Shown: positions 1-64,000 of the stretch, piece after piece
Position numbering within the stretch: the stretch's first letter is position 1
How the letters are laid out: each line of letters opens with the position of its first letter
NCBI GenBank assembly: GCA_002269645.1
Contig: NIVC01000662.1
Span: 256,809-320,808 of the forward strand
Direction: 5' to 3'
DNA length: 64,000 bases
Source: Macrostomum lignano
Taxonomy: Eukaryota
The notes under the pieces: model-generated
Databases searched by the model: none
Told to the model about the DNA's origin: nothing
The model's input: only the letters and a program-made list of their open reading frames with translations
Translations under genes and position numbers: made by a program

Positions 1-52
1 GAAGTGTAGCAGACAAATCGCAGACAGAAATTCTCGCCTCCCCGATGCCCAC

Positions 53-880
53 CTGAGCGGTCTGCATCCGCCGCCGGACAATGTCCAACGGGTAGCTGCT
101 AGTCTGGCCGAACAGGCCGGCCACTCCGCCGAACACGAACCTGGGCAGGGTGCCGGGGTCCTGTCCGGTCTGCCGTCTGTACCGCCGTTTCAAAGTCTCG
201 TAGGTGTAAAACGAGGTGCCAGCGTAGGGCAGGGAGCCGGCTAAGGCCGGTGAGAAGCCGCGATAGAGCGCCAAAGCGCCCTCCTGGCGCCAGATGCAGC
301 GCAGAGCGTGGCCCAGATTCCTATAAGTATTAGACTTGGTGACCGCCATGCGAGCCCTGGCCATGTCCAGCGGGTAGGTGCAGGTGACGGAGGTCACACC
401 GGCCAGGCTACCGGACACGAACCGGCGCCAGTGGGCGGACTCAAATCGACCACCGTCGACGTGGAGCAGCCGTTTATACTGCTCGTGAGAGGCGAACTGA
501 ACAGACGAATAGGGCACAATCCTGGCCAGGGTGGCTGTGTTGCCGCGCCACAATCTCAGCAGGCCTTCGCTTCTGTACGAGTCGCGCAGGAAGGCCAGAC
601 AGGCGCGCAAATTAAACCGGGTCTCGTGCGTCTGGAACCAGATCTTTGTCCGGTCTAGCGGCGCTATGGTGGTCTTGGCCGTGGCCCCGGCCACCGCGCC
701 GGCCAGGAAGGAGGAAGTGAAAGCGCGAGAATGACTCAGGCCGCTAGATGTACCGGCCGATGACGAGGAGGCTGGGGCGGGCGGATTGCTGGTGTCGGCG
801 CCGGTCAGTGCGACGGCGCTAGCAGCGGGAGCGCCGCCGCCGGCTGCTGACGGGCCGGAAAAGGCCACAGACTCTGTCAT
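53..880 (-). CDS. SLC25A42: Mitochondrial carrier family protein (CoA transporter-like), first coding exon; gene continues beyond the left edge
   Basis: Not in the ORF track because it has no stop in the window. Manual translation from ATG 880: MTESVAF...FLAGAVAGATAKTTIAPLDRTKIWFQ...LWRGNTATLARIVPYSSVQFASHEQYK...GSLAGVTSVTCTYPLDMARARMAV...LYRGFSPALAGSLPYAGTSFYTYETLK...GGVAGLFGQTSSYPLDIVRRRMQTAQ. Three PxD/ExxK/R carrier signature repeats are present. Probable donor CAG|GTGGGC at 53/52 (276 codons). Confidence 0.9.
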
Positions 881-1005
881 GTGACCGGAAGTAGCTTTAG
901 CATACGAGCGCGGAACTTATTCGCTGTGGATTAATAATACGAAAAAGAATTAGTTCATGCACTACCGATATGTATCGATTAAATAAAAACGAGTTTGACA
1001 TATAG

Positions 1006-1422
1006 GTGGGGTGGATCAGTAAAGAGCGGATAATAGGGGCGGATCAGTAAAGAGTGGATAATAGGGGCGGATCAGTAAAGAGTGGATAATAGGGGCGGAT
1101 CAGTAAAGAGTGGATAATAGGGGCGGATCAGTAAAGAGTGGATAATAGGGGCGGATCAGTAAAGAGTGGATAATAGGGGCGGATCAGTTAAGAGTGGATA
1201 ATAGGGGCGGATCAGTAAAGAGCGATGTTGGGGCGGATCAGTAAAGAGCGATGTTGGGGCGGATCAGTAAAGAGCGATGTTGGGGCGGATCAGTAAAGAG
1301 CGATGTTGGGGCGGATCAGTAAAGAGCGATGTTGGGGCGGATCAGTAAAGAGCGATGTTGGGGCGGATCAGTAAAGAGCGATGTTGGGGCGGATCAGTAA
1401 ACAGCGGATGATAGGGGCGGAT
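1006..1422 (+). repeat. Minisatellite, 28-bp unit switching to a 26-bp variant; each unit carries GGGGCGG
   Basis: ggggcggatcagtaaagagtggataata (period 28), then ggggcggatcagtaaagagcgatgtt (period 26); about 15 units. Confidence 0.95.
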
Positions 1423-2817
1423 AAGAGCTGATGATGAAAGACACTAGAGACAGAAGTTAAGATGGATGGGTCAGACATTAAGAAGTCGGCGGAATGCTCA
1501 CTGTTACAGAAAAATCAACTAAAAATGCTCAGAATAAAGGCACGACAATCTTCACTAATAGAACAGAAAGGCAGTGATAAATAGGAAGGTAGAAAAGCTA
1601 AAGCTCCTCCACTCGCTCCTCCCGTCCTACATCTTTTGAGTAGCTAAATTTAGCCAACCGACTGCGTCAGCATCAAGCTGCTCAAGGGAGGATTAAAGCG
1701 TGCAACACTGTCTAGTGCTCACTGACTGTATCAGCTGGCCTATTTCACCGCTACAAATCTAAAAGCCATCTACACATACGAATGCAATGCTTCCTGACTG
1801 ACTGTTTACTAAAACACAAGAGTGCACAACGATTAATGGAAAGATATTTATAATATTTTAGATTTATTAGAATACTTACAAGCGTACTAATAATAGGTTT
1901 GCGGTATTGCTACAGGTAAAGCAGCTTACTATAGTGTCATATAAATGAAAGCAGAAGACTGCACAGCTTGCGCTTTTGATTCAATTGGTCAATAGATATA
2001 CACAATATTAACAGGTAAGCAGGCGGTGACACGGACACAAAGATTTCATATATTACAAGTACAAAACTACAAAGTACAAATTGACAAATATAGGCAGACG
2101 CCAGGTCAAGCGGAGGAGCCAACAAATACCTGTATATCCAGCAGACAGGCTAACCGGAATGGGCAATTTGAAATTCCCCAAAAATTCAATCATCTCTAGA
2201 CTAAATCCTACATAATCTACATTTGCTGCCTATGCATTCAACATACTGAATATAAACCCAGCTTCTTTATCTCTAAAAGTATCTCAGCTTGCTAGTCCTT
2301 ATACAATCCTAATTATAAGGGAGCCGAGGCATAAAGCAGACAATTATATTTATAACAAGGGAATGTTTAAGGAACTTGACTTAGTCAAACTAAAACGAGG
2401 ACAACTAAAAAACGCTGCAGCATTCAAGACTGAGGATAAATGGACAAAATTAATATCACCATTGTTATTATTATTATTATCATAATTATTATCATATTCC
2501 GAGTACAGTAAACTCAGACACACTGGTTTCTTTAAAGAAAGGAAAGCTATAGCCATATGAAAATACTACTTTGAATTGCTTAGGAACAGGTCGCATACTA
2601 CGTAAGCTATACACTGACTATAATTAAATTACGCATATTAACAAATATATGAGTTCATATACTAATTAGCAAAAGCGCAAATAATACATACAGTACACGG
2701 GCCAGCTTACATATAATCCTTAGCATTATTTGCAGCATCAATAAGCAAAATAAGCCTTTCAAAGCATTTCTGTTAAAAATAATTAACACTTTTTCGCAAG
2801 TTGATGCTCTGTGAATT

Positions 2818-3530
2818 AGGGTGAGATTAGAGACCCATTGTCTGTGACATTAGGGATGAGATTAGAGACCCATTTTCTGTGACATTAGGGATGAGATTAG
2901 AGACCCATTGTCTGTGACATTAGGGGTGAGATTAGAGACCCATTGTCTGTGACATTAGGGATGAGATTAGAGACCCATTTTCTGTGACATTAGGGATGAG
3001 ATTAGAGACCCATTTTCTGTGACATTAGGGATGAGATTAGAGACCTATTGTCTGTGACATTAGGGGTGAGATTAGAGACCCATTTTCTGTGACATTAGGG
3101 ATGAGATTAGAGACCCATTTTCTGTGACATTAGGGATGAGATTAGAGACCCATTGTCTGTGACATTAGGGGTGAGATTAGAGACCCATTTTCTGTGGCAT
3201 TAGGGGTGAGACTAGAGACCCATTTTGTGACACCAGGGGTGAGATTAGAGACCCATTTTCTGTGGCATTAGGGGTGAGATTAGAGACCCATTTTCTGTGG
3301 CATTAGGGGTGAGACTAGAGACCCATTTTGTGACACCAGGGGTGAGATTAGAGACCCATTTTCTGTGGCATTAGGGGTGAGATTAGAGACCCATTTTCTG
3401 TGACATTAGGGGTGAGACTAGAGACCCATTTTCTGTGAAATTAGGGGTGAGATTAGAGACCCATTTTCTGTGACATTAGGGGAGATAAGAGACCGATTTT
3501 GTGACACCAGAAATAAGATTAGAGACGAAT
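2818..3530 (+). repeat. 35-bp minisatellite containing TTAGGG
   Basis: gtgacattagggatgagattagagacccattttct repeated about 20 times with variants. Confidence 0.95.
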
Positions 3531-4418
3531 ATTCTGCGATCTTAAGATGATATTAAATGACGGTACCCAACACGGTAAAAGATTGGTTTTTTAAAGCTAA
3601 AAAAGTAGCTCTATTCGAATCTTCATAATGTTAAATGATCAAACGAGGAAAAGAAAGAGCAGGGCACCCGCCTAAGCATGCCTAAATATCTAGTAGAACA
3701 ATGTACAGATTATCTTGTTCCCTCGCCATATACTAACTCTCTCTCACCGTCTAATCCCTAAAGTGGTTTATAAACAATGCATCAAGTGCCAGTATTACTG
3801 TACAAACAAGTTTACAAGACAGGGATATGAAAAGTTTATTCCAATACAACATAGGAAAATAGTTACTAACCAAGAATGATAGAAAAAAGATTCTTGAAAA
3901 AAAAATTTGTTTAAATCTTTTCAGCTGTCAGAAGCAAAAATTCAAATTGGAGTACAATTAATGAACAGTGTTAGGCCTGGGAAGGTGCTGGCTGGACTCA
4001 AATTGGAAAACCTGCACGGGCACGCAAAAGTGAGTGGAAATAGAGAAAGAAAAGGAGACAGGGCAGATCCAGCAAGCAGGTAAACAGCATAGATAACAGG
4101 GCGCACTCAGATAATAAAAGTATGTGCTGACTAGGGCTTGAATTTATTTAGCCAACACAGGCTTTTATTTGGCTTTGGTAAAGCTCCTCAAGTCTTTAGC
4201 GACTAGCTATTCTCGGTCAGGTCAGGGGTATACAGTGTCATAATCTTCACCTTTAAAGTATGTCTTATTATATTTTCTAAGGACCCAATATACCACACCC
4301 GCGGTCACCATCATCGAACCGTTGTACACCCTGTGTGAGCGTCTGGTGAACAGGCCAATAGAGAATATCGTTGGGAAGGGGGTTCAGTTAAACGCTCTTC
4401 AAGACTTAAGTGAGATTC

Positions 4419-7400
4419 TCAACTGCTATTGCTGGTCGGGCTGTCGCTATTGTTGTCGGACTCAACGGCGGAGGCTTCGGCAACTGGCCGGAGGGCGTCC
4501 AGCTCCGAGTACAAGAAGCTGCGCAGCCGTTCTAGGTACTGAGGAAACATTTCAATATCGTTGTGGCCAGCGCCCACAACCCACAGCGGGTCCACTGGCT
4601 TTGGCAAGCGTTCGTAGATTGTCAGGCCGTGAGCGAAGTCAATCACTTCATCGTCTGTGCCGTGTATCACTAGGCAGGGCGACTGGATCCGAGGCGCCTT
4701 CTCGATGCTGCTCAAATGGTTATTGTTATAGCGGCTGGGTTGCAGACAGCTGGCACAGCTGGTCAGATTTAGGTTCATTCACCATGTCTAATCACTGCTC
4801 ATTCACCATGTCTAATCACTGCTCATTCAACATGTCTAATCACTGCTCATTCACCATGTCTAATCACTGCTCATTCACCATGTCTAATCACTGCTCATTC
4901 ACCATGTCTAATCACTGCTCATTCACCATGTCTAATCACTGCTCATTCACCATGTCTAATCACTGCTCATTCAACATGTCTAATCACTGCTCATTCACAA
5001 TGTCTGATCACTGCTCATTCACAATGTCTGATCACTGCTCATTCACAATGTCTGATCACTACTCATTCACTATGTCTAATCACTGCTCATTCACAATGTC
5101 TAATCACTAATCACACTAATCACATGTCTAATCACAATGATCAATCACACTGCTCACTCACAATGATCAAATCACACTGCTCACTCACAATGATCAATCA
5201 CACTGCTCACTCACAATGATCAAATCACACTGCTCACTCACAATGATCAATCACACTGCTCACTCACAATGATCAAATCACACTGCTCACTCGCAATGAT
5301 CAATCACACTGCTCAGTCACAATGATCAATCACACTGCTCACTCACAATGATCAAATCACACTGCTCACTCGCAATGATCAATCACACTGCTCAGTCACA
5401 ATGATCAATCACACTGCTCACTCACAATTATCAATCACACTGCTCACTCACAAATATAAATCATACTGCTCAGTCACAATGATAAATCATACTGCTCACT
5501 CGCAATGATCAATCACACTGCTCACTCACAATGATCAATCACACTGCTCACTCGCAATGATCAATCAAACTGCTCACTCACAATGATCAATCACACTGCT
5601 CACTCACAATGATCAATCAAACTGCTCACTCGCAATGATCAATCAAACTGCTCACTCACAATGATCAATCAAACTGCTCACTCGCAATGATCAATCACAC
5701 TGCTCACTCACAATGATCAATCACACTGCTCACTCGCGATGATCAATCACACTGCTCAGTGACAATGATCAATCACACTGCTCACTCGCAATGATCAATC
5801 ACACTGCTCAGTGACAATGATCAATCACACTGCTCACTCACAATGATCAATCAAACTGCTCACTCGCAATGATCAATCACACTGCTCAGTGACGATGATC
5901 AATCACACTGCTCACTCGCGATGATCAATCACACTGCTCACTCGCGATGATCAATCACACTGCTCAGTCACAATGATCAATCACACTGCTCAGTCACAAT
6001 GATCAATCAATCACACTGCTCACTCACAATGATTAATCACACTGCTCACTCACAATGATCAATCACACTGCTCACTCACAATGATCAATCACACTGCTCA
6101 CTCACAATGATCAATCACACTGCTCACTCACAATGATCAATCACACTGCTCACTCACAATGATCAATCACACTGCTCACTCGCAATCAGCCACTCACTTA
6201 GGAAACGGATCGAAGAACCAGGTTCGCTGAGTCTCTGGAAAGGCAACCCGCATGCCGGACATTAGCGGGCTGTGCAATATAACTCCGGCCACTTTATACC
6301 GGGCAGCCAAGTCAACAGTTGGCACAGTGCCAATGGACTGGCCGTACAGTATAATACTCTCGGGCTGCAGTTTGTACCGGGTGAGCAGCTGGTTCCAGGC
6401 GCACTCCATATCGGCGTACAGATTCTTTTCCAGCGGCCGGCCAGTGCTGGCGCCGTAGCCGGAATAATCGTAGCCGAACACATTGACATTGAGCCGACGG
6501 CCCAAGCCAATAAAGAAGCTGCTCATCTGGCCCAGATCGACTGCGTTGCCGTGTGAGAATAGCAGGGTGAATCGGGAGCGAGGATTCACTTTGGCCATCA
6601 TGCAGGCGATGTTGTTGCCGCGAGCGGTCGGGGCCAGGAATACCTGCGTTGTGTTCAGTCATGGGTGAGGGCAACAGTAGTACAGCATGCACTTTAGGCG
6701 TTGCTATTTAAAATTTGTTAGACACGAGCAATAAAGCTACCTATTTGACAATAAAGCTACCTGTCAGGCAATAAAGCTACCTGTTAGACAATAAAGCTAC
6801 CTGTTAGACAATAAAGCTAACTGTCAGACAATAAAGCTACCTGTTAGACAATAAAGCTAACTGTCAGACAATAAAGCTACCTGTTAGACAATAAAGCTAA
6901 CTGTCAGACAATAAAGCTACCTGTTAGACAATAAAGCTACCTGTTAGACAATAAAGCTACCTGTTAGACAATAAAGCTAACTGAGACAATAAAGCTACCT
7001 GTTAGACAATAAAGCTAACTGTCAGACAATAAAGCTACCTGTTAGACAATAAAGCTAACTGTCAGACAATAAAGCTACCTGTTAGACAATAAAGCTACCT
7101 GTCAGACAATAAAGCTACCTGTTAGACAATAAAGCTACCTGTTAGACAATAAAGCTACCTGTTAGACAATAAAGCTAACTGTCAGACAATAAAGCTACCT
7201 GTTAGACAATAAAGCTACCTATTAGACAATAAAGCTACCTGTTAGACAATAAAGCTACCTGTTTGACAATAAAGCTACCTGTTAGACAATAAAGCTAACT
7301 GTTAGACAATAAAGCTACCTGTTAGACAATAAAGCTACCTGTTAGACAATAAAGCTAACTGTCAGACAATAAAGCTACCTGTTAGACAATAAAGCTACCT

Positions 7401-8423
7401 GTTAGACAATAAAGCTAACTGTCAGACAATAAAGCTACCTGTTAGACAATAAAGCTACCTGTTAGACAATAAAGCTAACTGTCAGACAATAAAGCTACCT
7501 GTTTGACAATAAAGCTACCTGTTAGACAATAAAGCTAACTGTCAGACAATAAAGCTACCTGTTAGACAATAAAGCTACCTGTTAGACAATAAAGCTAACT
7601 GTCAGACAATAAAGCTACCTGTTAGACAATAAAGCTACCTGTTAGACAATAAAGCTAACTGTCAGACAATAAAGCTACCTGTTAGACAATAAAGCTACCT
7701 GTTAGACAATAAAGCTACCTGTTAGACAATAAAGCTAACTGTCAGACAATAAAGCTACCTGTTAGTTAGACAATAAAGCTACCTGTTAGACAATAAAGCT
7801 ACCTGTTAGTTAGACAATAAAGCTACCTGTTAGACAATAAAGCTACCTGTTAGTTAGACAATAAAGCTACCTGTTAGTTAGACAATAAAGCTACCTGTTA
7901 GACAATAAAGCTACCTGTTAGACAATAAAGCTAACTGTCAGACAATAAAGCTACCTGTTAGACAATAAAGCTACCTGTTAGACAATAAAGCTAACTGTCA
8001 GACAATAAAGCTACCTGTTAGACAATAAAGCTACCTGTTAGTTAGACAATAAAGCTACCTGTTAGACAATAAAGCTACCTGTTAGTTAGACAATAAAGCT
8101 ACCTGTTAGTTAGACAATAAAGCAACCTGTTAGTTAGACAATAAAGCTACCTGTTAGTTAGACAATAAAGCTACCTGTTAGTTAGACAATAAAGCTACCT
8201 GTTAGATAGCTCAGCAAAACGAGCCGCTCACCTCTAGGCTAGCCTTATCGGGATCGCTAAACTGAAACTCGGCCCGTTCGCTGAGGTGCAGCCGCAGGTC
8301 AGGCGAGTCGCCGTCAGCAATAATTGAATAGGTGGGCTCCGGCGGCAGGAAGGCCAGCTTAGCCGCGATGCGGGAAGGCAGCGGAGGCCAGCAGAACAGG
8401 CGGAACAGATCGGCGCAAGACAT
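4419..8423 (-). CDS. ABHD17: Alpha/beta hydrolase domain-containing protein 17 (depalmitoylase), complete, 3 exons, about 308 aa
   Basis: Exons 8423-8232, 6643-6198 and 4707-4419; GT-AG junctions with matching phases (0, 2). Motifs: [15 protein letters not shown]; [14 protein letters not shown]; GYDYSGYG; nucleophile GQSIG; PFPN-IEK across the junction; [10 protein letters not shown] (Asp); GAGHND (His). Confidence 0.95.
4776..6185 (+). repeat. Intronic minisatellites: 24-bp unit followed by a related 26/27-bp unit (ABHD17 intron 2)
   Basis: cattcaccatgtctaatcactgct (about 4776-5110), then atgatcaatcacactgctcactcaca (about 5140-6185). Confidence 0.95.
6720..8205 (+). repeat. Intronic 20-bp minisatellite with 24-bp variants (ABHD17 intron 1)
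   Basis: gacaataaagctacctgtta repeated about 70 times; an extra gtta appears in the distal units. Confidence 0.97.
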
Positions 8424-8628
8424 GACAACAAATTCTGGCGGCAAGTCGAAATTGGGAAAACTGCGCCCAACTGATATTTTTAAAATTTTAAATGCCGGTT
8501 ATTAGTGAACGCACAGGAACGCTCGGGGTCTCTAACTAACTGACGCTGACCGCCAGGTGCAAGGAGCGAAGATCGAACTGAAATAATTTTAGACAGGCGG
8601 GATGTCAACAGATTAAACTTATTAAGAT

Positions 8629-9539
8629 CATAGGCGTACGAACGTTTTAAAAAGTGGGGGGCCAGGTTCAGTGACGGATTTAGGGGGGGGGGGGGCGCAC
8701 AAGGCGCACGCCCTTGTCGAGTTAGATTTTTTTATATGGAAAATGCACATTATCATTTACCGATTATTTTCAGAATCCATCTTGTCAGCACTCATTTGAT
8801 AAAGCGCCGTAGGCACTCATTTTAGCGCCGCAGGCACCCATTTTAGCACCGCCGGCACTCATTTTAGCTCCGCAGGCACTCATTTTAGCGCCACAGGCAC
8901 TCATTTTAGCGCCACAGGCACGCATTTTAGCGCCACAGGCACTCATTTTAGCGCCACAGGCACGCATTTTAGCGCCGCAGGCACTCAGTTTAGCGCCGCA
9001 GGCACTCATTTTAGCACCGCCGGCACTCATTTTAGCACCGCCGGCACTCATTTTAGCGCCGCAGGCACCCATTTTAGCACCGCCAGCACTCATTTTAGCT
9101 CCACAGGCACTCATTTTAGCACCGCCGGCACTCATTTTAGCACCGCCGGCACTCATTTTAGCACCGCCGGCACTCATTTTAGCGCCGCAGGCACCCATTT
9201 TAGCACCGCCAGCACTCATTTTAGTTCCGCAGGCACTCATTTTAGCGCCACAGGCACGCATTTTAGCGCCGCAGGCACTCAGTTTAGCGCCGCATGCACT
9301 CATTTTAGCACCACCGGCACTCATCTTAGCGCCACAGGCACGCATTTTAGCGCTGCAGGCACTAAAATGTTTTGTCGCCCTGCAGCAAAATGCATTCATG
9401 CAAAGCAGCAAAAACCAAAAATAAGCAAGAAGTCTACGTTTTACATTTAAAATGTGGAGGGGAGATACCATTACTGGCCCCCCATTTTAAAAAGCGGGGG
9501 GCCATGGCCCCACTGGCCCCCCCCGTTCCTACGCCTATG
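8629..9539. mobile_element. Non-autonomous hAT-type MITE carrying an internal 21-bp minisatellite
   Basis: TIRs cataggcgtacgaacg (8629) and cgttcctacgcctatg (ends 9539), 15/16 match. Flanking 8-bp TSD attaagat / attaatat (7/8). Subterminal ggggggccag motifs at both ends. Confidence 0.8.
8805..9362 (+). repeat. 21-bp minisatellite inside the MITE
   Basis: gcactcattttagcgccgcag and variants; source of the spurious ORF 8785..9471. Confidence 0.95.
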
Positions 9540-10526
9540 ATTAATATTATCCTTCTAGCTGAATGCAACATAGTTTTCCACGCAAATGTGACATACATGA
9601 TTGGATGCCTAATATGAGAAATGTTGAAAAAAACAAAGAAAAATTATTTTTGGTTCTTCACAAGGTCATTTTGTTCTTCTAATATACTTTAATGATGATA
9701 TTGTTAAAAATAATGTATATCCAAGTGTTGGGTTTCAACCTTATGGTTTCCAAAGAATAGGAACTAATGTATCTAAACATCAATAGGGCCCTATGCTTAT
9801 ATTGAAGAATATTAGGTATATAACTAGCAATCAGCGCCCCCTGTTGGGGAGCCCAGCAGTCCCTTGTAAGCCTTGACATGTCAGCAATTCCCCTCCACAA
9901 GCCTTAACATATCAACTTCCCCCCTTGACATCTCAGCGATGCCCCCCATAAGCCCTGAAATCTTAAAAAATCTGTGAACCTTCTAACCCTAATCTTAGCC
10001 CTAACCCTTACCCTAAAGCATTGACATTTCAGTAATTCTCACCAAGAGTCATTATAGCACTACAGCATTATAGCGATTCCCTGCAAGCCTCGACATTGTA
10101 GGGATTCCCAAATGAATCTCTCAACTTCGACATGACGCTTCTTTTATTTTTTACATGACGCTTTTTCTATCAACGACCCCCGTGAGGGGCCAACAAATAT
10201 TAATTTAAAAAAGTTTTGAATAAACTACATGTAGCTTCTGACTTTAGCCTTGACATCTCAGTTATTCCCCCATGAGCCTTGACATCTCAGCTATTCCCCG
10301 TAAGCTTTGACATCAATAGTATTCGCCCCAAGAGTCACAGCACACAGCTTTATGTGACGTTTTTTACATGACACTTCTTTTATGTCTGACATGACACTTC
10401 TTTTATGTCTGACATGACGCTTCTTTTGTCAAGGCTTTATTATACTTTTGAATAGACTACATGTTTAAACTACAGCTTCTCTTTGCAATAACATCAACAA
10501 TCCCTTGTGAGTCTTGACACCTCAGC

Positions 10527-13035
10527 TTTGCATGCACTTGTGTTTGATCCATCTGCTAAGAATTTAGTCTATTTAGTCTATGGTTGAAACCATATATATG
10601 ATAATTGGTGCAAGCTCAAGAAGAGCCCTTCTTTTATTCTTGAGCAAATATACGCCCGCTGGCATCTTCACGTCAAGCAACTGATCTCGTGTCTGTTTCT
10701 ACGGTGTCCCAAACAAAACATGGCGACGAGGATGGGATTTGAGCGTCTTTGAGCGTCTTGAGTGCAGGGATAACATACCCAGTCAAGAATCCAATCATTT
10801 CTGCTCCAATTGTTCCAGTTCTAAAGCAGGAGGGATCTGCCAGACCCATTCGCTTATGTGGAGATTATTCTCTCACCTTGAATCGCATCATTGATGCCGA
10901 CAAGTACAAGTGCCAGAGCCGAAAGACAAGGACCAACTGCGTAGCGTATTGTGCACCTTCAGACATTATGGCGTGTTCTGCAAAAATTTCTCAATGATTG
11001 CACGGCCTCTGTACACACTTCTGAAGAAAGGAGTACACTGGTGTTGGAAGAATGAGCATTCAGCTGCATTTGAGAATCTGAGGACCATGATTGCCGGAGG
11101 AGCCATTACAGCGTACGACATGAGGAAGCCGTTGTACTTAACATGTGACGCCTCGAAGGATGGCTTGGGCTACGTCCTGTCCCATGACAGAGCACAAAGG
11201 CAAGTGGTTTGGCTCGGTAGTCGGGTACTGACTCCAGCTGAAAGCAACTACGCAAACATCGAGAAGGAGGCATTGGCTATTGTGGAAGGCGTAAAATATT
11301 TCCACCAATTTCTCGCTGGCCGCAAGTTCACCATCGTCTCAGACCATCGTCCGCTCCAATTCATATTCAATCAGAACAAAGTGTCAGAAAGAGTGTCCGC
11401 TAGACTGCAACGTTGGGCACTCCTGCTGCGAGCGTATGACTACGAGATTGTCTATGCCAAGGGTGACACTATGCATGCCGCGGACACATTGTCAAGACTT
11501 CCACTAGCAGGACAGCAAAAGGATGCGAGGATCAGCCTGCTTGATGTTAATGCACTGGATAGATTCTGGAATTCAGAGCAACTGTTGAATCGAATCGCAC
11601 GTACCAACGACTCCAAACTGAATCTGCTCAAGACGTACATACAAAAGGAATGGCCTTCCTACATTCCGTCAACAATGTTGCCCTATTCTCGAGGAAAATG
11701 GGAATACACCATCCAAAATGGGATCATTTTCAAGGGACTTCGAATCGTTCTGCCCACTAGCTTGAGGACCGAGATCCTGCAAATGCTGCACGAAGATCAT
11801 CCCGGGATTGTGAGAATGGTACGCCTAGCACGGCAATACTTCTGGTGGCCCGAGATAGACGCACAAGTTAATGCGTTCGTACAACGATGTGTACAATGTC
11901 AGCTTCACGCCAGAAAGAGAGTCAATGCTAACTTGTCCTCGTGGTCGGACGCGCAGAATTTCTTTGAAAGAGTTCACGTTGATATTGCAACATTTAAAGG
12001 TCGCAGACTTCTGGTGATGGTCGACGCCTTTTCAAAATGGGTCGACGTTTAACATGTGAACTCAATGACGGCTTCATCAATTGTTGCCGCAAGCAGACAA
12101 ACATTCAAGTACACTGGATTACCCAAGTCCATAGTCACGGATAACTGTGGATCGTTCGTTGCTGAGGAGTTCTCCAAGTTTCTGAAAGACAATGGTGTCG
12201 AACACGTCTGCACACCCCCAGGACACCATCAGTCCAATGGCCAGTTCGAGAGGGTCATAGAAGAACTGAAGTTTTATCTGCGTAAGATGAAAGCCAACGC
12301 GGACCTCTCTGCCTTAGATTGGCACATTGCGGGATTTTGTCTCTTCCAGAACACTACACCTCATTGCAACGGATCAATACCAGCTCTACTGATCTTTCAG
12401 CAGTTGCCAAGGACACGTTTGTGTTTGTCCGCCACTTGCACTGAGTGGTCGAGGCCAAGTCAGCAGCCAACTCCCGTGTTCATTTGAGTGGAGCACAAGG
12501 AGGAGCGTTTCCCTACTGAGCTGAAGTTTGCCGTTGGTTCTAATACATTTAGGGAGGCACAGGGCAGACTCGTTCATTGGTCAGACATTCAAGCTTATAC
12601 GGACCAGCTACTGGTGGCTGATTCGAAGCCACCAGATTCAAAACTTACAGAGGTCAATCCAGCCCTCAGTGAGACCGTCACTACACCACCCAATACCACC
12701 AGTCAGATCCAGTTAGGACCATTGCCATCCGGCGCCCAAGAACTCCATTGGAGTGTACGGGTTAGTCGACCACCTGATCGGCTTGTCTACAAGTGATTCT
12801 TTACAATGCATGACAGTCTTCTTTTGGCATTGGTGGGGTGTTACATATTTGCATGCACTTGTGTTTGATCCATCTGCTAAGAATTTAGTCTATGGTTGAA
12901 ACCATATATATGATAATTGGTGCCAGCTCAAGAAGAGCCTCTACCCTTCTTTTATTCTTGAGAAAATAGCCTGCTGGCATCTTCACGTCAAGCAATGGAT
13001 CTCGTGTCTATTTCTATGGTGTCCCAAACAAAACA
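10527..13035 (+). mobile_element. Ty3/Gypsy LTR retrotransposon, internally deleted, non-autonomous
   Basis: The 3' LTR spans 12839-13035 (TGTT...AACA) and is preceded by the purine-rich tract tggtgggg. The 5' LTR spans about 10527-10720 and lacks the first ~9 bp. PBS tggcgacgagga at 10721. Only RT-start, RNase H and integrase coding sequence lies between the LTRs. Confidence 0.92.
10749..12796 (+). pseudogene. Gypsy pol remnant: RT N-terminus, RNase H and integrase, with premature stops
   Basis: SAPIVPVLK...IRLCGDYSLTLN (RT start); LTCDASKDGLGYVL, NYANIEKEALAIV, SDHRPL (RNase H); LHEDHPG...RCVQC (HHCC); RVHVDI, IVTDN, SNGQFER (DDE). ORFs 10910, 12056 and 12488 share one frame separated by in-frame stops. 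Confidence 0.92.
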
Positions 13036-16000
13036 AGCTATTCCCCTCGCAAGTCTTGACATCTCAGCAATGCCCCCCCATAAACCTTGCAATCTGAAAA
13101 ATCCCCTGTCAACCTTGAAAACTAAACTGTAACCTGAAACCCAAACCTGATATAAACCTAACCCTAAAGCCATGACATATTAGCAATTCTTCTCCCCTAA
13201 GCCTTGACATTTTAGTGATTCCTCCCCAAGAATCACAGCACTATAGCAATTCCCTCCAAGCCTTGACATTGTAGCAATTCCCAAATGAATCTTTTAACTT
13301 CGAAATGACTCTTATTTTATGTCTACATAATGCTTCTTTTCTTTTTTACATTACACTTCTTCTATCAGCGCCCACCCCCTATGGTGAGCCAACAAAGAAT
13401 GTAAAAAAAAATTAAGTAAACTGCATTTAGCTTCTGACTTTTGCCTTGACATCTCAGAAATCCATATGAATATTAATAGTCCACTTTGAAACAAATGATA
13501 GTTACTACAATAATATTTTTTTGATATGCTACAAAAGAGAAATATAAAAGAACTATTAGGAAAGACAGACAAGACATAAATTGCTAAAATATATACTTGC
13601 ACACTTTAACAAAAATTGAATTTGATCTATGTTTAATCGATCGATTATAATTATTAGGTGGGCCAGATACTAAGGAACACTTTGGGATTGCATGTATAAA
13701 ATTAAAAATATTTTTAATACAATTTACAAAACTTATATTGGCATATAAATAGTACCTTTAACTTTTAAGACCCTTTTTAGATTGTATATTATATTAGAAT
13801 TGAAATGCATATCATCTAAATCATTAATTTTTATATTTACATGTTGTAATTGCAATTTTATGGCTTTTTGAGTGATTTTTGAAAAAGAAAGATTTTTTGA
13901 GTAGATTTAAACAACTTTCAAGCTTTAATTTAAACAAAAAATGCTATAAAACCTATATATATAATATAGGAGATGATGCTATAAATGGCCATTAGTGTGG
14001 ACAATGTTTAGTGCAGATAGGCCCCTAGTAGTACAGGCAGAGTCTAGCTCTAGCACACTAGCACAATCTGGTATAGGAAAGGGGATGTCTAGCACAATTC
14101 AGACCTTGGCTGCAATAAAGCTTATGATTTGTGGAAAAATCAATTAGATTTTTTTAAAAGGTAATTTAGACCAATATTGACTTAGTAAGCTAGCATTGCA
14201 TTATAAATTGCAGAACCTTATGGGAGAATATTTAATTTTATCTGCTTATTAAGCTCCTTTTCAATAAAGCACAAATGATTCCCATGGCTCCTTTTCTAAG
14301 TATAATATGAGCAATAATATGCCATTTATAATGTTCTATGAACTATATGAACCATGGTATATAGTCTTAGTACTTCTAAATATACTTTAAATACTAAAGG
14401 GAATTCAGACTTGGCAACCACTTAGTGGTCTACTAAAGGCAATGAGTGAAATAAATGGACTATATTTATACTGAACTATATAAGAAGCTGAAATAAAAGG
14501 AGTGTCCAAAAAGTATTGATATTTTTTCTCATATTGCTTTATTGCAAACTTGAAAATCAATGAATTTGGTGTCATTGGATAGCAAAAAGTATTAGCTTCA
14601 ATATGTCAAAAAATCATCCTAATGTTGTTTTTTAAAGTTATCACTGTCTTTTTGAGCCAGGATAGCCTAGGCCTATAGACTTACAAAACTATATCTATTC
14701 AACCCTGTCATATATGCGCAACCCCCAAATTTTGGTCAGCCGTGCGACTTAGTTTTAACAAAAATGCGATGTACTTTTTGGCCAAAAATGCAACTTATAT
14801 GTAAAAAAAACCCTAGAACAAAATTAACGCAACTTTGGGTAAACGGCAGGAGTAACTATAACTGTCTTATTAAGCAAAAATTCCTTATCAGCTACTTAGT
14901 ACTACTACTTGGGTGTTTTTTTAGGTGGGCATTTTTGCGACTTCTTTGGTTGGCCACCAAATTGGTCAGCCAGATCGGCCAACTCGGCCGACTGTTGCAC
15001 ATGTATGAACCCTGTTGAGTATATATATGCCTTATGAATTCATGAAGCTAGCTAAAAATACATCAATAAATGCAAATCAACAAAATGAGGGTAACATTTT
15101 ATAAGCATATGAGAGATGCTATTTTGTCTATGATAAAATTTGTGGCCACGTCTTTTTTGTACTATAAGCTTGTTTTTTTCTTCTTTTATTAGCAACCAAT
15201 AGTTACAAACATGCACTCAAAACAAGGGTAGCAACATGCAATTAACATATTATAGCATTAGAAAAAGTGGATAGGCAATTTATCATTATCTATGTAATAT
15301 ACATAGAGCCAAAGCAATAAGTTGTATAATGGTAAGCCTATATTATCAAAAAACTCAACAAGGTCAACTAGGCCCAATATAATTTTTTGTAAGTCTATAG
15401 GCCATCTAAGCTTAAATAGAAAAAGGTAACTTTTTAAAGCAGTATATATTGATCATTTTTACATTAAAGTTGATATTTTTTATTTTTGTACACTTTGTCA
15501 AAAACATGTCAAATGTCAAAAACAATGCAGAAACAATAGTAAATTGTAAATATAGGTTGAATATTTAGTCTTTTTTATTATGCATTAGACCTAGGCTAAC
15601 TATGACATTGTCAATTTAAGTAGCCCCACCAAGGGCTGTTTTGATATAAGGTACCAATCTATAATATTATAGTTTCATTTTCTCATGTCTGCTTAAAGTA
15701 GTGCCCAAAGAATTTTAATCAGCTGCGTACATCTGTAAAGCTTGCATTCAGCATATGATCAATAATTTCTGCTTCTGTTTTTCTAGCTGGCCAATGGAAA
15801 AGCTACGCATTAATTATACTAAGTTCTCCTTGCACGCCCACCCTAGCCTACTCTTTATCAGTTCTGTCTGGCCATGCACTCTGGGTTATTCTTAGATCCT
15901 GACTTTGTGTCCCCACCTATAGACCCTTGCCACCTGGCACTCTTGTTTGGTTGCCTTCTCTTCTTGCCTTATTATGCCACAGCCCTAGGCCACGCCTTTG

Positions 16001-18312
16001 CCACTCTCAGTCATGCCACTTCTACTACCTAAGCTATCTAACTCATTGTTGTATAGCCACCAATGCATTCGTTATGAATCCAACTTGTATTTTGACCTGT
16101 CTCTGTTGGCAATAAACAATAAACCAAGTCTGCAGCCATTGATCGCATTAACATTAACTGATATTGCTATTGCTATTGCCAAGTGCTACTGCTACAAAAT
16201 TGCCTCTGCAGTATTCATTTGCCTTTGCTGATTATTCTCTAGGCTGCCACTTTATTACATTACACTAGTCACTAACCATTTCATTTTTGAATTATCTAAT
16301 TTTGACCATATTTGATAATGCTTAATAATCTTGAATCAACCAGGATCTATATCCTATTTGTCTACTAGAAAAGTCATATTCTTTGCCAGAAGTGGTTTAG
16401 TCTTGCATACAAAAAATGCTTCTTCAGATAACATGGCATGGGTTCTATTCTAAGCCTATGGTAATGGCTTACTGTCATATATTCTTTTCATTTTGTTGAA
16501 ATCAATAATCAACATGCAAGATCTGTGTTATAACTATTTTATTAAATTATTCTTCAAAACTACACCATCCAAAAGAAACATTAAACGATAGATCAAATTA
16601 GAACCTTTTGTATAGGCCTACCCAACCACTGCAAAACAATTCTGAAAGTGGAAGGATGCACTAATTGACTTAACTCGTTTTTTAACTGAGTCAGCTCTGA
16701 TCCGTCTCTGTAGATAACAAATTGACAAACTTTAAAGCATGCCAATTGGCTAGAAAATGAAGTGTTCTATCTTCAAAATATATGATAAAAGTGTAAAATG
16801 ATGAGGTTGTAACATGACATGACAAAGTGTCTAAAAACCATATTTTCTCTGATCCGTCTCTGTACAGGCGTAAGATTATCACAAAAACGAAGGTTTTTAA
16901 TAGCTTATAATTTTTCCCTGCTACAAACAAGTATCTGGATTTAAAAACTAAGACTAAAATCTACCTTCGACACAATGGCCGATTCTTAATTTAATTGCCG
17001 CATCAATTTAGTAAATTGAACATTAAAATTCTACAAAACTCATGACAAATAGCGAGTTCAGAATTTCTTTTAATAAAAGCAAAGCTTTTTTCTCTTACTT
17101 ATTATACTTTTCTCTAATACATACTTTCTTTTCTTGTAACATGTACGCTGCTTTTGTTATAACTTTTTTGTTTGCTAGTGATTCATAGACCGTCAGACCT
17201 TGGGGCCAAAGACTTTAAGCATGAATCAACAACTGAATTAATCCATGGGACCTTCCTTCAAAAAAGGTCACAAAGATCTCAAAAACCACGCAAACCTTAT
17301 AAGCATACTAAATGACAGCTGTTTGTGGCTTTAGATTAATTATTTAAGGGTACTGTAACGATATTTATACTTTTTAGAACAATTGATTATGGCAATACAA
17401 ATGCAACTACAGTAGAAGTAAATATCAAGGAACGGTGTCATTCTGACCGGCAAGTACCATAATAATATCTCGACCTTTTATAGTAGCCCTGGCCTTTGGG
17501 TTACCACCAGCTGCTTGGCTGAATTGCTGCATCGAGGACACTATACTGCTGCATGTATAGATGTCCTAACTTGCTCCCGTTAACCGGCAAAGTGTGTGTT
17601 TGACGGTATGAAACCTACTTACCAAAAAACGACTTATGTACGGATCGTCTACTAATTAATTACATGCAAGTCAATGTACATTTTCATTGCTCATCATGTA
17701 CATGAAGGTTTTTTATAGCTGGCTGTCCACTGCACGACTTATGTACGAGCGCACATGCAAGAACAACTTAATTGATAAAGAATTAAGTACTTCTTTTATG
17801 TCGACCTGTTGCACATTTACATGTAAATAGACGCAATATTTAACAGTCCTAGCTGACGAAGCCAGATGAAAATTGAAAGCCCATACAGCCAGCTAAATCT
17901 TTTTCGATAGACATTTCATGCAAAGTAGGAAATAAATGGCAATTCGAGCATTACACATTTCTCATGACAAGATACGCATAAAATAATAGAGATGACTTTA
18001 AATACCCAGGAAGCACCAGACCCTGCGATATGTGAGCGTGTGTAATCATACAGTTCGTGTGTAAGGAATGCGACTGATGCGACAGCAAATTGATAAGATA
18101 AAAATATTGCTTTTGTAGATCAAAGAACCTCTGCATGCAGAATTATACATGTAGATAAATTGATAATCCGATATGACGACTTAGGTAAAGCTAATGGCGA
18201 ATGATATAGGAGAAGTAAGAATCGACAGAAAATGAAATTAAAAGTAAGCTATCAAGACAGAGACTCAGTAGGGAATACTAAGACAGCAGGTTCGTCATCA
18301 AATTAGGTGCTA

Positions 18313-19276
18313 TTAGTGCCGCTTTGTCTCTAGCAGATTCCGATAAAAGTACACGGCTGCGCAGAAGCGCAATTTTGCATCGAGTAGCGCCAAATCTGAC
18401 TCGCTGTGCAGGCCGGAATTGAGAGCGGCGTCCAGCGTATCCCTCACCGCCGGCCAGGGCGCGCCGTGACGCAACTGACAGTCAGCCAGTTGGCACCAGA
18501 GTCTGACGGAGTAGGGGCAGCAGCTTAGAGCACGGCGGTACCAGGCCAACAGACTGTTGTAGGGCATCCGGTTGGTTACTTCCTGATCGACCGAAATGTT
18601 CCAACGACATTTCGTAGTTTACATGTACTGTATTGTCGCGTAAAATTACTCTCTAGAAGAAGTTTGTAGGCCTTGTCAACCAAAGGGTTGGTGGGTCAAT
18701 CCAACCAAGTAGTAGGCCAACTCAACCGAATGGTGGGTCAATCCAACCAAGTAGTAGGTCAACTCAACCGAATGGTGGGTCAATCCAACCAAGTAGTAGG
18801 TCAACTCAACCGAATAGTGGGTCAACCCAATCGAATAGTGGGTCAACCCAATCGAATAATGGGTCAACCCAACTGAGTGGTGGATCACCCAGCCGAGTGG
18901 TGGGTCAACCTAATCGAGTGGTGGGTCAACCCAACCGAGTGGTGGGTCAACCCAACTTAGTGGTGGGTCAACCGAACCGAGTGGTGGGTCAACCCAACCC
19001 GTGGTGGGTCAACCCAATCGAGTGGTAGTCTTTTCGGTGAGAGTATTCGGTCAAACCTAAGGAGTGCTGGGTCCAACCAAAGAGTTATGGGTCATTTTAA
19101 TCGAGTGATGTTCTACCCAAGGTGTTATGTGGCTACGCAGGGAGTGTTTGGGTCAGCCCGGAAGAGTGGTCGGGTCAGCCTGAGGAGAGCTGGATCACAC
19201 ATGGGCTTTGAAGCAAGCAGGTCTCACCAGATGGATGAGCGCGTCAGCCCAGACACCGCTGGGCAGGGAGTGACTC
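18313..19276 (-). pseudogene. SART3: SART3/Prp24-like HAT-repeat gene fragment (two exons)
   Basis: Exon 19276-19228 (SHSLPSGVWADALIHL|GTGAGA) splices in phase to an exon starting at 18582 (EVTNRMPYNSLLAWYRRALSCCPYSVRLWCQLADCQLRHGAPWPAVRDTLDAALNSGL). This resembles, from memory, the SART3 segment NCLVPDLWIRYSQYLDRQLK...HNRAIRNCPWTVALW...RHGVDHQVISVTFEKALNAGF. No other exons were found. Confidence 0.65.
18685..19030 (+). repeat. 21-bp minisatellite (42-bp higher order in the proximal part) in the SART3-fragment intron
   Basis: ggtgggtcaacccaatcgagt and variants. Confidence 0.9.
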
Positions 19277-19850
19277 CTGCAGTCATTATCAAGTTCGAGT
19301 TGGTTGCAACTCATGTCTCCACTGGCGACTCACAAGATTTCTGCGAGTGTGAAATCATTGATTTAGTAATTTAGTTCAAGAATGTTGCAATGTTAGCATG
19401 AGCGAGATGATTTTATTTGCTTTAAAATCACTATACAGTATACAGGCATTGAACAGTTGAGCTTAGCTAAGTTGAGACTTGCGCCCAGTGAGGATTTACC
19501 ACAGACAAGTCTCGGCAGACGAGTCTGGATCGTGCCCCCCCCCCGCTGACTTTGCACTGAATCAATGGGCTTTTGGCCATAGACATTATCTGCGAGCGGG
19601 CTGTCGTGTGTTTCAACCTAGCTTCAACACGCATAGCCCACGGATGAAGGATGAAAGAACATCACAGATTGCTCATCTGTGAAATGTCTATGGCCCAGAG
19701 CCATCCCCAATCTTGGGATAGTTAGTCTCCCTCTTAGGCTGTTTGATAGGCTGAGTGAGTCTATAAATACTTAAGTCTTCCGCGGAAATCACTTTAGATT
19801 TCCCTCGCGTTTAAGCTGAGGACAATAAAGTTGAAGTGGGGTAAAGTAAG

Positions 19851-19925
19851 GGGGCCGTAGCCCAGTGGTCTAGTACGGCGTCTGATGTGCCAGCAGCCCA
19901 GGCTCGATTCCCAGTGCAGTCCAAA
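19851..19925 (+). mobile_element. Degenerate tRNA-derived sequence (tRNA pseudogene or SINE head)
   Basis: A-box-like tagcccagtgg and B-box-like ggctcgattcc at tRNA spacing, followed by ccaaaaaaa; acceptor and T stems pair poorly. Confidence 0.45.
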
Positions 19926-20779
19926 AAAACTTAGGGCTAAATTGGAATCTCGACTTGGCTCTGCTCGTGCAGTTAACGCCAACCCATTGAGGGCCAACCC
20001 CCAAAGCACAATGAAGTGTACATGCCTAATTAATGATAAATAAAGTTAGGGCCGCTGTACACTCCTGTGTGAATGTGTGCTTGTGCGTATGACTGCGTAC
20101 GTATCCGCGCGCTTGTGTGCCTGCTTTAACAAACCAGAAATTTCACAAAGTCGAATAGTCTCCTATCTCTCCTGTGTATTTCGAAACTGTGAAGCTTTTG
20201 GTTGATGAAATTTCGGGTTTGTGATATTTCAGGTCTGTCAAATTTCGGGTCTGTGAAACGACCCCCAGTAATGCCTCTCGCCGGTTGTGTGACAATGTCG
20301 CTTGAAGTGCGCCATGGCATAGAACCCCCTCTCTCTAATAAAAAAATAAATCTGTGCCATGCGTGGTTAATAAGTAAACTAATCTTTAATCTTCGTTAAC
20401 CGAAAAGCTGCTCTGCCTCCCATTGTAAAAACGGTGGGTACGTTGTCTATAATAAAAAATGTCAAAAAGCACTAGAAAAATTAAATCCTTACCCAGACGA
20501 AATTCTTGAATTCAAGTCAAGCTACGACAAAATTTAAAATCGAATTGGGCGCAATTCTATCTTAATAACTGGTGGGCAAACTGTTGATAAGCTGCAGGGA
20601 CTGACGAACTGTAGCTTTACATGTAAATACGGCTGAGGGCGGTTGTGCACGCCACAGCTTTAGCAATCATTGGCTCTGAGTGCCATTGCATGCAATATGG
20701 TTTTATATCTGTACAGTAAAACACTACAGTTTAAATGATTTCGCGCTGCAGATGACGGGAGTTAAGTTGCGGACATGTT

Positions 20780-20833
<54 letters not shown>

Positions 20834-21124
20834 CTCAGTTGGAAGCCAGAAAATGCGCAGTCTACATGTAAGTGCGATCTGTGTGTTCAGTTTGGAGTCA
20901 CCATTACAGTAATTTCTATTAAGCCTTGAAAAGCATAGCAACTGATATGTGCAGCTTCAGTCGCAGCTAGTACGAGTAGCGAAAATTGGCATTGACAGCT
21001 ATTAAATATGCAGCATTGACAACTAACTATGAACAGCTTAACACTTAAAATCGTTTTTGTGCAGTTTTGTCCAGTTTATTAAGAGCTAAATTAATTATGT
21101 TTCACCTTCTGGACTGTCGGATTA

Positions 21125-21640
21125 CAGAATCAGAATGGGGGAATCGGAATGGGGGAATCGGTATGGGGGAATCGGAATGGGGGAATCGGAATGGGGGAAT
21201 CGGAATGGGGGAATCGGAATGGGGGAATCGGAATGGGGGAATCGGAATGGGGGAATCGGAATGGGGGAATCGGAATGGGGGAATCGGAATGGGGGAATCG
21301 GAATTGGGGAATCGGAATGGGGGAATCAGAATGGGGGAACCGGAAGGGAGGAATCGGAATGGAGGAATCGGAATGGGGGAATCGGAATGGGGGAATCGGA
21401 ATTGGGGAATCGGAATTGGGGAATCGGAATGGGGGAATCGGAATGGGGGAATCGGAATTGGGGAATCGGAATGGGGGAATCGGAATGGGGGAACCGGAAG
21501 GGCGGAATCGGAATGGGGGAATCACTCGTAAAATGGGGAATCGGAATGGGGGATCAGAATGGGGGAATTAGCTCGTAGAATGGCGGAATCGGAATTGGGG
21601 AATCGGAAGGGCGGAATCGGAATGGGGAACCGGAGATTGA
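21125..21640 (+). repeat. 15-bp G-rich minisatellite
   Basis: ggaatcggaatgggg repeated about 30 times; source of several spurious ORFs. Confidence 0.95.
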
Positions 21641-22429
21641 AAATTAAAGTTGAATAAGTACTTTAGGACTTTTGAGAGTACATAGTTCAAGCAGTTCTTC
21701 ATAGAATTATGCATTTATAATATGATAATTCCTTGCGTTATAACATTAGATTTATTTCGATTTTGTGGACACAAATATGAGCCAATTAGGGTTTTAGAAA
21801 CGACGATATTAACAAAAAGAAGAAAATCAGCAAATATTTCTATTTATACTCACAATTGAATAGTTTTGTTCCTGAATATGAATTAATCAGTGCGAATCAG
21901 AATAATTAATCAATTCATTTCAGCTTTTCATTCATTTAAATATTTTCATTGATCCGTCACATTCACAATTTAGCAGCAGTAATTGTCCTAGGCTATTGCT
22001 ACCACAGTCACTGATAATAACTTGATGGGCCACTCAGCACGTTTGCGTGTAAGCTACTTTCAGTAGAGTAGCAGAACGTTGAATAGAACCGTTTTATTGA
22101 CCCCCAGCTGAACCCCTCCGACCCTCCACCCCAAACTTCTACCCCCGCCCCAGCCCCCAATTTTATTGCCTTCCTAGCGTGGTGTTCCAGCGGTCCAGCT
22201 TAAAGCTGCCTGCCATGTACATTTTAGCAAGAAGCTGTGCAGGTCTACAAGTCACTCTAACTGCTTTTCTTTTATAAAATAGCTAACATATTCTTACTTA
22301 CTACTGAACTGAAGCTAAAGGAACTGTTTTACCAAACTATAACTAGGGGCCCATGCAGTTATTATAACATCTGCTATTAATACTCAGTAATCAGCAGGCA
22401 TTCCAGACAGAGAAGCTCTCCAGACGCTT

Positions 22430-32375
<9,946 letters not shown>

Positions 32376-34660
32376 GCTCCGGTGCTGTGCTACTCTTTAC
32401 GGGATTTCAGTTGCCTGCCGTCAAAAAAAAGTTTGTGAGCAAACTGAAGCGCGGTAGTGTGCCTCTCAGTGCTTGTCTTTTGATAGTCGAGCCTTTGACT
32501 TTATTGCGCTCTTAAACGGGCGCCACTCAGCACCCAATTGCTAATAGCAAGCACAAATTTCAACCTACAGAAGCAAAACATTCAATGCAAATTTATCTGC
32601 TCGGGACGACAATGTAAACAGAGCGGAGTTTTCGGCCGCTCGACTGAAACAGAAGACGCGAAGAAGAAGAAGAATTTAATTTTGAAATAATCGATCCGAT
32701 GAGAAGGGCGGCGACAAAATTGAGTGCAAAATTTGAGCCATGCATGCGGTTGTATTGCTAATTTGCACTGAGCTGAAGTCTGCTTCCATTTCACTCTAGC
32801 CTTGCATTTGCACACATTGGCACGATTAATTTGCATGCAGCACGCGCTGCCTTCAGTTTTAGCCAGCGGGTTAAATATCTGAATAATTCATTGGATAGAA
32901 GCTCGGGTGTTAGCGAAACGTTTGTTGCAAAAATGCGCTCACCCTGACGGATACTCTCGACCGCAACAACCGAGCGGATTTTGCATGCCACCTGAGCCTA
33001 CTTGAACCGCAGGCTCATATGGCTCGTGGCGTAGCGGATTTTCTAGCGTTTAATTAAATTTTCCAACGATTGACGCTTCTTAAATTTGCGCGTCTTTAAA
33101 ACACTAATTTTATTTGATTTTGAATAGAATGCAAATTAACGTGAAGCTTGTTGGGCACAGACCAGTCCGTCTATCTGACTATTATATAACATAAGAAGCA
33201 ATGCTAGAGAATATTTAGTATGTAGTCGGATTAAATAATAAGCCCAATATGAATAACCGCATTTTATATGAAATCTTGCACAAATAATGTCATTGTTCAA
33301 AATTTCTATGGTAATTTACGTTAAGACAATGATATTCAAGCAATGACCGGTCATTGTTTGAATTTGACAATAAAGCAATTTACCTAGATATCATTTTAGA
33401 AAACGAACGAGTCTATGACATGGATGAATAATATAACTGGATCGCCAGAAGCTCGATTTTTTTGGTCCTTGCCATAGACAAGCACCAGCATCACAAGAAG
33501 CTCAGAATGCCGTACTTTCACACATAGACAAATAGCCGCTGCAGAAGCTGCAAACCTTACCATTTTTTTGACATTTAGAAGCTGAGACTTTTAACTTGAG
33601 GCAACAACCTTGTAATCAATACACTCCGCAACATTGATGAACACCCAAACTCAATGGCCAAATTGTCTTCAGCCTCCTCCGGTCTCCAGCTGGCACTGCA
33701 CCAACGACCGCTCTGGCGGGACCATCGCGAGGGCAAGCGCCCAGTAGCCAAGTATAGAGAAAGCAGAGTGCGCAGCCAAGACGCGCGCACGCGCTCAAGG
33801 TCAGCGGCCTTGACTTTCTAATCGTTAACCGTCATAATTGAGAAGTCCATAGTTGACGATGTTTCTACAAGAGCTTCTAATTTCGAACCCAAGGTACTCT
33901 GGCGCGAGAGTCAGACATACTGGGCCACTCTGCCGCTTGAAGAGTACAGTATGCACTTAGATTTATAGACATCATCTATTCTAGTAAAATTTTCTAGTAC
34001 ACAGGAAAAAATGAGCACCAGATTTGAGTCTGAACGATCTCTCAGTATTTAGATAGGGGAAGTTGCACATTTGCAACTTTGAAGATCCCCGCTTGTCTTG
34101 AGGCAAAAAAAAATTATATCGTAGTTTTAATCTGCCGCCGATATGTATTACGAAGCGAGTATCGCTGCGCATCGACAGAAAACCAAACGGCAAAACACTG
34201 GTTAAAGAGTACTTCATGGCATGAAAACTGTCAGCTAACATCGATAATAAAAGAAATGACTCTGCAGGGGACGTCACCAGCTTCTTATTTAAAACATTGT
34301 CCTATTTATCGGTTAACTCTCTCAGTCAGTTGATCGATTGGCAATGGTACTGTTTGCTAAACCACTTAAAGTTTTTCTGTTGTATATTTTATCTCAGTTC
34401 TACTCATGCCTCATCGAGGTTATTTCATGTCGACGCTCACAAAACAACACACCAGTTAGTCTTGCAAGAAGTGCTACTGTCAACAGCTGCATAGCCAAAG
34501 TATATTCTTCATTATTGCATTGCTAAATCACAGGACAAGCAATAGGCGAAACACAAGTCCGTCAGAGAACGTATTTCATGGCATAAAAAACTGTCTTGTT
34601 CAGCCCGCCACCAGTGCAAAGTGTTCGTCCCCCGGCCATTCCTGAGCACAGAATGCTGCT

Positions 34661-35400
34661 TCAGTCCGAACGGCCCCGCCAGCCTCGCCTGCAGACTCTT
34701 TCGCGTCTCCAACGCGACCACTTGCAGACGCCGGAGCAGCAGTCTTTGTCCCGTCTGCAGCTCTGGCGGCGTGGCTTGCAGGAGCGCTTGCGCCTGCAGA
34801 CTCGCTCACGTGACCTAAAGGACCACTTGCAGACTCCGGAGCAGCAGTCTTTGTCCCGTCTGCAGCTCTGACGACGTGGCTTGCAGGAGCGCTTGCGCCT
34901 GCAGACTCGCTCACGTGACCTGAACGACCACTTGCAGACGCCGGAGCAGCAGTCTTTGTCCCGTCTGCAGCTCTGGCGGTGCTCCTGACACGAGCTCACG
35001 CACCTGCCTCTTCGACAGTCGCCGGTGCAGCAGCGTCGCCACGGACGGTCGTCGTCGCATCGCTCGCCGTCGCGCCTGCAAGCGTCTGCGGGGAGTTCGG
35101 GACAGGTTTGATAGCAAGCAATCAGAATAGCTCAGGAACTCAATGAAGGCAAACCGGTGACGCTTCAGGTAAACCTCTTCAGCTGAAGCAACCAATCACA
35201 ATAATCCCTGAGCCAGAAAGACTCAGCAATGTTTCAGGACAGATGCACAGAGACATCAAACCAGAACCAGTGCGGCTTCAGAAAATAATCAAGGAAAGGT
35301 GAGAAAAGCTCCTCACAGCGGAACACAGCGCAGTGAACTCACCAGTGCAACAGATCAGTACGGCTGCCATCGCGGCCAGGTAAATCAGAGTGCCTCTCAT
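34661..35400 (-). CDS. Secreted poly-knottin (ICK) precursor A, 160 aa, 4 knots
   Basis: Exon 1 35400-35343 (MRGTLIYLAAMAAVLICCT, phase-1 donor GTGAGT); exon 2 35085-34661. One C-x6-C-x8-CC-x3-C-x4-C knot plus three C-x6-C-x5-CC-x3-C-x10-C knots. TATAAAA at about 35471-35477. Confidence 0.9.
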
Positions 35401-35874
35401 GTTTTCAAGTCGGTCAAGTAAATATTGCTCTGAGGTTTGGTGTAGTCTGCTCTAATCAAGATGCGATCGCTTTTATAGACAGTGAAGCCACTTGATGGAC
35501 GTTAATGAGCAACGTGCAGCGGTTACTGGGGCACGCTATGCGGAAACTGACTTGCTTTTGGATAGCAACAGTAAGTGCCTTGTGAATTGCGTAATTTTGC
35601 ATTAGTGCTTTCAAACAAGTCCTGTTGCTAATCACTGATTGTCTTTGAAGCGGCCGCCAAGTCTGTCAACTAATTTGGCGCTTAAATTATCATCAAAGGC
35701 ACCCGTGAATTAAACTGCTAATTAGCTCGTGAGTTAGCAGCAATTAACATAGTGGACTGATCAATCGAAATAAGAGTTGGTCTAGGTGCTATCTGTGCTG
35801 GTTGTACCAGCAAGTAAGTAAGTGAGTGGATCCATGTTATCCAGGTGAAGTTTTTATGCTTCAACTCGCACTCA

Positions 35875-36700
35875 ACCGTTCCAGAAACCCGACTGAATCC
35901 TTGCAGAAACCCCACCGAATCGTTCAGAAACCCCACCGAATCATTCCAGAAACCCCACCGAATCCTTCCAGAAACGCCACTGAATCCTTCCAGAAACCCG
36001 ACTGAATCCTTGCAGAAACCCCACCGAATCGTTCAGAAACCCCACCGAATCGTTCCAGAAACCCCACCGAATCCTTCCAAAAACACCACTGAATCCTTCC
36101 AGAAACCCCACCGAATCGTTCCAGAAACACCACTGAATCCTTCCAGAAACCCCACTAAATCCTTCCAGAAACACCACTGAATCCTTCCAGAAACCCCGCC
36201 TAATCCTTCCAGAAACCCCGCCTAATCCTTCCAGAAACCCCACCGAATCCTTCCAGAAACCCCACCGAATCCTTCCAGAAACCCCACTAAATCCTTCCAG
36301 AAACACCACTGAATCCTTCCAGAAACCCCGCCTAATCCTTCCAGAAACCCCACCGAATCCTTCCAGAAACCCCACCGAATCCTTCCAGAAACCCCACTAA
36401 ATCCTTCCAGAAACACCACTGAATCCTTCCAGAAACCCCGCCTAATCCTTCCAGAAACCCCGCCTAATCCTTCCAGAAACCCCACCGAATCCTTCCAGAA
36501 ACCCCACCGAATCCTTCCAGAAACCCCACTAAATCCTTCCAGAAACACCACTGAATCCTTCCAGAAACCCCGCCTAATCCTTCCAGAAACCCCACTAAAT
36601 CCTTCCAGAAACACCACTGAATCCTTCCAGAAACCCCGCCTAATCCTTCCAGAAACCCCGCCTAATCCTTCCAGAAACCCTACCGAATCCTTCCTGAAAC
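35875..36700 (+). repeat. 22-bp minisatellite upstream of precursor A (left arm of the inverted repeat)
   Basis: cccaccgaatccttccagaaac, period 22. Confidence 0.95.
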
Positions 36701-37005
36701 CTTACTTCGGAGTATGATGCCACTCTGCCGTTGCTCCCAGCTACTTACTTATTGAGAAAAAATTGAGGACAATGAGGATTCAAAGTCTCAATAGAAATTG
36801 GAGCTCAGGCAGTCAAATTAGTATTACGAGCGCTCGTAGTAGTATTTCAGTAGTTTCAGTCGTATTTTTAGAATTGTGGATTTTAGGTACTCCCAGCTGA
36901 ACCCCTCTTCCGCGCCAGCCCAAGCGCCAAACTTTTGTTTCTTTCCTCGCCTGGTGTTTCAGCCCAAAGCTGTCTGCCAGCCATGTACATTTCAGGGGCG
37001 CTGGG

Positions 37006-37500
37006 CTAATGTACATTCGGCTGCACCCATATCAAGAAGCAGTTTAGACTGCAAGTCACCCCAACTGCTTTTCTTCTTGGAGTTGGGTCGTTGAGCACAA
37101 GATGGAAGTGGCCTGCAATCAGCTGTAGGCGGCGCTCGATGGAGTCAGCGTTGATGATAGCATTCGGCAAGGCTCGCCGTCCTGTGAGGCCGTTGATGGT
37201 GCGCCAGGCCGCAGCATGACGGCAGTTGTCGGTAGCAGCCTTGGTCTCCGTCACAGCTTCTTGGGTGGACAGCTCAGCAGCTTGGATGTGGGCGGCTTGC
37301 AGTGCCTCAGCAGCGGTGGAGGCAGCAATGCTGGCAGTGCCATGCCGGGCAACTGCCGCTTGCATGTCTTGCCGGGCTCTGATGACATCCGGGTGAGAGT
37401 CCCAGTGTGCGCCCGATTGCCGCGGTTGCCTCCTGAAGAGCAGAGAAGCTGTCGTAGCTGCTGTCAAGTCGAAGCCCCGAGTCTTTGAGTTGTCGCAGGA
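37006..37500 (-). mobile_element. Non-LTR retrotransposon (LINE ORF2 linker) fragment
   Basis: HWDSHPDVIRARQDMQ...AAAWRTINGLTGRR...ERRLQLIAGHFHLVL resembles, from memory, the region between endonuclease and RT in RTE-X/L2-like elements; no RT is present. Confidence 0.45.
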
Positions 37501-38849
37501 ACTTCGATCTGATTTCAGAGTTGTTAAGTGCACTCCAGTAGGGCAGGGAACTGGCCGGCTTCCTGAAGCGGTGCCAGCGAAGGTCCAGTCTGCAGCACAG
37601 GAGAGTGCGAGAGTGGGATGCATTTCAGGGTGATGTTACGAATGGTCCGGAGACGAGCTCTCTGTCTGAGCAGAGTATCCAGACGAGACGGGCGTTGCGA
37701 CCATTTGGGCCATGAAAAGTTGGTAGAACACACTGTGGCGTTGGCGAAGACAGCATCTGCCGCCATCGGGTCGCGAGAATGAAAGAAGTCACACAAGAAA
37801 CTTGTGTTGGCATTGGCTGAGCCGCTGCGCATTGAATCCGCCGGTGACACTGATGATGAGGTTCCGGGACTCCGGGAGGCCGGCTGGTCAAGCAGAGCAT
37901 TTAGTTGGTCATAGAAGCAGAAGTGTTGGGACTGGCACTCGAGGCTCCTGCAGCTCCTTGCGGCGGCCATTGAAGCGCTGCCGTCGGCGAAGGTGGCTGC
38001 AGCGCTCCGCGTCCCCCGATGGGTTGCCATCTAAGTTGCCGCATGCTCTGGTAGAGGGCGACCCCGTCAGCTCCTGGCCCGCGCTTAGGGCCGGAGGAGG
38101 GCTCCAATCCTTCGCTCCAGTTGGAGTTAAAAAATAGATGCCTATCGTTTCGAAAGATATTTTTCGTACAACTGAACCCGAAGTGGCACTTCTGGTAACT
38201 ATAATATTGATGTCAGCGAATTTTAATGTCATTGTTAGGACATATTTTACAGGTAAAATAAAATAGTGTCGCCTTTGTTAAGACAGTGAGTTTTGATTTC
38301 AGTGTTGGGTAAAGTTAGTTTATAAAGTAACTATAGTTCAAAATATGTTTTAAAAATGAATAAAGAGTTTAACGTTAAATGCTCTAAAATTGTAAGCTTT
38401 AAGTTTTACCAGAAAGTGACTACATGTACGGGCGGGGGGTTGTGGCGGGAAGACGCCTTAGGAAGGGGTTCAGCGGGGGGGTACCTACATGTAAAATCCA
38501 CAATTCTAAAAATACGACTGAAGCTACTGAAATACTACTAATACTAATTTGACTGCCTGAGTTCCAATTTCTATTGAGTTTTGCATCCTCATTGTGTTTC
38601 AATTTTTTCTCTATAAGTAAGTAGCTGGGAGCAACGGCAGAGTGGCATCATACTTCGACGTAGTGCGCATGGAAAAGAATTAAAATGCTGATCCTAGAAA
38701 TTGAATTCTTTTTTATTTGTTCATCTGCTTCAAGCTGTACAAAAATGCCTCTGCTATGACTGAATAATTTTACATCAGTGATGATTTTGAGTGTAACTGG
38801 GGGATACCGAGCAGTATGATGCGAATAATCAAGGAAAATGCTGAGTGGG

Positions 38850-39280
38850 GTTCAGTGGGGTTTCAGGAAGAATTCGGTGGGGTTTCAGGAAGGATTCGGT
38901 GGGGTTTCAGGAAGGATTCGGTGGGGTTTCTGGAAGGATTCGGTGGGGTTTCTGGAAGGATTCGGTGGGGTTTGTGGAAGGATTCGGTGGGGTTTCTGGA
39001 AGGATTCGGTGGGGTTTCTGGAACGATTCGATGGGTTTTCTGAAAGGATTCGTTAAGGTTTCTGGAAGGATTCGGTGGGGTTTCTGGAATGGAAGGATTC
39101 GGTGGGGTTTCTGGAAGGATTCGGTGGGGTTTCTGGAAGGATTCGATGGGGTTTCTAAAACGATTCAGTGGGGTTTCTGGAAGGATTCGGTGGGGTTTCA
39201 GGAAGGATTCGGTGGGGTTTCTGGAAGGATTCGGTGGGGTTCCTGGAAGAATTCGGTGGGGTTTCTGGAACGGTTGAGTG
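38850..39280 (-). repeat. 22-bp minisatellite upstream of precursor B (inverted copy of 35875-36700)
   Basis: gtttctggaaggattcggtggg is the reverse complement of the left-arm unit. Confidence 0.95.
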
Positions 39281-39666
39281 CGAGTTGAAGCATAGAAACT
39301 TCACCTGGATAACATGGATCCACTTCCCAGGTACAACCAGCACAGATGCACCTAGACCAACTCTTATTTCGAGTGATCAGTCCACTATGTTAATGGCTGC
39401 TAACTCAGGTGCTACGAGCTAATTAGCAATTGAATTCACAGGTGCCTGTGCGGAAAATTTAAGCGCCAAATTAGTTGACAGACTTGGCGGCCGCTTCAAA
39501 GACAATCAGTGATTAGCAACAGGACTTGTTTGAAAGCACTAATGCAAAATTACGCAATTCACAAGGCACTTACTGTTGCTATCCAAAAGCAAGTCAGTTT
39601 CCGCATAGCGTGCCCCAGTAACCGCTGCACGTGGCTCATTAACGGCCATCAGGTGGCTTCGCTGTC

Positions 39667-39673
39667 TATAAAA
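39667..39673 (+). promoter_or_regulatory. TATA box of knottin precursor B, conserved across paralogs
   Basis: gtctataaaagcgat lies about 70-85 bp upstream of the ATG in A, B, C and E; it reads CATAAAA in D and TATAAA in the orphan copy. Confidence 0.75.
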
Positions 39674-39743
39674 GCGATCGCATCTTGATTAGAGCAGACT
39701 ACACCAAACCTCAGAGCAATATTTACTTGACCGACTTGAAAAC

Positions 39744-41008
39744 ATGAGAGGCACTCTGATTTACCTGGCCGCGATGGCAGCCGTACTGATCTGTTGCACT
39801 GGTGAGTTCACTGCGCTGTGTTCCGCTGTGAGGAGCTTTTCTCACCTTTCCTTGATTATTTTCTGAAGCCGCACTGGTTCTGGTTTGAAGTCTCTGTGCA
39901 TCTGTCCTGAAACATTGCTGAGTCTTTTTGGCTCAGGGATTATTGTGATTGGTTGCTTCAGCTGAAGAGGTTTACCTGAAGCGTCACCGGTTTGCCTTCA
40001 TTGAGTTCCTGAGCTATTCTGATTGCTTGCTATCAAACCTGTCCCGAACTCCCCGCAGACGCTTGCAGGCGCGACGGCGAGCCATGCGACGACGACCGTC
40101 CGTGGCGACGCTGCTGCACCGGCGACTGTCGACGAGGCAGGTGCGTGAGCTCGTGTCAGGAGCACCGCCAGAGCTGCAGACGGGACAAAGACTGCTGCTC
40201 CGGCGTCTGCAAGTGGTCGTTCAGGTCACGTGAGCGAGTCTGCAAGCGCAAGCGCTCCTGCAAGCCACGCCGCCAGAGCTGCAGGCGGGACAAAGACTGC
40301 TGCTCCGGCGTCTGCAAGTGGTCGTTCAGGTCACGTGAGCGAGTCTGCAGGCGCAAGCGCTCCTGCAAGCCACGCCGCCAGAGCTGCAGACGGGACAAAG
40401 ACTGCTGCTCCGGCGTCTGCAAGTGGTCGTTCAGGTCACGTGAGCGAGTCTGCAGGCGCAAGCGCTCCTGCAAGCCACGCCGCCAGAGCTGCAGGCGGGA
40501 CAAAGACTGCTGCTCCGGCGTCTGCAAGTGGTCGTTCAGGTCACGTGAGCGAGTCTGCAAGCGCAAGCGCTCCTGCAAGCCACGCCGCCAGAGCTGCAGG
40601 CGGGACAAAGACTGCTGCTCCGGCGTCTGCAAGTGGTCGTTCAGGTCACGTGAGCGAGTCTGCAGGCGCAAGCGCTCCTGCAAGCCACGCCGCCAGAGCT
40701 GCAGGCGGGACAAAGACTGCTGCTCCGGCGTCTGCAAGTGGTCGTTCAGGTCACGTGAGCGAGTCTGCAGGCGCAAGCGCTCCTGCAAGCCACGCCGCCA
40801 GAGCTGCAGGCGGGACAAAGACTGCTGCTCCGGCGTCTGCAAGTGGTCGTTCAGGTCACGTGAGCGAGTCTGCAGGCGCAAGCGCTCCTGCAAGCCACGC
40901 CGCCAGAGCTGCAGACGGGACAAAGACTGCTGCTCCGGCGTCTGCAAGTGGTCGCGTTGGAGGCGCGAAAGAGTCTGCAGGCGAGGCTGGCGGGGCCGTT
41001 CGGACTGA
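39744..41008 (+). CDS. Secreted poly-knottin (ICK) precursor B, 335 aa, 9 knots
   Basis: Exon 1 39744-39801; exon 2 40059-41008. N-terminal knot plus 8 copies of a 105-bp/35-aa unit SCKPRRQSCRRDKDCCSGVCKWSFRSRERVCRRKR. Confidence 0.92.
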
Positions 41009-42939
41009 AGCAGCATTCTGTGCTCAGAAATGGACGGGGGACGAACACTTTGCACTGGTGGCGGGCTGAACAAGACAGTTTTATGCCATGAAATACGTTC
41101 TTTGACGGACTCGTGTTTCGCCTATTGCTTGTCCTGTGATTTAGCAACTCAATTATGAATTTAATTTAGCTATGAAGCCGTTGACAGTAGCACTACTTGC
41201 ATGATCTCCGGCTTGTTGTTATGTGATCATTGCAATGAAGCGAACTTGAGGAAGCATGAACAGGAAAGGCCGGTCGATTATCATCAGGGTTGGCAGACAA
41301 TTTTTCATGTCATGAAATACTCTTTAACTCGTGTTTTGCCTCTTGATTTGCCGATACGCAGCAATATTTGCTTGGTTTTTTAAAATAGATCGGCAGATCG
41401 AAATTACAGTATGAAAACTTTTTGCCTGAAGACTTTTTCATTTATACATCTGGAGTTCGAAAATTCAGGTAGCTGTTGCAGTGATGCTTTCAGATTTATG
41501 TAAATTATCCTGTCACTTCCAATACCTCGCTTTGCAGGCACGGATGCAGCATTGAATTTCGAACAGAGAATCTACAAGCACTGAGATCACTATTGAAGTG
41601 CTCAAAACATTTCTGCCTCATTTCTGCACAGAAAAGCAAACAAAAGTGCAAACGTGCAACTCCCCTGATCTAACTAGTGAGAGAGCGTTCACAATCAAAT
41701 TTAGTGTTAATTCATCCTGGGCTAGAAAGTTCTCAATATGATATATTTCCATTAATCTGTTTAAGTGCACGCTTAGTAGCTTAGAGCTTAGAAGAGCTTA
41801 GTAGCTTAGAGGCAGAGTAGCTTAGAAGTTTATCACGTCCGACGTTGGATTCGAAACCAGAAGCTCTTGTAGAAACATTGACTTGGAGCTTCTCAGCTAC
41901 GACAGCCAACTCCCGATGAGAAAGTCGGGACCGCTGTACACCCGGTGTGAATGAGTGCTTGAGTACGCGTCTGAAAGCTCAGGGATCAGAGGAATTGGCA
42001 TGACTGGCTCTTGCTCTTGCTCTTGCTCTTTAGCTCGGCTAGACAACGCATACACAACAACAACAACAACAAAATACGCTGTCATGATGGTAAAAGTCAG
42101 CGTCACAGGGCGCGCTTCATGGCTTGGGCGCGAACAAAGGCCGCGCCACCGGCAGTGTCCGGGGCGCCGGCGTCAGCCAGCAGACAGTCGACATAACGCC
42201 GAGTTCGCGCTTGACCTCGCCGGTAGGGTGCCTGCAGCGTGAGCAGCAGCACCTCCTGCGCCGGCTGTGGGCAGTACGACTCGGCGCGGATGAGATCTAT
42301 AGCGCTCCGCTTGAGCAGGCGACCAACCCGCGAGGCAGAGGCAGCTCTGGCAGCTGTCTACCTGCAGCGCCAACAAGCATACACACAAGCGGTCTGTAGC
42401 AGCTTTTTGAGCCATAGACATATGGCGCAGCTTGCGGACTTTAGCCGCTGCCCACAGCCAACAAAAGTGAAACGTACGATGCGAAATGGTTGCATAGCAT
42501 GCGCATGCAGCGAGGCATTTCGGGGACACCCAGTTCGCACTCCGTAACCCCACCCAGCTGATCAATTCTCTTACTCAAGCACGTAACCATACGCACTCAA
42601 TGAACCGGAAAGGCAATAAATACACAGACAAAGCCACCTTATACGAGCTACTTCTCCATAGTTGCTCGCTACAATTGTCAGCTGCAGTTTAGCTGCAACT
42701 GTAGATTTTTTGCGATTTTATGACCAGCAAAACTAGAAAGACTGCTTGCGTCATTTATGGTCAGCAAAATTGATAACTGGCATCCCAGAGCTTTGGCAGA
42801 GCGATTTGACTTCAGCTCACTACACTGCTAATGACGCAATATTTTCCAACTCTCGCTCAGGCGCATTGGGTCCGGGGTGGCGGTTTTCAATGTTGCTGAG
42901 CATAAATGACACATTCTTTCTAGTTTAGGAACATCCTAG

Positions 42940-43945
42940 ATTATTGATTACCTAGATGATTGATTACCTAGATTATTGATTACCTAGATTATTGATTACC
43001 TAGATTATTGATTACCTAGATTATTGATTACCTAGATGATTGATTACCTAGATTGTTAATTACCAAGATTATTGATTACCTAGATTATTAATTACCAAGA
43101 TTATTGAATACCTAAATGATTAAATACCTAACTTATAGATTACCCACATTATTGATTAACTACGCGTAGCTTTTTGATTACCTAGATGATGGATTACCTA
43201 GATTATTGATTACCTAGATTATTGATTACCTAGATGATTGATTACCAAGATTATTGATTACCTAGATTATTGATTACCTAGATTATTGATTACCTAGATG
43301 ATTGACTACCTAGATTATTGATTACCTAGATGATTGATTACCTAGATTATTGATTACCTAGATTGTTAATTACCAAGATTATTGATTACCTAGATTATTA
43401 ATTACCAAGATTATTGAATACCTAAATGATTAAATACCTAAACTATAGATTACCCACATTATTGATTAACTACGCGTAGCTTTTTGATTACCTAGATGAT
43501 GGATTACCTAGATTATTGATTACCTAGATTATTGATTACCTAGATGATTGATTACCAAGATTATTGATTACCTAGATGATTGATTACCTACATTATTGAT
43601 TACCTAGATGATTGATTACCTACATTATTGATTACCTAGATGATTGATTACCTAGATGATTGATTACCTACATTATTGATTACCTAGATGATTGATTACC
43701 TACATTATTGATTACCTAGATGATTGATTACCAAGATTATTGATTACCTAGATGATTGATTACCTACATTATTGATTACCTAGATGATTGTTTACCTAGA
43801 TTATTGATTACCTAGATGATTGATTACCTACATTATTGATTACCTAGATGATTGATTACCAAGATTATTGATTACCTAGATGATTGATTACCTACATTAT
43901 TGATTACCTAGATGATTGTTTACCTAGATTATTGATTACCTATAA
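42940..43945 (+). repeat. 16-bp minisatellite
   Basis: gattattgattaccta / gatgattgattaccta, about 60 units, with an internal duplicated block. Confidence 0.95.
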
Positions 43946-45416
43946 TATGGATAAACTAGATTAAGGACAAGCAAGATGAAGACTATCAACCATACAATTT
44001 TTTATTTGTAATATTCTTTAAAATTTTCTCTCAATTCTTTTATTGTTGCATGTCTTTCCTTTTAGAAGACAAACAATCGTCACACTACAAAACTCTTCTT
44101 GGTCGAGTCAATGTTTGTCTATCGTAAAACATTAGTCAACGTTTCGCTAGACATGAAATCACAAAAACAGAATGATTGCTGCCCGGAGAAGAACAGGACT
44201 CAAATGTATATTTCATCACCCTTTAAAACTGTTAACGCAATAAAATTTAAAGGGGTACTGAAGGTGCAGAAGCACCAAGCACACACGAGTCAGTAAGGAG
44301 ATATTGCCACAGTAAAAATACCTGTTCAGTAACAGAGAGTGTTTGTCATCCGGCGATTCCTGAGTACCGAGTTCTTCATCAGTTCGAGTGGCCCCGCGTC
44401 GCGTCGAGCAACTTGATCAACCCGTCTTGTGTCGTCCCGAGCTCGAGCCGCAGTCGTCAAGGAGCACAACTCGGAATGTGGAACATACGCTCGTATTTAA
44501 CAAACCAGAGCTAAAAATTCTGCGGTTACAATAAATTCCGTCGGTTGATGAAAATTGTTAAATAGGGACACAGACACGCGGGCAGAGGGGAGAATAGTGC
44601 AATGCTGGGCCCACCTGATGGAGATCTAGCGATTGCTCATCGGTGCAAGTGTACCGGACAAACTAATGGAAATATGACATTGCGCAAGAAGGTTGCTTTT
44701 AAACTGTAAACGGGGCTCTTAATCTCAGACAAAAATCAGAAAATAGGATATTTTCTGATAAAATGGCGTGTTTCAAAAAAATTCATCTAGTCATGGCATA
44801 ATAAAAAAATTGATCTAGTCGTAGTGTCAGTCAGCACATTTTATCTCGTCGTGGCGTGATTGAACAAAATCTATAAGAAACTGATTCTTCGGATTCAGTT
44901 TCACCAAGCAGGTGTCGCTTCAGGTAAACTTCGGTAAGCTTCAGAAGACCAGTGAATAACCCGATGGTCCAGTCTCTGTCAAACTTGAATCACCCGTACA
45001 TCAACTTGTTCTCTAGCAGTGCAGTGTAAGCAATGTCATTCTCTAGCAGTTCTTCTCGGTTGAGTACTCGTAAATGGCTACGTGCGCTGATCAAAAGCAG
45101 AGTGGAATTAACTGACGGCTCATCAGCGGCTCACTTGTGACACTATTGCGTAGATAAACAGAAGCAATTGCCATTCACCTGCTCCATTAATCAAGTAGGT
45201 AAGTACGACTTCGAAACTAATTTATCAACATAACAACATCGATTGTCAATAGGTCTCATTGCTCTTGTAAACAAGATGCCCATCGACCCTGGCACGCTGT
45301 CCATTATTACTCCATTGGCAAGAGATAGTCTATAAAGCGATAGCTCTCAGAAAGACTGGATCAACCCTAACTTTGCTACAGTCAAAGATCGAATTGCTCT
45401 TTGGAGACTTGAAAGC

Positions 45417-45474
45417 ATGAAGGCCACTCTGATTTTCCTTGCCGCAATGGCGGCAGTGTTGATCTGCTGCACTG
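45417..45474 (+). pseudogene. Orphan signal-peptide exon of a knottin precursor (exon 2 lost)
   Basis: MKATLIFLAAMAAVLICCT + G|GTGAGT with an intact promoter. The intron matches copy E up to cagcctgtgcg (about 45531) and then becomes unrelated sequence. Confidence 0.85.
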
Positions 45475-46739
45475 GTGAGTTCGCTTTGCTTTGCTCTAAA
45501 GAGAAATTCAGATACGCTGTTCAGCCTGTGCGGGAGTGAGCGTGCTCAGAGTCATGCACAACTGCTTGCTTCACGCTGGCTGAGGATCGACTGTCGCTTT
45601 GATTTGCGGCAGAGCCCACAGTCTCGCTGCAGACAAACTGACTTGACATGAAACTGCTTGTTTCCCGTGAAATACCCAACACTCGCTCACTCAATCATCC
45701 AAGGACATTTGAAGGTTTAACAGACTTCACTTGGTATATTTTCAAACATTTTAACACGATAAACTTACGAAACCATATCGAGAAAAACATCGAATCGCTT
45801 CATTTGCAGTTTCAAGTACGTATATGAAAAGTTTATTTAGCTAATTACCTTGAATTGATGGCAGTGGGAAGGCGAGTCTTTACAAATTTATGCTAGGAAG
45901 AACGATTTTGATTATATGTTTTTCAATCCTATTTTTAACAGCGCCGTCTTTGTTCGCTACTGGTGTTGGTTTTCGGTGATAAGAAAGCAGCGTGTGCAGC
46001 TAACTGTAATGATTGGCTAACAGCAATTGATTTGTAGGACACTTCAGAGATATTGTCAGCGAAGCATAAGAGTTTTGATAGTTAAGTGAATTATGGAAAA
46101 AAAAATTAGAGAATAAATGTTCGGAGAAAACATTGTGTACTAAGCTCAGTTGGTTAGTGATTCGTGGCCCAGCTCTTCACTCCCTGATCATGTCATCACC
46201 AAGTCAAGCTTAGCCGACTCTATTAGTTTGCAAACAGGTGGTGGGTGCAGAACAAGCGCACATGGGGTGAGGGTGAATAGAAAAACTTCTACGAATAGAT
46301 GGAGACGAGCCTCCATCAGGGTGGAACTCAGCAATTTTCAACGCACATCTATTTACCACCAAGTATAAATTGACACGTTGATTTTATACTCTTAGATCAA
46401 TATATTTGGTAACCAAAGCACGCAGAAGCAGAAGAGAACCAATGCTTCTCGAGCCAGCCTGATTTCTCCATTTTGATTTTTTTGCAAGTACGAGTAGATT
46501 TACTGAAAGCATGGGAACAGAATAGTTGCTGCTCGGAGCAGAACATCACTCCATTGTATATTTCAAGAAGCTATAAACTTTTCATTTAAAAGTGGTACTG
46601 AAGGTGCAGAAGCACCAAGCACACACGAGTCAGTAAGGAGATATTGCCAAAGTAAAAAGATCTGTTCTGCTAAGTTCGCCATCAAGTGGGAAACTGAGAG
46701 TGTTTGTCATCCGGCGATTCCTGAGTACCGAGTTCTTCA

Positions 46740-47452
46740 TCACTTAAAGCTGCCCCGCCAGTCCCGCTTGCAAACTCGCTCACATAGTTTGCAGTAGCCC
46801 TTGCCCTTGCAGCCTGGGTCAGGTGACCTAAAGGACCACTCGCAAACACCGGAGCAGCAGTCTTTGTCCCGTCTGCAGCTCTGGCGGTGCTTCCTGCAGG
46901 AACGCTTGCGCTTGCAGACTTGCTCACGTAGTTTCCTAGAGCACTTGCCGTCGCAGCCTGAGACATGTGGCCTAAAGGACCACTCGCAAGCACCGGAGCA
47001 GCAGTCTTTGTCCCGTCTGCAGCTCTGGCGGTGCTCCTGACACGAGCTCACGCACCTGCCTCGTCGACAGTCGCCGGTGCAGCAGCGTCGCCACGGACGG
47101 TCGTCGTCGCATGGCTCGCCGTCGCGCCTGCAAGCGTCTGCGGGGAGTTCGGGACAGGTTTGATAGCAAGCAATCAGAATAGCTCAGGAACTCAATGAAG
47201 GCAAACCGGTGACGCTTCAGGTAAACCTCTTCAGCTGAAGCAACCAATCACAATAATCCCTTAGCCAAAAAGACTCAGCAATGTTTCAGGACAGATGCAC
47301 AGAGACTTCAAACCAGAACCAGTGCGGCTTCAGAAAATAATCAAGGAAAGGTGAGAAAAGCTCCTCACAGCGGAACACAGCGCAGTGAACTCACCAGTGC
47401 AACAGATCAGTACGGCTGCCATCGCGGCCAGGTAAATCAGAGTGCCTCTCAT
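46740..47452 (-). CDS. Secreted poly-knottin precursor C, 151 aa, 3 knots, two with extra cysteines
   Basis: Exon 1 47452-47395; exon 2 47137-46740. Knots 2 and 3 have extended loops (CEWSFRPHVSGCDGKCSRKLREQVC; CEWSFRSPDPGCKGKGYCKLCERVC). Confidence 0.88.
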
Positions 47453-49084
47453 GTTTTCAAGTCGGTCAAGTAAATATTGCTCTGAGGTTTGGTGTAGTCT
47501 GCTCTAATCAAGATGCGATCGCTTTTATAGACAGCGAAGCCACCTGATGGCCGTTAATGAGCAACGTGCAGCGGTTACTGGGGCACGCTATGCGGAAACT
47601 GACTTGCTTTTGGATAGCAACAGTAAGTGCCTTGTGAATTGCGTAATTTTGCATTAGTGCTTTCAAACAAGTCCTGTTGCTAATCACTGATTGTCTTTGA
47701 AGCGGGCGCAGAGTCGTTCAACTTCAACTCGTTCAGCCGTCGTCGGTACCTTCAAGAAGATGAAAACATGACTATGGGTATCCAAAAGAGATTTTTTTAA
47801 TTTTTAGCAATTTTAGTAACTTTTAATACAGAAGACTTAGAGATTTAGTATATTGTGACTTGAGCTTTCGGATAAATTGTAAAAGTAATTCTTTCTGTTC
47901 GTGAATATTCGATTCAATTTACAGTTTAATTAACTAATTACGGAATCACGTTTACGTAATCACGTCCGGTTATGATAGACTGTTTAAGAGTCTAGCTGAC
48001 AATGACCAGGAGTTAAAGTTTGCCCATTATTGATGCTTGGTCAAAGACATCAAAGAATTTCACAACAGAGTGTTCATAGTCACCTGGTGCCACCTGTTGA
48101 AGGTCCGCCTGGGTGAAGGCAACTGACCAACAACGTCAGAGCTGACGCAGACACATTTGGTCGACGTGCTGTTGAAATTTGGAGGCTTGGCAAGGCGCAG
48201 TGCTGTGCTGATTGGCGCACAGGGGTGTACTGAATGCACTAGCGCTTATGGAGAAAATCCGATCTTCTGGCAGAATCGTCGAATATCTCGACGGTCCGGA
48301 GGGCTGGCGACTTGATTCTTGTTTGAGAAGGTGCGCAACAAAAACTTAGCCGGTGTTCTTGAATTTCGTGTGCCTGCGTTGCTCCATTCCGGCGCAGCAA
48401 AAAAATTATCGGGGGGGGGGGAATTCCCCCTCTTGGTATTTCGACGGCCGGAAAAGGCTTGGAATTCCCACTGTTAATAACCGACACCACAGAGCTTTGG
48501 CAGGGCGATTTGTCTTCAGCTCACTTCACTGCCAACGCCGCAAGATTTTCCAACTCTCGTTCTGGAGCAGTGGATCTGGGGTAGCGGTTTTCGATTTTGC
48601 TGAGCATAAATGACACACGCAGTCTTTCGAGTTTAGGGACTACCTAGATTATTTATTACCTAGATTTAGGATGAGCCAGATTAAAGACTATTCGCCATAC
48701 AATTTCTCTAAATTATTTTATTGCTTCAAGTCCTTCCTTTTAGAAGACAAGCAATCGTCACACTGCAAAACTCTTCTTCGCCGAGTCAACTTTTATGTCT
48801 ATGGTAAATCATTAATTAAGGTTTCACTAAAAATGAAATCACAAAAAGAGAATGATTGCTGCTCGGAGCAGAACAGGACTCAAATGTGTATTTCAACAGG
48901 CTTTAAAACTGTTAACGCGATACCATTCAAAAGGGTTACTGAAAGGGCAGAAGCACCAAGCAAACACGAGTCAATAGGAGACAATTCTGCAGTTGGCTCA
49001 TAAAAATGTTTGTTATGCTGAGTCCACCACCCGATGGGAAAGTGAGAATGTTTTTCACCTGGTGATTCCTGAGCACAGAGTTCT

Positions 49085-49695
49085 TCAGTTCGAGCGGCCC
49101 CGCCAGTCCCGCTTGCAGATTCGCTCACGTGACCTGAACGACCACTTGCAGACGCCGGAGCAGCAGTCTTTGTCCCGCCTGCAGCTCTGACGAAGTGGCT
49201 TACAGGAGCGCTTGCGCCTGCAGACTCGCTCACGTGACCTAAAGGACCACTTGCAGACTCCGGAGCAGCAGTCTTTGTCCCGTCTGCAGCTCTGGCGGTG
49301 CTCCTTGCAGGAACGGTTGCGCTTGCAGACTCGCTCACGTGACCTGAACGACCACTTGCAGACTCCGGAGCAGCAGTCTTTGTCCCGTCTGCAGCTCTGG
49401 CGGTGCTCCTGACACGAGCTCACGCACCTGCCTCGTCGACAGTCGCCGGTGCAGCAGCGTCGCCATGGACGGTCGTTGTCGCATCGGTCGCCTTCGCGCC
49501 TGCAAGCGTCTGTGGGATGTTGGGAAAGAATTTTTGGTACGGGTACACGCAATCCAGATATGGTCGTTCACGTCACGTGAGCGAGTCTGCTACAGCGTAC
49601 CCGAATTTCTTTTTAGAGCAAAGCAAAGTGAACTCACCAATGCAGCAGATCAACACTGCCGCCATTGCGGCAAGGAAAATCAGAGTGGCCTTCAT
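49085..49695 (-). CDS. Secreted poly-knottin precursor D, 160 aa, 4 knots
   Basis: Exon 1 49695-49638 (MKATLIFLAAMAAVLICCI); exon 2 49509-49085. Confidence 0.9.
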
Positions 49696-51081
49696 GCTTT
49701 CAAGTCTCCAAAGAGCAATTAGATCTTTGACTGTAGCAAGGTTAGGGTTGATCCAGACTTTCTGAGAGCTATCGCTTTTATGGACTATATCTTGCCAATG
49801 CAGTATTAATGGACAGCGTGCCAGGAGTGTTACGCAACACGAGCAATGAGACCTTTTGACAATTGATTTTGTCATGTTGATTAATTAGTACGACGTATCA
49901 ACGTCCTAATTATTACCTTGTACCAAATTGGAATTTTTATTTGAATTGGCGCATGTTGCAAGTTGCTCATCCGACAAATTCTGAAGCAACAAAAACAAGG
50001 TTACTTTAGAGAACGAATTGATGTAATGTGTTGTGACATGGCGTGATCGGATCTAGCTATGCTCTTTCAACGGACGAGGGTTATACGAGCTATGCCTACG
50101 TGCTACGTCAAACCGCTGGCCTGACTGACTTCGAAACTTGAGAGGGTGGATCGCGTCGACCAACTCGATCAACCCGTCCTTGGCCGTCCCGAACTCAAGC
50201 CGCAGTCGACAAGGAGCACAGCACAACACGGAACGCAGAACGTACTTAACAAACTATAGGTAAAAATTCTTCGAATACGATAATTCTGTCGGTTGATGAG
50301 AAGCAACAAATACATGTAATAACGCAGACACGCGGGCAAAGGGGAGAAGAGTGCAATAATGGGCCCACTTGATCGAAAGCGCAAGCGATTGCTCATCGGT
50401 GCAAGTGTACCGGGCACAACTAATGCAAATGGAACATTGCGCAAGAACGCTGCTTCTAAGCTGTGAAAACGGCTCCTTAACTCGGACATAAATCAGAAAG
50501 TTTGATATAGTCGTGGCATAATTCATAAAATCTGATCTTCTCGTACGCTCGTAGTCATGGCATAACTCAGCAAATTTGCCTAGTGTTGGCATCAGTCAAG
50601 GCATCGATCTAGTCGTGGCGGGATTCAACAAAACTTCAAGACATTCATCCTTCGGATTCAGCGCAAGCAGGTGTCGCTTCAGGTAAACTTCGGTAAGCTG
50701 CGAAGACCAGTAATTAACCCTGTTGGAGTAAATGGCTACGTGCACCGATCAAGAGCCAAGTGTTATTAACTGACGGCTCATCAGCGGTCTAAAAATTGTG
50801 GTAAAAAAATGCATAGATAAACAGATGTAATTACCATTCACCTGCTCCATTAATCAGGTAGGTAATTACGACTTTAATTATAACTAATTAATACGGCAAC
50901 ATTAACTGTCAATAGTTCTCATTGCTCGTGTTATGCAACATGCCCATCGACCCTGGCACGATGTTCATTATTACTGCATTGGCAAGAGATAGTCTATAAA
51001 AGCGATAGCTCTCAGCAAGACTGGATCAACCCTAACTTTGCTACAGTCAAAGATCGAATTGCCTTTTATAGATTTGAAAGC

Positions 51082-51668
51082 ATGAAGGCCACTCTGATTT
51101 TCCTTGCCGCAATGGCTGCAGTGTTGATCTGCTGCACTGGTGAGTTCACTTTGCTTTGCTCTAAAGAGAAATTCAGATACGCTGTTCAGCCTGTGCGTGT
51201 GTACCCATACCCAACATTCTTTCCCAACATCCCACAGACGCTTGCAGGCGCGAAGGCGACCGATGCGACAACGACCGTCCGTGGCGACGCTGCTGCAGTG
51301 GCGACTGTCGACGAGGCAGGTGCGTGAGCTCGTGTCAGGAGCACCGCCAGAGCTGCAGACGGGACAAAGACTGCTGCTCCGGAGTCTGCGAGTGGTCGTT
51401 CAGGTCACGTGAGCGAGTCTGCAAGCGCAACCGTTCCTGCAAGGAGCACCGCCAGCGCTGCAGACGGGACAAAGACTGCTGCTCCGGAGTCTGCGAGTGG
51501 TCGTTCAGGACACGTGAGCGAGTCTGCAAGCGCAAGCGCAACCGTTCCTGCAAGGAGCACCGCCAGCGCTGCAGACGGGACAAAGACTGCTGCTCCGGAG
51601 TCTGCGAGTGGTCGTTCAGGACACGTGAGCGAGTCTGCAAGCGCGACTGGCGGGGCCGCTCGAACTGA
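51082..51668 (+). CDS. Secreted poly-knottin precursor E, 162 aa, 4 knots
   Basis: Exon 1 51082-51139; exon 2 51238-51668; TATAAAA at 50995-51001. Confidence 0.9.
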
Positions 51669-53369
51669 TGAAGCACTCGGTGCTCAGGAATCACCTGGTT
51701 GACAAACATTCTCTTTCTCCTACATTTACCTGGTGGCGGACTCAACAGAACAGATATTCTTTTACTGTGGCAATATCTCCTTACAGACTCTTGTTTGCTT
51801 GGTGCTTCTGAACTTTCAGTACGCTCGTAACCCTTTTAAATGGTATCGCGTTTACAATTTTATAGCTTGTTGAAATACACATTTGAGTCCTGTTCTGCTC
51901 CGAGCTGCAATACCACCACGATTTCAGTAAGTCACTTGCAAAAGAAGTCAAAGTGAAGAAATCAAGCTGGCTCGAGAAGCATTGATTCCTTCTGCTTCTG
52001 CCTGCTTTGGCTACCAAATGCATTGATTCAAGAGTATGAAATCAAACTGTGAATTTATACTTAATGGTAAAGCGATTTGTGTCGAAAATTGCAAATGGCA
52101 AAAATTGCAAAGTGGAGGCTTGTCTTTCAGTTTCTGGAGCTCGTTTGAAACGAAATATTCTTAGAAATTAACTATCGATTTTTAACTATCGAAACTGCAA
52201 TCTTCGCTGAAATATTTTCTGAAGATATTCAATAACCTCATTTAATTTATCTGCACATCTGCGCACGCTTATTAACAAGGTAAAGTGATCTTAATTTAAG
52301 CATGTTACGCCCAATGTTATTTTTTTAGTCTAATGCAAACTTCAGAAGGTTTTTCTATCAGGAAAGTACAGCACACATGCTTTTGCGGCAGTAAAGATCC
52401 CATTGCGTGAAGCGAACACCAATGAAATGCGTTATAGAAATCATATATATACTAGCGTTCAGTGAGAATGAAGCCAGTTTCCGCCTCGTCCGCCCTTGTC
52501 CGCTCTCGTCCCCTTGTCTCCTGGCCCTCGGCGCCATCGGCTCTCCGCCTCTTCGTCTCCTCAACTGCTCCGCTAGCTTGCCCCAACAATCGAGCCTGAA
52601 CTCTGATATCCTGGTCTAACAAAGAGATAAATCTGGACAAACGTCAATTCGTGCAACAGTATCGATAAGTATCCTGTGGCTCTATTTTCACTGAATTGCT
52701 TAACAAATTTGCGTGATAAATATCTTATCAGAAATTGCAACCAACATGAATTAGTAATAAACATCCTTGTTGAAGGTTAGAGATCGAGAGAAGCAAATCG
52801 AACCTCTGACTTATTTAATTCACCAGAAACATCGACGATTGTAGTCATCGTCAAAGAGAGGGGGAACACCCCCAAAACACTTACTCAAACATTTGAAAGG
52901 AAAACCAAGACCAGTAGAGAACAAAAACGGCGCTGTTAATATAAGCTGGATTGAAAGCCCCTCGAGATTTGCCCGCAGTGCATTTTCCTGCAGCGCATTT
53001 AGCCACGCGGCGGATTTTGTCTGCACAATGCTTAGTAAGTTTTAATAAAGAGATTTACCGGATCAAAACGTTTTGGTAGTAACTGTATATCAAATGCATA
53101 TATTTTTTGGGAGGGGGGAAGGCAACGCAGACAGAATCTAGCTGCCAAATGCGCTGCAGGAAAAAGCATTATCATCAAGGACAACTTGATATCTCAGGAC
53201 CGGAAACGAGCCAATTCATGGCGAAAAAAGTATGAGGCTCGTTTAAAAGCATTGTTCTATGGCCCATCCGTATGCTACGAAAGCGAAGAAATCTGAGCTG
53301 AAAATTGAGTTCTTCGCATGCACTTGCAATTGAGAGAGAGAACTTTTATTCTTGCTGAAACTAAATATC

Positions 53370-55105
53370 ATGCCGAGAAAATGCAGCGTCATTTTCTGTT
53401 GTGCAAACTACAATAGTAACCGTGATCGGAATGTTGCAGTATTTTCATTTCCTAAAGATGCAACTGAACGAGAGGCTTGGCGACTGTCTCTGCCTAATCA
53501 ACTGACGGTAAGACTTTCTTCAAATGTGCTTTGTGAATCAGATTTACCCTGGCCACATGAATTCATTAACAATTCTGTTGTTGTTTAGACCGTGACAGAC
53601 TACATGGGCGTGTGTGCTAAGCACTGGCCTCAAGATGCACCAATGATAAAAAAGGAAGAATGGTATATGTTCCCCATTTATTTTGTTGTCTAGCGGGCAA
53701 AAGCAAGAGGTGTCTCGTTTATTGACCGAGGCGAAGCGTGCGAAGCCTCGGTCAATGATCGAGACACCTCTTGCTTTTGGCCCTAGACAGCTGAATGAGT
53801 GGGGAATATGATATGTATCCCCCGTTCGTTGTCTATGGTTGTTGTCTCGAATTTATCAGCCCGCGGGGCAGCGGGAAATAAATGATTTATTCACCTAGGG
53901 AAATAAATGAAAACATGCGTCACATAGACACTCGCCCGGGGCAAAAGCTACATCCACCATCAGTTTTCGACGGAGTCCCGCAGTCCTGCCTCGTTCAAAC
54001 ACAAGGTTTGTGAAGTTCTACTGCTCAAATATTTGCACTCCATCAAATAGGGTCGAAACGAAACACTAAGGTGCGTGCTTGGATATTGCAGTGCATGCCA
54101 GTCGACATGCTGAGGGAAGGGGCGTGCTGCTGTCCGAACGATGCCTTTTCCAAGATGAACTAGTAGAATTTCGAGAGCGTGACACGCTGCCATCGTGGAC
54201 TGAATTCCGAGCATCCATTCACTGTTCAAACGTCATCAAAGCACATCAGCTTATTGTTACCATTGTTCAAGAGGAGGTAAAATATTCAGAAAATATTCGG
54301 CATCTTCTCGTTAAGCGCCAATGCCGAAATGGTTCTGCGAGTTTTCGTTTCACCAAACTATTCCGTGCGATGCTTTCGGTTACACTCACCAGTTGCGGTT
54401 CGAGATCTGCTTGGATTTCAACCAACATTAAAGTATTGGTCGCAACTTGAAGCTATCATAAATCGTTGTAAAAACTCTACAGTGGACGTCGAAAGTGAGG
54501 TGAGGGCATTATCTAAGAACCTTTCTATTGCCTTTAACCACGATGGAGTTGTACCGGACACATCGGTTACATTCATCCTGAAGCTACTCGAGTTCGCCAC
54601 AACGCACCCAAACAATCGACGATACGACATTGCCACTATGCGCCAATCTGCTTTGCTTTACCTGATTAGCAGTTCTGCATACGCGCATGCACAGACGCTC
54701 CTTCCTTTGCCCCACCAACGCACATTACGCACTCAGTTGGCTGGTCTAGGAGAGATTGGCACTGAAAATGATGCACACGAGATCGTAAAGGTCGCATTTG
54801 CCAAACTGAAACCGCAGCAGAAGTCTTGTGTGTTGATTTTCGATGAAATGTATGTCCAGCCATCGATTCGCTATCGGTGCCAACATCTGCTCGGCCAAGC
54901 GTCAGACAATCATAACAAAACTGCTCGAACAGTGCTCGCAATAATGTTGAAGCCATTGTTCGGCGGTAAGCCATTTGTTCTAAGGCTGATACCGATTTTT
55001 CTTCTTTCCGCCGACTTTTTGTACCATCAGCTTCGAAAGTGCATTCAACTCGTCAATCAACATGGAGGCCTATTTATCATGGTCAGCTCTTGTCCCGTTC
55101 TGTGA
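53370..55105 (+). pseudogene. THAP zinc finger plus P-element transposase, disrupted and C-terminally truncated
   Basis: MPRKCSVIFCCANY...VFSFPKD...AWRLSLPNQLT |intron 53508-53588| TVTDYMGVCAKHWP (C2CH). PPSVF follows an insertion. NRRY...SSSAY...LPLPHQRTLR...CVLIFDEMYV in ORF 54329..55105. Confidence 0.85.
53666..53812. repeat. Long imperfect palindrome (foldback insertion) inside the P element
   Basis: aaaagcaagaggtgtctcg...ttgaccgaggc [gaagcgtgcgaa] gcctcggtcaa...cgagacacctcttgctttt; outer arms ttccccat...tgtctag / ctagaca...gtggggaa. Confidence 0.9.
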
Positions 55106-57329
55106 CTGTTACTTTCCTCTCTGTTAGTTCAGATGAAGAAAGAATCGTAAATTTTTCTCGAGTTTCCTTATATATGTGCTGCATGTACAGCTTTCCCATT
55201 GTGCAGCTTCACGACGGTTACTTTATGTAATAAAACTATTCAACATTTAAGAAACCGACCCTGCACCCGCCTTCTGACTGCCTATCAAAAAGCCAAATAT
55301 GATACGAGTATACATTGGCAACTGAAAACATGCGCATACGGATGGGCCATAGAACAATGCTTTTAAACGAGCCTCATACTTTTTTCGCCATGAATTGGCT
55401 CGTTTCCGGTCCTGAGTTATTAAGTTGTCCTTGATTATCATATAGTCTAGCCAACAAGTGAGTCAAAACAATGGAGATTTTACCATAGACAATTGACAAT
55501 CAGGGTGCAATAATGCGCCAAAAATGCACGCTGGCGGCTTTCAGCGTGCAATAATGCAACAACACAAACTTTATTTTACGAAAAGCAAACGTAGCTAATA
55601 GTTGAACATTTTTAACGAGCTCTTTGTCTAGTAGTCAGTGCTCTAGTAGTAACTCGAAAACTCAGTAACTCACTCAGTACTCATCAGTACTCACTGATCA
55701 CCGAATTTGAAGTTGCAATTGCTGAAACTACCACTCAGATGAATATGTAGCTCCGGTCGAACAGTATCGGCCGAAGATGCTTGAACGTCAACCTTGACAT
55801 TTTGGACTGACGTCGTCATTCCAACACTTGCCACCCGCTTTGGGACCTCGGAGATAGACGTAGCATCCCCCGCCGAATCCATATCGCCAGATGGTCCGAC
55901 GATAGCCACAGACTTATCGTTGGTCGCAGAAGACGAACTGGCTCCATACAGCGCACACTGAGACGAACAAATATCACGCTGTAGTGGAGAGAAAGATATT
56001 CCTTGCCTCCCTCAACCCTGTTCTTTGCAAATTGCCATAGACAAAAATGAATAGCCACTGTTGGCTAGTCTATATGATAATGTGATAGAAGCACGGCTTG
56101 CCATTGCGGGCAAACCTCGGCGGGCACTTTGTCTGTGGGCAATTCTCATGGACCCAGCATCTATAGTTTGTAAAAGCTCGCTTTCCCACTACCATCAATT
56201 CAGGTTTAGCCATATAATTGGCAAAATAAAGTTTTTAAATGCGAACTCTAAACTGCAAATGAAGCGATTAGATGCTTTGTCCAATATGGTTTCCGAAGTT
56301 TATCGTGCTGAAAAGTGTGAAAATATACTGATTAGAAGTATGTCAATAATCAAACCTTAAATGATTGAGTGAGCGAGTTTTTACGCTCGTACCATTCATG
56401 AATTAAGAATTGAGAGATATACTCTTACACGAAGAGTCTGAGTGCAGCCATGGGCGACACAGTGAGAAGGAATATAGCTTTTTGCGGTCAGTTTGAGCTT
56501 AGGAGCAGCTGACTTAATCCAGAGTGGCAGAGCTTTCAAGACAACTGCTGCCCCTAGTCTAGGCTCGTATGGCCCAAACTGCGACTGGTAAGCTCAATCT
56601 TTGGAGCATCCAACATAGTCCAACTGTGAATTTATACTTAATGGTAAAGCTATTTGTGTCGAAAATCGCAAATCACAAAAAGTGAGAATGAAAAGAAAAG
56701 TGCACCATCACTAATTTTTGTGTTGCTAAAATTAGTTAACTTTTAAATTACTTTGGACAAAACGTGCGCACCTACTCGCTGCATTTGCAATTCTGTAGTT
56801 TAGAATTGGGAGAATTTGTTCGTTCAGAGTTAAAAACTAAACTGCTTCCATCTCGCCAATACTTTTGTGTACTTTTTGCACTACCAACCGTTCAATTTAA
56901 CTTGTATAGGAAGGTTTTGATCCCCCTGGCGCAACTTCTTCAGCGACATCGTCCCACAAGCTGCGGTGATTCTGCATATTCCGCTGAGCGCACCCAAGTG
57001 CGCGGATACAGTTCTTTTTGTACAAGCCCCAAATGAATATGGTCACGTATCAGGAATCGAATCAGGGGTTGTGGCGCGTGACTCAGAGACGCGTTTACCG
57101 CTCAGCTGCTCCCTCCTAACTTATTCAACTGGTTTTTTAACTAGCTACTCGTCAGAAAAATTAAACAGAGACAAAATAGGCACCGAAACCAATTTTTAGT
57201 GGTCAGAGTTCTCATTCGTCCAACAGCCACGGACTTCATCTGTCTGAAATGTTTGTTTACAATTTTTCCAAGTTTCGATGATCCATTATGTAAAGAATTC
57301 ACGAGAAGTCTTCGACACCATGCAAATGT

Positions 57330-57906
57330 TTACTTACCAAAGTAAATGATGAGCCTGTCTGCAAAATGTATGTCCTTTGCGTAAGGCACATCTTTCTGAG
57401 TAGAGTAGAACATAACTGGCGGACCGGTCTTGACTCCGTCTCGAACCCACTTGCACCCATCTGCAGCGGAGTTGCCGATTCCTATGAAGCCTCTGTCGAC
57501 ACCGCAGCCTCCGTGCGTGAACTGGATGTAGAAGTTGCGGCTGGCTCCGTTGCTAAATTTGCTACCCTCGATGGAGAATTTCACGAATGAGCCCTTGCCG
57601 ATCCAATATGGGTAGGACTTGAGCAGTCTGTCTTTGTGAACCAATTCTCCGAGTTCAGCTTATCGGTGTCCTTGCTCACGTCGAAAGTGGCGCTGGCAAC
57701 CGCCTTGCCGTTGTTGCGCATCTCGGCCACAATCTTGGTGAACCGGTACTTTTTTATGGCTGCGGGCAGATTATCCAGCAGGCTGGCTCGGAACAGCGTG
57801 GGGAAGTCCTTCGTGTGCGTGTCGCCTTTTTTAGTGTTCCTATATTCTACTAGGGCGTCTTTTCCAGAGTGTGCGGTAATAGTGAAGAGCAGGACCTTTC
57901 CAGAGC
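57330..57906 (-). pseudogene. Uncharacterised invertebrate secreted-domain gene, copy 1, with one frameshift
   Basis: Exon from acceptor 57906: SGKVLLFTITAHSGKDAL...KIVAEMRNNGKAVASATFDVSKDTDKLNSENWFTK / RLLKSYPYW...FSIEG...RNFYIQFTHGGCGVDRG...CKW...PVMFYS...FADRLIIYF*. The frame shifts at about 57630. Confidence 0.7.
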
Positions 57907-58542
57907 CTGCAATAAGCGTTGCGGATCTTTGCAGACTTTGAATTCACAGTAATGGTATTTGATCGCGATCAGAGTTAGCACTGCACGATTCACCTAGCGC
58001 TATAGAATATTTTTTGCATGCTGGCCGAATCATTTTTTGAAGAGAATGTCTAGACGGGGTGAGTAGCGGGGTGTTAACCTCTCTGACACTGGTGCCAAAG
58101 TACCCTGGTCCATGCCCAGTCACATTTTTCATGGGTTTGTGAACGGAAAGAGACCTGCGAAAGTGTCTGGATTCACACCTATGAGAGCCGACCTCAAAGG
58201 TACGGAGTGTTGCATTCCTAATTAGGGGAACTCGGGGTCGCTGTACTCCGTTAGTGAGCGTGTGCCTGCCTACACATCCGGTGTGCGTGCTCTTGGGTCA
58301 GAGGAATGGGCCTGACTGCTGGACTCCTCACTGACGTGGGTCGACTGTGGTCAATTTTCGTGGCTGCACCGAAAAACTACCAACTGACTGTAAATTTTTT
58401 CTGAGCCAGCTTATAGAATGAAGTAAACACTTGGACTATCTGCAACTCACCGAGCCTGTAGGTTTCGATTCTGCCTTCTAAAATATAAAATCAGTATGCA
58501 TTACATTTGATTGCTATGCAACTAACCTATGCACAGTGAAGA

Positions 58543-59459
58543 TTAGAATAAAGAGTTGCATGCATTCTTACTGAGATAGATGACAAACTTGTCTGCAAAA
58601 TGTATGTCCCTTGCATAAGGTACATCTTTCTGAGTAGAGTAGAACATGACTGGCGGACCGGTCTTGACGCCGTCTCGAACCCACTTGCACCCATCTGCAG
58701 CGGAGTTGCCGATTCCCATGAAGCCTTTGTCTACATCGCAGCCTCCGTGCGTGAACTGGATGTAGAAGTTGCGGCTGGCTGCGGTAAATTTGTTGCCCTT
58801 GATGGAGAACGTCACGAATGAGCCCTTGCCGATCCAATACGGGTAGGACTTGACCAGTCTTCTTTGTGAACCAGTTCTCCAAGTTCAGCTTATCAGTGTC
58901 CTTGCTCACGTCGAAGGTGGCGCTGGCAACCGCCTTGCCGTTTTTGCGCATCTCGGCCACGATCTCCTGGGCGTTTGCCAGCCTTACAGCATCTGGCAGG
59001 TTGTTGAGCAGAGTGGATCGGAATAATTTCCCATTTTGATCCTTTGTGTCGATGTGACCAGCTTTCCGGAATTCAACAAGAGCGTCTTTGCCGAAGTGAG
59101 CGCTGATAGAGAACAGAAGTACTTTCCCATGTTCTGCAAGTATAAAATTTTGGTTTCTATAAGGTCGTAGTAAAGAATTTGATCAGAGACAGTATGACCA
59201 AGACTTAAGTTTTTCAGAAAAGAGCTGCTGTGTGCAAAGTCTCTCTTCACCTGGTTCGTTTGGGAATCCGGCATCTACAAAGCGAAAAGGTTTCATTTTA
59301 TTTGGTCTGACTTTGATAAAATTTGAATCTAGCACTTGTTATATAGAACAGTATAGCACAGTTATATAGTATAGTTCAAATTCTATCTGTACCAGCAGAG
59401 ATCAGCAAAGCAGTGAAGGCCAGCAAAGCAGTCAATGCTGCTCCAGCTTGATTCGACAT
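58543..59459 (-). pseudogene. Uncharacterised invertebrate secreted-domain gene, copy 2 (signal peptide, 3 exons), with one frameshift
   Basis: Exons 59459-59393 (MSNQAGAALTALLAFTALLISA), 59274-59251 and 59133-58543, joined by phase-1 junctions. Same domain as copy 1; the frame shifts at about 58860. Confidence 0.75.

Positions 59460-64000: not shown

Follow-up and report, generated by a model that had tools for sequence, protein, structure and literature searches.

Many bioactive peptide copies are released at defined sites from the sarafotoxin 'rosary' and from plant TIPTOP and cyclotide precursors, and fungal Kex2-processed repeat proteins likewise give many peptide copies from one precursor. 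In LEKTI, a multidomain Kazal inhibitor, furin yields both single- and multi-domain fragments. The authors of ScrepYard took dibasic linkers (KK, KR, RK or RR) between tandem cysteine-rich repeats to be convertase processing sites, and removed 2153 such proteins from their set as processed (PMC9885460). A four-domain sea-anemone precursor is cut into separate toxins (PMC6262176); in Baramicin and apidaecin, tandem repeats lie between RXRR furin sites and give distinct peptide classes, an arrangement called a 'protein operon' (PMC8423362, PMC9246212), with the single furin-cut Baramicin precursor yielding several such classes (PMC8423362). Within the platyhelminths, UPF0506 (PF11703) has two knots joined by a 2-residue linker in the pattern C6-C7-CC-4-C-9-C-x2-C6-C5-CC-3-C-4-C (PMC8400842), and Mlig-ap1 of Macrostomum is a secreted, very Lys/Arg-rich, repetitive protein that works as a large protein (PMC8621496). 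The design in which dibasic linkers connect tandem cysteine-rich repeats has already been catalogued, and the flatworm family described here extends this known kind.

The window, that is, the whole 64,000-nt stretch of DNA that was analysed, contains a family of five genes (g1 to g5) that is specific to the lineage of this Macrostomum-like flatworm genome, each member encoding a secreted string of knottins in a single exon. That all five are real genes for secreted tandem knottins is, in our judgement, very likely. The genome is assigned to Macrostomum through one M13-peptidase exon; an ABHD17-like exon had 78% identity to its best hit, which indicates that the exact genome is missing from the annotated proteins. 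In g2, which lies on the + strand, exon 1 (39744-39801) encodes the MRGTLIYLAAMAAVLICCT signal peptide and the first base of the next codon and ends at a GTGAGT donor; a phase-1 intron (39802-40058, GTGAGT...CGCAG, with the AG acceptor at 40057-40058) leads to exon 2 (40059-41008), which carries knot 1, the linker VSS, eight repeat knots, a C-terminal tail and a TGA stop. Knot 1 and 3 repeat knots are encoded by g1 (34661-35400, - strand; exon 2 34661-35085, exon 1 35343-35400), by g4 (49085-49695, - strand; exon 2 49085-49509, exon 1 49638-49695) and by g5 (51082-51668, + strand; exon 1 51082-51139, exon 2 51238-51668), and g3 (46740-47452, - strand; exon 2 46740-47137, exon 1 47395-47452) encodes knot 1 and two 48-residue units. 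In all five genes the cysteines are conserved and exon 2 is open, the signal-peptide exon is hydrophobic, the phase-1 intron has GT..AG ends and a TATA box is present. The TATAAAAG box at 39667-39674 (+ strand) stands 70 nt 5' of the g2 ATG and is found also 5' of g1, g3 and g5, with the variant CATAAAAG 5' of g4. The signal peptide, which was read directly from the sequence, is a 19-residue N-terminus with a hydrophobic core and occupies a separate exon in 5/5 genes. An Rfam scan of the window returned no matches.

The copies differ in how closely they resemble one another. Exon 1 is identical in g1, g2 and g3 and has 83-84% nucleotide identity to that of g4 and g5, and the g2 intron is 99-100% identical to the g1 and g3 introns and unalignable with those of g4 and g5. 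The g1 and g2 genes stand head to head, with inverted arms of 1045 nt that are 97% complementary. Conservation of exon 2 among the copies far exceeds that of the introns, and pN is lower than pS in all ten pairwise comparisons among the five genes. The knottin string expanded via intra-exon tandem duplication of a 105-nt unit, whose uniformity has been maintained through unequal exchange or gene conversion; the repeat units are very recent copies (pS 0.02-0.15), and the near-identical g1 and g2 have 3 and 8 of them, respectively. Unit skipping by in-frame splicing was rejected on reading the sequence by eye, since the internal GTGAGC and CAG fall in different codon phases and would cause a frameshift. 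Minisatellites fill the window.

Past the signal peptide, the g2 precursor consists of D-A, knot 1 (40064-40144, + strand; C6C8CC3C4C, net charge about +1), VSS (40145-40153, + strand; GTG AGC TCG, the same codons in 5/5 genes), eight C6C5CC3C10C units and the tail RRGWRGRSD past the last knot (40979-41005, + strand). Tandem Repeats Finder places the 105-nt array at 40165-40954 (+ strand; 7.5 copies, 98% matches). The initial annotation had described a distinct first knot followed by VSS in all five genes, and this is borne out by a pattern search, which found five matches where shuffles predicted 0.00. The conserved knot 2 (CQEHRQSC...) is a variant that differs from the later units, and the conserved tail reads KRDWRGSFK in g3 and KRDWRGRSN in both g4 and g5. 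Both knot 1 and the repeat unit have six cysteines in the order C-C-CC-C-C with knottin-range loops in all five genes; the 48-residue units of g3 have 8 and 9 cysteines, with a remodelled knot loop and an odd total (23). The genes carry 3 to 9 knots per chain, Lys and Arg make up 27-38% of the mature proteins, and the g2 chain of 316 residues and nine knots has a net charge of +86. With a secretion signal and at least two tandem homologous disulfide-rich domains, these proteins are SCREPs.

Family matching and fold prediction covered the cysteine frame; the other open frames across the repeat are by-products of a stop-free tandem repeat, and the cysteine frame alone joins the signal-peptide exon. 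AlphaFold2 modelled a single repeat unit at a pLDDT of 95.5, and all 23 matches of this model in a Foldseek search of the PDB were knottin-type, the best being SOTI-III (TMq 0.87, rmsd 1.2 Å), at E-values (0.1 or more) that are weak because the domain has only 31 residues. The high pLDDT and the knottin-only matches support the label 'knots' given to these units earlier, and so the prediction that the repeat units fold as knottins. A four-knot model reached a pLDDT of 74 and again matched knottin-type structures, with values of 73-88 for the linkers and just 55-65 for knot 1. Pfam gave weak, generic knottin similarity. The whole g5 protein scored 28.3 bits against UPF0506 (PF11703; cut-off 23.2), a score summed over three repeats, and g1 scored 20.2; single units and the double knot scored 17-19 bits, and only model positions 30-56 of 59 align. 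The Pfam models for omega-atracotoxin, Toxin_21, Toxin_29, calcine and conotoxins all stayed below their cut-offs (13-20 bits against 21-27). A word-indexed protein search with the g1 precursor found no match, an exact-protein look-up of the exon-2 open reading frame found nothing recorded, and a search of PDB sequences gave spurious MyD88 matches only (E about 0.3) and no double-knot toxin. An exhaustive phmmer search of 1.84 billion representatives returned nothing at E <= 1e-10 and only generic tandem C6C5CC3C arrays, and the five-gene family was absent from the literature found on knottins, ICK toxins or antimicrobial peptides in Macrostomum or other flatworms.

The linkers between the repeat knots are strongly basic. 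In g2 the first of them, KRKRS, is at 40244-40258 (+ strand; AAG CGC AAG CGC TCC), and the later ones start at 40349, 40454, 40559, 40664, 40769 and 40874 (+ strand), at a spacing of 105 nt; two are KRKRS and five RRKRS. KRNRS and RRKRS occur in g4, KRNRS and KRKRNRS in g5, and the divergent g3 keeps KRKRS. The 14 inter-unit linkers of the five genes comprise 8 RRKR, 3 KRKR, 2 KRNR and 1 KRKRNR. The initial annotation had every unit as 35 residues long and ending in RRKR, KRKR or KRNR. This pattern is real, and the inner units of g2 have the 105-nt period and the endings RRKR and KRKR; KRNR, however, is absent from g2 and confined to g4 and g5, the length is not uniform (one g5 unit, with KRKRNRS, has 37 residues and the g3 units have 48), and the last unit of every gene ends in RRGWRGRSD or KRDW.. 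rather than in a four-basic linker. Furin weights P4 and P2 heavily, with the strict consensus R-x-[KR]-R, which is present at 8/14 linkers, the other 6/14 having Lys at P4. P4 varies between K and R and P2 between K and N; P1 is Arg and P1' is Ser in 14/14, the P1 codon showing a synonymous CGC/CGT change, and cysteines at P5 and P2' flank each site. A dibasic pair occurs at all 14 junctions, [KR]R follows Cys6 in 19/19 repeat units, including the last ones, and runs of four basic residues are exclusive to the linkers. The linker DNA is an (AAGCGC)n hexamer, prone to slippage.

The linker pattern is real, but the linkers stand out from the remainder of the protein less than the earlier wording implied. 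Because 42% of the non-cysteine residues within the knots are already basic, a linker this basic can arise by chance: among permutations of the non-cysteine residues of one unit, 14% placed at least 4/5 basic residues in the linker, 10% created the strict furin motif there and 7% a run of four basic residues, so that linker basicity is not significant against the composition background (permutation p about 0.07-0.14). Moreover, the units are recent copies, and the repeated motif therefore amounts to few independent observations, which makes its conservation weakly informative. The best 40 matches among the 1.84 billion representatives include many tandem-knottin arrays with linkers of 4-6 residues, almost all non-basic, and a low K+R content (1-13%). 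Basic linkers are thus a derived trait in the flatworm family; in length, however, its 5-residue linker matches that of arrays lacking a basic site.

Cleavage at the basic linkers is putative, and we judge its chances to be about even. Under this scheme, a signal peptide of 19-21 residues would direct the chain to the ER, where the six-cysteine units would fold independently. Late in the secretory pathway, cleavage after [KR]-R-[KN]-R, the basic run that separates Cys6 of a unit from Ser-Cys1 of the following one, would be the work of a kexin-type proprotein convertase (furin-like or PC1/PC2-like); a carboxypeptidase would then trim the trailing basic residues. The products would be one N-terminal knot1-VSS-knot2 peptide of 62 residues (predicted 7.3 kDa, net +5 to +6), n-2 identical 31-residue knottins (predicted 3717 Da, net +7) and a C-terminal knot with its W-R-G tail retained or lost; these masses fit the earlier estimates of about 3.6 kDa for the monomer and about 7 kDa for the dimer. 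We regard it as somewhat unlikely that the double knot would persist as a distinct bivalent product, and the full model of a double knot plus monomers as fairly unlikely. The wider proposal, a 'mixed-linker' knottin rosary in which VSS keeps a bivalent head, four-basic joints free the monomers and 105-nt unequal exchange sets the ratio between them, is doubtful, and the idea of a tunable ratio depends on the other processing steps being true. Since the peptides are strongly cationic and knottin-shaped, a function in host defence, or as ligands of ion channels or proteases, can be offered as speculation. A role for knot 1 as an anionic pro-piece, offsetting the positive charge of the repeats, was rejected: its net charge is about +1, and each unit has +5 to +7.

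A different outcome, which we hold to be a real possibility if short of even, is that the chains stay uncut and work whole, as secreted multi-knot polycations (SCREPs). With many identical knots and a net charge reaching +86, they would bind avidly to targets that are polyanionic or repetitive; candidates are microbial surfaces, mucus or adhesive glycans, the matrix of an eggshell or granule, and a multimeric receptor. Arrays with non-basic linkers of 4-6 residues are widespread in Myxococcota, a foraminifer, a gastropod and a mite, so that an uncut string of beads is the default of this architecture, and Mlig-ap1 offers a precedent from Macrostomum for Lys/Arg-rich secreted repeats that work as large proteins. 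The same reading is favoured by linkers that are not significantly more basic than the knots and by the Lys at P4 in 6/14 of them, and the candidate site is held between two disulfide-bonded cysteines, in linkers whose pLDDT stays at 73-88 in the four-knot model. However, a run of four basic residues that has P1 Arg and P1' Ser makes a good convertase site, which in a Golgi-transiting protein would need protection to survive; basic linkers are avoided in the related arrays, and the conserved [KR]R past the last knot would be left without an obvious role.

Between complete cleavage and none lies partial, heterogeneous processing of the LEKTI type, in which only RRKR, the best site, would be cut efficiently. 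Fragments with one, two or three knots would then form a ladder instead of two sharply defined product classes, and the KRNR junction of g4 and g5, left intact, would give an N-terminal triple knot. The uneven quality of the linkers (8 RRKR, 3 KRKR, 2 KRNR, 1 KRKRNR) is compatible with this outcome, but kexin-type enzymes that accept a plain KR pair would cut all junctions, and we consider it improbable. We rate as very improbable that the loci are non-functional, whether as an untranscribed or decaying repeat family or with the 8-unit array as an assembly artefact. This explanation could draw on the missing transcript or protein records in the word-indexed g1 search and the exon-2 look-up, on the odd cysteine count of g3, on the minisatellite-rich window, on an orphan sixth signal-peptide exon (45417-45474, + strand, with a GTGAGT donor) that has no downstream knot exon, and on the absence of a canonical AATAAA within 350 nt of any stop, g4 alone having one, at 363 nt. 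Against it, none of the five copies has lost a cysteine, a splice site, its TATA box, its signal peptide or its open frame, exon 2 is conserved far above the introns, and the unit is modelled at high confidence.

If the precursors are processed at their basic linkers, one transcript would give up to seven identical +7 knottins and a distinct double knot, a compact route to a higher dose and mixed valency, and would supply new, very stable cationic knottin scaffolds in a laboratory model animal with RNAi and transgenesis. Should the mixed-linker proposal hold, this would be, within the literature searched, the first flatworm knottin polyprotein described, an animal counterpart of plant multi-knottin precursors and an unrecognised peptide arsenal for defence or predation in a free-living flatworm. 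If unprocessed, the g2 chain of 316 residues and nine knots, with its charge of +86, would stand out as unusual among polycationic secreted proteins. In both cases the locus illustrates how within-exon tandem duplication can give rise to bivalent and multivalent knot peptides, as well as the duplication of genes in inverted orientation, changes in copy number and the homogenisation of the coding exon.

Compared with known systems, the family has no close sequence relative in the protein searches, including that of 1.84 billion representatives. SOTI-III, the Mirabilis-type plant knottins and the basic scorpion calcins are, like the repeat unit, small basic ICK peptides (maurocalcin TM about 0.6), but their 30-40% identity is almost all cysteines, and they provide no transferable function. 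UPF0506 belongs to the same phylum, and its double-knot pattern can be set beside the C6-C8-CC-3-C-4-C-x3-C6-C5-CC-3-C-10-C of the flatworm family; of its model, however, just the second-knot half aligns, and UPF0506 proteins are not described as forming long basic-linker arrays. The double-knot toxins DkTx, Hi1a and remipede Xt3a (PMC9950431, PMC13172734) likewise have a tandem ICK pair on one exon with a short uncut linker, in genes that run from a signal-peptide exon through a phase-1 intron to a double-knot exon, and knot1-VSS-knot2 resembles the DkTx/Hi1a type in that its linker, invariant in 5/5 genes, has no processing site. Nevertheless, DkTx and Hi1a show no sequence relationship to it (Foldseek E 1.2-3.5, TM about 0.3-0.4), and the flatworm double knot would be only the head of a longer chain, with no propeptide and from a source other than a venom gland.

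As in the Baramicin and apidaecin genes, copy number and module content differ between loci; the Baramicin peptides, in contrast, are not disulfide-rich knots, and their processing was demonstrated by mass spectrometry, whereas that of the flatworm chains is inferred. The sea-anemone Ugr 9a-1 four-domain precursor (PMC6262176) is comparable in that several small cysteine-rich copies are freed from one precursor. The multi-toxin and multi-knottin precursors differ in separating their copies by spacers or propeptides or in using an asparaginyl endopeptidase; the flatworm spacer is only five residues long, and the presumed site is the spacer itself. With the SCREPs of ScrepYard (PMC9885460), the family shares a signal peptide and tandem, independently folding disulfide-rich domains joined by short linkers, and it differs from them in reaching up to nine knottins and a net charge of up to +86 and in combining non-basic and four-basic linkers in one chain.

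We identified the interval 40059-41008 (+) as exon 2 of g2, a gene with two exons and one of five paralogues (g1-g5) that encode secreted chains of knottin domains. Exon 1 of g2 (39744-39801, +) encodes MRGTLIYLAAMAAVLICCT and stops one base into a codon, where a GTGAGT donor follows; the ATG is preceded, 70 nt upstream, by a TATAAAAG box on the same strand, and the intron (39802-40058, +) ends in CGCAG. The mature chain of 316 residues consists of D-A, a distinct first six-cysteine domain (knot 1, C6C8CC3C4C), a VSS joint, eight 35-residue units and a tail, RRGWRGRSD, standing where the last linker would be. Each unit combines a 30-residue knot (C6C5CC3C10C) with a 5-residue linker, and Tandem Repeats Finder reports a period of 105 nt over 40165-40954, with 7.5 copies and 98% matches. 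The seven inter-unit linkers, RRKRS in five cases and KRKRS in two, use the codons AAG/AGG CGC AAG CGC TCC.

Searching the window with 26 nt from the beginning of exon 2 gave the five copies, against 0.00 predicted by shuffled sequences, and all five share the exon-intron plan. Knot 1 is followed by three units in g1 (34661-35400, -; linkers RRKRS and RRKRS), in g4 (49085-49695, -; KRNRS and RRKRS) and in g5 (51082-51668, +; KRNRS and KRKRNRS), by eight units in g2 (39744-41008, +), and by two units of 48 residues, containing 8 and 9 cysteines, in g3 (46740-47452, -; KRKRS). The pairs g1/g2 (1045-nt arms, 97%) and g4/g5 (341-nt arms, 96%) are inverted duplications arranged head to head. The initial annotation had described 35-residue units with basic ends; this pattern is borne out, except for the KRKRNRS linker of g5, the 48-residue units of g3 and the non-linker tail of g2. 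The double-knot module and the variation in copy number (three units in g1 versus eight in g2) proved real, and VSS does join knot 1 to the first repeat knot (knot 2, CQEHRQSC...) in all five genes, with identical codons and an invariant knot 2.

Several further features accompany the cluster. The genes g1 and g2 are divergently oriented (ATGs at 35400 and 39744), and their spacer of about 4.3 kb holds two mutually inverted 22-bp minisatellite arrays (35879-36701 and 38851-39270), one upstream of each gene, which belong to a large palindromic duplication. An orphan sixth signal-peptide exon of the g4/g5 type (45417-45474, +) encodes MKATLIFLAAMAAVLICCT, with a GTGAGT donor, a CTATAAAG box upstream and an intron start like that of g5; no knot exon follows it before the 3' end of g3, and it looks like a truncated gene copy. 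In g3, exon 2 (46740-47137, -) carries added CDGKC or CKGKGYCKLC segments in the hairpin loop, which account for the length and cysteine content of its units. The cysteines of g3 total 23, an odd number; the gene either has a new disulfide framework or is decaying. Within the g4 intron, 30 nt (49561-49590, +) are an antisense piece of a repeat unit, translating as WSFTSRERVC, which suggests a past rearrangement between copies.

Comparison of the copies revealed uneven divergence. Between the g1-g3 and g4-g5 subfamilies, introns are unalignable, at 34-39% identity, and exon 1 reaches 83-84%, whereas synonymous differences in exon 2 affect 7-9% of sites for g1/g2 versus g4/g5 and about 14% for g3. 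The coding exon is therefore homogenised, constrained, or both, reflecting either gene conversion confined to the knot exon or nucleotide-level constraint on exon 2. Units and genes alike arose by recent copying (pS <=0.15), and the chains grew through tandem duplication inside the exon. In every gene pair pN is below pS. That the loci are non-functional seems very improbable.

As far as prediction can show, the repeat units are knots, as the initial annotation had proposed. A 31-residue AlphaFold2 model of a single unit, built from an alignment of seven window-encoded variants, has a pLDDT of 95.5 and a C-terminal beta-hairpin, and all 23 of its Foldseek PDB matches are knottin-type folds. 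SOTI-III, a knottin trypsin inhibitor from spinach, ranks first (TMq 0.87, rmsd 1.2 A, probability 1.00); omega-atracotoxin, maurocalcin, Tst2, nemertide alpha-1 and others come next. A four-knot model of g4 gave matches of the same kind, with a mean pLDDT of 74 (72-88 for repeat units, 55-65 for knot 1). In Pfam, several inhibitor cystine knot (ICK) toxin families match below threshold, and the sole score over its cut-off is that of the platyhelminth knottin family UPF0506 (PF11703) in g5, at 28.3 versus 23.2 bits, a sum over repeats covering only half of the model. No close homologue was found in 5.8 billion clustered proteins or by exhaustive phmmer against 1.84 billion representatives (best E 3e-9). 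The neighbours of the modelled fold span all three candidate roles, namely antimicrobial peptide, channel ligand and protease inhibitor.

The window content is metazoan. A gypsy-type retroelement fragment (RT-RNaseH-integrase, with RNase H, integrase zinc finger and integrase core) and a P-element/THAP9-like transposase ORF together account for 10910-12487 and 54329-55105 (+), and an ABHD17-like alpha/beta-hydrolase exon lies at 6197-6601 (-), with a best database identity of only 78%. Adjoining the knottin cluster is an M13 (neprilysin-like) peptidase gene (exons 26286-26789 and 31536-32375, -). The latter exon has one significant match, a Macrostomum lignano UniRef protein (E 8.5e-29), with near-identity blocks, one of 30/31 residues, and frameshift-like breaks. 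This gene provides the window's sole tie to M. lignano, and a source in that species or a near relation of it is moderately well supported. Introns of this gene contain a 1.9-kb 16-bp minisatellite (26834-28694), an 18-bp array (29189-29761) and a TCTG microsatellite (30428-30979). Minisatellites are unusually dense across the window, which gives 44 Tandem Repeats Finder rows; many arrays, built of 12-61-bp units, extend over 0.3-1.9 kb, and these produce numerous spurious long ORFs in all frames.

The initial annotation had read the basic linkers as processing sites of a polyprotein. Cleavage by a kexin-type convertase after [KR]-R-[KN]-R, with trimming of the basic residues by a carboxypeptidase, would leave 31-residue, 3717-Da knottins of net charge +7, a scheme that we consider evenly balanced between right and wrong. 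Runs of four basic residues occur in linkers only, P1 Arg and P1' Ser are invariant in 14/14 inter-unit linkers, with a synonymous CGC/CGT change at the Arg codon, and each of the 19 repeat units, the last included, has a [KR]R pair after its sixth cysteine. Moreover, g3 retains KRKRS despite its rebuilt adjacent loop. Tandem arrays with the same cysteine pattern make up most of the best 40 distant matches (Myxococcota, the foraminifer Bolivina, the gastropod Babylonia, the mite Dinothrombium); they have 4-6-residue linkers, nearly all non-basic, and a low K+R content (1-13%), so the four-basic linker is a derived trait of g1-g5. The N-terminal knot1-VSS-knot2 might remain a single 62-residue piece of predicted mass 7.3 kDa, a tentative and rather unlikely outcome. 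A platyhelminth motif described from Schistocephalus, UPF0506, consists of two knots joined by 2 residues (PMC8400842), which makes an undivided double knot credible.

The main rival, that the chain stays uncut and works as a polycationic multivalent protein, is possible if on balance doubtful, and a ladder of partial cleavage products appears improbable. Macrostomum secretes Mlig-ap1, a very Lys/Arg-rich repetitive protein acting as a large protein (PMC8621496), and Lys+Arg make up 27-38% of the mature g1-g5 proteins and 42% of non-cysteine positions within the knot. When the non-cysteine residues of one unit were shuffled, the linker was at least 4/5 basic in 14% of trials, matched the strict furin motif in 10% and had four consecutive basic residues in 7%; the repeated motif amounts to a handful of independent observations, because units and genes are recent copies. 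Only 8/14 linkers fit R-x-[KR]-R, P4 being Lys in KRKR, KRNR and KRKRNR, and KRNR also lacking a basic P2. The scissile bond would lie four residues past one disulfide-bonded cysteine and one ahead of the next, and the 5-residue linker length is also that of arrays without basic sites. At the DNA level the linkers are (AAGCGC)2-3, a hexamer repeat that slippage can create and lengthen; the second linker of g5 (51528-51548) has a third hexamer-like copy (AAG CGC AAG CGC AAC CGT), so slippage alters linker length. Evidence for a special status of the basic linker is mixed, and convertase processing there is plausible, if statistically weaker than its appearance.

Sarafotoxin 'rosary' precursors, the plant TIPTOP and cyclotide multi-knottin precursors, and LEKTI offer precedents. 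The toxins DkTx and Hi1a have no sequence relationship to g1-g5. The architecture of g1-g5 is that of cysteine-rich repeat proteins that are secreted (SCREPs), whose curators cite a four-domain sea-anemone precursor cut into separate toxins (PMC6262176), read dibasic linkers as places where convertases cut and have excluded 2153 proteins of this kind (PMC9885460). Insect polypeptide genes release several peptide classes at furin sites, Baramicin having been termed a 'protein operon' (PMC8423362), and fungi have Kex2-processed repeat proteins (PMC6339444). In spider bivalent ICK toxins, too, the signal peptide has its own exon, a phase-1 intron follows and the last exon holds all knots (PMC13172734). 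We found no published reports of such knottin-string genes in free-living flatworms. What sets g1-g5 apart is that up to nine knots, extreme basicity and mixed joints (a single non-basic joint alongside several four-basic ones within a chain) occur together in a free-living flatworm.
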